Shown here one piece after another: positions 1 through 64,000 of a stretch of 64,000 bases of DNA. This DNA is from Sarcina sp. (lineage in GTDB: Bacteria > Bacillota > Clostridia > Clostridiales > Clostridiaceae): the NCBI GenBank assembly GCA_051650825.1, contig JBOFRC010000461.1:7817-71816 (forward strand), read 5' to 3'. Positions within the stretch are counted from its first letter, which is position 1. Each line of letters begins with the position of its first letter. Made by a program: the position numbers and the translations under genes. A model generated the notes under the pieces. It was not told where the DNA came from. It saw nothing but the letters and a program-made list of their open reading frames with translations, and searched no databases.

Positions 1-393
1 TTAGATTTTTCATTTAGTGGAGTAAAATCAGCAGTGCTAAATTATCTTAATCAGGCAGAAATGAAGGGCGAAGAAATTAATAAGGCTGATGTAGCAGCAA
101 GTTTCCAAAAAGCTGTAGTTGAAGTTTTAACAGATAATGTTATTAAAACGTGTAAAGCTAAGAATATTGATAAGATAGCAATAGCAGGTGGAGTTGCATC
201 AAATTCAGCTCTTAGAGAAAATCTTATAAATGAAGCTACAAAAAGGAATATAAAAATATTATTTCCAGAACCAATTTTATGTACAGACAATGCTGCTATG
301 ATAGGTAGCGCTGCATATTTTGAACTGTTAAAAGGTACACAGGCTAAGATGAATACTAATGCTAGACCAAATCTTAGAATCGGTGAGAGATAA
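1..393 (+). CDS. tsaD: tRNA N6-adenosine threonylcarbamoyltransferase TsaD, 3' part (frame is open from base 1)
   Basis: [12 protein letters not shown]..., [10 protein letters not shown] and CTDNAAMIG motifs. Confidence 0.96.
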
Positions 394-450
394 TTAAAAT
401 TTAATATAAGTTTAAAAATAAAAATATTTATGTTGGGGGACTAGATATTA

Positions 451-1464
451 ATGAGTTTAATTTCGCATTCAAATGGATTTATTACAAAAGAGGCAAAAAA
501 GAAATTTTCATTTAAATTTATTTTTAAATCTTTAGCTATTGTTACAACTTGCACAATAGTTGGTGGATTAGGGGTTAATACATATATAAATAGTAAGAAT
601 CAAGATAAGTTAGTAAAAAAAGACTTTTATGTGACTATTGATGATAAGAAAAATTATTACAATATATTAGGAAAAGAAGAACCTACTATATTATTTGAGT
701 CAAGTAGTGGTATAGGAATTCCACAGTGGGACAGAGTAAGAACATTCCTGCAAGAAGATTATGGAATAAAGAGTTTTGCTTATGAAAGAGATGGATTTGG
801 ATTTTCAGACTTTTCAGAGGTTAAATCACCAGAGGATCAAGCAAAGGAACTTAAATTAATTTTAAGAAAAGTTGCAATGAATGGCCCTTACATATTAGTT
901 GGAGAAGGATATGGGTCAATAGTAATGACTAATTTTGCGAAGCTATATCCAGAACTTGTGAAAGGTGTTATTTTAATTTCTCCTATAAATGAGAAAGCTT
1001 TGGGCAATAATAATTATTATAATTACTTTTTAGGAGATAAATTTAATAGAAAGCTTAATAATACAATGTCTGTTTTAGGGGTTAGCAATATATATGACAA
1101 AGTTATAGGACTCAAAAATCCAGAAGGGCTTGAAAAATACCTGTCAGAAGAAGATTATACTAATTATAATATTTTAAGAGCGAGTAAAGGCTTTAATGCA
1201 GGATATTATGCAGAGCTGCAAAATATTTTAAGTAAGACTAGTAATAGTCAGACTGATGGAATGTTTAGTGAAGTACCTTTTGTAATTATTACTCAAAATG
1301 ATAATAAGGCAGAACAAGAAGCTCTTAAAAGTCTTGGAAATCCAGAAAAAACTAAAATTATAAATTCTGATAGTAATTCTGAGGTAATAGCACTTGAGAA
1401 GCCTGAGCTTATATCTGAGGGGGTTAAGTATATATTGAAAAATGGTGAGTTAAAGGAAAATTAA
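451..1464 (+). CDS. Membrane-anchored alpha/beta-hydrolase-fold protein, probably catalytically degenerate
   Basis: N-terminal TM segment; AYERDGFGFS; nucleophile elbow reads VGEGYG instead of GHSxG. Confidence 0.8.
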   Translation: MSLISHSNGFITKEAKKKFSFKFIFKSLAIVTTCTIVGGLGVNTYINSKNQDKLVKKDFYVTIDDKKNYYNILGKEEPTILFESSSGIGIPQWDRVRTFLQEDYGIKSFAYERDGFGFSDFSEVKSPEDQAKELKLILRKVAMNGPYILVGEGYGSIVMTNFAKLYPELVKGVILISPINEKALGNNNYYNYFLGDKFNRKLNNTMSVLGVSNIYDKVIGLKNPEGLEKYLSEEDYTNYNILRASKGFNAGYYAELQNILSKTSNSQTDGMFSEVPFVIITQNDNKAEQEALKSLGNPEKTKIINSDSNSEVIALEKPELISEGVKYILKNGELKEN

Positions 1465-1556
1465 AATCCTTAACAAATTGTAAATATTTGTGTCATTGAG
1501 ATGACACAATGCTCTATTATATTTATTTATAAGAGAGAGAGTTATAGGAGGATTTT

Positions 1557-2756
1557 ATGAGTGATTTTGATAACAGAAATGAAAATGAAAATAATCAAAT
1601 CTTTAATGATGATACACAAAAGGTAGATATGGGAGACTCAATCAAGAAAGAGAAAAAGAAGGCTAGCAGAAGAGTTGCAGGTACAGTAGCTATAGCTATG
1701 GCAGCGTCATTAATTGGTGGTGGTGTTGGAGCTTTTGGGGTGTATGATGCAATGACAGATTCTAAAGATGTTCCAGTAATAGAAAAAGAGGGAGACACAA
1801 AATCTGTTGTAGTTCCTGAGTTTAAGTCAGATGCTACAATGACAATACCTCAAGTTGTTGAGAAAGTAAGCCCAGCAGTAGTTGGAGTTTCTACAAAAAG
1901 TCTTGTAAGAGATGGGTATTTTAATGGTATTACTGAGCAAGAAGGAATAGGCTCTGGTTTTATAATTAGTGAAAATGGCTTAGTTGTAACAAATAATCAT
2001 GTTATTGCAGGAGCACAAGAAGTAAAAGTTATTTTACATGGGGGCGAAGAGGTTAATGCTAAAGTTGTAAACTTTGATGCTAAAGCTGACTTAGCAGTTC
2101 TTCAAATTACTGATAATGTTAAAATGCCAGGAGTTGCAAAACTTGGAGATTCATCTAAACTTTTAGCAGGGCAATCTGTAATAGCAATAGGAAATCCTCT
2201 TGGTAAAGAGTTTAGTGAAACTGTAACATCAGGAATTATAAGTTCTCCAAATAGGAGATTAAGTGAGGATGGAACAGAGCAAAATGCTCAAACATTTATA
2301 CAAACTGATACTGCGATAAATCCAGGAAACAGTGGCGGACCTCTTATAAATGCTAATGGAGAGATTATAGGTGTCAATACGGCTAAAAAAGTAGGAGAAG
2401 AGATAGAAGGTATAGGTTTCTCAATTCCTATAAATACAGTTAAGGAAAAACTTGATACTTTATCAAAACCTCAATTAGTAATGGGGGTATCAGGCATTAG
2501 TATTACACCAGAACTTGCAAAACAAGAAAATTTACCAGAAGGTTTTTATATAAAGACTGTATCTGATTTTAGTCCAGCAGAAAAAGCAGGGCTTAAACCA
2601 GGAGATGTTATTACAGCTTATAACGGAGTGCCAATTAAAAGTCATGATGATTTAGAAGCACAAAAGTCAAAATCTAAAGATGGTGATGTTGTTGATTTAA
2701 CAATAGTTAGAAATGGTCAACAATCTACAGTTAAATTAACATTAAAAACAAATTAG
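1557..2756 (+). CDS. htrA: HtrA/DegP serine protease with PDZ domain
   Basis: TNNHV, DLAV and GNSGGPL catalytic motifs; TM anchor; C-terminal PDZ. Confidence 0.96.
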   Translation: MSDFDNRNENENNQIFNDDTQKVDMGDSIKKEKKKASRRVAGTVAIAMAASLIGGGVGAFGVYDAMTDSKDVPVIEKEGDTKSVVVPEFKSDATMTIPQVVEKVSPAVVGVSTKSLVRDGYFNGITEQEGIGSGFIISENGLVVTNNHVIAGAQEVKVILHGGEEVNAKVVNFDAKADLAVLQITDNVKMPGVAKLGDSSKLLAGQSVIAIGNPLGKEFSETVTSGIISSPNRRLSEDGTEQNAQTFIQTDTAINPGNSGGPLINANGEIIGVNTAKKVGEEIEGIGFSIPINTVKEKLDTLSKPQLVMGVSGISITPELAKQENLPEGFYIKTVSDFSPAEKAGLKPGDVITAYNGVPIKSHDDLEAQKSKSKDGDVVDLTIVRNGQQSTVKLTLKTN

Positions 2757-2768
2757 AAATTATTTTAG

Positions 2769-2805
2769 GTACTAGAAAAAATTGTATTTTTCTAGTACTT
2801 TTTTT
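2769..2805 (+). terminator. Intrinsic terminator after htrA
   Basis: GTACTAGAAAAA/TTTTTCTAGTAC stem followed by T7. Confidence 0.8.
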
Positions 2806-3017
2806 AGTTTTTATATATTTTTTAAGTTTTTCAATTTCATATTTGTTCATAAAATATATGTTTTAGTACATATACATATAGAGTGAAGAGTCATAGTTTT
2901 TCTTTTATTTTCTCATGTGTATATATGTGTATATACTTTTTTTAAGTAAAGTATGAAAAAATTTTAAAAAAAGTGAAAAGAAAGTAAGCAATTTAGTCTT
3001 TTTGTATAGATGAAAGT

Positions 3018-3033
3018 TGGCATATAAATTGCT
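3018..3033 (+). promoter_or_regulatory. Sigma54 (SigL) -24/-12 promoter of the PTS operon
   Basis: TGGCATATAAATTGCT: GG-N10-GC spacing, 50 nt upstream of the IIB start. Confidence 0.85.
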
Positions 3034-3083
3034 ATTACTATTATAGTATACAGTGAGCATAATAATATTTAGGAGGATTTTTT

Positions 3084-3392
3084 ATGAAGAAAATATTATT
3101 AGTCTGTTCAGCGGGAATGTCTACTTCTTTACTTGTTTCAAAAATGAAAATCTCAGCAAAGGAAAATGGGATTGAATGTGTTATCAATGCTGTGGGTGAA
3201 GCCGAGGTTGATGAATATGAAAGAGATATAGATGTAGTATTATTAGGTCCGCAAGTAAGATTTTTATTTAATAAATTTAATGCGAAATTTAGTGCAAAGG
3301 GGATACCGGTTAGTGTCATTAATACTGTAGACTATGGAACTATGAACGGAGCTAAAGTATTAAAAAATGCACTTGATTTAATAGAAAAATAA
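3084..3392 (+). CDS. PTS lactose/cellobiose-family EIIB
   Basis: ILLVCSAGMSTSLLV and LLGPQVRF motifs. Confidence 0.95.
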   Translation: MKKILLVCSAGMSTSLLVSKMKISAKENGIECVINAVGEAEVDEYERDIDVVLLGPQVRFLFNKFNAKFSAKGIPVSVINTVDYGTMNGAKVLKNALDLIEK

Positions 3393-3422
3393 ATAAAAGG
3401 TTTTAAAGGGAGAGGTTAAAAA

Positions 3423-3722
3423 ATGGAAGAAATAATTATGAATCTTATAATGTTTAGTGGAGAGGCTAGAAGTTATTGCATGGAAGCTATTCAATTAGCT
3501 AAGACAGGAAATGTTGATGAAGCTAAAGAATTGATAGCAAAAGCTGCAAAAGAACTTGGAGAAGCTCATCATTCACAAACAGGATTAATACAAAATGAAG
3601 CAGCTGGAAATAAAGCAGAAGTTTCATTATTATTAGTACATGCTCAAGATCATTTAATGACATCAATAACAGTAAAAGATCTTGCAACTGAAATAGTAGA
3701 ATTATATTCAAGAATAGCATAA
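3423..3722 (+). CDS. PTS lactose/cellobiose-family EIIA
   Basis: SGEARS, AHHSQT and LLLVHAQDHLM motifs. Confidence 0.95.
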   Translation: MEEIIMNLIMFSGEARSYCMEAIQLAKTGNVDEAKELIAKAAKELGEAHHSQTGLIQNEAAGNKAEVSLLLVHAQDHLMTSITVKDLATEIVELYSRIA

Positions 3723-3727
3723 TTTTA

Positions 3728-3761
3728 AATAAACTCTAGTGGGAATCCATTAGAGTTTATT
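3728..3761 (+). other. Intercistronic stem-loop (stabiliser or partial terminator)
   Basis: AATAAACTCTAGTGG-GAAT-CCATTAGAGTTTATT, no clear U tract. Confidence 0.6.
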
Positions 3762-3799
3762 CTCTAAAATGATGATTTAAAGTGAAAGGGGGACTATAA

Positions 3800-4693
3800 A
3801 TGATGTATGTAATAGGTGTAGATGGTGGCGGAACTAAGACAGAAGCGGTGGCTTATGATTTACATGGAAATAGAATTTGTTCTGCTCTTACTGGGTTTGG
3901 AAACTTGCTAAACAATAAGGATGAAGCATTACAAAATGTAATTAGTGCAGTTGAGAATATTGCAACACAGCTTAAAGATTGTGATTTACAAGGAATTTAT
4001 TTAGGATTAGCAGGTTCAGAAGTTGCTAACAATTCAAAGATAGTATATGACGAAATACAAAAGTTATTTAATACAAAAGTCAAGGTTATGAATGATAGTG
4101 AATTAGCTTTAAAAGCTTTACTTAAGGGTGAAGATGGGATTTTGACAATTGCAGGAACTGGCTCAATATCTTTTGGTATTAATAATGATATACAATGGAA
4201 AGCTGGTGGTTGGGGACATTTATTAGGGGATGAAGGTTCTGCTTATAAGATTGCTATTGAAAGTATTAAGAACATGATACAAGAGAACGATAATAATATG
4301 GAACTTGGAGAACTCTCATTAAATATTTTAGAATTTTTAGATATCAAGTCTCCTGATGAGATAATAGAATTTGTGTATTCATCGACTAAGGATGAAGTTG
4401 CAAAATTAGCTGTTATTGTATCAAAACTTGCACATGATGGAGATGAAAAAGCTAGGAATATTTTAATTAGTGAAGCAAAGCTTTTAGGAGAGACAACTAG
4501 ACAAGTATTTTCAAAATTGAACTTTAGTAAATGTTCAGTTGGTCTTGTTGGTGGTGTAGTTAAAAGGTCTATAATTTTTAGAGAAGTTTTCGAAAATTAT
4601 TTAAATGAAAGAGTTGACATAGTTTCATATATAGATGAAGATGTCTCACCAGCAAAGGGAGCTTATTATATTCATAAGAAGGAATCATGTTAA
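3800..4693 (+). CDS. BadF/BcrAD-type sugar kinase, MurK-like GlcNAc/MurNAc kinase
   Basis: GVDGGGTKT, AGTGS and GGWGHLLGDEGS motifs. Confidence 0.85.
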   Translation: MMYVIGVDGGGTKTEAVAYDLHGNRICSALTGFGNLLNNKDEALQNVISAVENIATQLKDCDLQGIYLGLAGSEVANNSKIVYDEIQKLFNTKVKVMNDSELALKALLKGEDGILTIAGTGSISFGINNDIQWKAGGWGHLLGDEGSAYKIAIESIKNMIQENDNNMELGELSLNILEFLDIKSPDEIIEFVYSSTKDEVAKLAVIVSKLAHDGDEKARNILISEAKLLGETTRQVFSKLNFSKCSVGLVGGVVKRSIIFREVFENYLNERVDIVSYIDEDVSPAKGAYYIHKKESC

Positions 4694-4736
4694 TTAGAAA
4701 AATAAAACACAAAGGATTTTAGGGGGAATTTAAAAA

Positions 4737-5828
4737 ATGAAAAGATTAGGAATATCAGTATATCCAAACCATACATCTATAGAGGAGAATATTGAATATA
4801 TTGAGCTTGCAGCAAAATATGGTTTTTCAAGAATTTTTACATGCTTGTTATCAGCAGCAGATAAAGAGGTTGAAGAAATAGTTGCAGAGTTTAAAGGAAT
4901 GGTAGATGTAGCTAACAAACATGGAATGGAAGTAATAGCAGATTTAGACCCTACAGTATTTAATAAATTAGAAGCATCAATAACTGATTTGTCAGTATTT
5001 AAAGAAATGGGGCTATCTGGAATTAGACTTGATATGGGATTCAGTGGTAGTGAAGAGTCAATTATGTCATATAATAAGCATGGATTAAAAATTGAGCTAA
5101 ATGTGAGTAATGGTACTAAGTATGTAGATAATATACTTTCATACCAAGCTAATCTTTCTAATATATATGGATGTCATAATTTTTATCCACACATATACAC
5201 AGGATTATCATATGATCATTTTATAAAATGTAGTGAACAATTTAAGGCACTTGGAGTTAAGACAGCTGCATTTGTTAATTCTCCTACAGCAGAGTTTGGA
5301 CCTTGGCCAGTATCAGAAGGATTATGTACTTTAGAGGAACATAGAAATCTTCCAATAACTGTACAAGCTAAGCATTTATTTGCTACAGAAGCTATAGATG
5401 ATGTAATTATAGCAAATTCATTTGCTAGTGAAGAGGAATTAAAAGCTCTTAGTGAATTAAATAAAGAAATGTTAGAGTTTACAGTAGAACTTAATGAAGA
5501 AATTAGAGATATAGAAAAGACTATAGTTTTAGATGAGTTCCATTATAATAGAGGCGATAATTCTGAGTATATGGCTAGAAGTACGCAAAGTAGAGTTAAA
5601 TATAAGGGAACACCGTTCCCAGCATATAATACTCCTGATATAAAGAGAGGAGATATTTTAATAGATTCTGATCTTTATTCAAGATATGCAGGAGAACTTC
5701 AGGTTGCATTAAAAGATATGAAAAATTATGGTAAAACAAACGTTGTAGGGCATATAGTTGAAGAAGAAGTATTTTTATTAGATTATATAAAGCCTTGGAG
5801 TAAGTTTGGATTTAAGCTTAAAAAATAG
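4737..5828 (+). CDS. MupG/DUF871-family phospho-glycoside hydrolase
   Basis: LGISVYP, IFTCLL, GIRLDMGF, CHNFYPH and LEEHR motifs typical of DUF871. Confidence 0.88.
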   Translation: MKRLGISVYPNHTSIEENIEYIELAAKYGFSRIFTCLLSAADKEVEEIVAEFKGMVDVANKHGMEVIADLDPTVFNKLEASITDLSVFKEMGLSGIRLDMGFSGSEESIMSYNKHGLKIELNVSNGTKYVDNILSYQANLSNIYGCHNFYPHIYTGLSYDHFIKCSEQFKALGVKTAAFVNSPTAEFGPWPVSEGLCTLEEHRNLPITVQAKHLFATEAIDDVIIANSFASEEELKALSELNKEMLEFTVELNEEIRDIEKTIVLDEFHYNRGDNSEYMARSTQSRVKYKGTPFPAYNTPDIKRGDILIDSDLYSRYAGELQVALKDMKNYGKTNVVGHIVEEEVFLLDYIKPWSKFGFKLKK

Positions 5829-5840
5829 AGAGGTATTATA

Positions 5841-7178
5841 ATGAATAAAGGCATAAAGATAGTTACAATAGGAGGAGGATCTTCTTATACACCAGAGCTT
5901 GTAGAAGGGTTCATTAAAAGATATGATAAATTACCAATAAGAGAACTTTGGCTTGTGGATATAGAAGAAGGAAAAGAAAAGTTAGAAATCGTTGGTAGCT
6001 TGGCAAAAAGAATGATAGAAAAAGCTGGTGTTCCAATGGAAATTCATTTAACACTAGACAGAAGAGAAGCTTTAAAAGATGCGGATTTTGTAACAACTCA
6101 ATTAAGAGTTGGGCTTTTAGATGCTAGAATTAAAGATGAAAGTATTCCTCTAAAACATGGAATGATAGGTCAAGAAACAAACGGTGCAGGTGGAATGCTT
6201 AAAGCATTTAGAACTATTCCTGTTATTCTTGAGATAGATAAAGATATGTCAGAACTATGTCCTAATGCCTGGATGATTAATTTTACTAATCCAGCTGGAA
6301 TGGTTACAGAGGCTCTTGTTAGATATGGGAAAAATAAGAAGGTTATAGGTCTTTGTAATGTACCAATAGGTATGGAAAAGGCTGTTGCAAGTATTATGGA
6401 GGTAGATCATAGTAGAGTTACAGTTGATTTTGCAGGTCTTAATCACATGGTATATGGACTGAATATGTATGTTGATGGTAAAAAAGTAAATGATGAAGTT
6501 TTAGACGCGATAGCTACAGGAAAGCTGGGACAAATAGTTAAAAATGTAAAAGATTTTAATTGGAGTCCTGAGTTTATAAAAGCTTTAGGGGTTATGCCTT
6601 GTCCATACCATAAATATTACTATCAAATGGAAGATATGTTAAAAGATGAATTAGATGAATTTGCTAAAGGAAAGGCAAGAGGTGAATTTGTAAAAGAAGT
6701 AGAAAAAGAATTGTTTGAGCTATACAAGAATCCTAATTTAGATGTTAAGCCGCCTCAACTTGAGAAAAGAGGTGGAGCATATTATAGTGATGCTGCTTGT
6801 AGACTTATAACATCAATTTATAATGATACTAGAGATATTCAACCAGTAGATACTAGAAATAATGGGGCTATTCAAGGAATTGATAATGATTCTGTTGTTG
6901 AGATATCATGCTTAATAACTAAAGATGGACCAAAGCCTATAAATATTGGAGAGCTTCCAGTTTCTATTAATGGACTTATACAAGAGATTAAAACTTTTGA
7001 AAGGTTAACAATAGAGGCGGCGATAGAAGGCAATTATGGTAAGGCTTTACTTGCATTAACAAGTAATCCATTAACATTATCAGATAAAACTGCAAAAGTA
7101 GTTTTAGATGAACTTTTAGAAGCACATAAGCAGTATTTACCGACATTTACAAAATATTTTGAAATGAAAAATAAATAG
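5841..7178 (+). CDS. GH4 6-phospho-beta-glucosidase (CelF/LicH/ChbF type)
   Basis: TIGGGSSYTPEL, GQETNGAGG, NFTNP, GLCNVP and GLNHM motifs. Confidence 0.95.
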   Translation: MNKGIKIVTIGGGSSYTPELVEGFIKRYDKLPIRELWLVDIEEGKEKLEIVGSLAKRMIEKAGVPMEIHLTLDRREALKDADFVTTQLRVGLLDARIKDESIPLKHGMIGQETNGAGGMLKAFRTIPVILEIDKDMSELCPNAWMINFTNPAGMVTEALVRYGKNKKVIGLCNVPIGMEKAVASIMEVDHSRVTVDFAGLNHMVYGLNMYVDGKKVNDEVLDAIATGKLGQIVKNVKDFNWSPEFIKALGVMPCPYHKYYYQMEDMLKDELDEFAKGKARGEFVKEVEKELFELYKNPNLDVKPPQLEKRGGAYYSDAACRLITSIYNDTRDIQPVDTRNNGAIQGIDNDSVVEISCLITKDGPKPINIGELPVSINGLIQEIKTFERLTIEAAIEGNYGKALLALTSNPLTLSDKTAKVVLDELLEAHKQYLPTFTKYFEMKNK

Positions 7179-7187
7179 TAATTAATT

Positions 7188-7229
7188 ATATAGCTCATTA
7201 ATATTTTTTAATTAATGAGCTATATTTTT
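7188..7229 (+). terminator. Intrinsic terminator ending the PTS operon
   Basis: ATATAGCTCATTAAT/ATTAATGAGCTATAT stem plus T tract. Confidence 0.8.
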
Positions 7230-7349
7230 GTATTTTAATCTCTATTTTAGATTATTAGATAAATTTTTTTAATAATGAGTAACTAAGCAATATATTTTAC
7301 ATATTTTATTATTAGAGGTTTAGGTGAATGAAAAAATTTTTACAATAGT

Positions 7350-7934
7350 GTGGTGAGAATTTTGGAATTTAACGAAAATTCAGAAATTAATAGTTTGTTT
7401 GTAGGCATAATTCCTACATTTGAAAGTGAAAATTATATATTAAGAAAAGTTGTATTATCAGACTGGGAAGATTTGATAGAAATTTATCAAAATAGCTTTT
7501 TGCATGAATATGGAAATACTCCATATATATATACTGAAAAAATGGCAGTAAATCTAGTTACAGGGATAGAATACAATTATGCTATGGGAAAAGCTGCGGC
7601 TTGGAGTATAGAAGACAAAGCAACTAATGAATGTATAGGAATATTATCTTTAAATAATGTTTCTATAAGCGACAAAAAAACAGAAATTGGATATGGACTT
7701 AAAGAAATTCATATGAATAAGGGAATTATGAGTGAAATATTTCCTGTTTTTTTAGATAACATAATCTCTTATGGATTTTATAGAATAGAGGCTAATATAG
7801 ATACAAATAATGTAGCATCTATAAACTTATGTGAGAACAATGGTTTTTTACAAGAAGGTATTAGAAGAAAATATATATTTAACTTAGAGAAGCAAGTATT
7901 TTCAGATAGTTATATATATGCAAAGGTTCTTTAA
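7350..7934 (+). CDS. RimJ/RimL-family GNAT acetyltransferase
   Basis: EIGYGL..GIMSE and RIEANIDTNNVASINL..NGFLQEG motifs; start codon uncertain. Confidence 0.85.
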   Translation: MVRILEFNENSEINSLFVGIIPTFESENYILRKVVLSDWEDLIEIYQNSFLHEYGNTPYIYTEKMAVNLVTGIEYNYAMGKAAAWSIEDKATNECIGILSLNNVSISDKKTEIGYGLKEIHMNKGIMSEIFPVFLDNIISYGFYRIEANIDTNNVASINLCENNGFLQEGIRRKYIFNLEKQVFSDSYIYAKVL

Positions 7935-8014
7935 GAATAATCCCCAGATTTAACAAGTAAAGTAGTATATCTGGGGATTATATATCATTATTAAAAGAAA
8001 AATAGGGGGAAGCT

Positions 8015-9100
8015 GTGGATAAGTTTATATTACTAATTATGGTTTTATTTTTTATAATAGGTGGATTAGATTACATATTAGGTAATAAGTTTGGATTTGG
8101 TGAAAAGTTTAAAGAGGGTGTAGAGGCAATTGGAGTTTTAGTTCTTTCGATGACAGGAATATTTGCTATTTCACCTATTATTGCAAATGTAATTAATGCT
8201 GTATTTAAACCGATAGGAGAATTTTTTAATCTTGATATTTCTATATTTTCATCAATGTTTTTAGCTATAGATATGGGAGCTTTAGGAATTAGTGAAAGTC
8301 TTGCTATAAGCGAAGAAATGATGGTTATTTCAGGAATAGTAATAGCGTCTACATTAGGTGCTACTTTAAGCTTTTCAATACCGTTAGCATTTGGAATGAT
8401 AAACAAAAAATATAATAAAGACTTAGCAAAGGGAATGATTTATGGCGTTGCAACAATGCCAATAGCACCAATTATTGCAGGATTAATTTTAAAGATTAAT
8501 TTTAAATTATTATTAGTCAATTTAATTCCTTTGTTTATTATGACGATACTTTTAATAATAGGAATATTAAAGTTTGAAGTTTTAGTTGAAACTATTTTTG
8601 AGTTATTGTCAAAAGGTATCTTGGTTATAAGTTTAGGAGCTCTTATTTTACTTGGAATTAATTCTATATTAGGAATAGAATTAATAAAAGGAATGCTACC
8701 TATTGATGAAGCTCTAGGTGTAGCAGGAAGAATAGGAATATTTTTAGCAGGTGCATATCCATTCTTAGAATTCGTTACGAGATATTTTAGTAAGTGTTTT
8801 AGTAGATTATCAAATATTATAAAGGTAAAGGAAATTGCGATAATAAATTTGTTTGCAGGACTTGTATCTAATATAATAATTTTTAAAAACTTTGAAAAGT
8901 TAGGGCAAAGAGGTAGGGTTATTTGTAGTGCGTTTAGTGTTAGTGGAGCTTTTGTTTTAGGTGGTCAACTTGGTTTTGTATCTGCTAAGGTGCCAAATTT
9001 TATAAATGTGTATATAATATCTAAGTGTATTGCAGGAATAGCAGCGATAGTATTAAGCTTATATATTTTAAACAAAAAGGATAATAAAATAACAGTTTAG
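8015..9100 (+). CDS. eutH: EutH-family ethanolamine transporter-like membrane protein
   Basis: LAIDMGALG, SFSIPLAFG and AFVLGGQLGF motifs; multiple TM helices. Confidence 0.8.
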   Translation: MDKFILLIMVLFFIIGGLDYILGNKFGFGEKFKEGVEAIGVLVLSMTGIFAISPIIANVINAVFKPIGEFFNLDISIFSSMFLAIDMGALGISESLAISEEMMVISGIVIASTLGATLSFSIPLAFGMINKKYNKDLAKGMIYGVATMPIAPIIAGLILKINFKLLLVNLIPLFIMTILLIIGILKFEVLVETIFELLSKGILVISLGALILLGINSILGIELIKGMLPIDEALGVAGRIGIFLAGAYPFLEFVTRYFSKCFSRLSNIIKVKEIAIINLFAGLVSNIIIFKNFEKLGQRGRVICSAFSVSGAFVLGGQLGFVSAKVPNFINVYIISKCIAGIAAIVLSLYILNKKDNKITV

Positions 9101-9105
9101 AAAAA

Positions 9106-9163
9106 TAATAAATGACTGTAGTAGTTCAAAAAAGATATTTGAATACTACAGTCATTTTTATTT
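9106..9163. terminator. Bidirectional terminator between eutH and GT4
   Basis: AAATGACTGTAGTA/TACTACAGTCATTT with A and T flanks, between convergent genes. Confidence 0.8.
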
Positions 9164-9228
9164 GATAGTTATTGTTTTTTTAGAAAAGAATAAAATATTT
9201 ATCTGAAATTTTTTTATAGTAATTTTAT

Positions 9229-10359
9229 TTATTTTTTGCCAAGATTATATAATTCCTGATAGGCAGCTAGAGTTTTTTGTGCTGTGTTCTCCCATGTGAA
9301 TAGATTAGCTCTTTCTAAAACTTTTTTTGTTAAAAGATCTAAAGTGTTTTTAGAGTTTAAGATTTGAATTAGCTTAGATTCAAACTCTAAATTGTCATTA
9401 GGATTAAATAGTAGTTCATCTATGCCAACAACCTCAGGAATAGATGTTGTTCTAGCAGATAATGCAGGAGTTCCACATGTCATTGCTTCAAGTGGTGGAA
9501 GTCCAAAGCCTTCATAAAATGATGGATATACAAGTAAACTACAAGCAGAGTATAGCGTTGGGAGATAATCTTCCTCTATAAAGCCAGTAAAAATGATTTT
9601 ATCTTTATGTTTCAATGTCTGACTAAAAGTTTCTAGTTTTTTTCCTTCTTCTCTAAGCCCACCTACAATTAGTAGTTTAGTAGGTGTAGTTAAGTTATCA
9701 CAAATTTTATTAAATGATTTTATTAAACCTAAAACATTTTTTCTAGTGCTAAAGCCACCTATATACATAATATAGTTGCAATCAAAATTGAATCTTGTTT
9801 GTACTAATTTTAAAGTTTCTTTTTTATCTTGGACTTTAAATGTTTCGTTTGCAGCAAGGGGTGTTACAAATATTCGATTGCTAGGAAAGCTTGGAAAAAA
9901 TTTGAGTATATCTAATTTTGAATATTCAGATACTGTAATAATGCCATCACAAGATTCAATTATTGTTGGTACTTTTTGCAAAAAGTTTTTAAGATAACTA
10001 GGACCTGTTGTTTCAGGTAATACATATGGTATTAAATCATGGATAGTAGCAATATTTAATGTATTTGGATTATTGGTGAGTCCAATTCCATTTTGAGGAA
10101 CATGGAAAATATCAATGTTATTTTTATTAGCGTAATAAGGCATATAGTGTTCTTCAAAAAACTTTTTATGTTTTTTAGATGACATTATTATTTTAGAGTT
10201 TTTTGCATTGTAATCTTTATAACTATCACCGCAGCAAAATAAATTATATTCATTTGTTGAGTCAGTTTTAAGGAGTTTATTTAATAAGTTATGAGTATAT
10301 GTTCCAATTCCTGTACCACGATAAAGATTTGCCCCTCTTGAGTCAATAAGTATTTTCAT
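9229..10359 (-). CDS. GT4 glycosyltransferase, spore-coat CotSA-like
   Basis: YPSFYEGFGLPPLEAMTCG; start placed at MKILID (ATG 10359). Confidence 0.92.
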   Translation of the reverse strand: MKILIDSRGANLYRGTGIGTYTHNLLNKLLKTDSTNEYNLFCCGDSYKDYNAKNSKIIMSSKKHKKFFEEHYMPYYANKNNIDIFHVPQNGIGLTNNPNTLNIATIHDLIPYVLPETTGPSYLKNFLQKVPTIIESCDGIITVSEYSKLDILKFFPSFPSNRIFVTPLAANETFKVQDKKETLKLVQTRFNFDCNYIMYIGGFSTRKNVLGLIKSFNKICDNLTTPTKLLIVGGLREEGKKLETFSQTLKHKDKIIFTGFIEEDYLPTLYSACSLLVYPSFYEGFGLPPLEAMTCGTPALSARTTSIPEVVGIDELLFNPNDNLEFESKLIQILNSKNTLDLLTKKVLERANLFTWENTAQKTLAAYQELYNLGKK

Positions 10360-10428
10360 AAGATACAATCACTTCCAATCTTACTTATAATATAAATAAT
10401 ATTATTTATAGTTGAGAAGTGTGAAAGT

Positions 10429-10456
10429 AACAAGGGATAAAATTAACACATATACT
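10429..10456 (+). promoter_or_regulatory. Putative SigK-type promoter of the cotS cluster
   Basis: AACA-N16-CATATACT fits AC-N16-CATANNNT. Confidence 0.5.
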
Positions 10457-10485
10457 GTAATAAATAGTTTTTAGGGGGCTTCCTA

Positions 10486-11493
10486 GTGGATTTAGATAAA
10501 ATTAAAAAAATCGTAGAAGAAATGTATGAAATAAAGATAGAAAAGCTTACTAAAAAGAAGAATGTATATAGAGTGGAAAGTCAAAATAAAATCTATTGTC
10601 TAAAAGTTATAAAATATGGTTTAGGACATTTTAAATTTATAGTTTCAGCTATAAGACATTTGCAAAAGAATGGTTTTGTAGATACTCCTAGGTTATTTAA
10701 TACACTAGATGGGGAAATTTATATACAATTGGAAAATTCATATGCATATCTAACTGAATGGCTAGATGTTAGAGAAGCTGATTATACAAATATGCTAGAT
10801 GTAAGTAAAACAGCTATATTAGTTTCAAAATTACATAGTTGCAGTAAGGGTTTTACTTTTGATATTGAGTGTAATCCAAGGATATATTGGGGACAGTGGA
10901 TAAACAATTTTGAGGCTAGAATTGAGCAGATGGAAGATTTTAAATTTAGAATGGAAAGAAAGATGTATAAGTCAGAATTTGATGAAATTTACAATACGTT
11001 TGTTGATCAAGAAATTATAAGAGGTAAGGATGCTATAAAAATTTTAGAAAATAGCAATTATTCTGAGTACATGAACAAACAAAGTAATACTCTTACTTTT
11101 TGCCATCATGATTTAGCTCATCATAATATACTCGTTGATAAAGAGTACAATTTGAAAATAATTGATTTTGATTATTGTATATTAGATTCATATTTGCATG
11201 ATTTAGCTAGTTTGTGTATGAGAGTAATGAGAAATGGAAGTTGGAGTATAGAGCTTTTTGATATGATAGTTGAAAGTTATTTTGATGGAAAAAGAGGTTT
11301 AACAAAGGATGAAGTAAAGTTTATAATTGGTTTTTTAAAGTTTCCACAAGATTTTTGGCAAGTAGGTTTGCAGTATTATTGGGAGCAACTTCCTTGGAGT
11401 GCTGAAAGATTTTTAGGGAGATTAAATAATTATTTACTTGATATAGATTGTAGAACTAAGTTCATAGAAAAACTATATGAAAGGAGTTTATAA
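10486..11493 (+). CDS. cotS: CotS-family spore coat protein (bacterial spore kinase fold)
   Basis: FCHHDLAHHN and IIDFDYC motifs. Confidence 0.9.
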   Translation: MDLDKIKKIVEEMYEIKIEKLTKKKNVYRVESQNKIYCLKVIKYGLGHFKFIVSAIRHLQKNGFVDTPRLFNTLDGEIYIQLENSYAYLTEWLDVREADYTNMLDVSKTAILVSKLHSCSKGFTFDIECNPRIYWGQWINNFEARIEQMEDFKFRMERKMYKSEFDEIYNTFVDQEIIRGKDAIKILENSNYSEYMNKQSNTLTFCHHDLAHHNILVDKEYNLKIIDFDYCILDSYLHDLASLCMRVMRNGSWSIELFDMIVESYFDGKRGLTKDEVKFIIGFLKFPQDFWQVGLQYYWEQLPWSAERFLGRLNNYLLDIDCRTKFIEKLYERSL

Positions 11494-11499
11494 TTTCGT

Positions 11500-12180
11500 A
11501 TGAAAAGAGAAGACCTTTTAAAAAAGTTTTTAGAGAGCAAGGGAATATATTCTACGGATAAACAAGATATTTATAAGAATTTTGATGTGAATGAAAGTAT
11601 AGTTTGTTTAAATATTTTTCATGAGAAAACGATGAATAATAGGAATTATAGTATGGGACTGATAAATGAAGCGGGAAAATTAAGAACAGAGGAAAAAATA
11701 CTATTGCAAAGAATAAAGGGTTTACAATTAGAAGTTGATATAGATTTTAGGGATATAATATCTTTTGGAGAAGAGCAGATAAATAGGGTTAAGGATGTAG
11801 AATTTTTAAAGCTTATTGATAGATGTTATAAAAATTCAGAAATAGTTTTAGGAAAGGTGCATCAAAATATTTGTTTGAAAGATAGTAACGTATATATTGC
11901 TGATACATCTAGAATTAGATTTGGTATGAGAGAGGATGATATAGTAAAGTCGCTAAAAAAAGTAGTCAAAAAATTTGATGAAGAAAAAGTTTTAAAGTTT
12001 ATAGAGAATTTATTAGATGAATTGAATTTTGAAACTATAAGTAAAGAATATATAAAATCAACATTATCATTTCAGTTAAATATGCCAAAATTATTAGGGG
12101 AGTTATATGTAAAGAACATACAAGATAAAGATACTATATATGAAGTAGTAAAAAGTTTTAATAAAATAACTAATTTTTAG
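11500..12180 (+). CDS. Degenerate CotS-like spore coat protein
   Basis: Lies between cotS paralogues; residual kinase-like segment IADTSRIRFGMREDD; HxD motif absent. Confidence 0.6.
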   Translation: MKREDLLKKFLESKGIYSTDKQDIYKNFDVNESIVCLNIFHEKTMNNRNYSMGLINEAGKLRTEEKILLQRIKGLQLEVDIDFRDIISFGEEQINRVKDVEFLKLIDRCYKNSEIVLGKVHQNICLKDSNVYIADTSRIRFGMREDDIVKSLKKVVKKFDEEKVLKFIENLLDELNFETISKEYIKSTLSFQLNMPKLLGELYVKNIQDKDTIYEVVKSFNKITNF

Positions 12181-12192
12181 GGAGGAAGTTTT

Positions 12193-13215
12193 ATGGCAAA
12201 AATTAAATATAGAGATGCTAAATATCTTTGTAGATATGATTTAGATATAGAATTTTTTAATGAGTTAAATTTGCATATAAAAGATTTATGGCCCACAAGA
12301 AATATTTTTATGCTAGATTGTGAAGAGGGGAAAAAAATTCTTAAAATAGTTAAGTATAATGAGCATAAGTTAAGTTTTATTGTTGATATATTAGAGCATT
12401 TAAAAATAAAGTATGCGAATGTTTTAAGCGTTAATAAATTGGAAAGTGGAAGCTATATATATGAACATAAAGGTGAAAAGTATATTCTTTTAGATTTAAT
12501 TGAAGGCGTAGAATGTAATCTTTATAATCCTATTGATATTAAGAATGTTTCAAATGCTATTGCAAAGTTGCATAAGGCAGGAGAAAATGCAGCTGAAATA
12601 TTTAAAGAAAAGTATGAGAAGGAATTTACTGTTGGTTCGCTAAAAAATACATTTAAAACAGGAAAGGATATTCTAGAGCAGTGCAAAAAATTAGCTGAGG
12701 TTAAATTATATAAAAATGAGTTTGATAAGATTTTTTTAGAACATTTAGATTATAATTTTAAGCTAATTGAAAAGGCAAAGGAACTTTTAGAGAAGAGTAA
12801 CTATGATGAATTATGTAAGACTAAGAAATATATTACAGTATGCCATAATGATTTAGCTTATCATAATCTACTACTCAATGAACATGGTGTCTATTTTATA
12901 GATTTTGATTATGCTAGTATAGATTTAAGAGTTTTAGATGTTTATAATTTTATCTTTAAGACACTTAAAAAGCATGCGTTTAATAAGGAGATATATGATA
13001 ATATTTTGAGTGAATATACATCAATTACAACATTAGATAGTGATGAAATAGATATTTTAAAGCTTTTGTTAATGTATCCTAGTGACTTTATAAGTATAAG
13101 TAAAAATTACTATTTTGCACTTAAGGACTGGAGTTATGATAGTTACTTGAATAAGCTTGAAACAAAAGTATTATGCATTAAAGAGAAAGAAGCTTTTTTA
13201 AAGCAAATATTGTAG
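12193..13215 (+). CDS. cotS: CotS-family spore coat protein
   Basis: VCHNDLAYHN and FIDFDYA motifs. Confidence 0.9.
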   Translation: MAKIKYRDAKYLCRYDLDIEFFNELNLHIKDLWPTRNIFMLDCEEGKKILKIVKYNEHKLSFIVDILEHLKIKYANVLSVNKLESGSYIYEHKGEKYILLDLIEGVECNLYNPIDIKNVSNAIAKLHKAGENAAEIFKEKYEKEFTVGSLKNTFKTGKDILEQCKKLAEVKLYKNEFDKIFLEHLDYNFKLIEKAKELLEKSNYDELCKTKKYITVCHNDLAYHNLLLNEHGVYFIDFDYASIDLRVLDVYNFIFKTLKKHAFNKEIYDNILSEYTSITTLDSDEIDILKLLLMYPSDFISISKNYYFALKDWSYDSYLNKLETKVLCIKEKEAFLKQIL

Positions 13216-13239
13216 TATTAAAATTTTAATAGAAATTTT

Positions 13240-13276
13240 AGGCTTTAGAAAATAGTATGTTCTAAAGTCTTTTTTA
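13240..13276 (+). terminator. Intrinsic terminator after the cotS cluster
   Basis: AGGCTTTAGAA/TTCTAAAGTCT stem plus T6. Confidence 0.7.
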
Positions 13277-13519
13277 TATATTTGCCATTGAAAGATGTGG
13301 TTTTAATAACCTTAAAAATTATTTATTTTAAATCTTTTAAGAGTTTTATATTATTTAATAATATTGTAATAAATACCATATTATTACATGTTAGAATTGT
13401 AACTATGAATTAGAAATATAGCTAATTTAGAAAAATAAAATTTTATAAAGTTTGGGATTTAAGAAATTGCAAATCTGAATTAGTGTAGTTATTTTTTTAT
13501 TATAAAATTTATTGGGGGA

Positions 13520-14251
13520 ATGAATTTGTTAGAAGTAAAAAATATTAGCAAAACATATGGGATGACAAAAGTTGTACTTGATAATATAAATTTTAATTTA
13601 AAAGAAGGTACTATTTGTGGCCTAATAGGGCATAATGGTGCTGGGAAAACAACTCTTTTAAAAATTATTATGCAGATTTTAACTCAAAGCAGAGGTCAGA
13701 TATATATAGATGGAGAGTTGTTTGATAAGAAAAATTTAAATCTTAAAAGAAAAATAACATATTTACCTGATAAGCCATTGATGCTACTAGAACTTACAGG
13801 GCGTGAATATTTAGAGTTTATTGCTAGTCTATATAAAGTAGATGAAACTTTAAGTAAAGAGATGATAGAGAATTTTGCTGATAATTTTAATTTAAAAGAA
13901 AAACTTGAATATAAGCTTCAAGATTATTCACACGGAATGAGAAAACTAATAATGATAATAGGTGCTTTTATCAGCAGTGCAAGAATTTTAATATTAGATG
14001 AACCATTAACAGGTCTTGATCCAGATGCTGTATATAAAGTGAAAAATATGCTAAAAGAATATGTTAAAAAAGGGTATATAATTTTATTTTCAACACATTT
14101 GTTAGATGTTGCAAAGGATATATGCAATAAATTTATATTTATGAAAAATGGAAAGATTAAATTAGTTGGAGATTTAGAGTATGTAAAACTTAAATATGAT
14201 GAGAATAAGAGTTTAGAAGAAGTTTTTATGGAGATTATGAAGGATGAATAA
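13520..14251 (+). CDS. ABC exporter ATP-binding subunit
   Basis: Walker A GHNGAGKTT, signature YSHGM, Walker B ILILDEP, H-loop STH. Confidence 0.95.
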   Translation: MNLLEVKNISKTYGMTKVVLDNINFNLKEGTICGLIGHNGAGKTTLLKIIMQILTQSRGQIYIDGELFDKKNLNLKRKITYLPDKPLMLLELTGREYLEFIASLYKVDETLSKEMIENFADNFNLKEKLEYKLQDYSHGMRKLIMIIGAFISSARILILDEPLTGLDPDAVYKVKNMLKEYVKKGYIILFSTHLLDVAKDICNKFIFMKNGKIKLVGDLEYVKLKYDENKSLEEVFMEIMKDE

Positions 14252-15500
14252 ACCATATAGCTTAAGTAATTTATTAATAAAAAATTATCTTAAGAAGTTA
14301 AATTATAAAAGAAATATTTTAAATACTCTAAGTATTTCCATTTTTTTATCAATGTTAATAATTTTTTTTAGAATTAATGTTAGCTTTTCTTTTTTATTAG
14401 TAACTCAGGCTACTGTATTTTTAATGATATATTTTAAAAAAGTTTTGTCTGACTTTTTTACGTTTGAGGAATATGAAATATATCTTGGATTTCCTATAAG
14501 GAGAAAAGAAATACTTTTAGCTAAGTTTAGACGTTTAAATTTGTGCGTTAATATAGAAACAAGTTACATTTTATTGTTAGGACTTTTCTTTGGCTTTTTA
14601 GAAGATAAGGGATTAATGTTTTATAGTTGTATTGTGTTTAGTTATTTTTTAGTTAATTATGTTTTGATGATTTTTAGTTTTTTTCTAGGTTGGATATTTT
14701 ATATAATAAAATTTTCGATAGAGACAAAAAGTGTTATAGTTGATTATTTTACTCTTATAGAAAATATAGATAAAAAATCAAAGAAGTATAAAAATATAAA
14801 GTTATTTAAAGTTAAAAGTATTTTATGGAAAATTGTAGAGTGGGATATTAAAAAAGTTTTAAGGAATAAAATTTTAATAAAGATAAATTTCTTTACTATG
14901 ATTTTATTGTCGATAGCTTATGTTATTTTTTTATCATTTATACTTAGTATAAATGATAAGATACCACCTAATGGTATTTTTGGATGTATACTTATAATGT
15001 TAGTAACAGCAGTTATTGCGAGTTCTATAGCCTTGTTAGGCTTTTCAAGAAGTGGAATAGATCATGATTTTGTATTGATGATGCCCGTTGCAGAAAAAAC
15101 TTATGTGACTGCTAAAATAATAGCTAGTATTATTTTGAGTATTCCTTGTATATTGATTTTTGGGATATTTATAATAATGTTAAATTGGGGTTTTATTTAT
15201 ACAGCTTTAAGTGTTGTACTATTTATTTTAGCGACAATTTCTTTTACTATTTACGGATTATTTGAAGATAAAAGAGAAGTGAATTTATATTGGATTACAG
15301 CAAGTGACTTAAGTGAAGGAAATATGTATTATAATAAATTGTTTAGAGGTCTTGGGCTTATTACAGTTGTTTTAGGGCCAACATATATAATTCCTATATT
15401 TTTAAGTAAGATGAGTTTTATAATAATACTTATAATAGATTTAATATTATTAGTTACTTTAGGTAGTATAAGCTATAAAAAACTAATGAAGTTAATTTAA
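14244..15500 (+). CDS. ABC-2-type permease-like membrane protein
   Basis: Multi-TM, overlaps the ATPase stop codon, contains two xxAKF/AKI repeat halves. Confidence 0.75.
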   Translation: MNKPYSLSNLLIKNYLKKLNYKRNILNTLSISIFLSMLIIFFRINVSFSFLLVTQATVFLMIYFKKVLSDFFTFEEYEIYLGFPIRRKEILLAKFRRLNLCVNIETSYILLLGLFFGFLEDKGLMFYSCIVFSYFLVNYVLMIFSFFLGWIFYIIKFSIETKSVIVDYFTLIENIDKKSKKYKNIKLFKVKSILWKIVEWDIKKVLRNKILIKINFFTMILLSIAYVIFLSFILSINDKIPPNGIFGCILIMLVTAVIASSIALLGFSRSGIDHDFVLMMPVAEKTYVTAKIIASIILSIPCILIFGIFIIMLNWGFIYTALSVVLFILATISFTIYGLFEDKREVNLYWITASDLSEGNMYYNKLFRGLGLITVVLGPTYIIPIFLSKMSFIIILIIDLILLVTLGSISYKKLMKLI

Positions 15501-15535
15501 AGATTGTAGTTTATATAGATGGATTTTATTGATAT

Positions 15536-15591
15536 AAAAAAAAGATAGCTTAGATTATAGTTTTTTAACTTTTTCTAAGCTATCCTTTTTT
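15536..15591. terminator. Bidirectional terminator between permease and GT4
   Basis: GATAGCTTAGA/TCTAAGCTATC with A and T flanks. Confidence 0.75.
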
Positions 15592-15637
15592 ATAAAAATA
15601 ATTATTCTATTGAAATATTTCATATTTTACCATAAAA

Positions 15638-16753
15638 TTACATTATATGATAAAAAGCATCAAGAGTTGTTTTAGCTGTATTTTTCCAGTCAAATTTATT
15701 GCTATGAAGAAGGCTCTTTTCGATAAGATTATTTTCTAAAAGTGGATTTGAAAATATTTCTTTTATCGAAGAAGCTAGGGCTATTTCATCATATGGATTT
15801 ATAAGTAGTGCTGCATCTTCAAGAACTTCAGGAATAGAAGTAAGATTTGATGCTATTACCGGAGTACCACAAGCCATTGCTTCTAATGGAGGGAGACCAA
15901 AACCTTCATAGAATGAAGGATATACTACAACTTTAGCTAAATTATAGAAAATAGGCATATGTTCATTTTTTATGAATCCTGGAAAAATAACATCATTTTC
16001 AAGACCTAGTTCATTAACTCTATTTTGATAGGTGTTATATGAGATACCTTTTTGCCCAATGATAATAAGCTTAGTATTTTTAGGTAAGGAATGCTTAGCT
16101 AGTTCAAAAGAATTTATTAGTCCTAAAATGTTTTTTCTTGGGCTAAAACCACCTACATATAGAATATAGTTAGGGTCAAGGTTATAATATTCCTTTAAAA
16201 TTTTAGTACACAAATTTTCATTTAAAACTTTATATTGCTTTTCAGCAGCTAGATGTGTTACAAAAATTTTTTCTAAAGGATAATTAAGAGTTTGATGTAT
16301 ATCATTTTTAGAGTAATTAGAAACGGTTATTATGCCATTTGTATTTGCTAAAATTTTAGAGATTTCCTTATTAAAAATTTTGAGATAAGTATTACTTACA
16401 GTTTCAGGCATTTTTAAAGGAATAATATCATGTAGAGTAATACACTGAGGAAAGTCTACATTTTCTAATATTCCAATACCGTTTTGGGGCGTGTGATATA
16501 AGTTAGTATCATTAAGTAGGTTTAATGGCTCCTTTATATTTTCCCAAAAGTTATTTTCTTTAAATTTATTTGAATACAGTAGAGAAAAATTTTCTTTTAA
16601 GTTTAAATCTAAAGATGAATTTTCAGAAATATAAATATTATATTTATTTTCTGTATCAATTAAGTTTATGTTATTTAATAGTTGATAGGTATAGTTACCA
16701 ATTCCAGTGCCACGATAAATATTGGCAGCTCGACAATCTATTGATATATTCAT
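15638..16753 (-). CDS. GT4 glycosyltransferase, spore-coat CotSA-like (paralogue of 9229-10359)
   Basis: YPSFYEGFGLPPLEAMACG; same N-terminal YRGTGIGxY motif. Confidence 0.92.
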   Translation of the reverse strand: MNISIDCRAANIYRGTGIGNYTYQLLNNINLIDTENKYNIYISENSSLDLNLKENFSLLYSNKFKENNFWENIKEPLNLLNDTNLYHTPQNGIGILENVDFPQCITLHDIIPLKMPETVSNTYLKIFNKEISKILANTNGIITVSNYSKNDIHQTLNYPLEKIFVTHLAAEKQYKVLNENLCTKILKEYYNLDPNYILYVGGFSPRKNILGLINSFELAKHSLPKNTKLIIIGQKGISYNTYQNRVNELGLENDVIFPGFIKNEHMPIFYNLAKVVVYPSFYEGFGLPPLEAMACGTPVIASNLTSIPEVLEDAALLINPYDEIALASSIKEIFSNPLLENNLIEKSLLHSNKFDWKNTAKTTLDAFYHIM

Positions 16754-16860
16754 AATAAATCCTTTCGCTATAGCTATTAATTTATTATATTATTAAAAGT
16801 TAAATTTGGTTAATAAATAAAGTTTTATTAACATATAAATATATAGGGGGTGAATAATTT

Positions 16861-17865
16861 ATGATGAGGGAATTTGAAATAGAAAGACAATTTGACATAA
16901 AAATTGAGCAGATAAAGCCAAGCAAGGGCGTATATTACCTTAAAACTAATAAAGGTGATAGATGTTTAAAACGGATTAATTATGGAACACAAAAATTATT
17001 ATTTGTCTATGGAGCAAAGGAGCATTTAATTAAAAATGGATTTGAAAACATAGATAGATATTATTTAAATATAGATGGAGAACCTTTTGCACTTGTAAAT
17101 GAAGATTTATATACATTATCTGAGTGGATTGATGGCAAAGAGTGTGACTTCCATAATATTGATGATGTAAAACTTGCTGCTGAAAATTTAGCTAAGTTAC
17201 ATGATGCAAGTAAGGGATATGATCCACCAGAAAATTCAAAGCTTAAAACTGATATAGGTAGATGGCCAGCACTTATGGATAAAAGAATTAAGGCTTTAGC
17301 AAAAATGAGAGACATGGCTAGAAAGAAAAATGTAAAGCAAAACTTTGATTTATCTTATATTAAAAGTGTGGATTTTTATAGAGATTTAGCAATAAAGGCT
17401 TTAACTATTCTAAAAAAATCACAATATAATGCAATTTGCGAACTTAGTGAAGAACAAAAAGTATTTTGCCATCATGATTTTACGTATCACAATATAATAA
17501 TTACTGAGAATGGTGAGCTAAACGTTTTAGATTTTGATTATTGCAAAAGAGAGATAAGGTCGTTTGATATAGCTAATTTCATGATTAAAGTGTTAAAGAA
17601 AGTAGATTGGAATATGGAATATGCTAAAGCAATATTAGAAAGCTATAGTTCAGTATCTCCTATAGAGTCAAGAGAGTATAATGTTATATTAGCATTTTTA
17701 CTTTTCCCACAACGTTATTGGCGCCTTGCTAATAGATATTACTATAATGAAGTTACATGGGGAGCAAATACATTTTCAAAGAAAATACAAAATATAATAA
17801 ATGAAAGAGAAAATTATATAAGTTTTATAGACGCCTTTAAAAAGGAATATGATTTAGGTGAATAA
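16861..17865 (+). CDS. cotS: CotS-family spore coat protein
   Basis: FCHHDFTYHN and VLDFDYC motifs. Confidence 0.92.
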   Translation: MMREFEIERQFDIKIEQIKPSKGVYYLKTNKGDRCLKRINYGTQKLLFVYGAKEHLIKNGFENIDRYYLNIDGEPFALVNEDLYTLSEWIDGKECDFHNIDDVKLAAENLAKLHDASKGYDPPENSKLKTDIGRWPALMDKRIKALAKMRDMARKKNVKQNFDLSYIKSVDFYRDLAIKALTILKKSQYNAICELSEEQKVFCHHDFTYHNIIITENGELNVLDFDYCKREIRSFDIANFMIKVLKKVDWNMEYAKAILESYSSVSPIESREYNVILAFLLFPQRYWRLANRYYYNEVTWGANTFSKKIQNIINERENYISFIDAFKKEYDLGE

Positions 17866-17935
17866 ATATAAAACTTAATTAAATTAGTTTATTTAAATAT
17901 ATTCTATGCTAGATTGCATTGTTGATTTAGCACTT

Positions 17936-17969
17936 AAAAAAGTATGGATTTAACATTCCATACTTTTTA
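17936..17969 (+). terminator. Intrinsic terminator after cotS
   Basis: AAAAAAGTATGGA/TCCATACTTTTT. Confidence 0.7.
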
Positions 17970-18088
17970 TTAATTTGCGTGCAGTTTCAATTCCTAGTTC
18001 AAAGTTATTTTTCATTTTTAGAAATTCTATTAATAAGTTTAATGTTATTAGAGGTATAAATAAAGCAATTAAAGATAATTATTTTTTT

Positions 18089-18115
18089 AACAAAAAAAGA
18101 GTTTTTGCATATTAT
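18089..18115 (+). promoter_or_regulatory. Putative SigK-type promoter of yabG
   Basis: AACA-N15-CATATTAT; yabG is SigK-dependent in B. subtilis. Confidence 0.5.
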
Positions 18116-18146
18116 GATAAATATAACATAAAGGAGCGCTATTCTT

Positions 18147-19031
18147 ATGAACATAGGGGATCAAGTTGTACGAAAATCATATGGTAAAGATGTTATTTTT
18201 AAAGTAATAGATATTAAAGAAGATGGGGAGAAGAAATCTTATGTATTAAAAGGAGCAAACATAAGGATATTAGCAGACGCAACTGAAGAAGATTTAGAAA
18301 TTGTTGATGATGATTTTGAAGCTGATACAGATAAATTATTTAATACTAGGGTAAATAAAGTAATTAAAGAAGTTGTTGATAAAAGAAGGACAACTAATCT
18401 CATGCCCAGTACTAAAAGAACTAAAAGCAAATCAGAAAAAATAGTTAAAGATAATGCACTTGTATTTAGTAGACCAGGGAGGATACTCCATATAGATGGA
18501 GATAATGAATATTTAGAAAATTGCCTAAAAGTATATAAACAACTTAAACTTGAAGCGCAAGGAATTGCAATAAGTGAAAAAGATCAGCCAAGTAAAATTT
18601 TAGAAGTAGTTAAAACTTATAAACCAGATATAGTTGTTTTGACAGGTCATGATGGTTTGTTTAAAAATAAGGCAGATTATTTAGATGAGACTAGTTATAG
18701 AAATTCAAAGTATTTTATTGAGGCAGTAAAAATTTTAAGAGAGTATAATTCAAGCTATGATGAATTAGTTATTTTTGCAGGAGCTTGCCAGTCATTTTAT
18801 GAGGGGATTTTAGATGCAGGAGCTAATTTTGCAAGTTCGCCAAGTAGGGTACTTATACACTGCTTAGATCCTGTTTTTGTTTGTGAAAAAATAGCCTATA
18901 CAAGTATTGATAAGGTCGTCGCTATAACGGAAGTAATAGAAAATACTATTACTGGAATAAGTGGTGTAGGAGGACTACAAACAAGAGGTAAATATAGAGA
19001 AGGTTATCCAAAATCAAAATATATATTGTGA
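18147..19031 (+). CDS. yabG: Sporulation-specific protease YabG
   Basis: VVRKSYGKD, LHIDGD, LTGHD and FAGACQS motifs. Confidence 0.95.
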   Translation: MNIGDQVVRKSYGKDVIFKVIDIKEDGEKKSYVLKGANIRILADATEEDLEIVDDDFEADTDKLFNTRVNKVIKEVVDKRRTTNLMPSTKRTKSKSEKIVKDNALVFSRPGRILHIDGDNEYLENCLKVYKQLKLEAQGIAISEKDQPSKILEVVKTYKPDIVVLTGHDGLFKNKADYLDETSYRNSKYFIEAVKILREYNSSYDELVIFAGACQSFYEGILDAGANFASSPSRVLIHCLDPVFVCEKIAYTSIDKVVAITEVIENTITGISGVGGLQTRGKYREGYPKSKYIL

Positions 19032-19141
19032 AATGATTATTTTTATGAATAAAAAAAAGAAATATGTCAATAATAAATTAGAATCTCTAAAAAATATATA
19101 TTGACAAAATTATTGTTTTGATGATAAAATATTTTGTTTAT

Positions 19142-19170
19142 TTGACATCCAAAGTTTTACAGTATATACT
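19142..19170 (+). promoter_or_regulatory. SigA promoter of veg
   Basis: TTGACA-N17-TATACT. Confidence 0.8.
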
Positions 19171-19193
19171 AAAATAAGAAAGAGGGTGTTAGG

Positions 19194-19430
19194 ATGAAAA
19201 AAAATAGAACTGTATCAGCTATAAAAAAAGCCCTAGAAGCGCATGTAGGGGATAGAGTGATGTTAAAAGCTAACGGTGGCAGAAAAAGAGTTTTAGTGAA
19301 TGAAGGTATACTAGAGAGTGTTTATTCAAGTATTTTTGTAGTTAGACTACAAAAAGACACCCAAAGGACTGTGACATATAGTTATTCAGACGTACTTACT
19401 AATACAGTACAGTTAGATTTTGAACGTTAA
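19194..19430 (+). CDS. veg: Veg family protein
   Basis: LKANGGRK and YSYSDVLT motifs; position after yabG. Confidence 0.93.
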   Translation: MKKNRTVSAIKKALEAHVGDRVMLKANGGRKRVLVNEGILESVYSSIFVVRLQKDTQRTVTYSYSDVLTNTVQLDFER

Positions 19431-19439
19431 TAGGATTGT

Positions 19440-19466
19440 AAAAAGGCTCCAGCGAGGAGTTTTTTT
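19440..19466 (+). terminator. Intrinsic terminator of veg
   Basis: AAAAAGGCTCC-AGCGA-GGAGTTTTTTT. Confidence 0.75.
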
Positions 19467-19471
19467 ATTGT

Positions 19472-19559
19472 AAAAAAAAGAAAGATGGTGGGTTTCCATC
19501 TTTCAACTATGGTATAAAAGGGTATTGAGAATTTATGAGAGGTTATATGGTCAATAACC
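19472..19559 (-). ncRNA. Candidate ~90-nt small RNA
   Basis: Minus-strand TTGACA(19594-89)-N17-TATTAT(19571-66) promoter; terminator GAAAGATGG/CCATCTTTC plus T8; no minus-strand ORF. Confidence 0.6.
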
Positions 19560-19755
19560 ACTTTTATAATACGATATTTTCCGACAAGTGTCAACTATGA
19601 AATTCAAAAAAAACGACAAAATTTGATAAAGATGATTAACTGCATTGGTATGAATTAAAAAAAAGCTATATTCTTTAAAAAAAATTTCAAAAAAGTGGAA
19701 TTAAAATAACTTTCTATATATATATTATAGTAGGTAGAATATAGGAGGGTACAAT

Positions 19756-21318
19756 ATGGCTAATTTAGATTTAATTAAAGAAAATATAGAAGTCCAAATA
19801 CAAATTGGAGTAAATTCTAATGATGATGTTCTAAGAGATGAATATCTTATATCAGATACACTTCCAGATGTTAAAGAAATTCTTTCTGTTGATGTGGAAG
19901 AAAAGGTAACTAAGGCTGAGGTGTTAGACGGAAAGGTTGCAGTTGAAGCAGATGTAAGATATACAGTTGTTTATTTGTCAGATGAAGAAGAGGGTAGTGG
20001 TGTTAACAATGTTGTTTATAAAAGCAAATTATCAAACTTCATAGACATATCAAATGCAGAGCAAGGAATGCTTTGTAATGTGGAGTGTGAACTAGAACAT
20101 ATTAATCCAACACTTGTAAATGAAAGGAAAATAAATGTAGAAGCCTATTTTAGATTAAAGGCAAAAGTTTATAAACATGAAGAGTTTGAATTTGTTGAAA
20201 GTGTAGAGAATAGACAGGATATACAAGTAATTAAAAAAGTTGAAAATATAGATAAAACTATATATTCAGGGGTAAAAGCAGTTACAGCAAATCAAGAATT
20301 AAGAATTAATATGGATAAAGCTCAAATTGAAAAAGTTGTTAAATTTGATTCTCTAATTCATAAAAAAGAAGTTAAATTATATGATAATAAAATACAATAT
20401 TCATGCTATGCAAAAGTAAATATTGTATATAGAACAGAAGATTCAAGAGAATTATCAATTGTAGAAGATGATGTATTTATATCATCAGAAGAAGAAATTG
20501 TAGGAGTAAGTCCTAATTATGAGTGTGATTATGATTTTAGAGTTATAAATGCAGATTATGCTATAGGTCAAGATGATTTAGGTGAAAATAGAATTATCAA
20601 CTTAGGATTCAATTTAGAAGTTGATACTAAAGTTTATAAATCAGATGTAGTAGAAATAATAGAAGACGCATATTCTCCTAATAATGAAATAAGAATTATC
20701 AAAGATAGTATAGAACTTAATATAAGACATGCTGTAGCTAATTCAGAAGCAATTATAAAAGAGAACTTTAGTCTTGATAATGAGGAAGCAGTTCAAATTA
20801 TTAGTGTAAGAGGAGTTATTGATTCTGTAAAACATGAAGCTATAGGTGAGCTATTAAATATAGAAGGAAACTTAAAAGTTAAGTGTATTTATAAAAATGC
20901 AAACTCAGATAAAATTTATAATAGTAAAGAATTTGATATACCATTTACAACTAATATAGAAATTCCTAAAATGACAGATAATATGGATATTGATATAAAG
21001 TCATCACTAGAATGCATGCAGGCATCAATAGAAGCTGGAACTATAGCAATTAAAGGTATAGCATTATTTACAGCAAAGACTATGTATAAAGAGAAAAAAG
21101 GATATATTACAGCTATAGAAGATGATGATGATGCAGAAGTTCCAGTGAAAAAAGCATCTGTAATTATTTATGTAGTACAAGCAGGAGATACTATATGGAA
21201 ATTAGCTAAAAAATATAAAACTACTATGCAAAATATAGCAGATATAAATAATATAGATTTAAATGATACTTTAGAAATTGGGGATAAATTAATAATACCA
21301 GGAAGAGCGGTTATCTAA
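19756..21318 (+). CDS. sipL: SipL/SPOCS (DUF3794) coat morphogenetic protein with C-terminal LysM
   Basis: Repeated DUF3794-like blocks; LysM YVVQAGDTIWKLAKKY. Confidence 0.88.
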   Translation: MANLDLIKENIEVQIQIGVNSNDDVLRDEYLISDTLPDVKEILSVDVEEKVTKAEVLDGKVAVEADVRYTVVYLSDEEEGSGVNNVVYKSKLSNFIDISNAEQGMLCNVECELEHINPTLVNERKINVEAYFRLKAKVYKHEEFEFVESVENRQDIQVIKKVENIDKTIYSGVKAVTANQELRINMDKAQIEKVVKFDSLIHKKEVKLYDNKIQYSCYAKVNIVYRTEDSRELSIVEDDVFISSEEEIVGVSPNYECDYDFRVINADYAIGQDDLGENRIINLGFNLEVDTKVYKSDVVEIIEDAYSPNNEIRIIKDSIELNIRHAVANSEAIIKENFSLDNEEAVQIISVRGVIDSVKHEAIGELLNIEGNLKVKCIYKNANSDKIYNSKEFDIPFTTNIEIPKMTDNMDIDIKSSLECMQASIEAGTIAIKGIALFTAKTMYKEKKGYITAIEDDDDAEVPVKKASVIIYVVQAGDTIWKLAKKYKTTMQNIADINNIDLNDTLEIGDKLIIPGRAVI

Positions 21319-21424
21319 ATTAAGTTTAATTTTAAATGATAATAACTTAGATAATAAATTTTTTGTAGGATAAATATTTATATCGATTTAAAATAGTATT
21401 ATGGTAAAGAAATTTGAAAATTTG

Positions 21425-21483
21425 AAGGATTGTATGATAATGAGGAAAAATTCTCAGTATTATACAGTCCTTTTCTTTTTTTT
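21425..21483 (+). terminator. Long-stem terminator after sipL
   Basis: About 19-bp stem AAGGATTGTATGATA..TGAG/CTCA..TATTATACAGTCCTT plus T tract. Confidence 0.7.
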
Positions 21484-21484
21484 A

Positions 21485-21514
21485 GTATAAAAGATTTAGA
21501 ATTAGGCAAAAATA
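21485..21514 (+). promoter_or_regulatory. Putative SigF/SigG-type promoter of cphBA
   Basis: GTATA-N15-GGCAAAAATA. Confidence 0.65.
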
Positions 21515-21554
21515 ATAAATGCATGTTTTAAAAGTGATTTAGGAGGCAGGCTAG

Positions 21555-22355
21555 ATGACAAAAGTTAGATTCATAATCATAGGTGGAGCTGAAAAGAAAA
21601 AAGGTAAAACTAAAGTTTTAGAGTATGTAGCTAAATGCTTAAGAGCAGATGACATGCTTTTAATAGCGACTATAGCTAGTCAAGAACAAGAAGAAATGAT
21701 AAAAACTTATAAAACTGTATTTAATAATTTAGGTCTTAGGAATATTAAAGAATTGTTTGTTAATAATAGAGAAGAGTGCTTAGATGAAACAAGAATAAAG
21801 TTAATTAAAGATGCTAAAATGATATTTTTTACAGGAGGAGACCAGTTAAGAATAACAAGTATATTAGGAGGAACACCTCTTTATGATGAACTAAAAAAAC
21901 ACTTTAATAATGGATGTATTTATGTTGGAACATCAGCAGGAGCATCGGTTGTGAGTGAAACTATGGTTGTTCAAGGAGAAGATGCAAGTTCGCCTAGTAA
22001 ATGCTATTTAAACATGTGTAAAGGACTTGGTTTATTAAAAAATATAATTATAGATCAACATTTTGCGCAAAGAGGAAGAATTGGAAGACTTTTAGCTATG
22101 GTAGCACAGAATCCAGAAAATATAGGTATAGGCATTGATGAAGATACTGCGATTATCATAGATGATAAAGATAAATTAGAAGTTATAGGTTCAGGAGCTA
22201 TTTATATAGTCGATGGAAGAAATATGACTTATAGCAATGTTTCTGAGCAAAAATATGAGGAGTTACTTAGTATGTATAATGTAACTTTACATGTGCTAAC
22301 ACCAGGAAAAAAATATAATTTGTTAGATAAGGAGCCCTTTGAGGAGGATGTTTAA
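21555..22355 (+). CDS. cphB: Cyanophycinase
   Basis: IIGGAE, FFTGGDQ, GTSAGAS (catalytic Ser) and DQHFAQRGR motifs. Confidence 0.95.
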   Translation: MTKVRFIIIGGAEKKKGKTKVLEYVAKCLRADDMLLIATIASQEQEEMIKTYKTVFNNLGLRNIKELFVNNREECLDETRIKLIKDAKMIFFTGGDQLRITSILGGTPLYDELKKHFNNGCIYVGTSAGASVVSETMVVQGEDASSPSKCYLNMCKGLGLLKNIIIDQHFAQRGRIGRLLAMVAQNPENIGIGIDEDTAIIIDDKDKLEVIGSGAIYIVDGRNMTYSNVSEQKYEELLSMYNVTLHVLTPGKKYNLLDKEPFEEDV

Positions 22356-22358
22356 AAG

Positions 22359-24989
22359 ATGAAAATTGAGAGTCAAAAAATTTTTAGTGGGAAAAATATA
22401 TATTCTCATAAAAAAGTAATAAAAATGGTTGTTGATCTAGAGGGGTTAAGTAATACTCCAACTAAAGAAATTAATAAATTTAATGAAAACTTAGTAAAAG
22501 TTATTCCAGAGCTTATGGAGCATAGATGTGGAATAGATGAAGATCATGGGTTTTATATTAGATTACAAGAAGGAACGTATTTAGCACATGTATTTGAACA
22601 TACAATTATAGCACTTCAAAATAGATTAGGTATTAATGTGGGATATGGTAAAGCAAGAGAAATAGAAAATGAACGATATTATATTATTTTTGAATATGAG
22701 TATTCTAGAACTGCTTTAATAGTAGCTAATATAGCATTAGAATTTATAAATAGCTTAATTAAGCAAGAAGATTTTAATTTTAATGAAAAATTTAAATTAG
22801 CATATGAAATATTTAAAAATGAAATGAGAGGACCATCAACGGAGTCTATATACAAAGCTGTTAAAGCCAATAATTTACCAATTATAGAATTAGGTGAAGG
22901 TATATATCAAATAGGTTATGGGAAAAAGAAACGTTTATTTTCTGCAACAATAGGGGATAGGACTAATGCTATAGCAGTAGATATTGCATCAGATAAACTC
23001 TTAACAAAAAATATTTTAGAAGCTAATAGTTTGCCTGTAGCTAGAGGAGCTAGAGTTACTAATACTATTGAGTTGTTAAAAGAAGCTAGTGATATAGGAT
23101 ATCCTTTAGTTTTAAAACCACAATTTGGAAGCAAAGGTGCAGGTGTATATGTAAATATAAACAATGAAAAAGAACTATTAAGAAGTTTTGTAGAATTGAA
23201 AAGTAAAACAGAAGATATAATAATAGAAGAATTTATAGATGGAAGAGATTATAGAGTATGTGTAGTAGATTACAAGGTAGTTGCAGTAGCACATAGGACA
23301 CCTCCATATGTTATTGGAGATGGAAAAAAAACTATAAAAGAATTAATAGATATTTTAAATAGTGATATAAGAAGAGGTGATGGTCATGAAAAACCTCTTA
23401 CTAAAATTAAACTAGATGAAGAGTTAGATAATTATTTAAAGCGTAAAAAATTGTCGATTAATTCTATTCCTATAGTTGATGAAAAAATTTGTCTACGAGA
23501 GAATGCAAATATTTCTACAGGGGGATTTTCAGAAGATTGCACAGAAATTATTAGTAAAGAGAATATAGATATATGTGAACGTACAGCGAGAGCTATAGGA
23601 TTAGATATATGTGGAATTGATATAGCAACTAATAATATAGAAAAGTCTTTAAATGAATATGGAGTAATTATTGAAGTAAATGCAGCTCCAGGAATAAGAA
23701 TGCATGAATTTCCGACGATAGGAACGAAAAGAGATGTTGCAAATCCTATTTTGAAAACTATGTATAAAGGTGGTTTTGAAAACATTCCAGTTATATCAGT
23801 AACAGGAACAAATGGAAAAACAACTACAACTAGATTGATATCATATGTTATTTCTCTTATGGGTTATACTGTAGGAATGACATCAACAGATGGAGTTAAA
23901 ATTGGAAATAAGTATATTCATAAAGGCGATGATACTGGGCTAGAAAGCGCTAAATCAGTTCTTATTAATAGTGAGGTTGATTATGCTATTTTAGAAACTG
24001 CAAGAGGTGGAATTGTTAGAAAAGGATTAGCGTATGAAAAAGCAAATGTAGGGGTAGTAACTAATATAAGTGATGACCATCTTGGAATAGATGGAATAGA
24101 AACTATAGAAGATTTAGCTATGGCAAAATCATTAGTATTAGAGGCAATTAAAGAAGATGGATATGCTGTTATAAATGCAGATGATGAATACTGCGAATTT
24201 ATGCTTGAGAGAACTAAAAAATATAATATTAAAACGATAATTTTTTCATTTGATAAAAACAATAAGTTTATTTTAAAAAATAAAGAAGAAAAAAATCCAG
24301 TTGTTTATTTAGATGATGATTTTATAGTTGTTTATAATAGAGGGAAAGAATATAAAATATGCAATTACAAATATATGCCAATAACCCTTGGTGGTAATTT
24401 AGATTATAACATATATAATGCCTTGGCAGCGTGTGGGGCACTTGTAGGCGCCAGAATAGATTATATAATGATAGCTAAAGGATTTTTAGAATTTAAATGT
24501 GATGAAAAATTTAATTCTGGACGATTTAATATTTATGAAATTGATGGAAGAGAAATTATATTAGATTATGGACATAATATTTCTGGATATAAAGCGATTA
24601 TTGGATCTTTAAAAAACATGGAAAAAGAAAATGTGATAGGAGTAATAGGAGTTCCTGGTGATAGAAGTAATGAAAATATATCTACTATAGGAAGAATTTC
24701 TAGTAATTATTTTAATAAGATATATATAAAAGAAGATGTAGATAAGAGATCAAGGAAAGAGGGAGAAGTTGCTAAGTTATTGCTTGAAGGTGTATTAAAT
24801 AATAAAGAGAGTATAAGTGAAGTGAAAGTAATATTAGATGAATTTGAAGCTGTAGAAGAAGCTTTTTATAATAGCAAAGAAGGAGATACTATAATTATTT
24901 TTTATGAGGAGTTTAACAAGATAAAAGAGCTAATAAATAAGCTAACTATTCAGAACAAAAAAAATAATGTTAATTATAAACAAGGATAG
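22359..24989 (+). CDS. cphA: Cyanophycin synthetase CphA1
   Basis: N domain HRC..GTYLAHVFEH; ATP-grasp domain; Mur-ligase-like VTGTNGKTTT and ETARGG. Confidence 0.96.
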   Translation: MKIESQKIFSGKNIYSHKKVIKMVVDLEGLSNTPTKEINKFNENLVKVIPELMEHRCGIDEDHGFYIRLQEGTYLAHVFEHTIIALQNRLGINVGYGKAREIENERYYIIFEYEYSRTALIVANIALEFINSLIKQEDFNFNEKFKLAYEIFKNEMRGPSTESIYKAVKANNLPIIELGEGIYQIGYGKKKRLFSATIGDRTNAIAVDIASDKLLTKNILEANSLPVARGARVTNTIELLKEASDIGYPLVLKPQFGSKGAGVYVNINNEKELLRSFVELKSKTEDIIIEEFIDGRDYRVCVVDYKVVAVAHRTPPYVIGDGKKTIKELIDILNSDIRRGDGHEKPLTKIKLDEELDNYLKRKKLSINSIPIVDEKICLRENANISTGGFSEDCTEIISKENIDICERTARAIGLDICGIDIATNNIEKSLNEYGVIIEVNAAPGIRMHEFPTIGTKRDVANPILKTMYKGGFENIPVISVTGTNGKTTTTRLISYVISLMGYTVGMTSTDGVKIGNKYIHKGDDTGLESAKSVLINSEVDYAILETARGGIVRKGLAYEKANVGVVTNISDDHLGIDGIETIEDLAMAKSLVLEAIKEDGYAVINADDEYCEFMLERTKKYNIKTIIFSFDKNNKFILKNKEEKNPVVYLDDDFIVVYNRGKEYKICNYKYMPITLGGNLDYNIYNALAACGALVGARIDYIMIAKGFLEFKCDEKFNSGRFNIYEIDGREIILDYGHNISGYKAIIGSLKNMEKENVIGVIGVPGDRSNENISTIGRISSNYFNKIYIKEDVDKRSRKEGEVAKLLLEGVLNNKESISEVKVILDEFEAVEEAFYNSKEGDTIIIFYEEFNKIKELINKLTIQNKKNNVNYKQG

Positions 24990-25092
24990 AAATTTTCTAT
25001 CCTTTCTTAATTTTCCTTTAAGTTTATTCTAGAAAATATTATAATAAATTTAAATAACTAAGTTAACGTTACGTAAGAAAGGTTGAAGATAT

Positions 25093-25947
25093 ATGAAAAG
25101 AAAGGCATACGCAAAGATTAATATTGCTCTAGATGTTGTAGGAAAAAGAGAAGATGGATATCATTTATTAAGAATGATAATGCAAACTGTAGATATATAT
25201 GATGAAATAGAAGTAAAAAAAATTAACTCACCTAATACTATAAAGTTAACAACTGATAAATATTATTTACCAACAGATGAAAAAAATTTAGCTTATAAAG
25301 CAGCAAAATTATTTTTAGATACATATAAGATTAAAGATGGAGTAGAGATTCATATTAAAAAGAATATTCCTGTATCAGCGGGAATGGCAGGTGGAAGCAC
25401 TGATGCAGCTACAGTTCTTTATTTAATGAATAAGGTATTTAATGTTAAAGAGAATAAAGAAAAGTTGAAAAATTTAGCTGTTAAAATTGGTGCTGATGTA
25501 CCATATTGTATAGATGGTGGAACTGCACTGTGTGAAGGAATTGGAGATAAGATAAAAAAGCTAAAGCCTTTTAAAGATAAAATACTAGTTGTGGTCAAGC
25601 CAAGTTTTGGTGTTTCAACAAAGGAAGTATATGGCGATTTAGATGTAACAAAGATTAATAAACACGCTGATATTGAAGGAATTATGAAATGTATGGCACG
25701 AGAAGACTTATATGGTGTGTCTACAAGAATGAGAAATATATTAGAAAATGTAACTGTTAAAAAGCATAGAATTGTTAGAGAAATTAAAGATGAATTAAAA
25801 CTTGCTGGGGCTATTGGAACTATGATGAGTGGTAGCGGTCCAACTGTTTTTGCATTTTTTGAAGATATGTTAGTTGCTCAAAAAGCTTATGATAAAATGA
25901 AGTCTGCTTATCATAACAGTGATATTTTTATAACTAGAACTATTTAA
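25093..25947 (+). CDS. ispE: 4-diphosphocytidyl-2-C-methyl-D-erythritol kinase
   Basis: AYAKIN, PVSAGMAGGSTDAA, GADVP and MSGSGPT motifs. Confidence 0.97.
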   Translation: MKRKAYAKINIALDVVGKREDGYHLLRMIMQTVDIYDEIEVKKINSPNTIKLTTDKYYLPTDEKNLAYKAAKLFLDTYKIKDGVEIHIKKNIPVSAGMAGGSTDAATVLYLMNKVFNVKENKEKLKNLAVKIGADVPYCIDGGTALCEGIGDKIKKLKPFKDKILVVVKPSFGVSTKEVYGDLDVTKINKHADIEGIMKCMAREDLYGVSTRMRNILENVTVKKHRIVREIKDELKLAGAIGTMMSGSGPTVFAFFEDMLVAQKAYDKMKSAYHNSDIFITRTI

Positions 25948-25968
25948 AAAATAAAAAAATATTTTTAT

Positions 25969-25998
25969 GTATAAAAAGCATTTCCTTTGGCTATGATA
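25969..25998 (+). promoter_or_regulatory. Putative SigF promoter of spoIIR
   Basis: GTATA-N15-GGCTATGATA; spoIIR is a known SigF target. Confidence 0.65.
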
Positions 25999-26020
25999 TA
26001 GCTATTAGGGGGTGCTTTTT

Positions 26021-26656
26021 ATGAAAAAAATATTATTGTGGTTAGTAGGTATAGTTGTTTTAGTAGGAATGTTTAGTATGGTTAAGGTTAATAGTGTACA
26101 AGCACAAATGAGTGTGGAGGACATAAGTGATAAACTTATAAGGTTTCATGTTTTAGCTAATAGTGATTCTAAGGAAGACCAAGATTTGAAAATTAAAGTT
26201 AGAGATGAGGTTATAGCATATATTAATCCATATTTGGAAAATTCAAAATCAATAGATGAATCAAGAAGTATATTAAAATCAAAAGAACAAGAAGTTATAG
26301 AAATTGCTAAGAAGGTTATAAAATCTCAAGGATATGATTATGATGTTTCAATTGAACTTAAGAAGACTAATTTCCCAGTGAAAACATATGGAAATGTAAC
26401 TCTTCCACAAGGAGAGTATGAAGCTTTTAGAGTATTAATAGGTGAAGCTAAAGGACAAAATTGGTGGTGTGTAATGTTTCCTCCTTTATGTTTTATTGAT
26501 ATGAGTAAAGGGCAAATAAGCTATGAGGAAAGTGAGAAGCAATTAAAAGAGTTTTTAGATGAAGGTGAATATAAAATGATTACACAAGAAACTGAGGCTG
26601 ATAAAGAGATTAAAATAGAGTTTAAATTTTTAGATTTTTTTAAAGGTAATAAATAA
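26021..26656 (+). CDS. spoIIR: Stage II sporulation protein R
   Basis: IRFHVLANSDS and GEAKGQNWWCVMFPPLCF motifs. Confidence 0.96.
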   Translation: MKKILLWLVGIVVLVGMFSMVKVNSVQAQMSVEDISDKLIRFHVLANSDSKEDQDLKIKVRDEVIAYINPYLENSKSIDESRSILKSKEQEVIEIAKKVIKSQGYDYDVSIELKKTNFPVKTYGNVTLPQGEYEAFRVLIGEAKGQNWWCVMFPPLCFIDMSKGQISYEESEKQLKEFLDEGEYKMITQETEADKEIKIEFKFLDFFKGNK

Positions 26657-26770
26657 AAATCTTTAAATTCACCTAAATAGTATATTATAATAATATATAG
26701 TTTACCTAATAGAAAATATTTTTATGACTATTATATAAGCTATATAAAACATGATAAATGTTATTTTTTA

Positions 26771-26808
26771 AAGCTAGGAATAGTATAAATACTAGCTAGA
26801 AAATAAAA
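26771..26808. repeat. 38-bp palindromic motif, copy 1
   Basis: AAGCTAGGAATAGTATAAATACTAGCTAGAAAATAAAA; 32/38 identical to 27491-27528. Confidence 0.75.
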
Positions 26809-26897
26809 TTTAACTTTTGTAAATTTAAAATTTAGATAGAAAATAATCTGATTGGAAATTTACAGTTATGAAATTATTAGATAAGGTGGAGATTTTA

Positions 26898-27314
26898 ATG
26901 ATAAAAAAAGCTATGATATCTATATCAAGCATGCAGATGAATGATGAAGATCAAATAGTAGAGGTTATTACACCAGGAACTTTTGAAATTTTAGATAATT
27001 GCTTTAAAGTTTCATATGAGGAAAGTGAAATTTCAGGTATGGAAGGTACTAGCACATATATAAACATAGAAAGTGATAAAATTACCCTAGAGAGAAAAGG
27101 AACAACTGAAACTGTTATGTTGTTTGAAGATTCAGGTAGCAATGTATGTCTTTATAATACACCATATGGAATTCTTGAAATGACAACTAATACAAAAGTA
27201 TTAGATATTAATATTAATGAGAATGGTGGATATGTTAAAATAGAATATAATCTAGTAGTGGTTAATCAAGATCCTATAGATACTAGTTTGAATTTAGAAA
27301 TAAAGGTTATATAG
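26898..27314 (+). CDS. DUF1934 (YwiB) family protein
   Basis: YEESEISGMEGT and CLYNTPYGILEM motifs; SD AAGGTGGAG before ATG 26898. Confidence 0.88.
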   Translation: MIKKAMISISSMQMNDEDQIVEVITPGTFEILDNCFKVSYEESEISGMEGTSTYINIESDKITLERKGTTETVMLFEDSGSNVCLYNTPYGILEMTTNTKVLDININENGGYVKIEYNLVVVNQDPIDTSLNLEIKVI

Positions 27315-27490
27315 CACTAGTTATATACCTTTTCTATTTTAGGTTAAAATAAATATCTTGTTAATATTAGTATATAGGTATTATAATTAAGTTACATAAA
27401 CGTAGACTCGATTCAAATAGAGTTTTGACTATATTTGAGTCTAAAGCCTAAGTTATCTAGGTACGGGTGTTTTTTATCTTCTACTTATAT

Positions 27491-27528
27491 AAGCTAGAAG
27501 TAGTATAAATGCTAGCTATCAGATAAAA
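27491..27528. repeat. 38-bp palindromic motif, copy 2 (in the rho leader)
   Basis: AAGCTAGAAGTAGTATAAATGCTAGCTATCAGATAAAA. Confidence 0.75.
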
Positions 27529-27593
27529 GTCTTATGAAATCATATCTTTTCTTTATTCCCAGATAAACTTAAATTTTAGGAGGTGTTTGCTAG

Positions 27594-29087
27594 GTGCAAG
27601 CGTATGAAAAAATGACTTTAGTAGAACTAAAGGAAATTGCTAAAGAATTAGGTATAAAAAATATATCTAAGAAGAAAAAAAGTGAATTAGTTGAATTAAT
27701 AGTAGAGATTAAGAATTCTAATAAAGAAGAAACAAAACAAGAGAATGAGATTGAAAAAGATGGTGTTATTTTAAGAGAAAAAATATCTCCTAGAAGACAT
27801 TCTGATGCTGGTAATGAAGAAAGAAGTAGAGTTAATGATACTCAAAAGATAGAACATAAAGTAGACAATAGTGAAGATAAAAGCAATGAAGTTAAAAACA
27901 ATGAAATTAAAAAAGAACAGTTTAAATCTATGGTTAATACATCAAATAGTGCAAGAGGTATTTTAGAGATATTAGAAAACAATAGTTTCGGTTTTTTAAG
28001 ATGTCAAAATTACTTAACTAGTGACGATGATATATATGTTTCTCCATCACAAATAAGAAGATTTAACTTAAGAACTGGTGATGAAGTAATAGGTAAAGTA
28101 AGAGAAGCTAAAGAGGGAGAAAAGTTTAGAGCACTTTTATATGTTGAAAAAATAAATGGTGAAAGACCAGAAATGGCAATAAGAAGAAAGAGTTTTGAAA
28201 TGCTTACACCTATATATCCAAATGAGAGATTAAGACTTGAAACTGACTTTAGTGGAGATTTAAGTTCAAGACTTATGGATATTGTTTGTCCTATCGGAAA
28301 AGGGCAAAGAGGGATGATAGTAGCACCACCTAAAGCAGGTAAAACAACTATGTTAAAAAGAGTTGCTCAAAATTTAACTAAAAATAATCCTAATATAACT
28401 TTAATAGTATTATTAGTTGATGAACGTCCTGAAGAAGTTACTGATATGCAAAGAAGTATTAATGGCGAGGTTATATATTCTACATTTGATGAAGAACCAC
28501 AAAATCATGCTAAAGTTTCTAGAATGGTTTTAGAAAGAGCTAAAAGATTAGTTGAGCATGGTAAAGATGTAGTAATATTAATGGATTCATTAACTAGACT
28601 TTCAAGAGCTTACAATTTAACTATAACACCTACAGGTAGAACATTATCAGGAGGATTAGATCCAGGAGCATTAGTTATGCCTAAGAAGTTCTTTGGAGCG
28701 GCTAGAAATATAGAAGAGGGTGGAAGTTTAACTATCTTAGCAACAGCTTTAGTTGATACAGGAAGTAGAATGGATGATATGATATTTGAAGAGTTCAAAG
28801 GAACTGGAAATATGGAAGTTCATTTAGATAGAAAATTACAAGAAAGAAGAATTTTCCCTGCCATCGATATATATAAATCTGGAACAAGAAAAGAAAATCT
28901 TTTATTAACTGATGAAGAAAAAGAAGTTGCATTTTCAATAAGAAGAAATCTTTATAAAGAAGAGAATGTGGATAAAATAACTGAAAAATTAATTAATTTA
29001 CTATCAAAGACAAGAAATAATAAAGAGTTTATGGAAACTTATAAAAAGTTAGTAAATAATGCAAATAACAATTCAGCGAATAAATAA
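27594..29087 (+). CDS. rho: Transcription termination factor Rho
   Basis: Rho N-terminal helix, [18 protein letters not shown] and EFKGTGNME motifs. Confidence 0.98.
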
Positions 29088-29138
29088 AAAAAAGCCTCTA
29101 AGTAAAGCTACTAGCAGCTACTTAGAGGACTTTTTTTT
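29086..29138. terminator. Bidirectional terminator rho/glycosyltransferase
   Basis: CCTCTAAGTA/TACTTAGAGG with A and T flanks. Confidence 0.75.
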
Positions 29139-30215
29139 ATATAAATTTTTAAAAATATCAACAGTATTATCTATTGAATAGTTAAGAGCTAAATCTTTCA
29201 TATTATTTTTTAATGAAAGTAGGCTATTTTTATCGTGTATTAAATTATCGATTATAGAATTAAGTTTTGATAAATCACGAACTCTAATAGCAGCGTTATG
29301 TTCAACTAAAAATTTTGAATTATCTGTTTCTTGTCCGGGAATTACAAATGGAATAATCATAGGTAATCCTTTATGGATACTTTCAGTCGTTGTTAGTCCA
29401 CCCGGTTTAGTTATTATAAGATCCATTGAACCCATAATTTTAGAAACTTCATTTGTATATCCTAAAATATTAAAGTTCTTTTGATTTTTGTATGTATCTT
29501 CTAATGTTGTCTTTAGGTTTATATTTTTTCCGCAAATAATAGTTACCTTAATATTATTGTTATTCGTGGCAAGTTTAGCTAATACTTTTGAAATACCAGA
29601 TAGACCCATGCTACCACCCATAACAAGAATATTAAAATACTCGTTTATTTCATTGTTACTAGTATTTTTTTCATAAAATACTTTACTGACAGGAATTCCA
29701 ACAGGATATATTTTTTGAGCTTCTACGCCAAAAGAAATAAGTTCTGTTTTAGTAAAATCACTACCGGTAATATAAGCATCTATCATTGGACTGAAATATG
29801 TGTAATGTGGTTTAAAATCAGTAATAATAGATACTGTTGGTTTGTCGATTAAATTTTTTCTAACTAAATGACCTAATATTGATACTGCTAGAGGATGCGT
29901 ACATGCTATAACATCTGGATTAGTTTCATTTACATATTCGATTGTTTTCTTTATTGGCGATTTAAGATAAAATTCGAAAAATCTATTTATTAATTTAAAG
30001 TTACTGATTTTATAAAAAAAGCCATAGATGTATGGGAAAATTTTTGCTGAAAGCTCATATCCACCAACAACTACTTCGTTAACAGCTTTACTTGTTTCAA
30101 GAAAATCGAATATTTCAACTTCGTCATATTTAGTTTTTAGAATTTCCTTCAAAGACCTAGCTGCTTGATTATGACCTTCGCCAGTCGCAGTGGTTAAAAT
30201 TAAAATTTTACTCAT
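29118..30215 (-). CDS. UgtP/MGDG-synthase-like diacylglycerol glycosyltransferase (GT28)
   Basis: TGEGHNQAA, CTHP, IITDF, MGGSMG and ITKPGGLT motifs. Confidence 0.88.
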   Translation of the reverse strand: MSKILILTTATGEGHNQAARSLKEILKTKYDEVEIFDFLETSKAVNEVVVGGYELSAKIFPYIYGFFYKISNFKLINRFFEFYLKSPIKKTIEYVNETNPDVIACTHPLAVSILGHLVRKNLIDKPTVSIITDFKPHYTYFSPMIDAYITGSDFTKTELISFGVEAQKIYPVGIPVSKVFYEKNTSNNEINEYFNILVMGGSMGLSGISKVLAKLATNNNNIKVTIICGKNINLKTTLEDTYKNQKNFNILGYTNEVSKIMGSMDLIITKPGGLTTTESIHKGLPMIIPFVIPGQETDNSKFLVEHNAAIRVRDLSKLNSIIDNLIHDKNSLLSLKNNMKDLALNYSIDNTVDIFKNLYKKKSSK

Positions 30216-30354
30216 AAATTTCACTCTTTCATTTAAATTCAATTAATATCATAACATAGAAGATTATTCGTTTAAATCTTTTTTTATGAATATTAAATAT
30301 AAAAAAAAGGGAAAGAACATGTCTTCCCCACTTTTTATTATAATATTTACCATA

Positions 30355-30561
30355 TTATTTATTAAGGTTAAATCTTTTGTTGAATTTATCAACTCTTCCA
30401 CCAACGTCAACAAGTTTTTGTTTACCTGTGTAGAATGGGTGGCATTTAGCACATATATCAACTTTTAATTCTTCCTTAACTGATCCTGTTTCGAATGTAT
30501 TTCCACATGCGCACTTAACCACTGCGTTTTCATGGTATTCTGGATGTATGCCTGATTTCAT
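30355..30561 (-). CDS. rpmE: 50S ribosomal protein L31, Zn-binding (C+) type
   Basis: [24 protein letters not shown]; true start at 30561. Confidence 0.97.
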
Positions 30562-30733
30562 GATTTTCACCTCTTTAATTTCGATTTTATATGCCTTTTG
30601 AAGACAACTACTACAAAGTATAGCATGTGTATTTATAATCGTCAATAGTTTAAAAATAGTATAATTTAAGGTATAATCTAGGAAGTAAATTTTAATCATA
30701 ATGATATTTTAGTTTAGAGGGAGAATTATAGAA

Positions 30734-31321
30734 ATGAGTAAGTTATATTTTAGATATGGTGCTATGAATTCAGGTAAATCAACACATCTTATGCAAGTTG
30801 CACATAACTACGAAGAGAGAGGAATGAAAGTATTAATACTTAAACCTCTTACAGATGTTAAAGGTGGCAATAAAGTAATCTCAAGACTTGGTGTGGATAG
30901 AAATGTTGATATGTTAGTTGGCGATGATGATGATATATTAGTTAAAATGCAAGATTATTTAGTTGGAGATAAAAGACCAAATTGTATTATTGTTGATGAA
31001 GTTCAATTTTTTAAAAAACATCATATAGATGAGCTTTTCCAAATAGCTGTAGAACAAGATATACCAGTTATTTGTTATGGACTTAGAACAGACTTTTTAA
31101 TGAATGGCTTTGAAGGTAGTGAAAGATTACTACTAATAGCTCATAGTATAGAAGAAATGAGAACTATTTGTACATGTGGAAATAAAGCTATATTAAATGG
31201 TAGAAAATTAAATGGTGAATATATTTTTGAAGGGGAACAGGTTGCGATAGATTTAGTCGATAATATAGAATACCAATCATTATGTGGTGCATGTTACTTT
31301 AAATATAAAAATAAAAAATAA
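30734..31321 (+). CDS. tdk: Thymidine kinase
   Basis: GAMNSGKST, VDEVQF and YGLRTDF motifs; Zn-binding cysteines. Confidence 0.97.
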   Translation: MSKLYFRYGAMNSGKSTHLMQVAHNYEERGMKVLILKPLTDVKGGNKVISRLGVDRNVDMLVGDDDDILVKMQDYLVGDKRPNCIIVDEVQFFKKHHIDELFQIAVEQDIPVICYGLRTDFLMNGFEGSERLLLIAHSIEEMRTICTCGNKAILNGRKLNGEYIFEGEQVAIDLVDNIEYQSLCGACYFKYKNKK

Positions 31322-31347
31322 ATTTTTTATGGGGGAAAGGGAATTTA

Positions 31348-33078
31348 ATGGGGAAAATTCAAATTGGTGGACAAGGATTATTGAATGGTGTAGCTATTAA
31401 TGGAAAAAAAGGAAAAGCTGTAGCTACGAGAGAAGAAGATAATACTATAAAATTAAATTTTGAAAAAATATATAGAGTGCAGGAAGAGACTGGATTACGG
31501 GCTTTTCCTTTTTTTAGAGGTATTTTGATTATTTTTGATACAGTTAGCAGTGGTGTAGAGTCTTTAGATATTATTTCTGATCTTGTTTCAAATGATATGC
31601 TAAATTTAGGAAAAATGAAAAATAAAAAGCTTATAAATTTTTTAGCTATGATTTTAGCTTTAATACTATTTCTTTTTATTTTTTTAGCAGTTCCAGTTTT
31701 TTTTATCAATATACTTAGAAAAATATTTTCTCTTTCAGATGTTTTATTAAGTGTTTTAGAGGGAAGTATAACAATAGTAGGTCTTATTTTATACATGTAT
31801 GTAATAGGATTTAATGAAGATATAGATAAAATGTTTAGATATCATGGGGCCGAACATAAAGTAATTGCCTGTTATGAAAATAATTTAAAACTTACTAAAG
31901 AAAATGTGAAAAAATCAAAGCGGTTTCATTTAAGATGTGGAAGTAACCTTATATTCATGATTATAATAAACAGTAGTCTTGTATATTTATTTTTAGGATG
32001 GGATTCAAGTTTAATAAGAATAATAATGAAAATATTATTAGTCCCAATTATTGCAGGGATATCATATGAATTAGTTAAATTTGTAGCTAATTCTAATAGT
32101 TTTTTGGCGAAAGTTATAGCATTTCCAGGATTAAAGCTACAATTATTAACTACTAGAGAACCCAAAAATGAAGAAATAGAGGTGGCATTATTGGCATTAA
32201 AGAAAGCAGAAGGAATAAGAATTGAAAGAACTATTAGAGAAATTTTAAATGAGACAAATCAAATTTTTAAAAATGTTGGAATAGACAGTTATATTTTAGA
32301 TGCACAACTTCTTATGTGTTATGTTTTAGGAAAGGATAAATTATGGCTAATTACTAACGTTTTTGATAGAGTGAGTATAGAAGATGAAGAGAGATATTTA
32401 GAACTTGTTAAAAAAAGAAAAAATAAATATCCTATGGCATATATACTTGGCAGAGCGGAGTTTATGAATATAGACTTTATTGTAAAAGAAGGAGTGTTAA
32501 TTCCTAGAGGAGATACAGAAATTTTAGTAGAAGAAGTTTTAAAGCATATAGATAAATATGAAAAGCTTGACATTTGCGATCTTTGTTGTGGGAGTGGAGC
32601 GATAGGGCTTACTATAGCAGAGTATAGAACTGAAACAGAAGTTGATTTATTAGATATAGAAGAGAAACCAGAAGAAGTTACTAATATTAATATTAAAAAC
32701 TTTGAACTAGAGAATAGAGCTAGATTTATTCATAGTGATTTATTTAGTGGAATTGAAAATAAAAAATACGATATAATAGTTTCAAACCCTCCATATATTA
32801 AAGAGGAAGTTATAGAAACCCTTATGGATGATGTTAAAAATTATGAGCCACATATAGCACTATCAGGTGGAGAGTCAGGACTTATTTTTTATGAAAAAAT
32901 TATTAATGAGGCAGTAGACCATTTAAAAGGTAAAATGATTTTAGCTTTTGAAATTGGACACGATCAAGGGACACAAGTGCAAAGTCTTATGGAAAAAAAT
33001 AATTTTGAAAATGTAAAAATTATTAAAGATCTAGCAGGACTTGATAGAGTTGTAATAGGTAATCTTATAGAGATATAA
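31348..33078 (+). CDS. prmC: Fusion of DUF1385 membrane domain and release-factor glutamine methyltransferase PrmC
   Basis: N half IGGQG.., FRYHGAEHK, RCGS; C half DLCCGSGAIG and SNPPY; one open frame. Confidence 0.92.
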   Translation: MGKIQIGGQGLLNGVAINGKKGKAVATREEDNTIKLNFEKIYRVQEETGLRAFPFFRGILIIFDTVSSGVESLDIISDLVSNDMLNLGKMKNKKLINFLAMILALILFLFIFLAVPVFFINILRKIFSLSDVLLSVLEGSITIVGLILYMYVIGFNEDIDKMFRYHGAEHKVIACYENNLKLTKENVKKSKRFHLRCGSNLIFMIIINSSLVYLFLGWDSSLIRIIMKILLVPIIAGISYELVKFVANSNSFLAKVIAFPGLKLQLLTTREPKNEEIEVALLALKKAEGIRIERTIREILNETNQIFKNVGIDSYILDAQLLMCYVLGKDKLWLITNVFDRVSIEDEERYLELVKKRKNKYPMAYILGRAEFMNIDFIVKEGVLIPRGDTEILVEEVLKHIDKYEKLDICDLCCGSGAIGLTIAEYRTETEVDLLDIEEKPEEVTNINIKNFELENRARFIHSDLFSGIENKKYDIIVSNPPYIKEEVIETLMDDVKNYEPHIALSGGESGLIFYEKIINEAVDHLKGKMILAFEIGHDQGTQVQSLMEKNNFENVKIIKDLAGLDRVVIGNLIEI

Positions 33079-33089
33079 GTAAATAGGAA

Positions 33090-33160
33090 ACTTAACTTAA
33101 TTTTTATTTTAGTGAAATAAATGACTTAAGTTAAGTACTGAGACTTACTTTGTAGTAAGT
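33090..33160. repeat. Two adjacent inverted repeats upstream of the prfA promoter
   Basis: ACTTAACTTAA/TTAAGTTAAGT (33090-33136) and ACTTACT/AGTAAGT (33143-33160), no U tract. Confidence 0.55.
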
Positions 33161-33227
33161 TGTATAATTTATGAACTTTATGTTATAATTAAAAAATATG
33201 AAAATCTATATTACGGAGTGATAGAAA

Positions 33228-34307
33228 ATGCTTGATAGATTAAATTTTATCGAAACTAAGTATGACGAATTGTCAGTTAAAATAAGTGATCCATCAATTA
33301 TGGCTAACCAAAATGAGTGGAGAAAACTTTGTAAAGAACACGCAGACCTAGAAGTAATAGTAAATAAGTATAGAGAGTATAGAGATACTTTAGAAGAATT
33401 AGACGGTAGTAAAGAAATTTTAGCAGAAGAATCAGATTCTGAAATGAGAGAAATGGTTCAAGCAGAAATTAAAGAGCTAACAGAAAAGCAAGGTATCCTT
33501 GAAAAGGAAATGCAAATATTATTACTTCCAAAAGACCCTAACGATGATAAAAACGTATTTGTAGAAATAAGAGCAGGTGCAGGTGGTGATGAAGCTGCTT
33601 TATTTGCTGCTAACTTATTCAGAATGTATACAAGATTTGCTGAGAAAAACAGATGGAGTATAGAAGTAATGAGTGCTAATGAAAATGACATTGGAGGTTT
33701 CAAAGAGGTTGTTTTCATGATTAAAGGTGATGGTGCTTATTCAAAACTTAAATATGAGAGTGGAGTACACAGAGTACAAAGAGTACCAGACACAGAAAGT
33801 TCAGGAAGAATACATACTTCAACAGCGACTGTTGCAGTTTTACCAGAAGTTGATGACGTTGAGATTCACATAGAAGATAAAGATCTTAAAATTGATGTTT
33901 TCAGAGCGTCAGGTAACGGTGGACAATGTGTAAATACAACTGATTCAGCTGTAAGAATGACTCACTTACCATCAGGGCTTGTTGTTTCATGTCAAGATGA
34001 AAAGTCACAACTTAAAAATAAAGAAAAAGCTCTTAAAGTATTAAAAGCTAGATTATTTGATATAGCTGAAAGAGAAAGACATGCAGAAATTGCAGAAGAT
34101 AGAAAGAGCCAAGTTGGAACAGGAGATAGAAGTGAGAAAATAAGAACTTATAACTATCCACAAGGAAGAATAACAGATCATAGAATAAAATTAACTTTAT
34201 ATAAATTAGATCAGTTCTTAGCTGGAGATATTGATGAGGTTCTTAATGCATTAATTACAGAGGATCAAGCTCAAAGAATGCAGAATATGGGTAACACAGA
34301 ATTCTAA
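33228..34307 (+). CDS. prfA: Peptide chain release factor 1
   Basis: GGQ motif ([12 protein letters not shown]), RVPDTE (PxT) and NYPQGR. Confidence 0.98.
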
Positions 34308-34375
34308 TTTTGAAGCCTTACATGAAAATGTAGGGCTTTGTTTTTAGGGGAAGACAGAGAGGGGAGGCATAACAT

Positions 34376-34969
34376 ATGTTTATAGATAAGGCTTTAAAGA
34401 AGCAAAAAGCATCATATAAAAGATTTAATATTTTTATGATTTTTATATTTATTCTTTTACCTTTGGTAGTTTTTGGTCTTGGAATGAACAAGATAATAGT
34501 AATCAATTTATTCTTAGTTATATTAGAGATAGCTATAGTTGCATGTTTAATTCTTATGCTAGATAGGGTATCACTAAGTTATACCTGCGAAAATAATTTA
34601 TTAAGAATGAAACTAGGTGTTTTTAAAGGGTTTAAAAGAATTAGTTGCGATAAAATAAAATTAATACATACAGAAAATAAAAATGGAGATATGGATATAG
34701 TTTTAGTAACGACAACTAGAATAGGAAACAGACAATTAAGACTTGTTGGGAGAAGTTTTCTGAATAAATACCCTATGGCAGCTAAAGAATATAGGAAATT
34801 AAAAAAGCTTAATCCTGATAAAAACTATTTTTATTTAGTAATAAAAAATGGTGGATATAAAAAATATATAATGTTAGATGATATATATAGAAATAGTGTA
34901 ACAGCTATATTTACTGAAGATACAATAGAAAATATTAAAATATCTAGATCACAAAAAGAGATTAATTAA
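34376..34969 (+). CDS. Hypothetical membrane protein (2 N-terminal TM helices)
   Basis: Strong SD, hydrophobic hairpin followed by a soluble domain. Confidence 0.7.
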   Translation: MFIDKALKKQKASYKRFNIFMIFIFILLPLVVFGLGMNKIIVINLFLVILEIAIVACLILMLDRVSLSYTCENNLLRMKLGVFKGFKRISCDKIKLIHTENKNGDMDIVLVTTTRIGNRQLRLVGRSFLNKYPMAAKEYRKLKKLNPDKNYFYLVIKNGGYKKYIMLDDIYRNSVTAIFTEDTIENIKISRSQKEIN

Positions 34970-34996
34970 TTTTTTATAAAGAGTGGTGATTAAAAA

Positions 34997-36046
34997 GTGG
35001 AAACTAAAAAGTTTTTTATAGAAGACATAGAAAAATCGTCTAATATTTTAGATGAAGCGGCACAGATTATAAAAGATGGAGGAACCGTAGCTTTTCCAAC
35101 GGAAACAGTATATGGATTAGGAGCGAATGCTTTAGATTCAGAGGCAGTTCTTAAAATTTTTGAAGCAAAAGGTAGACCTCAAGATAATCCTTTAATAATA
35201 CATGTTGCAAGTAAGGATGTATCGGAGTATGCAAAAGATATACCTGATATTGCATATAAACTTATGGATGAATTTTGGCCAGGTCCATTGACTATGATTT
35301 TAAAGAAAAAAGAAATTATTCCAAATAGAACATCAGCACAGCTTGATAGTATTGGGATAAGAATGCCTAGTAGTAAAATTGCATTAGAACTCATAAAAAA
35401 AGCAGGGGTTCCTATTGCAGCTCCATCAGCAAATATCTCAGGGAGACCAAGTCCAACAGATATGCAAAGATGTATAGAAGATTTAGACGGGAAAATAGAC
35501 TGTATATTAGGTGGAGAGCAAAGTGATGTTGGGGTTGAGTCAACTATAGTTGATTTAACTGTACAACCTCCTTGTATTTTAAGACCAGGTGGTATAACTT
35601 TAGAACAATTACAAAAAATTGATAATGAAATATATATAGATAAGGGCATTTTAGAGGAAAAAATTAAAGAAGGAATAAAACCTAAAGCGCCAGGAATGAA
35701 ATATACACATTACTCACCAAAAGCTAAAGTTCGTTTAGTTAGAGGGGAAGAAGATAAAACACTTGAAAAAATTAGGAAAATGGTGCATAATTACAGGGAT
35801 GAAGGTTTAAAAGTTGGCGTTATGGCAACTGATGAAACTAAAGATTTATACGATGCTATTGTTATAAGTTTAGGCGCAAGAAGCGATTTAAAACATATTG
35901 CTAAGTCACTTTTTGAAGCTTTAAGACAGTTTGATGATTTAGGTGTTGATATAATAATCAGCGAATCATTTGAAGAGAAAGGGCTAGGAATAGCTATTAT
36001 GAATAGATTAAAAAAATCTTGTGGATTTGATATAATAGATGTATAA
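34997..36046 (+). CDS. sua5: L-threonylcarbamoyladenylate synthase Sua5/YwlC
   Basis: AFPTETVYGLGA, KGRPQDNPLI, APSAN and APGMKY motifs. Confidence 0.96.
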   Translation: METKKFFIEDIEKSSNILDEAAQIIKDGGTVAFPTETVYGLGANALDSEAVLKIFEAKGRPQDNPLIIHVASKDVSEYAKDIPDIAYKLMDEFWPGPLTMILKKKEIIPNRTSAQLDSIGIRMPSSKIALELIKKAGVPIAAPSANISGRPSPTDMQRCIEDLDGKIDCILGGEQSDVGVESTIVDLTVQPPCILRPGGITLEQLQKIDNEIYIDKGILEEKIKEGIKPKAPGMKYTHYSPKAKVRLVRGEEDKTLEKIRKMVHNYRDEGLKVGVMATDETKDLYDAIVISLGARSDLKHIAKSLFEALRQFDDLGVDIIISESFEEKGLGIAIMNRLKKSCGFDIIDV

Positions 36047-36176
36047 AACTAGTTTCTATATTTATTATCTATAATAAAGTAGATAAAAATCTTGAGTTAT
36101 GCAAAATTAAAGAAGGTAAATTTGGGTTTACTCTTCTTTTTTTTATATATTTTTAAACAATTAGGAGGGATTTTAC

Positions 36177-36626
36177 ATGAAAATAGCAGTAGGTTGCGAT
36201 CATGGTGGATTTGTGCTTAAGAGCGAAATCTTAGCACATTTAGAATCAAAAGGTATAGAATGTGAAGATTTCGGTACTTATAGTGAGGAATCATGTGATT
36301 ATCCAGATATATCAATAAAAGTAGCAGAGGCTGTTGTCGCTAAAAATTTTGATTTTGGTATATTAGTTTGTGGTACAGGTATAGGAATATCTATAGCAGC
36401 AAACAAAGTTCCAGGTGTACGAGCAGCATTATGTGGTGATACTTTTAGTGCTAGAGCGACAAGACAACATAATAATGCTAATATTTTAGCTTTAGGTCAA
36501 AGAGTTACAGGAGTAGGACTTGCTCTTGATATAGTAGATACATTCCTTTCACATGAATTTGAAGGTGGAAGACATGAAAAAAGATTAAATAAACTTTCTG
36601 CTATAGAAGAGAAATATTCAAAATAA
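36177..36626 (+). CDS. rpiB: Ribose-5-phosphate isomerase B
   Basis: GCDHGG, CGTGIG, HNNAN and EGGRH motifs. Confidence 0.96.
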   Translation: MKIAVGCDHGGFVLKSEILAHLESKGIECEDFGTYSEESCDYPDISIKVAEAVVAKNFDFGILVCGTGIGISIAANKVPGVRAALCGDTFSARATRQHNNANILALGQRVTGVGLALDIVDTFLSHEFEGGRHEKRLNKLSAIEEKYSK

Positions 36627-36705
36627 TATATGGAATTAGGAAGATAAGAACTATTAAAGAAAAGTTATAGAACCTTATAAAACCTAAAAAATATTTATGA
36701 AGGAG

Positions 36706-36947
36706 GAGTTGCCAGTTTATAAAGTGATATAATACATAATACAACTTGTTTTGGTTATACTGTAAAAGTTATATAAAAGCAGGTAATAATAGATCTTTAT
36801 TAAAAAGGCTATATATGTACTATGTGTTATGTGGAAATTTAAACCTTTGAACTGTCATAGTAAACCAAAGTAATATTTTATAAAATAGGACATGATAAGG
36901 GAATAATTAAATATGCTTTATAACGTTTTATGAGGTTATGGCAACAC
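36706..36947 (+). other. 242-nt nested fold-back element between the upp SD and start codon (MITE-like or structured leader)
   Basis: Terminal IR GTTGCCA/TGGCAAC, two further nested stems, flanked by AG on both sides. Confidence 0.5.
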
Positions 36948-36955
36948 AGATTAAC

Positions 36956-37585
36956 ATGAGTAAGGTAACACAAATAGCACACCCATTAATATTACACAAA
37001 CTAACAATAATAAGAGATAAAAATACAGGTGCAAAAGACTTTAGAGAACTTGTAGAAGAAGTTTCTATGCTTATGGCATATGAAGTAACAAGAGATCTTC
37101 AAATGAAAGATGTAGAGATTGAAACACCTATATGTAAATCAGTACAAAAAACTTTATCAGGTAAAAAAATGGCTATAGTTCCTATTTTAAGAGCTGGACT
37201 TGGTATGGTAGATGGTATGCTTAAATTAATACCAGCTGCTAAAGTTGGACATATTGGATTATACAGAGATGAAGAAACTTTACAACCAGTAGAATATTTC
37301 TGTAAATTACCTCAAGATATAGCAGAAAGAGATATTATTGTAGTAGACCCAATGCTTGCAACAGGCGGTTCAGCTGCTGATGCTATTGGTTTATTAAAAC
37401 AAAAAGGGGCTAAAAGTATCAAACTTATGTGTTTAATCTCTTCACCAGAAGGGGTAGAAGCAATTAAAAATGCTCATCCTGATGTTGATATATTTGTTGG
37501 AGCAATAGATGAAAAGTTAAATGAACATGGATATATTGTTCCGGGTCTTGGTGATGCAGGAGATAGATTATTTGGAACTAAATAA
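36956..37585 (+). CDS. upp: Uracil phosphoribosyltransferase
   Basis: [28 protein letters not shown] and PGLGDAGDR motifs; alternative ATG at 36938. Confidence 0.97.
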
Positions 37586-37660
37586 ATAAACAGATGATGA
37601 TGGGGTTTATGAGAGCTCCATCATCATTTAATCTAAATTAAATTTTTAGGAGGCGTTTTG

Positions 37661-38815
37661 ATGGATAAAATCAAAATATTAACAATATTTGGAACAAGAC
37701 CGGAGGCTATAAAAATGGCACCACTTGTTAAAGAGTTAGAAAGAAGACCAGAAATTGACTCAAAAGTTTGCGTTACAGCACAGCATAGGGAAATGTTAGA
37801 TCAAGTTTTAGAATTATTTGAAATAAAACCAGAATTTGATTTAGATATTATGAAAACAAGACAATCATTAACTGGAATTACAAATAGAATTCTTGAAGGG
37901 CTAGAAGAGTTATTTGCAAGTGAAAAGCCAGATATGATTTTAGTTCATGGAGATACTACAACAACTTTTTCAAGTGGACTTGCAGCTTTTTATCAACAAA
38001 TAAGAGTAGGGCATGTAGAAGCAGGACTTAGAACTTTTGATAAATATTTTCCATTCCCAGAAGAAATGAATAGAAAACTTACGGGTGCTTTAGCAGATTT
38101 ACATTTTGCACCAACAAATGGTTCAAAACTTAACCTTTTAAGAGAAGGAATAAATGAAGATGATATATACATAACAGGTAATACTGTTATAGATGCCATG
38201 GCTCATACAGTTGAAAAAGATTATACTTTTGAAACAGACGAATTAAATAAAATTGATTTTAAGAGTAAAAAAGTTATAATGGTTACGGCTCATAGAAGAG
38301 AAAATTGGGGAGAAGGAATAGATAATATATGTGATTCACTTGCTCAAATAGTAGATAATCATGAAGATGTAGAACTTGTTTACTTAGTTCACTTAAATCC
38401 AGTTGTTAAAGATGTTGTTCATGCAAAACTTGGAGGAAAAGATAGAGTACATTTATTATCACCATTAGATACTAAAGAGACTCATAATCTTATGAATAAG
38501 TGCTTTATGGTTATGACTGATTCAGGTGGATTACAAGAAGAAGCACCTCATTTAGGGAAACCAGTGTTAGTGCTAAGAGATGTAACAGAAAGACCAGAAG
38601 CAGTTAAAGCTGGAACTGTAAAATTAGTAGGAACAGATATAGATGTTATACTAAAAGAAGCTAATGCATTACTTACAGACAATGCATATTATGCTCAAAT
38701 GAGTAAGGCTGTAAATCCATATGGTGACGGTCAAGCTTCAGAAAGAATAGTAGATGCAATACTAAAGTATTATGGAAAAAATGACAAAGAAATAAATGAA
38801 TTCATAAATGAATAA
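37661..38815 (+). CDS. wecB: UDP-GlcNAc 2-epimerase (non-hydrolysing)
   Basis: FGTRPEAIK, HGDT, HVEAGLR, HRREN and DSGGLQEEAP motifs. Confidence 0.97.
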   Translation: MDKIKILTIFGTRPEAIKMAPLVKELERRPEIDSKVCVTAQHREMLDQVLELFEIKPEFDLDIMKTRQSLTGITNRILEGLEELFASEKPDMILVHGDTTTTFSSGLAAFYQQIRVGHVEAGLRTFDKYFPFPEEMNRKLTGALADLHFAPTNGSKLNLLREGINEDDIYITGNTVIDAMAHTVEKDYTFETDELNKIDFKSKKVIMVTAHRRENWGEGIDNICDSLAQIVDNHEDVELVYLVHLNPVVKDVVHAKLGGKDRVHLLSPLDTKETHNLMNKCFMVMTDSGGLQEEAPHLGKPVLVLRDVTERPEAVKAGTVKLVGTDIDVILKEANALLTDNAYYAQMSKAVNPYGDGQASERIVDAILKYYGKNDKEINEFINE

Positions 38816-38885
38816 TAAACATATAAAATCATTCTAGATTTTCTAGAATGATTTTTTTTATTAAAAAATTAATATATATTAAAGT

Positions 38886-38903
38886 TTGTGTAATTTTTAA
38901 CAA
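38886..38903. promoter_or_regulatory. Rex operator upstream of thiolase
   Basis: TTGTGTA-ATTT-TTAACAA vs consensus TTGT(G/T)AA-N4-TT(C/A)ACAA; Rex regulates thlA in C. acetobutylicum. Confidence 0.75.
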
Positions 38904-38908
38904 ATATA

Positions 38909-38937
38909 TTGAATATAAAACTATATATGGTTATAAT
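38909..38937 (+). promoter_or_regulatory. SigA promoter of thiolase
   Basis: TTGAAT-N17-TATAAT. Confidence 0.7.
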
Positions 38938-39001
38938 GGAATTATATTGAATATATTCAATATTTTTAAATGGGTTAAATTTTAGGAGGCGTATATATAA
39001 A

Positions 39002-40180
39002 ATGAGAGAGGTTGTAATTGTTAGTGCTGTAAGAACAGCTTTAGGAACTTTTGGAGGAACATTAAAGGATGTTTCAGCAGCAGATTTAGGAGCAGTAGTA
39101 ATTAAAGAAGCTATAAAAAGAGCTGGAGTTGCAGGCGAGCTTGTAGATGAAGTTTTAATGGGGAATGTAATTCAAGCGGGTCTTGGACAAAATGTTGCTA
39201 GACAAGCAGCAGTTAAAGCTGGATTACCAGTAGAGGTACCTGCAATGACAATAAATAAAGTTTGTGGTTCAGGGCTTAGAACAGTATCATTAGCGGCTCA
39301 AATGATTAAAGCTGGAGATGCTGATATAATAGTTGCTGGTGGAATGGAAAATATGTCACAAGGACCTTATGTTTTAAAATCAGCAAGATATGGTCAAAGA
39401 ATGGGTAATGGTCAAATGGTAGATTCTATGGTTAATGATGCATTAACAGATGCATTTGAAGGATATCATATGGGGATTACAGCTGAAAATATAGCAGAGC
39501 AATGGAATCTTACAAGAGATATGCAAGATGAATTTGCTGCAAAATCACAAAATAAGGCTGAAGAAGCTATTAAGGCTGGAAAGTTTAAAGAGGAAATAGT
39601 ACCAGTTGTTATTCCTCAAAGAAAAGGTGAGCCTGTAGTATTTGATACTGATGAATTCCCAAGATTCGGAACAACAGCTGCATCTCTTGGAAAACTTAGA
39701 GCAGCATTCAAAAAAGATGGAACTGTAACAGCTGGGAATGCTTCTGGTATCAATGATGGTGCAGCAGCAGTAGTAGTTATGAGTGCTGAAAAAGCAGCAG
39801 AATTAGGGTTAAAGCCAATGGCTAAAATTTTATCATATGGGTCAAAAGGATTAGATCCATCAATAATGGGATATGGACCATTTGCGGCAACTAAAAAAGC
39901 TTTAGAAAATACAGGGTTATCTGTATCAGATATAGATTTAGTAGAAGCTAATGAAGCTTTTGCAGCTCAAAGTTTAGCTGTAGCTAGAGATTTAGAATTT
40001 GATATGGAAAAAGTAAATGTTAATGGAGGAGCAATAGCTATTGGACATCCAGTAGGAGCTTCAGGAACAAGAATACTTGTTACTTTACTTCATGAAATGG
40101 AAAAGAGAGATGCAAAGACAGGTCTTGCAACACTTTGTATAGGTGGTGGACTTGGAACAGCATTAATACTTGGAAGATAA
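39002..40180 (+). CDS. thlA: Acetyl-CoA acetyltransferase (thiolase)
   Basis: [20 protein letters not shown] and LCIGGG motifs. Confidence 0.97.
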
Positions 40181-40240
40181 TATAGAAGTTAATTTACAAT
40201 TTATTTAGATAAGAATATTAAGTTTAATAGATTGTAGCTG

Positions 40241-40277
40241 AAAGCCAAATGGACAAGTGAGTTCATTTGGCTTTTTT
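40241..40277 (+). terminator. Intrinsic terminator after thiolase
   Basis: AAAGCCAAATGGA/TTCATTTGGCTTT plus T tract. Confidence 0.8.
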
Positions 40278-40417
40278 ATTTTTGTGTGAATCAAAAGAAG
40301 TAAACATATAATTAAGCACAAATAAAAATAAAGTAGAATATATTTATAATATATAGTAAAATTTTTGATTACTTTTCTAAAACTTGTCCATAATTACGGA
40401 TAGGAGAGTGGGGAAGT

Positions 40418-40990
40418 ATGAAAAAAGTAATGTATATAAGTTTTTTATTTGCACTAGGTATAGTATTTCTTGGAGGAATGAAAATAGATACAAATTTATA
40501 TGATGAAGTTAGGAAAAATCAAAATGATTTTACTCAAGGGTTAAAAATTCAATATGAATTAGATGAAGATGAATATCAACTTTTAAAAAATAATAAAAAT
40601 TTTCAATTTTATGACGATGACTTTTATTATAAAGATAATAAAAGTACATATTCTATAGAAGTTAAATGTATTGATTATTTTTTAGAGGTTGAACTAACTA
40701 ATATCAAAGATGAAATAAAAATAGAAAAATTTGAGAGTATTTTAAAAGAAAAATTAAAGGATAAAAATAACCTAAAAATCTTTACTTATGTAAAAAGTAA
40801 AGTTAGTGAAGGTCATAGTTTAGATACTTTAGAATATGTTGAAAAAATAGATAAAATAAATATAGTTAATGGTGAAACAGGAATAATTAAATTAAAAGGT
40901 GGTCAAAAGTTCAATTATTCTATTATAAACTATGGAAAGGACAACAATTATATAATTGTTGGAAGCCCTGTAATATTCATTTCGTATTAG
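40418..40990 (+). CDS. YwmB-family protein
   Basis: Signal peptide; C-terminal IIVGSPVIFISY; position immediately before murA-spoIID. Confidence 0.75.
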   Translation: MKKVMYISFLFALGIVFLGGMKIDTNLYDEVRKNQNDFTQGLKIQYELDEDEYQLLKNNKNFQFYDDDFYYKDNKSTYSIEVKCIDYFLEVELTNIKDEIKIEKFESILKEKLKDKNNLKIFTYVKSKVSEGHSLDTLEYVEKIDKINIVNGETGIIKLKGGQKFNYSIINYGKDNNYIIVGSPVIFISY

Positions 40991-41010
40991 GAATACAACG
41001 GAGGATTATT

Positions 41011-42270
41011 ATGGAGAAAATCTTAGTTAAAAGTGGAAACAAATTAAGTGGTGAAGTTAACATTAGTTCAGCAAAAAATTCAGTGCTACCAATAATAGCA
41101 GCAGCTATATTATCAGATGAAAAAGTTATTATTCAAAACTATCCTAATCTTAGGGATGTTAGAGTTCTTATTGATGTGTTAATAGATTTAGGTTGTGAGG
41201 TTGAAGAAAATAACATAACATTAGAACTTGTAATTTCATCGAAGAATATTTCAAAATCTACAGCAGATTGCGAATTAGTGAGAAAAATGAGAGCATCTTT
41301 TTTAGTTATGGGACCAATGCTTGCAAAGTATAAAAAATTCACCTTATCATGTCCTGGTGGATGTAATATAGGCAGCAGACCTATAGATCTTCATTTGAAA
41401 GGATTTGAAGCTTTAGGTGCAAAGATTAAACAGGAGCATGGATTTATAGAGATAGATGGGACTAATCTTAGAGGAAATGAGATATATTTAGATTTTCCCT
41501 CAGTAGGAGCAACAGAAAATTTAATGATGGTTGCAACTTTATTAAAGGGACAAACTATCATTCATAATCCTGCTTTAGAGCCGGAAGTTGAAGACTTAGC
41601 TGATTTCTTAAGAAGTATGGGCGCAAAAATTTATTTTAATTATAATTCATCAATTATTATAGAGGGAGTAGATAGATTAAAAGGAACAGTTTATAGACCT
41701 ATTTTTGATAGGATAGAAGCTGGTACATTTATGGTAGCAGCAGCAATTACAGGATCTAAAATTCAAATCAATGGAGTAAATAAAGAACATTTAAGCCCTG
41801 TAATTAGTAAGCTTGAAAATGTTGGATGTGATATTATTGTAGATGAAAAAAGTGAAATAGCTATAGTTGAGGGAAAAGGTTTGATAGAAAATACAGATAT
41901 AAAAACTTTACCACATCCTGGATATCCAACAGATATGCAATCTCAAATGATGAGTTTGTTAAGTTTGGGAAATGGTACTAGCACTATAGAAGAAACTGTT
42001 TTTGAAAATAGATTTATGAATGTTTCAGAGCTTGTGAGAATGGGCGCGAATATAAAAATAAAAGGAAATGTGGCTATAATAAATGGAGTTGATTATTTGA
42101 CTGGATGTGAAGTTAAGGCTACTGATCTACGAGCTGGAGCAGCGCTTATTTTAGCAGGGCTTGTTGCTAGAGGATATACTTTAATTACTGATATTTATCA
42201 TATAGATAGAGGTTATGTAAATGTTGAAGAAAAGTTTAGAAAACTTGGAGCTGAAATTTATAGAGTTTAA
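41011..42270 (+). CDS. murA: UDP-GlcNAc 1-carboxyvinyltransferase
   Basis: AKNSVLP, MRAS, PGGCNIGSRP and PHPGYPTDMQ motifs. Confidence 0.97.
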   Translation: MEKILVKSGNKLSGEVNISSAKNSVLPIIAAAILSDEKVIIQNYPNLRDVRVLIDVLIDLGCEVEENNITLELVISSKNISKSTADCELVRKMRASFLVMGPMLAKYKKFTLSCPGGCNIGSRPIDLHLKGFEALGAKIKQEHGFIEIDGTNLRGNEIYLDFPSVGATENLMMVATLLKGQTIIHNPALEPEVEDLADFLRSMGAKIYFNYNSSIIIEGVDRLKGTVYRPIFDRIEAGTFMVAAAITGSKIQINGVNKEHLSPVISKLENVGCDIIVDEKSEIAIVEGKGLIENTDIKTLPHPGYPTDMQSQMMSLLSLGNGTSTIEETVFENRFMNVSELVRMGANIKIKGNVAIINGVDYLTGCEVKATDLRAGAALILAGLVARGYTLITDIYHIDRGYVNVEEKFRKLGAEIYRV

Positions 42271-42417
42271 TTTTATCCTAAAAAAGAAGTAAATTAACAT
42301 TACTTCTTTTTTTTATTATGTAATATATGAGTAGCAATGATTCATATAAATAGATAAATAAAAATTTAATGATTAATTTTTAGAATATAAAATTTATTTG
42401 TATGGAGAATAGTTATA

Positions 42418-43542
42418 ATGAAAAATATAAAAATAGAAAGATTTATCCGAGAGTTAGGTAAAAGAATAAAGCATATATTAAGAGTTTTAGGGCGAATAGA
42501 TTTACATAAAATTAGACATATATTAATAATAGTTTTGGTGATAATAATAATTTTTATGATTCCTATAATTTTTGGGAGTTTGAGTAATAGTAAGTATAAA
42601 GAAATAAATATAAAAGATACAGGAAAAGAAAGTATAACAAAAGTTGATAAACCAGGAAAAATTATAGATATAGATACTAATAGTATAAAAGTTCTTAGAA
42701 CTAATGGCGAAGTGGAAAAAATAAATCTTGAAGAATATGTCACAGGGGTTGTAGGGTCAGAATTACCACTTAGTTTTGAAAAAGAAGCTATGATAGCACA
42801 AGGAATCCTAGCAAGAACGTTTGCGGTGAGTAAAATGTTAACGCCGTGTTCAAAAGCAAAAGCTAAAGGTGGAGATATATGTGACACTGTACATTGTCAA
42901 GTTTATAGCCCTATTGAAAATAGAATTGAGAGCATGGGTAAAGATGCTAATAAATTTAAAGATAAAGTAAATAATTCAGTTAAATCAACAAAGGGTGAAG
43001 TGTTAAGCTATGATGGTTTTTTAGTGAGATATCCTCAGTATTTTTCTATGAGTTCAGGAAAGACCGAAAATATAGAAGATGTTTTTAGTGTTGAGGTTCC
43101 ATATCTTAGGTCAGTTTCTAGTGAGTGGGATAAAAAGTTAGAAAAATATGAGATGAAAACTAGTTATAGTTATGATAAATTTGTAGATACTATAAACTCT
43201 AATTATAAAGGGGCTAATATTACAAAGAAAAATCTTAATAAGCAAATAGAAATACTTTCTAAAACAGAAGGTGGGAGTATAAAAGAAATTAGACTTGGAA
43301 AAGTAACTATTAAAGGTACTGAGTTTCGAACTTTATTTGGAATAAGATCTGCTAATTTTGATATAAAATTAGGCGATGAAGTAGTTATAACAACAAAAGG
43401 TTATGGACATGGTGTTGGTATGAGTCAATGGGGAGCAAATTCTATGGCAAAAGAGGGAAGCAATCATAAAGAAATTTTAGCTCATTATTATACTGATGTT
43501 GCAATTAGTGATATTAAGAAAGTTAAAATAGAAATTGAATAA
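42418..43542 (+). CDS. spoIID: Stage II sporulation protein D
   Basis: LEEYVTGVVGSE, ARTF, HCQVY and GYGHGVGMSQWGA motifs. Confidence 0.95.
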   Translation: MKNIKIERFIRELGKRIKHILRVLGRIDLHKIRHILIIVLVIIIIFMIPIIFGSLSNSKYKEINIKDTGKESITKVDKPGKIIDIDTNSIKVLRTNGEVEKINLEEYVTGVVGSELPLSFEKEAMIAQGILARTFAVSKMLTPCSKAKAKGGDICDTVHCQVYSPIENRIESMGKDANKFKDKVNNSVKSTKGEVLSYDGFLVRYPQYFSMSSGKTENIEDVFSVEVPYLRSVSSEWDKKLEKYEMKTSYSYDKFVDTINSNYKGANITKKNLNKQIEILSKTEGGSIKEIRLGKVTIKGTEFRTLFGIRSANFDIKLGDEVVITTKGYGHGVGMSQWGANSMAKEGSNHKEILAHYYTDVAISDIKKVKIEIE

Positions 43543-43645
43543 TTCGTTTGTATAAGAAAGTGTAGATGTTTTTAAATATCTACACTTTTTTTATTTATAT
43601 AGCGAAAAATGGCGAATAAAAACTTGAAAAATTTTTTGGGTGTAT

Positions 43646-43675
43646 GTATTAAAAAGTTTTGAATAGGACAGACTA
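43646..43675 (+). promoter_or_regulatory. Putative SigF promoter of spoIIQ
   Basis: GTATT-N15-GGACAGACTA. Confidence 0.65.
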
Positions 43676-43693
43676 CTGAATGGAGGTGTTGAC

Positions 43694-44416
43694 ATGGAGA
43701 AAATTAAAATATTTTTAAAGAAACATGGTTTTTACGTTATCTTATCTGTGTGTTTAATCGTTTTAGGAGTAGTTGCATTTGCAACCGGTGGAAATAGGGC
43801 TGAGGATCAGAAAAAACCTATAGCTACAAATACAGAGCAAACTAAACCTACAGAAAATAAGGTAATTAGTGATGCTGAATTAGTTGATAAAAATAAAAAG
43901 GAAGAGCAAAAGCCTACGAACAATAAAGGTACTTCTAGTACAGCAGTTAAGGATGATAGTGTAGCAACTAATGCAAAACCTAAAGCAGAAATTATAAATC
44001 CAGTTAAAAGTGGACTTGTAACAAGAAAGATGAATCTTGTTGGTGAAATTGATTCAGAAGGAAAATCATCTGTAGTTCATCTAGGAATAGATATTGAAGT
44101 TACTAAAGGAGCAGAAGTTCTTGCAGTAGCAGATGGAGAAGTTTTAGAAGCAGAAAATGGACCATCTAAAGAAGGAAACTACGTAAAAGTGAAACATGAC
44201 AATGGAATTATAGCTTTATATGGAAATTTAGATTCAAAACTAAGTGTAAAAGTTGGAGATAAAGTAAAGCAGGGAAGTACTCTTGGAAAAGTAGGAAACT
44301 CTATTAAACAAAATCCAAAGAGCAGAGTATCTAAAGAATATTTATTATTCCACATAGAAAAAGATAATGAAGCAGTAGATCCATTGAAAGTTTTTAAAGA
44401 GTTAAAAGTTAAATAA
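43694..44416 (+). CDS. spoIIQ: SpoIIQ-like M23 (LytM) protein
   Basis: TM anchor, HLGID, LFH; located between spoIID and spoIIID. Confidence 0.82.
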   Translation: MEKIKIFLKKHGFYVILSVCLIVLGVVAFATGGNRAEDQKKPIATNTEQTKPTENKVISDAELVDKNKKEEQKPTNNKGTSSTAVKDDSVATNAKPKAEIINPVKSGLVTRKMNLVGEIDSEGKSSVVHLGIDIEVTKGAEVLAVADGEVLEAENGPSKEGNYVKVKHDNGIIALYGNLDSKLSVKVGDKVKQGSTLGKVGNSIKQNPKSRVSKEYLLFHIEKDNEAVDPLKVFKELKVK

Positions 44417-44486
44417 AAAAAAAGGCCAGCTACGCTTTTAGCCTAGCTGGCTAATACTTAATAATTTTGAGGAGGATATTTAAGAA

Positions 44487-44750
44487 GTGAAAGACTATAT
44501 AGAAGAAAGAGTATTAGAGGTTGCTAAATATATTATTAAATCAAAAGCAACTATAAGAAGAACAGCAAAGGTATTTGGAGTTAGTAAAAGTACTATCCAT
44601 AAAGATATGACTGAAAGACTTCCTAAAATTAATCCAAGCATAGCTGATAAAGCTAAATTTATCTTAGATGTTAATAAAGCTGAACGTCATATAAGAGGCG
44701 GGAAAGCAACTAAATTAAAATATAAAATAGTTGATGGAAAGTTGTTATAA
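44487..44750 (+). CDS. spoIIID: Sporulation transcription regulator SpoIIID
   Basis: FGVSKSTIHKD and ERHIRGG motifs. Confidence 0.97.
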   Translation: MKDYIEERVLEVAKYIIKSKATIRRTAKVFGVSKSTIHKDMTERLPKINPSIADKAKFILDVNKAERHIRGGKATKLKYKIVDGKLL

Positions 44751-44835
44751 GTATATAATGGATTTAAATGGATAATTTGTAAAAAATAACAGAAAAATAA
44801 GTTTATTTGAAAAAGTGGGGAGTGTTTTAGAGGAT

Positions 44836-45864
44836 ATGTGGTTTTTTGGTAGAGCGAATGATATGGGAATAGATTTAGGAACAGCAACTGTTTTAGTGCA
44901 TATTAAAGGCAAGGGTGTAGTGTTACAAGAACCTTCAGTTGTTGCTGTTGATAAAGAGAGAAATAGGGTACTAGCTGTAGGAGAAGAAGCAAGGCAAATG
45001 ATAGGTAGAACTCCTGGTAATATTGTTGCAATAAGACCTTTAAGAAATGGAGTAATTTCTGATTATGATGTTACTGAGAAAATGCTACAGTATTTTATAA
45101 AAAAGGGTAGTGGGAAACATAGAGTAAGTGCACCAAAAGTTATAGTATGTATACCTTCACAAGCTACAGAAGTAGAAAAAAGAGCTGTTATGGACGCAGC
45201 AAGAAATTCTGGTGCAAGAACAGTTAGTTTAGTTGAAGAACCTTTAGCAGCAGCTATAGGAGCTGGGATAGATATATCTGAGCCTAATGGAAGAATGGTT
45301 GTTGATATAGGGGGAGGAACTTGTGATATAGCAGTTATTTCATTAGGTGGAATAGTTGTAAGATCATCATTAAAAGTTGCTGGAGATACGTTTGATGAGG
45401 CTATAATAAAATACATAAGAAATAATTTTAAATTAATGGTAGGCGAAAGAACTGCCGAAGAACTTAAGATAAAGATAGGGTCAGCTCTTAAAGGCGCAAG
45501 AAATGAGAGACTAGCTATAAAGGGAAGAAATTTAGTTACAGGCTTGCCAGATGAGGTTATGATATCATCTGAACAAGTACGAGAAGCAGTAGAAGATTGC
45601 GTTAGAGCAATAGCAGAAAACTTACATTCTGTATTAGAAAAAACACCTCCTGAATTAGCAGCTGATATAATGGATGCTGGTATAATAATGACTGGTGGTG
45701 GAGCGTTATTATATGGACTTGATCAGTATTTAGAAGCGGCAACAGGAGTAACTGTAAGAGTAGCAGATGATGCAGTAAGATGTGTAGCGAAAGGCACAGG
45801 AAGAATCTTAGATGCCTTTTCTAAAATGGATATGGATGAAGATGAAGTTAAGATAGTTAAATAA
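44836..45864 (+). CDS. mbl: MreB-like protein Mbl
   Basis: IDLGTAT, DIGGGT and TGGGALL motifs; follows spoIIID. Confidence 0.92.
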   Translation: MWFFGRANDMGIDLGTATVLVHIKGKGVVLQEPSVVAVDKERNRVLAVGEEARQMIGRTPGNIVAIRPLRNGVISDYDVTEKMLQYFIKKGSGKHRVSAPKVIVCIPSQATEVEKRAVMDAARNSGARTVSLVEEPLAAAIGAGIDISEPNGRMVVDIGGGTCDIAVISLGGIVVRSSLKVAGDTFDEAIIKYIRNNFKLMVGERTAEELKIKIGSALKGARNERLAIKGRNLVTGLPDEVMISSEQVREAVEDCVRAIAENLHSVLEKTPPELAADIMDAGIIMTGGGALLYGLDQYLEAATGVTVRVADDAVRCVAKGTGRILDAFSKMDMDEDEVKIVK

Positions 45865-46049
45865 AAATAGATTATATATAGAATATATTTTATTTAAGTA
45901 TTTATAATATTAAGTGCCTGTATCATAGGAGTTTACTTCCTAATTGATACAGGCCTTTGTATTTTTCTTTACTAGTTTAATATTTAAATTATTAAAAGTT
46001 ACATTATAAAACATAAAATAAAAATTTGATATTATAATATAATTTCTTT

Positions 46050-46574
46050 TTACTCAAAAGGAAGCAAAGCGTATGCTGTTAAAAGTGAATAAGTAATAAC
46101 TTTAGCCATTTCCATGATGAAATGAAGCCTAATAACCCTATTAGAAAATGCGCAAGTTATATTGGCGGAATCAATAATTCCTACTATAGAGATATCTCCA
46201 ATAATAGGCAATATCTTTCCAACTCCTTTTCCAGGTTTTAACCCTTCAGGACGAATTTGAATTTCTCCTATTGCTTTAGAATTGCCTATACAAGCATCTA
46301 TAGCGATTATTTTAGAAGTCGGATGTATTTTTCTTATTTTAGCTATTTCAGTTTCTAGGTTTAATGCATGAATAGGACTTTCTAAAGTTCCATATACAGG
46401 GAGAGGAAAGTTTTTTTCAAGTAATAAAGATCCTGTTAATGGTCCAAGTGAATCACCAATACATTTATCAGTTCCTATACAAACAATAATAGCATTTTCT
46501 AGTTGATCCTTTAGACAATTAGCAAGTTTATAATAGCTAAGAGTAGCTTGATAGTGAGTTTTAATTTTATTCAA
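46050..46574 (-). CDS. yyaC: Spore protease YyaC (GPR-related)
   Basis: CIGTDKCIGDSLGP, IHALNL, IDAC and PGKGVGK motifs. Confidence 0.92.
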   Translation of the reverse strand: MNKIKTHYQATLSYYKLANCLKDQLENAIIVCIGTDKCIGDSLGPLTGSLLLEKNFPLPVYGTLESPIHALNLETEIAKIRKIHPTSKIIAIDACIGNSKAIGEIQIRPEGLKPGKGVGKILPIIGDISIVGIIDSANITCAFSNRVIRLHFIMEMAKVITYSLLTAYALLPFE

Positions 46575-46664
46575 AGCAACACATCCCTATATTAATAATA
46601 GTTAATAATTTGTATATTTGTATAGTATTTTGGCTAGGATTAATTTTAAGAGGTGATATATTAT

Positions 46665-47300
46665 ATGAATAAAAAATATTTATCGGTACTAATTATTATT
46701 GCAACTATTATTCTTAGTGGCTTTATGATTTTTAGAAATAAAACAAATACAGAAGATGGGCTTATACAGGTTAAGAATAAAGACCTTAGTAATACTAAAG
46801 AAATATTAAGTGAGAAAGATAAAATTACGGATGTTGATTTAGAGGAATTGTTAAATATCATAGAAATGTCAAAAGAAAAATTAGAAAAATCTAAAGCTCA
46901 GAGCAATGAGGATGAATTAAAAACTCAGGTAGAGACTACAAATACAGATGAAGTAACAGATGAAGAAAAAGTGAAAAATCCTACTATAAGTGAAGAGCAA
47001 ATGATTGAATATGAAAAAACAACAGAAAATACTATAAATGAAACTGTTCAAGTTTTTAAAGTTGATAAAACTACAATTGTCGAAAAACTATCATTTGATG
47101 AAAAACTTCTTCTTTTAAACTTAACAAAAGAACTATCAATGAATGATTACGCAACTATAATTAAAAGTATAAAGAATAAAGGTGAATTAGAATGCGTAAG
47201 AGAGGTTAATCGAATTTTAGAATCACGTTTAAATGACAAGAGTTATGAAAGTGTTAAAAAGGTGGTAGAGCCATATATAAATATGGAAGTTTTAGAATAA
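46665..47300 (+). CDS. Hypothetical protein with N-terminal TM anchor and acidic middle region
   Basis: SD GAGGTGA before ATG 46665; possible SigF-like GTATA-N15-GGCTAGGATT at 46612-46641. Confidence 0.7.
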   Translation: MNKKYLSVLIIIATIILSGFMIFRNKTNTEDGLIQVKNKDLSNTKEILSEKDKITDVDLEELLNIIEMSKEKLEKSKAQSNEDELKTQVETTNTDEVTDEEKVKNPTISEEQMIEYEKTTENTINETVQVFKVDKTTIVEKLSFDEKLLLLNLTKELSMNDYATIIKSIKNKGELECVREVNRILESRLNDKSYESVKKVVEPYINMEVLE

Positions 47301-47471
47301 TAAAAATATTATAATTATACATAAAATAAAGTATTTTAAAGAAATATAAAGAAATATAATTATAATTTTATAATTTAGACTATTTTGGATTTGAAATAAC
47401 TAAACAGAAGATATATACTAACTATTGTCGGTTAGCGATGTTACTAAACGATAACAAGCGAAATAAATATT

Positions 47472-47547
47472 GCTGATATGGCTCAATTGGCAGAGCAGCT
47501 GATTTGTAATCAGCAGGTTATCGGTTCAAGTCCGATTATCAGCTCCA
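47472..47547 (+). tRNA. tRNA-Thr(TGT)
   Basis: Cloverleaf, anticodon loop TTTGTAA, encoded CCA. Confidence 0.97.
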
Positions 47548-47552
47548 AATAG

Positions 47553-47638
47553 GGTGGGGTTCCCGAGTGGCCAAAGGGAACAGACTGTAAATCTGTCGTC
47601 GTATGACTTCGAAGGTTCGAATCCTTCTCCCACCACCA
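47553..47638 (+). tRNA. tRNA-Tyr(GTA)
   Basis: Anticodon loop CTGTAAA, long variable arm, CCA. Confidence 0.97.
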
Positions 47639-47646
47639 TTTTGTAA

Positions 47647-47722
47647 GGTCGCATAGCTCAGCTGGGAGAGCACCTGCCTTACAAGCAGGGGGTCACAGGT
47701 TCGAGCCCTGTTGCGACCACCA
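47647..47722 (+). tRNA. tRNA-Val(TAC)
   Basis: Anticodon loop CTTACAA, CCA. Confidence 0.97.
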
Positions 47723-47739
47723 TTTAAAAAATAAATATT

Positions 47740-47815
47740 GCTGATATGGCTCAATTGGCAGAGCAGCTGATTTGTAATCAGCAGGTTATCGGTTCAAGTC
47801 CGATTATCAGCTCCA
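47740..47815 (+). tRNA. tRNA-Thr(TGT), copy 2
   Basis: Identical to 47472-47547. Confidence 0.97.
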
Positions 47816-47820
47816 AATGA

Positions 47821-47906
47821 GGTGGGGTTCCCGAGTGGCCAAAGGGAACAGACTGTAAATCTGTCGTCGTATGACTTCGAAGGTTCGAATCCTTCTCCCA
47901 CCACCA
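47821..47906 (+). tRNA. tRNA-Tyr(GTA), copy 2
   Basis: Identical to 47553-47638. Confidence 0.97.
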
Positions 47907-47934
47907 TTTTTAAATTTAATATAATAAGCATTAT

Positions 47935-48010
47935 GCTGATATGGCTCAATTGGCAGAGCAGCTGATTTGTAATCAGCAGGTTATCGGTTCAAGTCCGATT
48001 ATCAGCTCCA
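47935..48010 (+). tRNA. tRNA-Thr(TGT), copy 3
   Basis: Identical to 47472-47547. Confidence 0.97.
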
Positions 48011-48013
48011 TGA

Positions 48014-48099
48014 GGTGGGGTTCCCGAGTGGCCAAAGGGAACAGACTGTAAATCTGTCGTCGTATGACTTCGAAGGTTCGAATCCTTCTCCCACCACCA
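48014..48099 (+). tRNA. tRNA-Tyr(GTA), copy 3
   Basis: Identical to 47553-47638. Confidence 0.97.
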
Positions 48100-48100
48100 C

Positions 48101-48132
48101 AGTAGACACTATTTAAGTGTCTACTATTTTTT
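48101..48132 (+). terminator. Terminator of the tRNA operon
   Basis: AGTAGACACT/AGTGTCTACT plus T6. Confidence 0.85.
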
Positions 48133-48180
48133 AAGCTTTTTATATTATAAACTTATAAATTAGACAATTGAAAAGTGAGA

Positions 48181-48288
48181 CTCTTATCAAGAGAGGTGGA
48201 GGGAGAGGGCCCGATGAAACCCGGCAACCAGTTTTTGAAGAAAAACTAAGGTGCCAATTCCTGCAAGTTTTTACTTGCGAGATAAGAG
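48181..48288 (+). promoter_or_regulatory. SAM-I (S-box) riboswitch aptamer
   Basis: CTCTTATCAAGAG..GGAGGGA..GGCCCGATGAAACCCGGCAACC..GGTGCCAATTCCTGCA..GATAAGAG upstream of metK. Confidence 0.97.
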
Positions 48289-48312
48289 GAGCTTAATATA
48301 TTTATAGATATT

Positions 48313-48344
48313 GAGTCTCTTCTTAGGAAGAGGCTTATTTTTTT
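48313..48344 (+). terminator. SAM riboswitch regulatory terminator
   Basis: GAGTCTCTTC/GAAGAGGCTT plus T tract. Confidence 0.85.
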
Positions 48345-48423
48345 AATTATAAATATATCAAAATATAGATAAACATAGAGAGGAGGTAGTTATTTAACAT
48401 ATATTGTTAAGTAACGAATAATT

Positions 48424-49599
48424 ATGAGAAGATTATTTACATCAGAATCAGTAACAGAAGGACATCCAGATAAAATATGTGACCAAATTTCAGACTCAGT
48501 TTTAGACGCTATTATGGCAAAAGATCCAGAGGCTAGAGTAGCTTGTGAAACTGCTGTAACAACAGGACTAGTAGTAGTTATGGGAGAAATAACAACAAAC
48601 TGCTATGTTGATATTCCTAAAGTAGTTAGAGAAACTATCAGAGAAATCGGATATGATAGAGCTAAATACGGATTTGACTGTGATACATGTGCTGTAATGA
48701 CAACAATAGACGAGCAGTCAAGAGACATCGCTATGGGTGTTGATGAAGCTTTAGAATCAAGAGAAGGACAAAAAGATGATGTTGAAGCAGTAGGTGCTGG
48801 AGATCAAGGAATGATGTTCGGATTTGCTACTAATGAAACAGAAGAATTTATGCCAGCTCCAATAGCTATGGCTCACAGATTATCAAGAAGATTATCAGAG
48901 GTTAGAAAAAATGGAACACTTTCATATTTAAGACCAGATGGTAAAACTCAAGTTACAGTTGAGTATGAAAATGATAAACCAGTTAGAATAGATACAATAG
49001 TTATATCAACACAACATGGTGAAGATGTTAGCTTAGAACAAATTAAAGAAGATTTAATGGAACATGTAATAAAAGCTGTTATGCCAGCTGAATTATTAGA
49101 TGAAAATACAAGATATTTCATCAACCCAACAGGAAGATTTGTTATCGGAGGTCCTCAAGGAGATGCTGGACTTACAGGTAGAAAAATCATAGTTGACACA
49201 TACGGTGGATACGGAAGACACGGTGGTGGAGCTTTCTCAGGTAAAGATTCAACTAAAGTTGACAGATCAGCAGCTTATGCAGCTAGATGGGTAGCTAAAA
49301 ACTTAGTTGCTGCAGGTGTTGCTGATAAAGCTGAAATACAAGTAGCATATGCTATAGGTGTTGCTAAACCAGTTTCAATAGTTGTAGATACATTTGGAAC
49401 AGGAAAAGTTGAAGATGCTAAAATAGTTGAAATAATCAATAAAGTGTTTGATTTAAGACCAGGAGCAATCATCAATGAGTTAAACTTAAGAAGACCAATA
49501 TACAAGCAAACAGCTGCTTATGGACACTTTGGTAGAACTGATGTTGAACTTCCTTGGGAGCAATTAACAAAAGTTGACGAAATCAAAAAATATCTTTAA
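48424..49599 (+). CDS. metK: S-adenosylmethionine synthetase
   Basis: [17 protein letters not shown] and GGGAFSGKD motifs. Confidence 0.98.
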
Positions 49600-49606
49600 T
49601 TAGAAT

Positions 49607-49643
49607 AAAAAAAATCAGTAGTTTAAAACTACTGATTTTTTTT
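49607..49643. terminator. Bidirectional terminator metK/nagA
   Basis: A8-TCAGTAGTT/AACTACTGA-T8. Confidence 0.85.
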
Positions 49644-49651
49644 GGTTTTAA

Positions 49652-50788
49652 TTAATTTTCATGAACTAAGTTTCCATTTACAAAGACAGATTTGATTCTA
49701 ATTTCTTCGTCAAATAATAGTAAATCAGCATCAAATCCTTCTGCGATTTGCCCTTTTCTATCTTCAACTTTACAGTGTCTAGCTGGATTATAAGAAGCCA
49801 TTTTAACAACTTCATATAAAGGATATTTTGTATTTTGATAAATGTTTCTAACTGCATTATCAAGTGTAAGAACAGAACCAGCTAATGCTCCGTTAAGAAG
49901 TCTAGCAGCACCATCAGCAACTATAACATCTTGCCCACCAAGACTATATTTACCATCTGGCATACAGCAAGCCATCATAGCATCTGTTACTAATAATGTT
50001 TTATCTGTACCTTTATTTTTGTAGGCAACTCTAAGACTTGGATATGCTATATGAATTCCATCAGAAATTGTTTCAGTTGTTATATCTGAATCAAATACAG
50101 CTCCAACAACTCCTGGTGCTCTATGTGTGAATCCTGACATAGCATTGAATAAATGAGTTGCGTGTGAACAACCACATCTAATTCCTTCCATAGCTTCTTC
50201 ATAAGTAGCTTTAGTGTGTCCCATTGAAGCTACAATATTTTTACTTGCAAGATATTCTATAAGTTCTTTTGAACCTTCAACTTCTGGAGCAAGTGTTAGA
50301 GATACAACAGCATCTTCATAATCACCAACTATTTTTTTGAAGTTTTCAACTGATGGGTTTAAAACGTAATTAGGATTTTGAGCACCTATAGCTTTTTCGC
50401 TTATGAAAGGTCCTTCAAGATGAGCACCTAATACGTTTGCTCCTTCAGTACCATTTTCTTTTGTATATTTGATTGCTTTCATAGATTTAACTATATCTTC
50501 AGCACCCATAGTCATAGTTGTAGGTGTGAATGATGTAGTACCTCTAGTAACAATTACTTTCGCTATTGCATTTATTGCTTCGATAGTTCCGTCCATAGTG
50601 TCATGGCCACCAGCACCATGGATATGAACATCAATAAATCCAGGTGCAAGATAAAGACCTTTTGCATCTATAACTTTATCAGAAGTTAAATTTTCTGGAT
50701 TTATTTTTTTTATTTTACCGTTTTCTATTAAAACATTACCTTCTTCTATTCTATCTAAATAGACAATTTTACAATTTTTTATTAACAT
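49652..50788 (-). CDS. nagA: N-acetylglucosamine-6-phosphate deacetylase
   Basis: PGFIDVHIHG, HLEGPF, THLFNAM and LAGS motifs. Confidence 0.96.
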   Translation of the reverse strand: MLIKNCKIVYLDRIEEGNVLIENGKIKKINPENLTSDKVIDAKGLYLAPGFIDVHIHGAGGHDTMDGTIEAINAIAKVIVTRGTTSFTPTTMTMGAEDIVKSMKAIKYTKENGTEGANVLGAHLEGPFISEKAIGAQNPNYVLNPSVENFKKIVGDYEDAVVSLTLAPEVEGSKELIEYLASKNIVASMGHTKATYEEAMEGIRCGCSHATHLFNAMSGFTHRAPGVVGAVFDSDITTETISDGIHIAYPSLRVAYKNKGTDKTLLVTDAMMACCMPDGKYSLGGQDVIVADGAARLLNGALAGSVLTLDNAVRNIYQNTKYPLYEVVKMASYNPARHCKVEDRKGQIAEGFDADLLLFDEEIRIKSVFVNGNLVHEN

Positions 50789-50928
50789 AAAAAAACCCTC
50801 CTTACTCTGCTAAATATATATTAATTCATTTCAATAATAGAAGTCAATTGATAACCTTGATATAAATCATTTGAAAAGGTTAAATATGATATAATTATAG
50901 TAAGATAATTTATTTTTAGGAGTCAAAA

Positions 50929-53175
50929 ATGGAAGAATTAAAAGGTATTGTTGAGAGTATAGTATTTAAGAGTGAGGATACAGGATATACAGTTATAAGA
51001 TTTAGAGTAGGCACAGAAGTTCATACAGTTGTTGGAAACTTCATGAATATTAAGGAAGGGCAGACTTTAAAATTATTAGGAACTTGGATATCACATCAAA
51101 CCTTTGGGCGACAATTTAAGATAGAAGAGCTAGAAGAAATACTACCAACATCAAAAGAAGGAATAGAAAGGTATTTATCATCAGGAGTTATACATGGAAT
51201 AGGGCCTGTAACAGCTAAGAAAATTATTTCTAAATTTGGAGAGAAAACATTAGAAGTTTTGGATAATAATATAGAGTCATTGAAATTAGTTGAGGGAATA
51301 GGAAAAAAGAAATTAGAAATTATAATAGAGTCTTATAATGAGCAAAAAGAACTTAAAAATATATCAATATTTTTTCAAGAGCATGGGATAAGTATGAATC
51401 AAACCCTTAAAATATATAAAAAATATGGGAATATGACTATTGATATAGTAAAAGATAACCCATATATTTTATGTGATGAAATTTCAGGGATTGGATTTAA
51501 AACTGCTGATAAAATTGCAAGGTCGATAGGAATAGATGAAAAGTCAAGTTTTAGAGTACAAAGTGCAATTAGATATGTAATTAATAATTTTTGTGCTCTT
51601 GGGAATACATATATGCCTAAAGAAGAATTAATTAAAAATCTTATAGAAAATTTAGGATTAGAAAAAGAAATAATAGAAGAAAATATAATTAATGCAGGTT
51701 TAGATAATAAGGTAAGAATAGAAATGCTTGAAAATCATGAAGGAGTTTTTACTATACCGTACTATTATAGTGAACTAGGCGTAACTAATAAAATCTTAAC
51801 TTTAGCTATAGCTAATTTTCAAAATATTAATGTTGATATAGAAGACCTTATAGTGAGATTTGAATGTGACAATGGAATAACTTTTGCTCCATCTCAAAGA
51901 GAGGCTATCTTAGGTGCGTTTATCAATGGGTTAGAAATAATAACAGGAGGACCAGGAACTGGGAAAACTACAATTATAAAAGCTATTATTGATATATTTG
52001 AACAATGTAAAAAGAAGGTTGTTTTAGCAGCACCAACAGGTAGAGCAGCTAAAAGAATGTCTGAGTCTACAGGACGAGAAGCAAAAACTATACATAGATT
52101 ATTAGATATGGTAGTGACTGATGATGAGGAAGAAAAAGTATTTCAAAAATTTGATTCAGAACCTATAGATGCTGATGTTGTTATAGTAGATGAGGCATCT
52201 ATGATAGATGTAGCATTGATGAATAATTTACTTAAGGCAATAAAAGTTGGAACGAGATTAATAATTGTTGGAGATATAGACCAGTTACCATCTGTTGGAC
52301 CAGGAAATGTTTTGAGCGATTTAATAGATAGTGAATTTACGAAGGTTGTAAGACTTGGAGAAATCTTTAGACAGGGTAAAGAAAGTATGATAGTAGTAAA
52401 TGCCCATAGAATTAATAAAGGAGAAATGCCACTTTTAAATGAAAAGGGGAAAGATTTTTTCTTTGTTAAAGAAGAAGTTCAAGATAGAATGTTAAATACT
52501 ATAGTAGATTTAATTAATAGAAGGTTGCCAAGTTTTAATAAATCTTGGGATAAATACAAAGACATTCAAATATTAGCTCCAATGAAAAAAGGAAATATTG
52601 GAGTAATAAATTTAAATCAAAAATTACAAGCAGCACTTAATGAAAAAAAATCTTATAAAAATGAGAAGACTTTTAGGGATATTATTTTTAGAGAAGGCGA
52701 CAAGGTGATGCAAATTAAAAATAATTATACACTAAAATGGACTAGAGTTAATGGTATTGGAGAGCGTGAAGGTGAAGGTGTATACAACGGAGATATGGGG
52801 TTTATAGAGTCAATAGATAATGATGCTAAAACTATAGCTGTTGTTTTTGACGATGAACGCCGAGTTGTTTATGATTTTATGTTTTTAGATGAGCTAGAAC
52901 ATGCATATGCAATTACTATTCATAAAAGTCAGGGAAGTGAGTTCCCTGTTGTTATTATTCCAGTTTATATGGGACCACCATTTCTTATGAATAGAAATTT
53001 AATATATACTGCTATAACTAGAGCTAGACAGTTAGTTGTTGTAGTTGGTATTCCAAGAGCTTTAAAATTTATGGTTGATAATACAGATAGTATGAAAAGA
53101 TATTCTTCTCTAAAATGGAGAATACAAGAAATTATAAAGAATGATGCGTTTGAAAGTATGGTAGATAAAAGCTAG
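50929..53175 (+). CDS. recD2: RecD2-type ATP-dependent DNA helicase
   Basis: HhH repeats, GGPGTGKTT, APTGRAAKR, VDEASM and TIHKSQGSE motifs. Confidence 0.95.
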   Translation: MEELKGIVESIVFKSEDTGYTVIRFRVGTEVHTVVGNFMNIKEGQTLKLLGTWISHQTFGRQFKIEELEEILPTSKEGIERYLSSGVIHGIGPVTAKKIISKFGEKTLEVLDNNIESLKLVEGIGKKKLEIIIESYNEQKELKNISIFFQEHGISMNQTLKIYKKYGNMTIDIVKDNPYILCDEISGIGFKTADKIARSIGIDEKSSFRVQSAIRYVINNFCALGNTYMPKEELIKNLIENLGLEKEIIEENIINAGLDNKVRIEMLENHEGVFTIPYYYSELGVTNKILTLAIANFQNINVDIEDLIVRFECDNGITFAPSQREAILGAFINGLEIITGGPGTGKTTIIKAIIDIFEQCKKKVVLAAPTGRAAKRMSESTGREAKTIHRLLDMVVTDDEEEKVFQKFDSEPIDADVVIVDEASMIDVALMNNLLKAIKVGTRLIIVGDIDQLPSVGPGNVLSDLIDSEFTKVVRLGEIFRQGKESMIVVNAHRINKGEMPLLNEKGKDFFFVKEEVQDRMLNTIVDLINRRLPSFNKSWDKYKDIQILAPMKKGNIGVINLNQKLQAALNEKKSYKNEKTFRDIIFREGDKVMQIKNNYTLKWTRVNGIGEREGEGVYNGDMGFIESIDNDAKTIAVVFDDERRVVYDFMFLDELEHAYAITIHKSQGSEFPVVIIPVYMGPPFLMNRNLIYTAITRARQLVVVVGIPRALKFMVDNTDSMKRYSSLKWRIQEIIKNDAFESMVDKS

Positions 53176-53193
53176 AGAGAGTGATTAATCATT

Positions 53194-54117
53194 ATGGAGG
53201 AAAGTATGCGAAAAGATAGTTATTATAAAGGTTTTGAAGCTGGTAGCATAGGGATAAAGGAAGCTCTTAGCTATGAGGAAAAGATTATAAATATAATAGC
53301 AGAACCTTACAAAAGTAAAGACCTTATAGAAAGCATAATTGAATCAAACAGAGATAGTGAAATTTTATATTTAAGTTCAAAAAAAAATGATGTAATGAAA
53401 AAATATAATATAGAGAGGCTAGTTTTTGATGAATTTAGAAATGAAGAATCTTATTACGATATTATTATTGTTGATGATTTAAGTTTTTTTTCAAAAAATA
53501 CTAAAGCTGAGATAACTGAGTATGTAGCATTATTATATAAATTTTCTAAAAAAATACTTATATTTAGCATAGAGATAATAATAAATAATACATTAAATAT
53601 TTATGTTTCAACGCAAGATAAAGAAACACATTTTAAAGAGCCAAGATCAATTGTAACAAGATTTGATTTAAGAAAGAAAATACCTGATATATTTTATAGA
53701 TATCTAGAATGGTTTTATAGCAAAGGTGAAAATACTGTTATATATGTTTCAAAAGAACAGGTTTTAGGTATTTACCATAAATTTAAAGAGTTTGAAACTA
53801 TCTTAAATCATGTGGAAATAAGTATTTATGATGGAAAAAGTGAAGAGTTTTACAAAAGATTAAACAATAATAAAAGCAGTATTATTATACACAATAATAT
53901 ACAGGAAATTATTGATACTTTTGAAAATGCTAATTTGATTATATATAGCGATCAAAAAAAGTTTTTTAATTATAAAGAAATAGTATTTTTATGTGGTCGA
54001 TATTCTGTATTAAAAGAAAAGAAAGAGTTAATACTTCTAAGTAGAAAAGAAAGTGATAATATAGATAAAGCAAAAAAAATTGCTAGAATATATAATATGA
54101 TTCCTTGGAGGTATTAA
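53194..54117 (+). CDS. Degenerate ComFA-like helicase-fold protein
   Basis: Residual Walker-B-like IIIVDDL, no Walker A; directly upstream of comF. Confidence 0.55.
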   Translation: MEESMRKDSYYKGFEAGSIGIKEALSYEEKIINIIAEPYKSKDLIESIIESNRDSEILYLSSKKNDVMKKYNIERLVFDEFRNEESYYDIIIVDDLSFFSKNTKAEITEYVALLYKFSKKILIFSIEIIINNTLNIYVSTQDKETHFKEPRSIVTRFDLRKKIPDIFYRYLEWFYSKGENTVIYVSKEQVLGIYHKFKEFETILNHVEISIYDGKSEEFYKRLNNNKSSIIIHNNIQEIIDTFENANLIIYSDQKKFFNYKEIVFLCGRYSVLKEKKELILLSRKESDNIDKAKKIARIYNMIPWRY

Positions 54118-54118
54118 A

Positions 54119-54766
54119 ATTTTAAAATACATTTGGAAATGCTTCATAGATGTTGTATATCCTACAACCAATAAATGTTTGATTTGTACAATAGAAACTG
54201 ATAGTGGAGTTATATGCGCAAATTGCTACAACAAAAAGGGTGAGATAAAAAATGAATATAAATTTAATGGTATAACGATATATAGCAGTAGGTATTATTC
54301 ATCAGAATTTCGAAAATTACTATATGAATATAAAGTAAAAAGAAATTTTGAGGTTGGAGAATATTTTATCGAGCTTTTAAATCGTAAAATTATAGCACAA
54401 AATTTAAAGTTTGATTTTATTACGTTTATCCCTAGTAACAATGCAACTAATAAAAAAAGAGGTTTTGATAATGGAAAGTATTTAGCTGATGGAATAGGTA
54501 AATATTTTGATATTAGAGTATTGAATATATTAAAGAAGCGTGAATTAGTAAAAGAACAAAAATATCTTAATGCTAATGAACGAGAAAAAAATATGTTAGA
54601 TGCTTTTAGTATATCTAAGTTGAAATTTGATATAGATGGAAAAACGATTTTAATAGTTGATGATATTGTAACAACAGGTGCAACATTAAAGATTTGTGGT
54701 GAAATGATAGTTGAGAAATATAATGTAAATATAATTTACTTGACTGTTTTAAAAAGTAGTATATAA
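54119..54766 (+). CDS. comF: ComF/ComFC family protein (Zn ribbon plus PRTase fold); probable ATT start
   Basis: IDVVYP..KCLIC..CANC, RGFDNG and LIVDDIVTTGATL; frame open from 54101. Confidence 0.85.
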   Translation: MLKYIWKCFIDVVYPTTNKCLICTIETDSGVICANCYNKKGEIKNEYKFNGITIYSSRYYSSEFRKLLYEYKVKRNFEVGEYFIELLNRKIIAQNLKFDFITFIPSNNATNKKRGFDNGKYLADGIGKYFDIRVLNILKKRELVKEQKYLNANEREKNMLDAFSISKLKFDIDGKTILIVDDIVTTGATLKICGEMIVEKYNVNIIYLTVLKSSI

Positions 54767-54774
54767 TAGTATTT

Positions 54775-54976
54775 GGTGCTAGGTCTGTGATTGAAAGTCG
54801 ATGCCAGTTGCAGGCAAAACGATCCACGTAAGCTAAACAAAGTTTTAGTGAGCATGGTGCAGCTTAGAAGTAAGTCCTGCCGAGAAAATCGAGAGGGTTA
54901 GTAGTGAGAGGTTGAATCCGGGTAGCGAAAGCTCCAGCAGGCGAGTGTGGGGTCAAAGATCAGGTCAGCTAGCATC
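54775..54976 (+). ncRNA. raiA-motif RNA
   Basis: GAAAGTCGATGCCAGTTGCAGGCAAAACGATCCACGTAAG..AGCAGGCGAGTGTGGGGTCAAAGA; 5'/3' ends pair; canonical comF-to-hpf position. Confidence 0.9.
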
Positions 54977-54982
54977 TTTTAA

Positions 54983-55014
54983 ACTATTAGATTAATTCTA
55001 ATAGTATTTTTTTT
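54983..55014 (+). terminator. Terminator of the raiA RNA
   Basis: ACTATTAGA/TCTAATAGT plus T8. Confidence 0.8.
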
Positions 55015-55244
55015 ATATAATACCCTACATTTTACTATACTATTAAAAGGTTTACATGTCAATATTCAAAAATATGTAAAAAAAACAGGGATTTGAAGAA
55101 AAACGATTGAAAAATTAAAAATTTGCTTAATCAATCTATTTTTTTGGACATTGTAAGCTAATATAGTTAATAGTAAAATTAAAGACATAAATAACAATTA
55201 AATTAGTTAATTAATTTAACTGTTCGTTGAAAGGGGCTGAGCGT

Positions 55245-55775
55245 ATGAAGGTAAAAATTCATGCTAGAAATATCAAATTAACAGAAGCTTTAAAAGAGAC
55301 TGTAGAGAAAAAAGTTTTAAAACTTGAAAAATATTTTATAGAGGATGTAGAAGCAAAGGCAACTTTAAGTGTTCAGAAAAATCGACATATCGTTGAAGTT
55401 CTAATTCCGTTTAATGGAATTTGTATAAGAGCAGAAGAATCAACAGATGATATGTATAAATCAATAGATTTAGTAGAAGAAAAATTAGAAAGACAAATAG
55501 TTAAATATAAAACTAGATTAAAAAGAGATGAATATAGTTCAGTAAGATATCCAGCAGTAGATCATGAGCCAGAAGTTCAAGAAGAAGAAAGCAAAATTGT
55601 AAAGGTTAAAAGATTTGACCTTAAACCAATGGATGCAGAAGAAGCTGTGTTACAAATGGAACTAATAGGACATAATTTCTTTGTATACAAAGACGGCGAA
55701 ACAAATGAAACTAGAGTAGTATACAAAAGAAAAGATGGTCATTACGGACTTATTGAGCCAGAAGATGAAAATTAA
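55245..55775 (+). CDS. hpf: Ribosome hibernation promoting factor, long HPF
   Basis: DMYKSIDLVEEKLERQ and KPMDAEEAVLQM motifs. Confidence 0.96.
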   Translation: MKVKIHARNIKLTEALKETVEKKVLKLEKYFIEDVEAKATLSVQKNRHIVEVLIPFNGICIRAEESTDDMYKSIDLVEEKLERQIVKYKTRLKRDEYSSVRYPAVDHEPEVQEEESKIVKVKRFDLKPMDAEEAVLQMELIGHNFFVYKDGETNETRVVYKRKDGHYGLIEPEDEN

Positions 55776-55787
55776 GCTTTGAAATAT

Positions 55788-55820
55788 AAAAAAGTAGCGG
55801 TAAAATTACTGCTACTTTTT
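55788..55820 (+). terminator. Terminator after hpf
   Basis: AAAAAGTAGCGGTA/TACTGCTACTTTTT. Confidence 0.8.
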
Positions 55821-55891
55821 CTATTTAATATTTATTAATTTTAGCTTGTAAGATTTTTATTAAAGTGGTATATTGTAGAAAAATAGACAAG

Positions 55892-55953
55892 TTCGTATAT
55901 GCTCAAAATATGGTTTGAGTGTTTCTACAGGGAGCCAAAATCCTAACTACGAA
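55892..55953 (+). promoter_or_regulatory. Purine riboswitch, guanine-specific (C74)
   Basis: TTCGTATAT-GCTCAAA-ATATGG-TTTGAGT-GTTTCTAC..GCCAAAA..AAC-TACGAA upstream of xpt. Confidence 0.92.
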
Positions 55954-56016
55954 TATATAGGTTTTACTATATGTTCCTTTTAGAACTCGGATTTGATAAA
56001 TATCAGGAGGCAACAT

Positions 56017-56589
56017 ATGAAAATATTAAAAGATAAAATATTAAATGATGGAATAGTTAGAGAAGGAAATATTTTAAAAGTAGATAGTTTTTTAAATCAT
56101 CAAATGGACATAAAACTATTTAATGAAATTGGAAAAGAATTCAAAAGAAGATTTGAAGGTGAAAAGATTGATAAAATTCTAACAATAGAAGCATCTGGTA
56201 TAGGTATAGCTGCAATTGTATCACAGTATTTTGATTTTGCACCTGTAGTTTTTGCTAAAAAAACAGAGAGTTTAAATTTAGATAGTGATTTGTATGAGGC
56301 TAAAGTACATTCATTTACTAAGAAAAAAACTTATAGTGTTAGAGTTGGGAAAAGATTTTTAAATGAAGGTGAAAACATATTAATAATTGATGATTTTCTA
56401 GCTATGGGATGTGCTGCAAAAGGTCTTATGGAAATTGTGAAGCAATCAAAAACAAATCTTATAGGAATTGGTATTGTAATAGAAAAAGGATTCCAAGAGG
56501 GAAGAGAAGTTCTTGAAGGCTTAGGTGCAAGAGTAGAATCTCTTGCAATTATAGAGAACTTTGATGATGGGAATATAAATTTTAAATAA
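56017..56589 (+). CDS. xpt: Xanthine phosphoribosyltransferase
   Basis: [19 protein letters not shown] and IIDDFLAMG motifs. Confidence 0.96.
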
Positions 56590-56597
56590 TAATTTAT

Positions 56598-56628
56598 AAG
56601 TTCTTAGGTAGCCCTAAGAACTTTTTTT
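56598..56628 (+). terminator. Terminator after xpt
   Basis: AAGTTCTTAGG/CCTAAGAACTT plus T tract. Confidence 0.82.
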
Positions 56629-56835
56629 AGAAATATTATTAAGTTAAAAACTCTAATTTCAATTGATAATAATATATAAAATAATATTTCTAGTGAATAA
56701 ATATTATTAATTAAATGAAAAATATTATAAACAAAAGATTTAAAAATTACCTAAATAAAGAAGTTTAATTGAAAATATACTTACATAAGTGTTATAATTA
56801 ACAATAAATATAAACGAGAATTGAGGAGAATGATA

Positions 56836-59358
56836 ATGGGTTTTTTTGAAAAGATATTTGGGAATTATAGTGATAGACAAGTTAAAAAAATAATTCCTGT
56901 AGTAGATAAAATAGATGCTTTAATTCCAGAAATGGAAAAGTTATCAGAAGAAGAACTAAAAGGTAAAACTCAAGAATTTAGAAATAGACTTGCAAATGGC
57001 GAAACTTTAGATGACTTATTAGCAGAAGCTTTTGCTGTTGTTAGAGAAGCGTCAAGAAGAAAATTAGGAATGCAACATTATAGAGAGCAAATGATTGGTG
57101 GAATAGTACTTCATCAAGGAAGAATAGCAGAAATGAAAACAGGGGAAGGTAAAACTCTTGTTGCTACAGCACCTGTATACTTAAATGCATTAACAGGAAA
57201 AGGGGTTCATGTTATTACAGTAAATGACTATCTTGCAGCGAGAGATAGAGAATTAATGGCAACTGTGTATGAATATCTAGGTCTTACAACAGGTGTTATA
57301 GTTCACGGACTTAATAATGAGCAAAGAAGAGATGCATATAATGCGGACATAACATATGGAACAAATAACGAATTTGGATTTGACTATTTAAGGGATAACA
57401 TGGTTATTTACAAAGAAGAAAGAGTTCAAAGAAAGCTTAATTACTGCGTTGTCGATGAGGTTGACTCAATACTTATAGATGAAGCTAGAACACCACTTAT
57501 TATTTCAGGACAAGGAGATAAATCAACTGATTTTTATAAAATAGCTGATTTCTTCGTAAAAAGATTAAAAGTTGAAGATCATTTTACTGTAGATGAGAAG
57601 GCACATGCAGTTATGTTAACAGATGAAGGGGTAGAAGAGGCAGAAAAAGCATTTAATGTAGAAAACTATGCAGATTCTGAAAATATGCAATTACAACATT
57701 ATATAACACAAGCGTTAAAAGCTAATAACCTTATGAAATTAGATAAGGATTATATGGTTAAGGGTGAAGAAATTATAATTGTTGATGAATTTACAGGAAG
57801 ATTAATGGAAGGAAGAAGATACTCAGATGGTTTACACCAAGCTATAGAAGCTAAAGAAGGCGTAAAAATTAAAAGAGAATCTAAAACACTTGCTACAATT
57901 ACATTCCAAAATTACTTTAGAATGTATGAAAAACTTTCAGGGATGACTGGTACAGCATTAACAGAAGAAAATGAGTTTAGAGATATCTATAACTTAGATG
58001 TTGTTGTTATACCTACTCATAGACCAATACAAAGAATAGATCAAAAAGACTTAGTTTATAAGAGCCAAAAAGGTAAATATTTAGCTATAGTTGAAGATAT
58101 CATAGAAACTAATAAGAAGGGGCAACCTGTTCTTGTTGGTACAACAAGTATAGAAAAATCAGAAGTAATATCTCATCTATTAAAGAAAAGAGGTATTCAA
58201 CATAAGGTTCTTAATGCTAAGTATCATGAACAAGAGGCGGAAATAGTTTCTAAAGCAGGGGAATATGGTACTATTACTATTGCTACTAATATGGCAGGTA
58301 GAGGTACTGATATTAAACTTGGAGATGGTGTTAAAGAGGCTGGTGGTCTTAAGATTATTGGTACTGAAAGACATGAATCTCGAAGAATAGATAACCAGCT
58401 TAGAGGACGTTCAGGAAGACAAGGAGATCCAGGAGAATCAAGATTTTATGTGTCATTAGAAGATGATTTAATGAGATTATTTGGATCTGATAAGGTTATA
58501 GCTATTGCTGATAAACTAGGTCTTGAAGATGATGAAGCGATAGAAAATGGTATGGTTACTAAAACTATAGAAAATGCACAGAAAAAAGTAGAAGGTAATA
58601 ACTTTGATATAAGAAAGAGTCTTTTAGGATACGATGATGTTATAAATAAACAAAGAGAAATTATTTATAGACAAAGAACTGAGGTTCTTGAAGGAGAAGA
58701 TCTAAAGGCATCTATATCTAGTATGATTGAATCTATAGTTTCAGATGCAATAGCGCTTCATATTAATGATGACGATGAAGATGAGAGAGAAGCTTCATCA
58801 AAATTACTTCTTAACTATTTAGAAGACTTATTCTTACCAGTTGGGACATATACTCCAAATGAAATTTCTAGTAAAGATACAGAAGAGTTGCAAGAAATTT
58901 TAGTAGATAAAGCAAATGAATTATATAGCCAAAAAGAAGAGTCAATTGGTTCAGATCAAATGAGAGAAATAGAAAGAGTTATCTTACTTAAAATTGTTGA
59001 TACAAAATGGATGGACCATATAGATAATATGGATCACTTAAAACAGGGAATAGGACTTATGGCTTATAAGCAACAAGATCCAGTTCAAGCTTATCAACAA
59101 CAAGGTAGTGATATGTTTGAAGAAATGGTAGATAGTATACAAAAAGATACTGTTAAGTACTTATACCATGTAAGAATACAATCAGAAGCACCACAAAGAG
59201 AACAAACATTTAAAGAAACAGCAGCTACACATGGTTCAGATGATAAACCTGCTAAAAAAGAACCTTTAAAATCAGATAAGGTTGCAGGAAGAAATGATGC
59301 ATGTCCTTGTGGAAGTGGTAAAAAATACAAAAACTGCTGTGGAAGAGAAGTAGTATAA
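56836..59358 (+). CDS. secA: Preprotein translocase ATPase SecA
   Basis: [23 protein letters not shown]; C-terminal [13 protein letters not shown] zinc finger. Confidence 0.98.
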
Positions 59359-59396
59359 TTAGTATTTAAAATATCTATTAAGCAAAAAAAGTTAAG

Positions 59397-59434
59397 AAAA
59401 CTTATTGGAATGATTTTTCAATAAGTTTTTTTTT
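59397..59434 (+). terminator. Terminator after secA
   Basis: AAAACTTATTG/CAATAAGTTTT plus T tract. Confidence 0.78.
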
Positions 59435-59753
59435 GCTATTTTAATACTTCAAGGAGTACTTTAGCCTAATATTATATTAATAAAAATTATGGAATTTCTT
59501 AATAGATAAGTTATTTAATATATAAATAGTTATAAATTTTATATACTTTAAGTTTGCTAAAATAAAAAAACTATGAATTAATTAGATATAACTGGTAAAA
59601 AAAGACCTAAAATCACCTAATTAAGTATAAATCAATAATTTGCCCTTAAAATCAAGGAAATAAGCTTTGAGATAAGATAAAAAAAATACTAATCTTGTTG
59701 TGGGGAGAATAATTATTGTTTTAACTCAATTATACTAATTGAGGTGATAGGAA

Positions 59754-61154
59754 ATGGAATCAAAAGAAATGATTATGGATTTACTTCTAGATTACATAGA
59801 AAAAAATCCTGTAAAAAACATAGGGAAAATAATAAACATAGCTAAAAAAGTTGCTACAAGTGACTACGACAAAAAAGGGATTCAGATGTTAGAAAGGTTC
59901 TATAATGATATACCATCAGTAAAAGAACTTTTAGCTAGAGTAGGAGATGAAATAGACCCAGAAATAACAAGAACTTTCTTTAGAAACTTCGTTGTTAAAG
60001 CAATCTGGGAAGGTGGAGAAAAAAGAGATGAGTTCTATTCAAGAACTGGAGGACACATTCCTTTTGCACTTTTAATAAGTCCATCTATGAAATGTAACTT
60101 AAGATGTGTTGGATGTTATGCAAATGATTGGGATAAATGCAAACAACTTACATATGAAGAGGTTGATAGCGTAGTTGGTCAAGCAAGAGATTTAGGAACA
60201 CACTTTATGTTCGTTTTAGGTGGAGAGCCTTATTTTGTGGACTTTATGTGGAAAATATATGAAAAATATCCAGATGTAGAGTTCCTTACATTCTCAAATG
60301 GTACTTTATTTAATGAAGAAACAGCAGAGAAAATATTAAAGCTTAAAAACGTTGTTCCAATGTTCTCACTTGAAGGATACGAAAAAGAAACAGATTCAAG
60401 AAGAGGCGAAGGTGTATACCAAAAAGTTATGGATGGTATGGATATGCTTAAATCTAAGAGAATACCATTTGGTGTATCTTCAGCAACAGGATCACCTAAT
60501 ATTGATACAGTAATATCAGAAGAATTTGTTGATATGTGTATAAATAAAGGTTCATTCATAAGTTGGTACTTCATGTTTATGCCAATAGGTTCAAAACCTG
60601 ATACATCACTTATGCTTAATCCAGAACAAAGATTAAGACTTGGTGCTAGAACACAAGAGATAAGACATACTAAACCATATGCAACAGTAGACTTCTTCAA
60701 TGATTCACCATATGTTGGTGGTTGTATAGCAGGTTCATATTACTGCCATGTTACAGCTTCAGGAGATGTAGAGCCTTGTGTATTTGCTCACTTTACAGTA
60801 GATAATATTAGAGAAAAATCATTAGCAGAAATATTTGCAGGAGATTTCTTTAAAACATTATTAAGAAGTCAACCATACAATAAGAATTTATTAAAACCTT
60901 GTATGATGATAGATAACCCTAAAGTAGTTAGAAATATCATGAAAAAAGTAGGGGCTAGACCAACTGATGAAAGTGCAAGAGCAATGCTTGAAGATCCAAA
61001 ATTCCAAAAAGAATTAGAAGATTTAGCTGAAACTTTCACACCACATGCAGATAAAGCTTGGAAAGAATTATATCCTGATTATGAATTCCAAACAAGAACA
61101 GAATATTTAGATGAATGTGTTGCAAGAAATAAAGCAAGCAGAGAGAAAAAATAG
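59754..61154 (+). CDS. Radical SAM enzyme with SPASM/twitch-like C-terminal domain, function unknown
   Basis: CNLRCVGC, GGEP, SNGT, GCIAG..CHVTASGDVEPC and KPCMMID motifs. Confidence 0.92.
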   Translation: MESKEMIMDLLLDYIEKNPVKNIGKIINIAKKVATSDYDKKGIQMLERFYNDIPSVKELLARVGDEIDPEITRTFFRNFVVKAIWEGGEKRDEFYSRTGGHIPFALLISPSMKCNLRCVGCYANDWDKCKQLTYEEVDSVVGQARDLGTHFMFVLGGEPYFVDFMWKIYEKYPDVEFLTFSNGTLFNEETAEKILKLKNVVPMFSLEGYEKETDSRRGEGVYQKVMDGMDMLKSKRIPFGVSSATGSPNIDTVISEEFVDMCINKGSFISWYFMFMPIGSKPDTSLMLNPEQRLRLGARTQEIRHTKPYATVDFFNDSPYVGGCIAGSYYCHVTASGDVEPCVFAHFTVDNIREKSLAEIFAGDFFKTLLRSQPYNKNLLKPCMMIDNPKVVRNIMKKVGARPTDESARAMLEDPKFQKELEDLAETFTPHADKAWKELYPDYEFQTRTEYLDECVARNKASREKK

Positions 61155-61393
61155 TAAATTAGCTCAAAGTAAAACTGATAAGTTTATTTTAGTATAGTTA
61201 TTATATTTATAATTTTTTTATAAAGAATCATAGAAAATTTTTTTTAACTTAAATTTTCATATGGTTCTTTATTTTTATAAATACCTATTTAAAATGGATA
61301 TTTTTACCATAAAATGTTGTTAATGAGTATATTATTGTAGTATTATTAGGTTCATAGTTATTTAAAATATTTTGATATGTATAGGAGAGTAAA

Positions 61394-61915
61394 ATGGACT
61401 ATAATTTAAAATTTAGAAAATCTAAAATTGAAGATATTGCTGAAATTATGGAAATAATTAAAGAGGCTAAAAAAAGTTTGAAAAGTGATAATATAAAGCA
61501 GTGGCAAGATGGATATCCTAACGATGATACAATATATAAGGATATACAAAATCAAGAGAGTTATGTTATGACCTCTAGTAATGATGAGATTTTAGCAACT
61601 GCTATGGTATCATTTGGAGGAGAGCCTACGTATGATGAAATTAGCCTCGGAGAGTGGGTAACTAATGAGGAGTTTTGTGTAATACATAGAATTGCTATAA
61701 AAGAAGAATTTAAAGGTAAAAGATTAGCTAGATTTATGTTTAAGTTTATAGAAGAATTAGCTAAAGAAAAAAATGTGAAAAGTATTAAAATTGATACTCA
61801 TAAGGATAATAGCTCTATGATTAGATGTCTTAGTAAGAATGAGTTTATGTATTGTGGAATTATATATGTTTGTGATGGTTCACAAAGAGTTGCCTTTGAA
61901 AAAGTTTTAGGGTAA
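61394..61915 (+). CDS. GNAT-family acetyltransferase
   Basis: QWQDGYP, VIHRIAI..FKGKRLA and IKIDTHKDN motifs. Confidence 0.9.
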   Translation: MDYNLKFRKSKIEDIAEIMEIIKEAKKSLKSDNIKQWQDGYPNDDTIYKDIQNQESYVMTSSNDEILATAMVSFGGEPTYDEISLGEWVTNEEFCVIHRIAIKEEFKGKRLARFMFKFIEELAKEKNVKSIKIDTHKDNSSMIRCLSKNEFMYCGIIYVCDGSQRVAFEKVLG

Positions 61916-61976
61916 TACATATAAAATAAAATTAATTAATATATATATAACAAAGTAATAAATAGGTGAACTAATA

Positions 61977-62186
61977 TTGAAAAAAATTTTATTGCTTAAA
62001 CAGGATAAGCAAAATATATTAAAACTAAAAGCAGCATTAGCAGCTAGTGCAGGTATTATAGTAGGAGCTATAAGTTTTCCGTTATTAAATGGAATAATTA
62101 CAGTATCTGCGACCATTACAGCAGCAATAATGTCGTTAGGAATTGGTATATTAACTTTTCAAACAATATTAAAAAAAATGTGCTAA
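61977..62186 (+). CDS. Small hydrophobic protein (69 aa, two predicted TM helices)
   Basis: SD AGGTGA 7 nt before TTG; basic N-terminus followed by an Ala/Gly/Ile-rich hairpin. Confidence 0.55.
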   Translation: MKKILLLKQDKQNILKLKAALAASAGIIVGAISFPLLNGIITVSATITAAIMSLGIGILTFQTILKKMC

Positions 62187-62276
62187 TTAATAGTATCGTA
62201 GTTTTCACTCTATAAAATAGCAATATTTTATTTTCGGAAAATAGTATATCTGAATGAGGGACTAAGAGAGTTATTA

Positions 62277-62323
62277 ATAACCCTGACTTAAAGATGTGAA
62301 TCAAATTTAAGTCAGGGTCTTTT
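62277..62323. terminator. Terminator between the small ORF and aspD
   Basis: ACCCTGACTTAAA/TTTAAGTCAGGGT. Confidence 0.75.
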
Positions 62324-63954
62324 TATTTATTTTTATTTTTTTTGAATTCATCTAAGAACTTCTGTGAAATTTTTCTAAGTGCACTACCAATTTCTTTATA
62401 AGCTTCATCGTTAAGATTAGCTAGAGAAATTCTAACTGACCATTCAGGACCTTGGAAGCCACTACCACCAAGAAGAACTATTGAAGATTCTTTTGCTAAT
62501 CTATATAAAACTTGTACAGGTTTATAATATTCTTCAAGATAAGTTGCAAAGTCCTCGCCATAATTGTCATTAGCCCAATCTAATAGGTTAAATTCACAAT
62601 AGTAATTTGCATTTAAAGCATTATCTTTTAATTCCATACCAAGTCCTTCATATAGTAATTTTTTTCTTCTATGACAGATTTCAATCGTTAAATCTTTATA
62701 TGAATTATTTTTATCTAATATAGCAAATGTACAGAATAAAGCCATTTGTACTTGTTGTGGTGTTGAAAGCCCAGCAGTGTGATTTAAGGCAACTTGTCTA
62801 CTATCAGCAACTATTCTGTCTATAAACTTAATACTTTCAGGAGAAGTACTAAGATGACCATATCTAGAGATTAACTCCTGTTGATATTTTTCAGGAAGAT
62901 TTTTAATTAGTTTATCAAATACATTATCTTCATGTAAAGCTATAGTACCAAGTCTCCAGCCTGTTACTCCAAAGTATTTAGAGAATGAGTAAACACCTAT
63001 AGTATTATAAGGTAATTCAGCCATTAATGAAGTAAAGTTTTGTACAAAAGTACCATATACATCGTCAGATATAATCATTAAGTCTTTATTATAATTTTCT
63101 ACTATATCTGCAATGTAGCTTCTACCATCGGCGTCTAATGCTACGGAAGATGGATTACTTGGATTTACTATGAAAACAGCTTTAATTTGTGGGTCTTTTA
63201 ATTTATCAAGTTCATCTTCAGAGTATTGACCTTGTTTACCATCTTTTTTACTATCAGAGTTTGCAACAATAGGTACTATTTGTAATTCATATCTAGGTAA
63301 AATAGGAATCTCTAAATATGGTGTGAAAACAGGGACCATTATAGCAATTTTATCACCTTTAACTAAAAGATTATTAGCTTTTAATGTATCAAATATGTAA
63401 CACATAGCAGCAGTAGCACCTTCAACTGCAAATATGTCAAAATGTCCGGCATTATTTATATCATAACCCATTTCTTTTGTTAGATAGTCATGAACAAGTA
63501 GCTCTACATGTCGTAACATTCTATCAGGAAAAGGATAGTTATCACCTATGATAGCATCTGCAAGTTCATGAACAAATTCATCCTTATCGAAATGTTTTTC
63601 ATTAACTCCATATTCAATTATTTGGTCTAATAGATTAATCCCTGGTGAATTTGTATTTAAGCTAACAAAGTTTTTAAATCTATCATAAATACCAATTTTA
63701 CTAGGCATTCCACCAAGGTCACCTTCATTCCAAACTCTTTTAGATTCAGTTATAGCAAATTGACCAAGAGTGAAAAAGGCTTCTCTAGGAGTTGTTGATA
63801 TCCAGTTAGGATTTCCTCTACCAGCATCTAATAATGCTCGAGTACTCTTTTTTTCTTTTCTTGTTGCTAAGTTTATTAACTCATCTTTAAATTCAAATGG
63901 ACTAACTTTTCCATAAATATTTTCTATTTCTTCTTCTTGTATATTTCTCTTCAT
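62323..63954 (-). CDS. aspD: Aspartate 4-decarboxylase (PLP-dependent, Asp to Ala)
   Basis: SPFEFKDEL, LDAGRGNPNW and PLP-lysine motif SFSKYFGVTGWRLG. Confidence 0.93.
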   Translation of the reverse strand: MKRNIQEEEIENIYGKVSPFEFKDELINLATRKEKKSTRALLDAGRGNPNWISTTPREAFFTLGQFAITESKRVWNEGDLGGMPSKIGIYDRFKNFVSLNTNSPGINLLDQIIEYGVNEKHFDKDEFVHELADAIIGDNYPFPDRMLRHVELLVHDYLTKEMGYDINNAGHFDIFAVEGATAAMCYIFDTLKANNLLVKGDKIAIMVPVFTPYLEIPILPRYELQIVPIVANSDSKKDGKQGQYSEDELDKLKDPQIKAVFIVNPSNPSSVALDADGRSYIADIVENYNKDLMIISDDVYGTFVQNFTSLMAELPYNTIGVYSFSKYFGVTGWRLGTIALHEDNVFDKLIKNLPEKYQQELISRYGHLSTSPESIKFIDRIVADSRQVALNHTAGLSTPQQVQMALFCTFAILDKNNSYKDLTIEICHRRKKLLYEGLGMELKDNALNANYYCEFNLLDWANDNYGEDFATYLEEYYKPVQVLYRLAKESSIVLLGGSGFQGPEWSVRISLANLNDEAYKEIGSALRKISQKFLDEFKKNKNK

Positions 63955-64000
63955 TTGTAAGCCTCCTAAGTTGAAATGTTTTCTTTAGCTTGTACTAAGT

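Follow-up and report, generated by a model that had tools for sequence, protein, structure and literature searches.

Organization of the locus

In the window (the whole 64,000-nt stretch of DNA analyzed here), an unannotated small RNA (sRNA) gene of approximately 88 nt is predicted on the minus strand of the intergenic space between veg and sipL. The surroundings of this locus consist of AT-rich clostridial DNA in which the flanking genes, including a CotS-family spore-coat kinase gene and yabG, are all encoded on the plus strand (Table 1). The sRNA block itself is present as a single copy within the window. An earlier note, based on the letters of this DNA, had described a complete minus-strand unit here, with a near-consensus sigma-A promoter, a predicted +1 G, a 9-bp terminator followed by eight U residues, and convergence with the veg terminator. 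All of these elements were recovered where they had been placed: the -35 and -10 hexamers are separated by 17 nt, the proposed start site is indeed a G lying 6 nt 3' of the -10 hexamer, at exactly the point where cross-species identity begins, and the sRNA terminator stands back to back with that of veg in a convergent arrangement. The flank formed by the abutting veg terminator is wholly different between species. With regard to the neighboring protein, the only relative of Veg in the PDB is an uncharacterized protein.

Table 1. Predicted parts of the sRNA gene and neighboring features, given as positions in the window
Feature	Position	Strand	Basis or remark
CotS-family spore-coat kinase gene	16861-17865	+	
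yabG	18147-19031	+	
veg	19194-19430	+	
veg terminator	19444-19470	+	GGCTCCAGCGAGGAGTTTTTTT; context, outside the sRNA
Terminator U8 tail	19472-19479	-	
Terminator hairpin, 9-bp stem GAAAGAUGG/CCAUCUUUC, 7-nt loop AAACCCA	19480-19504	-	
3' part of the single strand, AUACCAUAGUU, nt 45-55	19505-19515	-	
Single-stranded core UCUCAUAAAUUCUCAAUACCCUUUU, nt 20-44	19516-19540	-	presumed functional/seed module
Predicted RNA 5' end (+1 G at 19559) and 5' hairpin GGUUAU-UGACCAU-AUAACC, nt 1-19	19541-19559	-	
-10 hexamer TATTAT	19566-19571	-	motif scan and orthologs
TATCGTA, overlapping the first two -10 bases	19570-19576	-	TGTCGTA/TGACGTA in most species
Spo0A-box-like TGTCGGA within the promoter spacer	19580-19586	-	sequence reading
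-35 hexamer TTGACA	19589-19594	-	motif scan
T-tract-rich, UP-element-like region 5' of -35	19595-19625	-	promoter consensus; putative UP function
Spo0A-box-like TGTCGTT, about -60 from the start site	19612-19618	-	sequence reading
SipL/LysM gene (sipL)	19756-21318	+	

The minimum free energy (MFE) fold of the predicted transcript comprises a 6-bp 5' hairpin, a single strand of 36 nt, and the terminator, with an energy of -16.4 kcal/mol (z = -3.35 relative to shuffled sequences). The core UCUCAUAAAUUCUCAAUACCCUUUU is predicted to be unpaired in this fold. Consensus scans of 1.2 kb around the locus yielded 8 promoter-like sites, compared with 6.0 +/- 2.3 expected, and 1 terminator-like site, compared with 0.2 expected. 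Considering that promoter-like hexamers are common in AT-rich DNA and that such a scan by itself is weak evidence, the case for the gene is carried by comparative data. A search for a conserved reading frame in the block returned only a 3-codon ORF starting with TTG and one AUG located in the terminator stem, the frame of which is shifted by indels in the terminator loop. The block is thus, as judged from its reading frames, non-coding.

Conservation in Clostridium chromosomes

A first set of loci was retrieved through the Veg protein alone and comprised 9 genome loci and 8 contigs from four additional Veg clusters. Because Veg served as the query, this set is unbiased by the sequence of the RNA. 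The block was found in all 15 loci with the yabG-veg-sipL gene order, as well as in the short contig L017, which breaks off within the block; carriers include Clostridium mediterraneense, C. fallax, C. baratii, and a C. intestinale-type Veg cluster. Across these 16 loci the block is identical at 88 or 87 of 88 positions (99-100%), while the Veg proteins share 68-97% identity, the veg coding sequences 74-94%, and 35 nt of the promoter 66-97%. The lone substitution affects a base of the terminator loop, in L016 and L017. Identity extends from the predicted +1 GG to the U-tract, and outside these limits the sequences of distant species cannot be aligned. The block was absent from L009, a metagenome-assembled genome of an unclassified member of Clostridia whose Veg is only 30% identical.

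A second set was obtained by scanning metagenome contigs with a pattern for the core, which yielded 105 loci, approximately 100 of them chromosomal, with unrelated flanks. The pattern fixes nt 29-51 and leaves nt 1-28 and 52-80 free to vary, so the invariance of nt 29-51 in this set is partly imposed by the search and is uninformative. Nearly all of these copies lie between veg and sipL and are convergent with veg, and the amino acid identity of the neighboring proteins to those in the window is 59-75% for Veg and 32-46% for SipL; across all loci compared, the corresponding ranges are 59-97% and 32-88%. The metagenome copies fall into 21 sequence variants, and 58 loci carry exactly the sequence of the window. 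Almost all of the host variation is concentrated in the terminator loop (AAACCCA, AUACCCG, AACCCA, AACGUA, and others), with ACCC usually retained. In the 5' hairpin, the changes observed are A5 to G (giving a G-U pair) and A17 to G (giving U-G), both compatible with wobble pairing, and the terminator stem shows one compensatory change from G-C to A-U in L033 and L061. The U-tract consists of 7-8 U in most orthologs and reads UUCUU in one lineage (L043, L045, and L072). The core UCUCAUAAAUUCUCAAUACCCUUUU is identical in all host loci, and AUACCAUAGUU (nt 45-55) is invariant or nearly so among them. As the RNA stays identical while the neighboring proteins drop to 32-70% identity, very strong selection on the RNA is indicated.

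Three contigs carry copies away from veg, at two sites, with the promoter-RNA-terminator layout unchanged. One of these sites, seen in L033 and L061, adjoins genes for an HTH regulator and an adenine-deaminase-like protein, and L073 represents the other. These off-site copies suggest an autonomous unit rather than an accessory of veg or sipL. Together with conservation edges that coincide with the predicted +1 and terminator, the same layout at non-syntenic sites (L061 and L073) agrees with the self-contained unit that had been proposed from the window. In summary, the comparisons of host loci describe a predicted sRNA family that is nearly invariant throughout Clostridium sensu stricto and almost always flanked by veg and sipL.

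Promoter architecture and Spo0A-box-like motifs

By aligning 80 unique upstream regions on their -35 hexamers, a promoter consensus was derived that consists of T-tracts, tTg-TTGACA, a 17-bp spacer, TAtTAT, a further 6-7 nt, and GG. The T-runs in this consensus lie approximately 6-19 and 22-27 nt 5' of the -35 hexamer. In 80 of 81 unique promoters the -35 hexamer is TTGACA, TTGACT, or TTGGCT, at a fixed distance from the +1. The -10 hexamer is TAWYAT in nearly all orthologs; the spacer is always 17 bp long, and its sequence drifts.

The Spo0A-box consensus, known from B. subtilis and solventogenic clostridia, is TGNCGAA. Of the 81 unique promoters, 57 have TG(T/A)CG directly 5' of the -10 hexamer. 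This motif was also considered as an extended -10 element, a reading that was discarded because its TG lies 3 nt from the hexamer and not 1. Where further TGTCG or CGACA motifs are found depends on the lineage; they are located either within the spacer or 50-100 nt upstream. The spacer motif in related loci is TGTCGAA or TGTCGTA, or the inverted form CGACA. The window contains three such motifs on the minus strand (TGTCGTT, TGTCGGA, and TATCGTA; Table 1). A perfect TGNCGAA on either strand was found in 38 of the 81 unique promoters, which corresponds to 0.48 per 110 nt and is a 28-fold enrichment over the value of 0.017 for 0.84 Mb of surrounding sequence. On the strength of these motif matches, the sRNA promoter is probably repressed by Spo0A~P. 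Repression is the natural reading, since near-consensus -35 and -10 hexamers need no activator and the boxes overlap them.

Homologs in phages and prophages

A BLAST search of phage and plasmid records with the 88 nt returned partial matches confined to the core. These lie in phiCp-B, a phage of C. perfringens, and in C. butyricum CBM588, within a prophage carried by a 794-kb replicon. Scanning viral contigs with patterns yielded 7 and 37 contigs, and a covariance model built from host sequences gave full-length matches in approximately 45 phage-type loci. One of these, L137 (10563-10637), was found by the model and not by any pattern, and is one base off the core. The phage copies share an invariant single strand, UCUCAUAAAUUCUCAAUACCC(U)UUU, and the core UCUCAUAAAUUCUCAAUACCCUUUU is the sole part common to the host and all phage homologs. 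On its 5' side, the phage core is preceded by a host-type 5' hairpin (5 contigs), a variant hairpin, or a tRNA or tRNA-like minihelix; on its 3' side, it is followed by a canonical terminator of its own or by a hairpin and then a tRNA. The segment AUACCAUAGUU is replaced in most phage homologs, and several of them carry additional CCCC or CCCCC motifs (L019 and L035). The earlier note had drawn attention to C/U-rich tracts in the RNA. Because the C/U-rich single strand is the part that host and phage forms have in common, it is the part under the strongest selection.

The genomic position of the phage element is highly regular. In 34 of 48 phage-type loci it lies 30-660 nt 3' of a gene for a phrog_36 transcriptional regulator, and in 24 loci it lies 80-3200 nt 5' of a terminase gene, which is terS in all but one. 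The phrog_36 regulators are 35-100% identical to each other and show weak similarity to sigma-70 region 4. The DNA 5' of the phage element contains direct repeats and an extended -10 in the absence of a -35 hexamer, a layout that is, by its sequence features, the hallmark of an activator-dependent late promoter. While the position of these copies is observed directly, their purpose is a matter of interpretation, and they most plausibly yield a mimic of the host RNA during infection.

The main rival to this interpretation is that the core serves to bind a protein or the transcription machinery, considering that the stems and all 36 unpaired nucleotides are conserved beyond what seed pairing would need. 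The phage element would then be a late-operon attenuator before terS, in which a factor bound to the core, be it the phrog_36 regulator or a host protein of elongation or termination, decides whether the terminator is read through, and the host RNA would serve as a decoy or sponge for that factor. The location of the element between the late regulator and terS, with a canonical terminator at its end, fits such a device, as do the activator-dependent appearance of the phage promoters and the distance of 81 nt from the core to the start of terS in L143, which leaves no room for another promoter. The retention of every host nucleotide, stems included, likewise suits a protein-RNA interface better than a seed. 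However, the core resembles known anti-Shine-Dalgarno seeds in that it is C/U-rich and has no predicted structure, and the CCCC motifs added in L019 and L035 are typical of pairing sRNAs. The regulators diverge down to 35% identity while the core is invariant, which speaks against co-evolving partners, and the phrog_36 proteins resemble sigma region 4, a DNA-binding module. Moreover, read-through of the host copy could only lead into antisense veg. The binding-site reading is considered unlikely.

Alternatively, the host gene might be a phage attachment site (attB), with the phage copies being attP cores and not RNA genes. This possibility arises from L063, a 2.2-kb contig that joins a phage regulator, its leader, and a variant 5' hairpin to a host terminator and veg flank; the switch occurs inside the 30-nt shared core, with L134 as the free-phage form and L085 as the intact host form. 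In phiCp-B, a gene for a 182-aa protein of the integrase family is located 400 nt downstream of the element. Nevertheless, this is the only such junction among approximately 100 host loci, L063 might have been assembled as a k-mer chimera over the 30-nt repeat, and no reciprocal junction was seen among the loci. In most viral contigs and in the CBM588 prophage, which lies on another replicon, the element is internal and flanked by the late regulator and terS, and the hairpin-core-terminator arrangement is maintained with compensatory changes that an att core would not need. An attachment site is accordingly very improbable as an explanation. The mostly internal position, the structure preserved by compensatory change, and the lack of a reciprocal junction argue for phage copies that are RNA genes in their own right, with occasional recombination with the host gene being possible.

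Covariation of the helices

Covariation was assessed in an alignment of 35 host and phage sequences that had been fitted to the model and leans towards it. In this alignment, 93.3% of the cells are paired, compared with 39-49% when the partners are slid, and 142 cells show double changes, compared with 41.6 +/- 5.4 in shuffles. All nine terminator pairs covary across host and phage copies, and five of the six pairs of the 5' hairpin do so once the phage homologs are included, in clear contrast to the invariant single strand. Both hairpins covary across the family, a type of check that the earlier note had itself named.

That note had also proposed two alternative hairpins at the 5' end. One of them, GGUUAU/AUAACC, is present in the MFE fold and is backed by covariation. 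The other, formed by nt 1-9 and nt 32-39, is not supported: G8A, which occurs in 4 of 20 variants, costs it a G-C pair with no compensatory change, and the helix is impossible in those phage homologs that have no 5' hairpin.

Evidence from expression data

The block is present in many isolate transcriptomes and metatranscriptomes, and the locus is covered in RNA-seq data of several species. The Logan contigs examined for this purpose are strandless. High expression of the sRNA was considered on the basis of contig depths and set aside, as these depths are confounded by fusion to veg or by pooling of species: the contig with 695-fold depth, from organism E, is a fusion with the 3' half of veg, which is very highly expressed, and in the fish-gut metatranscriptomes the high depths combine several species that share the identical block. 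In one early low-depth run, an isolated 160-nt contig (X25) covers the locus apart from veg.

Raw reads were placed on L098 from three runs of 2026 (organism G), which are unstranded, contain poly(A)-tailed fragments, look biased towards poly(A), and are unsuited to RNAs shorter than 100 nt. The depth is approximately 2500 per orientation over veg, falls stepwise to approximately 170 over the sRNA gene (8191-8277), and then declines to approximately 110, so that coverage of the locus amounts to about 7% of the veg level. Fragment ends were observed at 7992, at 8125/6, and at 8323, just before an A7 run. The last of these was considered as an upstream start site and rejected, because no promoter is found there and the position adjoins the A7 run on the plus strand. 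In these unstranded reads, from which short RNAs are lost, there was neither a peak nor an accumulation of ends at the predicted sRNA boundaries. The pattern on L098 is compatible with read-through from veg across the locus.

This read-through brings up a role in cis only, in which the element would stop or process veg read-through before it reaches sipL or would act as antisense to a 3' extension of veg. Reads compatible with veg read-through do cross the locus and fade inside the sRNA gene, and the synteny and the convergent orientation are almost invariant. An insulator, however, needs no conserved sequence, whereas 88 of 88 nt are kept here while the 3' region of veg varies freely. The spacing between the sRNA and the stop codon of veg also ranges from approximately 40 to 250 nt among loci, and copies exist away from veg (L061 and L073) and in phages, all of which makes a purely local function improbable.

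The most skeptical reading is that the block is not transcribed at all and represents either conserved DNA, for example a site bound by a protein, or a gene for a short peptide. Stranded read evidence for the RNA is absent, as this reading would have it. Yet a promoter conserved in position and a terminator delimit the block, both helices covary across the family, and the sole AUG, with its unstable frame, leaves no conserved ORF; an untranscribed element or peptide gene is consequently judged extremely improbable.

Relationship to known RNA families

Rfam 15 was searched with the whole window at gathering thresholds and with the locus and four phage loci at E-value thresholds. At the locus, nothing was returned except Staphylococcus sRNA71 (RF03534), which scores 23.1 bits (E = 4.4) and thus falls short of its gathering threshold of 50. 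Since no score reaches the gathering threshold, membership in an Rfam 15 family was rejected, in line with the earlier remark that the RNA was not recognizable as a known family. The two RNAs are similar in length and share a terminal hairpin with a U-tail, but the match rests on the terminator, and the clostridial sRNA is not a member of that family. Subsequences of the host and phage RNAs gave no match in a full-text literature search, and the sequence is absent from the supplement files of a paper on the stress sRNome of C. acetobutylicum. The sRNA sr8384 of that species was considered and discarded, as it lies between CAC2383 and CAC2384 and has no homologs outside the species. A strand-specific study of C. 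perfringens lists 93 intergenic transcripts by their flanking locus tags (PMC4877802, Table S6), and the sRNA may sit unnoticed in such an existing prediction list. As far as these searches reach, the predicted sRNA defines a family that had not been described, with members in both hosts and phages. The absence of this family from Rfam means that it has been missed in every genome annotation of the genus.

Among described RNAs, RsaE/RoxS of the Bacillales (RF01820) offers a close set of resemblances. It is likewise approximately 90-110 nt long, is transcribed from a sigma-A promoter, ends at an intrinsic terminator, and is unusually conserved across a whole order or genus. Its unpaired C-rich motifs pair with G-rich Shine-Dalgarno sequences, a mode of action that is predicted for the clostridial sRNA. 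The RsaE motif reads ACCCCUUUGUUU, beside which the clostridial core motif AUACCCUUUUAUAC can be set. The two RNAs nevertheless differ in several respects. A permissive Rfam scan of positions 17000-22000 gave no match to the RF01820 model at E <= 10. Unlike the RsaE/RoxS repeats, the host RNA has no CCCC and contains CCUCUC, one ACCC in the single strand, and one ACCC in the loop. RsaE/RoxS has a different genomic context and belongs to Bacillales and not to Clostridium, and its promoter motifs relate to Rex or ResD/SrrA, in contrast to the Spo0A motifs suggested for the clostridial sRNA.

Several prophage sRNAs are known to act on host regulons, such as DicF and the anti-sRNAs AgvB and AsxR of enterobacterial prophages, and phage lambda makes its 6S RNA from PR', with termination at tR'. 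Like the lambda PR'-tR' transcript, the phage elements described here come first in the late operon, follow the late regulator, and end in a terminator. A phage RNA that shares sequence with a core host riboregulator recalls the phage mimics and anti-sRNAs. DicF, AgvB, AsxR, and lambda 6S differ in belonging to Gram-negative hosts and in having sequences unrelated to the clostridial family; to our knowledge, none of them nearly copies a genus-wide chromosomal sRNA.

For a link between Spo0A and an sRNA in a clostridial spore former, the closest conceptual precedent is provided by SpoY and SpoX, sporulation-linked sRNAs of Clostridioides difficile whose targets are known experimentally (Fuchs et al. 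2023, PMC10267692). They belong to Peptostreptococcaceae, and text searches revealed no sequence relation to the present RNA. The direction of the link would also be opposite, as the promoter motifs suggest that here Spo0A acts on the sRNA.

Proposed function and candidate targets

The reading that we prefer, to which we assign a probability of about 0.55, is that the locus encodes an independent trans-acting sRNA that probably pairs with Shine-Dalgarno sequences, is probably repressed by Spo0A, and is mimicked by phages, its transcript being predicted from genomic sequence. In the proposed mechanism, a sigma-A promoter with UP-like T-tracts, TTGACA, a 17-bp spacer, and TATTAT would produce an RNA of approximately 80-88 nt that acts in trans as a riboregulator. 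The unpaired core is C/U-rich, containing CCUCUC and ACCCUUUU, and is usually accompanied by ACCC in the terminator loop. By analogy with other systems, C-rich unpaired motifs of this kind are a signature of Firmicute sRNAs that occlude G-rich ribosome-binding sites. The core UCUCAUAAAUUCUCAAUACCCUUUU, possibly aided by the ACCC loop, would accordingly be expected to pair with G-rich Shine-Dalgarno and start-codon regions of mRNAs, and such pairing would block their translation. Because its promoter carries Spo0A-box-like motifs, the sRNA is probably made during growth and switched off at sporulation, with Spo0A~P shutting off synthesis as growing cells enter sporulation. Temperate Clostridium phages, for their part, would make a mimic of the host RNA from the head of the late operon, and the tRNA-like element present in some phage copies would be cut off.

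A bolder version of this reading, which is put forward tentatively, holds that the RNA is a genus-wide riboregulator kept letter for letter, that it serves as a vegetative marker silenced by Spo0A, and that its core has been captured by diverse temperate phages for the heads of their late operons. If this were true, a phage in its lytic phase could imitate or compete with a core host signal, for example by holding the growth state and preventing sporulation, and it might also recombine with the host gene through the same sequence.

Major toxin producers, gut commensals, and industrial solvent producers all belong to Clostridium sensu stricto, a group in which the role has been established for very few sRNAs. 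Through its promoter motifs, the predicted sRNA would be tied to Spo0A, the master switch of sporulation, which also governs toxin or solvent production in several species. The presence of the core directly before the packaging genes of many temperate phages offers an experimental handle on how phages sense or manipulate the physiology of spore formers.

With regard to possible targets, no extended antisense site to the sRNA was found within the window. The adjacent sipL was rejected as a target, as a 12-bp match to its Shine-Dalgarno region detected by eye is no better than those of shuffled sRNAs (z = +0.3). A role as a CsrA sponge was likewise discarded, since the GGA in the terminator loop is not conserved. 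For the CotS-family gene (16861), three genes upstream, pairing across 30 orthologs gave z = -2.2, a value that is not significant after four tests, and the pairing register is not conserved. This gene, hpf, and spoIIR received the top crude duplex scores in the window, which, given the loose method, are leads for candidate targets.

Genomic and transcriptional context of the sRNA gene

Three raw RNA-seq runs (X68-X70, unstranded) covering the comparison locus L098 show a sharp fragment end in the veg mRNA, one base 5' of the stop codon, and another lying about 130 nt farther downstream, well beyond the obvious terminator. Many veg fragments carry non-templated poly(A), and read-through from veg continues across the sRNA gene.

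On two C. intestinale-type contigs, veg is present as two tandem paralogs and the sRNA comes after the second. One lineage has yabG in inverted orientation with respect to veg, the veg-sRNA-sipL order being unbroken. In three contigs from fermentation metagenomes (L043, L045 and L072), CUUCUUACC replaces the U-run after the sRNA terminator, and the sequence of the 5' hairpin is GGUUGUUAACC. This lineage may terminate the RNA less efficiently or make a longer one.

Phage copies and a phage-host join

Contig L063, taken whole (2217 nt), links a phage late regulator and leader with the sRNA terminator and veg flank of the host. Comparison with the free-phage form (L134) and the uninterrupted host form (L085) places the crossover within the shared 30-nt core. 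Either prophage and host recombined within the sRNA gene, with L063 as the junction, or the contig is an assembly chimera.

The viral contig L137 contains the element twice, about 1.2 kb apart, the second copy having one core change and being detected by the covariance model only. In another contig (L024), a DUF4365 protein gene and a 391-aa ORF separate the phage sRNA homolog from terS; they may be cargo, accessory or linked to defence, carried where the late operon begins.

Unusual tRNA genes flank phage copies of the element. By ARAGORN, the one in L021 is suppressor-like, with anticodon UUA reading the stop codon UAA, and phiCp-B-type phages encode long-arm tRNAs whose two-base anticodon is unassignable. 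Upstream lie tRNA-like minihelices of 40-50 nt (acceptor and T-arm), on which ARAGORN makes no call.

Other elements and duplex scores in the window

A strongly conserved CATATAAATATA precedes the CotS-family coat gene in the window and its orthologs; after it come a GGGGG Shine-Dalgarno sequence and the ATGATGAGRGA start. CATATAAATATA resembles a -10 element of the sigma-K or sigma-E type (CATA-N3-TA). Complementarity of the sRNA to the CotS-family start region is modest (z = -2.2). In crude duplex scoring against the sRNA, the start region of hpf ranks first in the window, probably by chance; this gene and several RNA elements of the window are included in the table.

Coordinates of features in the window and compared loci
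Feature	Locus	Position	Remark
Conserved region upstream of CotS-family gene	window	16820-16860	
Seven tRNA genes, clustered	window	47472-48096	near-identical repeated units
SAM riboswitch	window	48181-48288	next after tRNA cluster
raiA-motif RNA	window	54774-54977	199.6 bits; directly upstream of hpf/yfiA
hpf/yfiA	window	55245-55772	ribosome hibernation factor gene
Purine riboswitch	window	55873-55969	farther along
Fragment ends	L098	7992; 8125/8126; 8323	runs X68-X70
Tandem veg paralogs	L010, L011	917-1156; 1501-1737	
Inverted yabG	L062, L074, L085, L103, L106, L117, L120		
Element copies	L137	9332-9409; 10563-10637	(-)
DUF4365 gene and 391-aa ORF	L024	5730-7465	
Unusual tRNA	L021	7103-7200	(-)
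Unusual tRNA	L018	1559-1647	(+)
Unusual tRNA	L096	537-627	
Unusual tRNA	L020, L022, L088

Follow-up and report, generated by a model that had tools for sequence, protein, structure and literature searches.

How is upp, the gene for uracil phosphoribosyltransferase, started and translated at a locus where no usable Shine–Dalgarno sequence (SD) stands in front of it? The gene is intact in the window (the whole 64,000-nt stretch of DNA analyzed here, which is low in GC, at 29%, and Clostridium-like), and it follows rpiB in the local gene order prfA, sua5, rpiB, upp, wecB, with a gap of 329 nt between the two. Among 80 related Clostridium species representatives, the rpiB stop lies ~20–40 nt before upp, a GGAGG-type SD is found 5–10 nt 5′ of the upp ATG in every one, and all 80 loci begin upp with ATG AGY/GGA AAR at the position of ATG 36956 in the window. 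Because the start, the SD and the short spacer are conserved in all 80 relatives, ATG 36956 is, on comparative grounds, the true upp start. As the original prediction held, upp lacks a usable SD nearby: GAGG at 36932–35 lies 2 nt from an upstream ATG at 36938, too close, and 20 nt from ATG 36956, too far.

The upstream ATG 36938 is in frame with upp and would add the residues MATQIN. A 215-aa ‘extended’ Upp annotated on one public contig starts at this codon, which sits inside the right end of a transposon. We considered the right-end ATG (TTG in the GG-type members of the family) as a portable start codon of general use and rejected the idea, as there was no frame enrichment: among 55 GG-type family cases that we counted, 13 have the host start in the frame of the right-end TTG. 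A small upstream ORF (36930–36959), whose stop overlaps the upp ATG (ATGA), was likewise considered for translational coupling and set aside, since no SD precedes it and it is probably a chance occurrence.

The long gap is the product of an insertion. Three metagenome-assembled genomes (L084–L086) encode Upp proteins 98% identical to that of the window, with ~92% identity at the DNA level, and have a rpiB–upp spacer of 25 nt. Their empty site reads TAA-TATATGGACTTAGGAGGAGATTATA-ATG and, at the SD, TATATGGACTTAGGAGGAGATTATAATG. BLAST homology between these loci and the window ends at 36644 and restarts at 36948, which delimits an insert of 303 nt (Table 1). The junctions in the window read TATATGGAATTAGGAAG / ATAAGAAC on the left and GGCAACAC / AGATTAAC-ATG on the right; only 1 nt is common to both, there is no target-site duplication, and the relatives supply the exact empty site. 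The motif immediately left of the insert, now TTAGGAAG, is TTAGGAGG followed by AG in the empty-site relatives, a difference of one G>A change. The comparison of empty sites that had been proposed as a check thus yields short spacers both in L084–L086 and in the 80 species representatives. None of these 80, nor any of the other close upp loci that we fetched, carries the 303-nt insert at upp, and the upp loci of six candidate Upp proteins (P0002–P0007) are all empty sites.

The insert does occur beyond the window. It is present on L001, a public contig from fish gut, and a second lineage, organism A, has a 249-nt insert at the same upp site with matching ends, the interior of which gave no alignment to that of the window at an identity of at least 80%. 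Over the first 145 nt of upp in organism A, the three differences listed are all synonymous by codon reading, and a related right end is also present elsewhere in the DNA of this organism. Neither BLAST of the intergenic region nor our covariance model R1 detected a second copy of the element in the 64-kb window.

These boundaries change the reading of the locus. The sequence AAGGAGGAG at 36700–08 had been taken for the SD of upp, split off from its gene; it is part of the insert and therefore not the original SD, which lies 60 nt farther upstream at 36636–43. The suggestion of a MITE-like insertion, for its part, was right in kind, with empty sites, ends, promoter, guide-RNA scaffold and lack of an ORF all in its favor, and wrong in length, which is 303 nt rather than 242 nt.

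Table 1. Features of the rpiB–upp interval in the window
Feature	Position	Strand	Basis
rpiB (ribose-5-phosphate isomerase B), 5′ neighbor of upp	36177..36626	+	ORF; Pfam LacAB_rpiB on the identical L001 gene
Ancestral upp SD, insertion target motif (TAM)	36636..36643	+	Now TTAGGAAG; TTAGGAGG, then AG, in empty-site relatives
Whole inserted element, ORF-less derivative, very probably IS607 family, 303 nt	36645..36947	+	Homology break against L084–L086; junction ambiguous by 1–2 nt
Left end (...AAC..TATTAAAG..TTATAGAACCTTATAAAAC)	36645..36698	+	MAFFT with nine left ends; BLAST L405/L426
Internal SD-like motif GAAGGAGGAG, part of the element	36699..36708	+	Aligns with TTTATAAAGGAGG (L405/L426) and TAATGAGGGAGG (L385) at the same place after the left end
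Inner inverted repeat GTTGCCAGTTTATAAAG, 5′ arm of predicted closing helix, mirrors the right end	36708..36724	+	AGTTGCCAG conserved in L385/L422
Putative extended −10 promoter TGATATAAT	36725..36733	+	Read from sequence; would transcribe the reRNA and, by read-through, upp
Spacer, promoter to reRNA	36734..36812	+	Weak likeness to L422/L385 mini-elements; without their 64-nt conserved middle motif
Complete reRNA (omegaRNA) scaffold, right-end terminus TGGCAACAC	36813..36947	+	Covariance model R1, 84.8 bits, E 1e-18
reRNA part: P1 hairpin	36820-23 with 36831-34	+	Covariance-model match
reRNA part: RAGATH-18 core	36844-36903	+	Covariance-model match
reRNA part: 3′ hairpin	36916-35	+	Covariance-model match
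Guide-equivalent flank AGATTAACATGAGTAAGGTA, abuts right end, holds upp start codon	36948..36967	+	By position
upp (uracil phosphoribosyltransferase)	36956..37585	+	ORF; Pfam UPRTase; conserved start ATG 36956

The right half of the insert identifies its origin. The segment 36813–36945 is 74–78% identical to DNA that follows annotated tnpB genes at a distance of ~20 nt in two loci (L082 and L083), on a C. butyricum megaplasmid and on a P. acidaminophilum replicon, where the tnpB gene adjoins an ‘IS607 family transposase’. The only Rfam match with E < 0.1 in 36500–37100 is RAGATH-18 (RF03064), at 35.3 bits and E 5.4e-5, under the gathering score of 44.9; the reRNAs next to the two tnpB genes reach 62–77 bits on the same model. 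In the window copy the RAGATH-18 helices are kept, the terminal loop is shortened and conserved bases are changed. In the reRNA that directs TnpB nucleases of the IS607 family, RAGATH-18 forms the core, and the guide in these systems is the ~20 nt following the scaffold (PMC11061315). Because the right end abuts upp, the ‘guide’ here would be the upp start region. A sub-threshold intergenic match to RAGATH-18 can flag a protein-less IS607 relic.

A right-end motif scan of public metagenomes and viral contigs returned 124 loci. The covariance model R1, which we built for the whole scaffold, comes from an alignment of 34 distinct family scaffolds, and its match in the window, the sole one, covers model positions 1–135 of 135. 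Independent full-length elements score 116–149 bits on R1 and truncated ones 29–51 bits. Sixteen pairs in the scaffold alignment change on both sides, and the observed covariation values were reached by none of 500 shuffles. One pairing is invariant in the family scaffolds, that of the P1 loop CGUUGU with a 3′ GCAACG, and presumably corresponds to one of the two pseudoknots that have been reported from cryo-EM. The window scaffold retains its helices as well as five of the six pseudoknot pairs (one through a compensatory U–A), with a P1 loop that reads GUGUUAU instead of the family GCGUUGU. At the family-invariant position 36873 the window has AGUAA instead of AGUAG, and the metagenome X1 variant keeps the G.

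The left part of the insert is homologous to IS607-type left ends. Positions 36642–36706 align with the left ends of two ORF-less mini-elements, L405 and L426 (71–72% over 59–67 nt by BLAST), positions 36660–36734 align with a third, L385, and the family left ends have a motif in common, ...TATAGAAsyTTATAAAAC. The internal AAGGAGG (TTTATGAAGGAGG) is covered by the alignments with the three mini-elements, and that of L385 also covers the AGTTGCCAG that follows; the ‘SD’ and the 5′ arm are therefore conserved parts of the mini-elements. Farther in, 36730–36945 is 67% identical to L422 and L385 over 227 columns (E 6e-23, BLAST). The 64-nt middle motif of the related mini-elements, which is absent from the window, gave no Rfam match and was dropped as a candidate ribozyme or known RNA. 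The composite of left end, SD-like motif and inner repeat occurs at two different host sites (L405 and L426), and the inner unit occurs alone, behind a host SD, in L422. The architecture may thus have moved as one unit, as L405 and L426 would suggest, or it may have arisen by a nested insertion and later deletion, as L422 would.

The possibility that TGnTATAAT at 36725–33 is an internal promoter had been raised as a caveat, and aptly so: a visual comparison matches it to the promoter that full-length relatives have in their left end. The putative −10 element TGATATAAT is similar to AATGATATAAT, which precedes tnpB in L082/L093, and to TTTATAAAGTTTATTATAAT in the left end of L454. Our consensus promoter scan did not list 36725–33, because there is no −35 at 16–18 nt.

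Taken together, these observations make it very probable that 36645–36947 derives, as a non-autonomous element without ORFs, from an IS607-family transposon (serine TnpA plus TnpB), of the kind with a RAGATH-18-type reRNA. Its left end abuts a GGAGG-type motif, and its right end carries an reRNA scaffold that ends in TGGCAAC and a core dinucleotide. The longest plus-strand ORF of the element spans at most 34 codons, and neither the serine-recombinase TnpA nor the TnpB of an autonomous IS607 element is encoded in it; tblastn with the L083 TnpA and with two TnpB proteins found no match in the 64-kb window. As in MITE- or PATE-like elements, the insert is short, has no ORF, derives from an autonomous element and ends in inverted repeats (GTTGCCA/TGGCAAC and TTATAAAG/CTTTATAA). 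In plasmid and phage collections only the right part found matches, with none for the left-end part; two 14-nt patterns, GGAGGAGTTGCCAG and GGTTATGGCAACNNAG, gave only chance matches in viral contigs, and BLAST of the element against those viral-contig loci added nothing new.

The AG noted on both flanks in the original prediction also fits this identity, as it corresponds to the shared core dinucleotide of IS607 serine transposases (10.1101/2023.11.20.567912). IS607 TnpA recombines at a core dinucleotide common to the TAM end and the scaffold end, with scarless excision (10.1101/2023.11.20.567912), and recombination of this type, without duplication, explains the AG/AG flanks. The core dinucleotides in the window are AG at the left-end flank and AC at the right end, where organism A has AG and the family GG. 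The present left flank, GGAAG, is not a canonical TAM.

The site of insertion is typical of the family. The left-end flanks of ten family elements end in GAGG, GGAGG, GGGAG or similar, and published TAMs of IS607 RAGATH-18 TnpB systems are AGGAG or GAGGG (PMC11061315). In 50 of 60 distinct insertion sites (83%), the start codon of a long ORF lies 5–14 nt after GGCAAC, against control rates for the same spacing of 7.9% for random positions and 13.1% for positions that follow any GG. In this 83%, the family member lies between SD and AUG. By these counts the motif that the family targets is, in practice, the Shine–Dalgarno sequence, as the upp locus illustrates. We did not find the connection between TAM and SD stated in the literature that we searched.

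Three other accounts of the locus bear on this interpretation. The insertion could be drawn as a 241-nt block only (36707/9–36947/9), with AAGGAGGAG at 36700–08 as the original upp SD; removal of this block gives GGAGGAG-ATTAAC-ATG, as in L003 and L004 (GGAGGAGATTAA), and a unit beginning ...GTTGCCAG stands alone behind a host SD in L422. However, such a block leaves 36645–36699 unexplained, although this segment is absent in the closest relatives and homologous to IS607 left ends, and the left flank of the empty site, TATATGGA-TTAGGA, is found at 36628–41 rather than beside 36700. Taking out 303 nt restores the empty site just as well, apart from one G>A change, and we regard the shorter block as very unlikely. 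A pyrimidine-sensing cis-regulatory leader of upp (riboswitch, PyrR-type attenuator or similar), which the original prediction also entertained, would suit the position before a pyrimidine salvage gene, and alternative pairings can be drawn for it. It is nevertheless improbable in the extreme: RAGATH-18 gives the sole Rfam match with E < 0.1 in 36500–37100, no terminator-like site was found, the sequence is missing upstream of upp in the 80 species and in every other related locus examined, where spacers are 20–40 nt, and relatives of the sequence adjoin tnpB and stand before unrelated genes.

Removal at the RNA level, also proposed earlier, would make the insert an IStron-like element that splices or cleaves itself out of the mRNA. 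IS607-family IStrons are known in Clostridia, and their splicing follows the transposon boundaries exactly (10.1101/2023.11.20.567912). Yet 36500–37100 contains no match to a group I intron (Intron_gpI) or a self-cleaving ribozyme in Rfam at E values up to 10, the related mini-elements are also without a ribozyme match, and the 303 nt less the 135 nt of the reRNA leave too little room for a group I core, so that we give this account hardly any credence. The ORF-less IS607 derivative remains the reading that we adopt.

What the insertion does to upp is a separate matter. No terminator-like site was found between rpiB and upp, and upp is probably transcribed both by read-through from rpiB and from the element promoter. 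We looked for RNA-seq runs that contain the element and found none. Its own SD is now ~310 nt from the start codon, and translation is therefore most likely reduced. The motif AAGGAGGAG at 36700–08 and the complementary segments that were said to pair in nested fashion between it and upp are all present where they had been placed. Of the five nested helices, the outermost (GTTGCCA 36708–14 with TGGCAAC 36939–45) does appear in the minimum free energy (MFE) structure, with a probability of 0.47–0.99 depending on the flanks included; the other four do not. Folding of 36690–36965 with RNAfold against shuffled controls, as had been recommended, gave −54.8 versus −44.9 ± 4.0 kcal/mol (z = −2.47), somewhat better than chance, with 1 of 200 shuffles folding as well as the native sequence. 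The conserved, covariation-supported reRNA fold uses bases of CTTTATAA at 36916–23, AACCAAAGTAA at 36863–73 and TGGCAAC at 36939–45. The outer pairings of the original prediction (GTTGCCA/TGGCAAC and TTATAAAG/CTTTATAA) are repeat motifs of the element ends.

The outermost helix could still, in principle, rescue translation, as an addition to the transposon reading rather than an exclusive alternative. GUUGCCA 36708–14 would pair with UGGCAAC 36939–45 and loop out ~230 nt; the element SD at 36700–08 would then come to lie ~10 nt from AUG 36956 and leave the insertion largely silent for translation; and, since the reRNA pseudoknot requires the 3′ arm too, translation would be in competition with guide-RNA maturation. 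We consider this model unlikely. In its favor, the closing helix is in the MFE structure, and the order AGGAGG, 0–7 nt, 5′ arm ... 3′ arm, GG, 3–8 nt, start codon recurs in four mini-elements, with an effective SD-to-AUG distance of 5–12 nt if folded (own count). The helix probability is 0.98–1.0 in L385 and L422, 1.0 in L405 and 0.25 in L426. The intact state of upp and the synonymous nature of the three differences listed for organism A are also consistent with continued translation. There is a precedent as well in phage T4, where hairpins bridge the SD and AUG of genes 25 and 38. Against the model, the arms are the inverted repeat of the element and are explained at the DNA level, the right-end arm is invariant and hence offers no covariation to test, and in the conserved reRNA fold the 3′ arm is paired with the P1 loop. 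Moreover, the helices are AU-rich, the overall z-score is only −2.47, and full-length members of the family (1.7–2.5 kb), which cannot plausibly fold out, have the same insertion preference.

The history of the locus can be outlined on the IS607 reading as follows. The family integrates at a GGAGG/AGGAG-type motif by serine recombination at the core dinucleotide, without target duplication; as this motif is the SD in low-GC Firmicutes, the element landed between the upp SD and AGATTAAC-ATG. It has kept the left end, the SD-like motif, the inner repeat, the putative extended −10 and the full reRNA scaffold, and has lost tnpA and tnpB. We infer that the element promoter would produce an reRNA whose guide is the upp start region. 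TnpB supplied in trans would then, with this upp-guided reRNA, cut the empty upp site, and retention of the element would thereby be favored. TnpA in trans could once have excised the element; both of its core dinucleotides (AG and AC) differ from the family GG, and it is therefore probably immobile now.

The upp insert is thus an unremarkable remnant of an RNA-guided transposon, of an already known kind, but one with clear diagnostic features. For annotation, the real upp start and the lost SD are now identified. The locus also raises the question of how hosts keep genes expressed after insertions between SD and start, to which the mini-elements, with an internal SD beside a repeat that pairs with their end, suggest one possible answer. 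That ORF-less IS607 mini-elements carry such a built-in translation bypass, a portable SD plus an inner repeat pairing with the right end, strikes us as distinctly unlikely. If it were true, the element would fold out of the host mRNA and the gene whose SD was the target would still be translated; host translation and guide-RNA maturation would be mutually exclusive via the shared right-end bases; and the arrangement would be an intron-free counterpart of the conflict between intron and guide RNA in IStrons. Two points are worth following up: that ribosome-binding sites are targeted throughout the family, and that mini-elements may have a fold-out bypass.

Among known systems, phage T4 genes 25 and 38 are the nearest for the folding model: as there, a helix with one arm directly 3′ of the SD and the other directly 5′ of the spacer could join SD and AUG. 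The upp case differs in its predicted loop of ~230 nt, in its origin as a mobile element and in the competing reRNA partner of its 3′ arm. For the element itself, the closest comparison is with ISFba1-type IS607 TnpB elements (Ren et al. 2024, PMC11061315), whose homologous reRNA runs from a 5′ flank through the RAGATH-18 core to a 3′ flank and terminates at the right end; they also have a TAM of the same purine-rich kind and take their guide from the DNA flanking the right end. Unlike these, the upp element has neither tnpB nor tnpA, and its scaffold is 135 nt rather than ~187 nt, divergent and under the Rfam gathering score; its right end finishes in ...CAACAC instead of ...CAACGG.

The Clostridium botulinum IS607 element (Zedaveinyte et al., 10.1101/2023.11.20.567912) follows the same serine-recombinase logic, with a shared core dinucleotide and no target duplication, and its scarless donor joint likewise consists of TAM plus guide target. 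It differs in its TAM, TGGG, and in the group I intron splicing at its boundaries, which the upp element lacks; an ends-only ‘mini-IS’ was mobilized in trans in the laboratory (10.1101/2023.11.20.567912). ORF-less elements that carry an omegaRNA and are served in trans are known from IS200/IS605 (Meers et al. 2023, PMC10055086). Like the upp element, these PATE-like elements are protein-less and consist of transposon ends and a guide RNA that need TnpB and TnpA from other copies; they rely, however, on a Y1 transposase, peel-and-paste transposition and another RNA family, whereas the upp element belongs with serine, double-stranded recombination.

The right end of the 303-nt ORF-less IS607-family derivative (36645-36947) abuts upp and carries the beginning of a nine-codon upstream ORF, MRLWQHRLT (36930-36959), which has no Shine-Dalgarno sequence of its own and whose TGA stop overlaps the upp start as ATGA. 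The same upp site is occupied by a 249-nt insert in a related organism (organism A), as seen when window positions 36560-37100 were compared in metagenome runs X9-X16 (organism A) and X1. This insert matches the window element over its initial ~24 nt and final ~31 nt; the interiors are less than 80% similar. The genome of organism A contains another right-end copy, followed by GG-ATAGGTTTTAAT-ATG.

ORF-less IS607 relatives (minis) carry a conserved 64-nt motif, CTATTGTGAGTCCCATATGTTGCGAAAGTGATATAGTCATGGAGTAGAATCCTGAGGGTGTTAG, in the segment that separates their left end from the reRNA; its identity is 82-100% across two mini families. No Rfam family matches this motif, and it is absent from the window element. 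One of the loci that carry it, L364, has its left flank in common with locus L385 and its right flank in common with locus L422, on either side of the repeated mini element; most likely L364 arose as a chimera during assembly or by recombination. A further mini locus, L405, also has two TPP riboswitches in tandem (790-898 and 1027-1134). In the RE-oriented (right-end-oriented) copy of locus L367, from ~766, the right-end motif is directly followed by a tRNA-like 3′ end, GGGGTTCGATTCCCC.

In phage- and plasmid-borne copies of the related tnpB family, a divergently oriented ribbon-helix-helix gene replaces tnpA. Elsewhere in the window, Rfam models identify several other RNAs, among them a tRNA gene array in which 73-nt and 83-nt units are repeated.

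Features in the comparison loci (L) and the window; 64-nt motif coordinates refer to RE-oriented copies, some loci being reversed relative to the stored locus
Feature	Locus	Coordinates	Remarks
64-nt motif	L385	5080-5143	
64-nt motif	L422	2002-2065	
64-nt motif	L364	717-780	
64-nt motif	L426	367-428	
64-nt motif	L405	2573-2634	
Ribbon-helix-helix gene	L082; also L093, L096, L094, L109	2608-2766 (L082)	Between left end and tnpB, upstream of tnpB
tRNA gene array (n = 7)	Window	47472-48096	Rfam, gathering-level
SAM riboswitch	Window	48181-48288	Rfam, gathering-level
raiA RNA	Window	54774-54977	Rfam, gathering-level, 199.6 bits
Purine riboswitch	Window	55873-55969	Rfam, gathering-level

A 139-nt element is found in one phage lineage (L102 9412-9550; also L092, L095, L097-L101, L355, L360, L368 and others). 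The element's position coincides exactly with the upstream gene's stop codon (..GGAGGGGAG / element / TAG). R1, our covariance model of the whole reRNA scaffold, does not match it, indicating that, unlike the window element, it has no reRNA. Its end, ...TTATGGCAACAG, nevertheless resembles the right end of the window element, and the ATG that its right end supplies (ATGGCAACAG) shares the reading frame of the ORF downstream, just as ATG 36938 shares that of upp.
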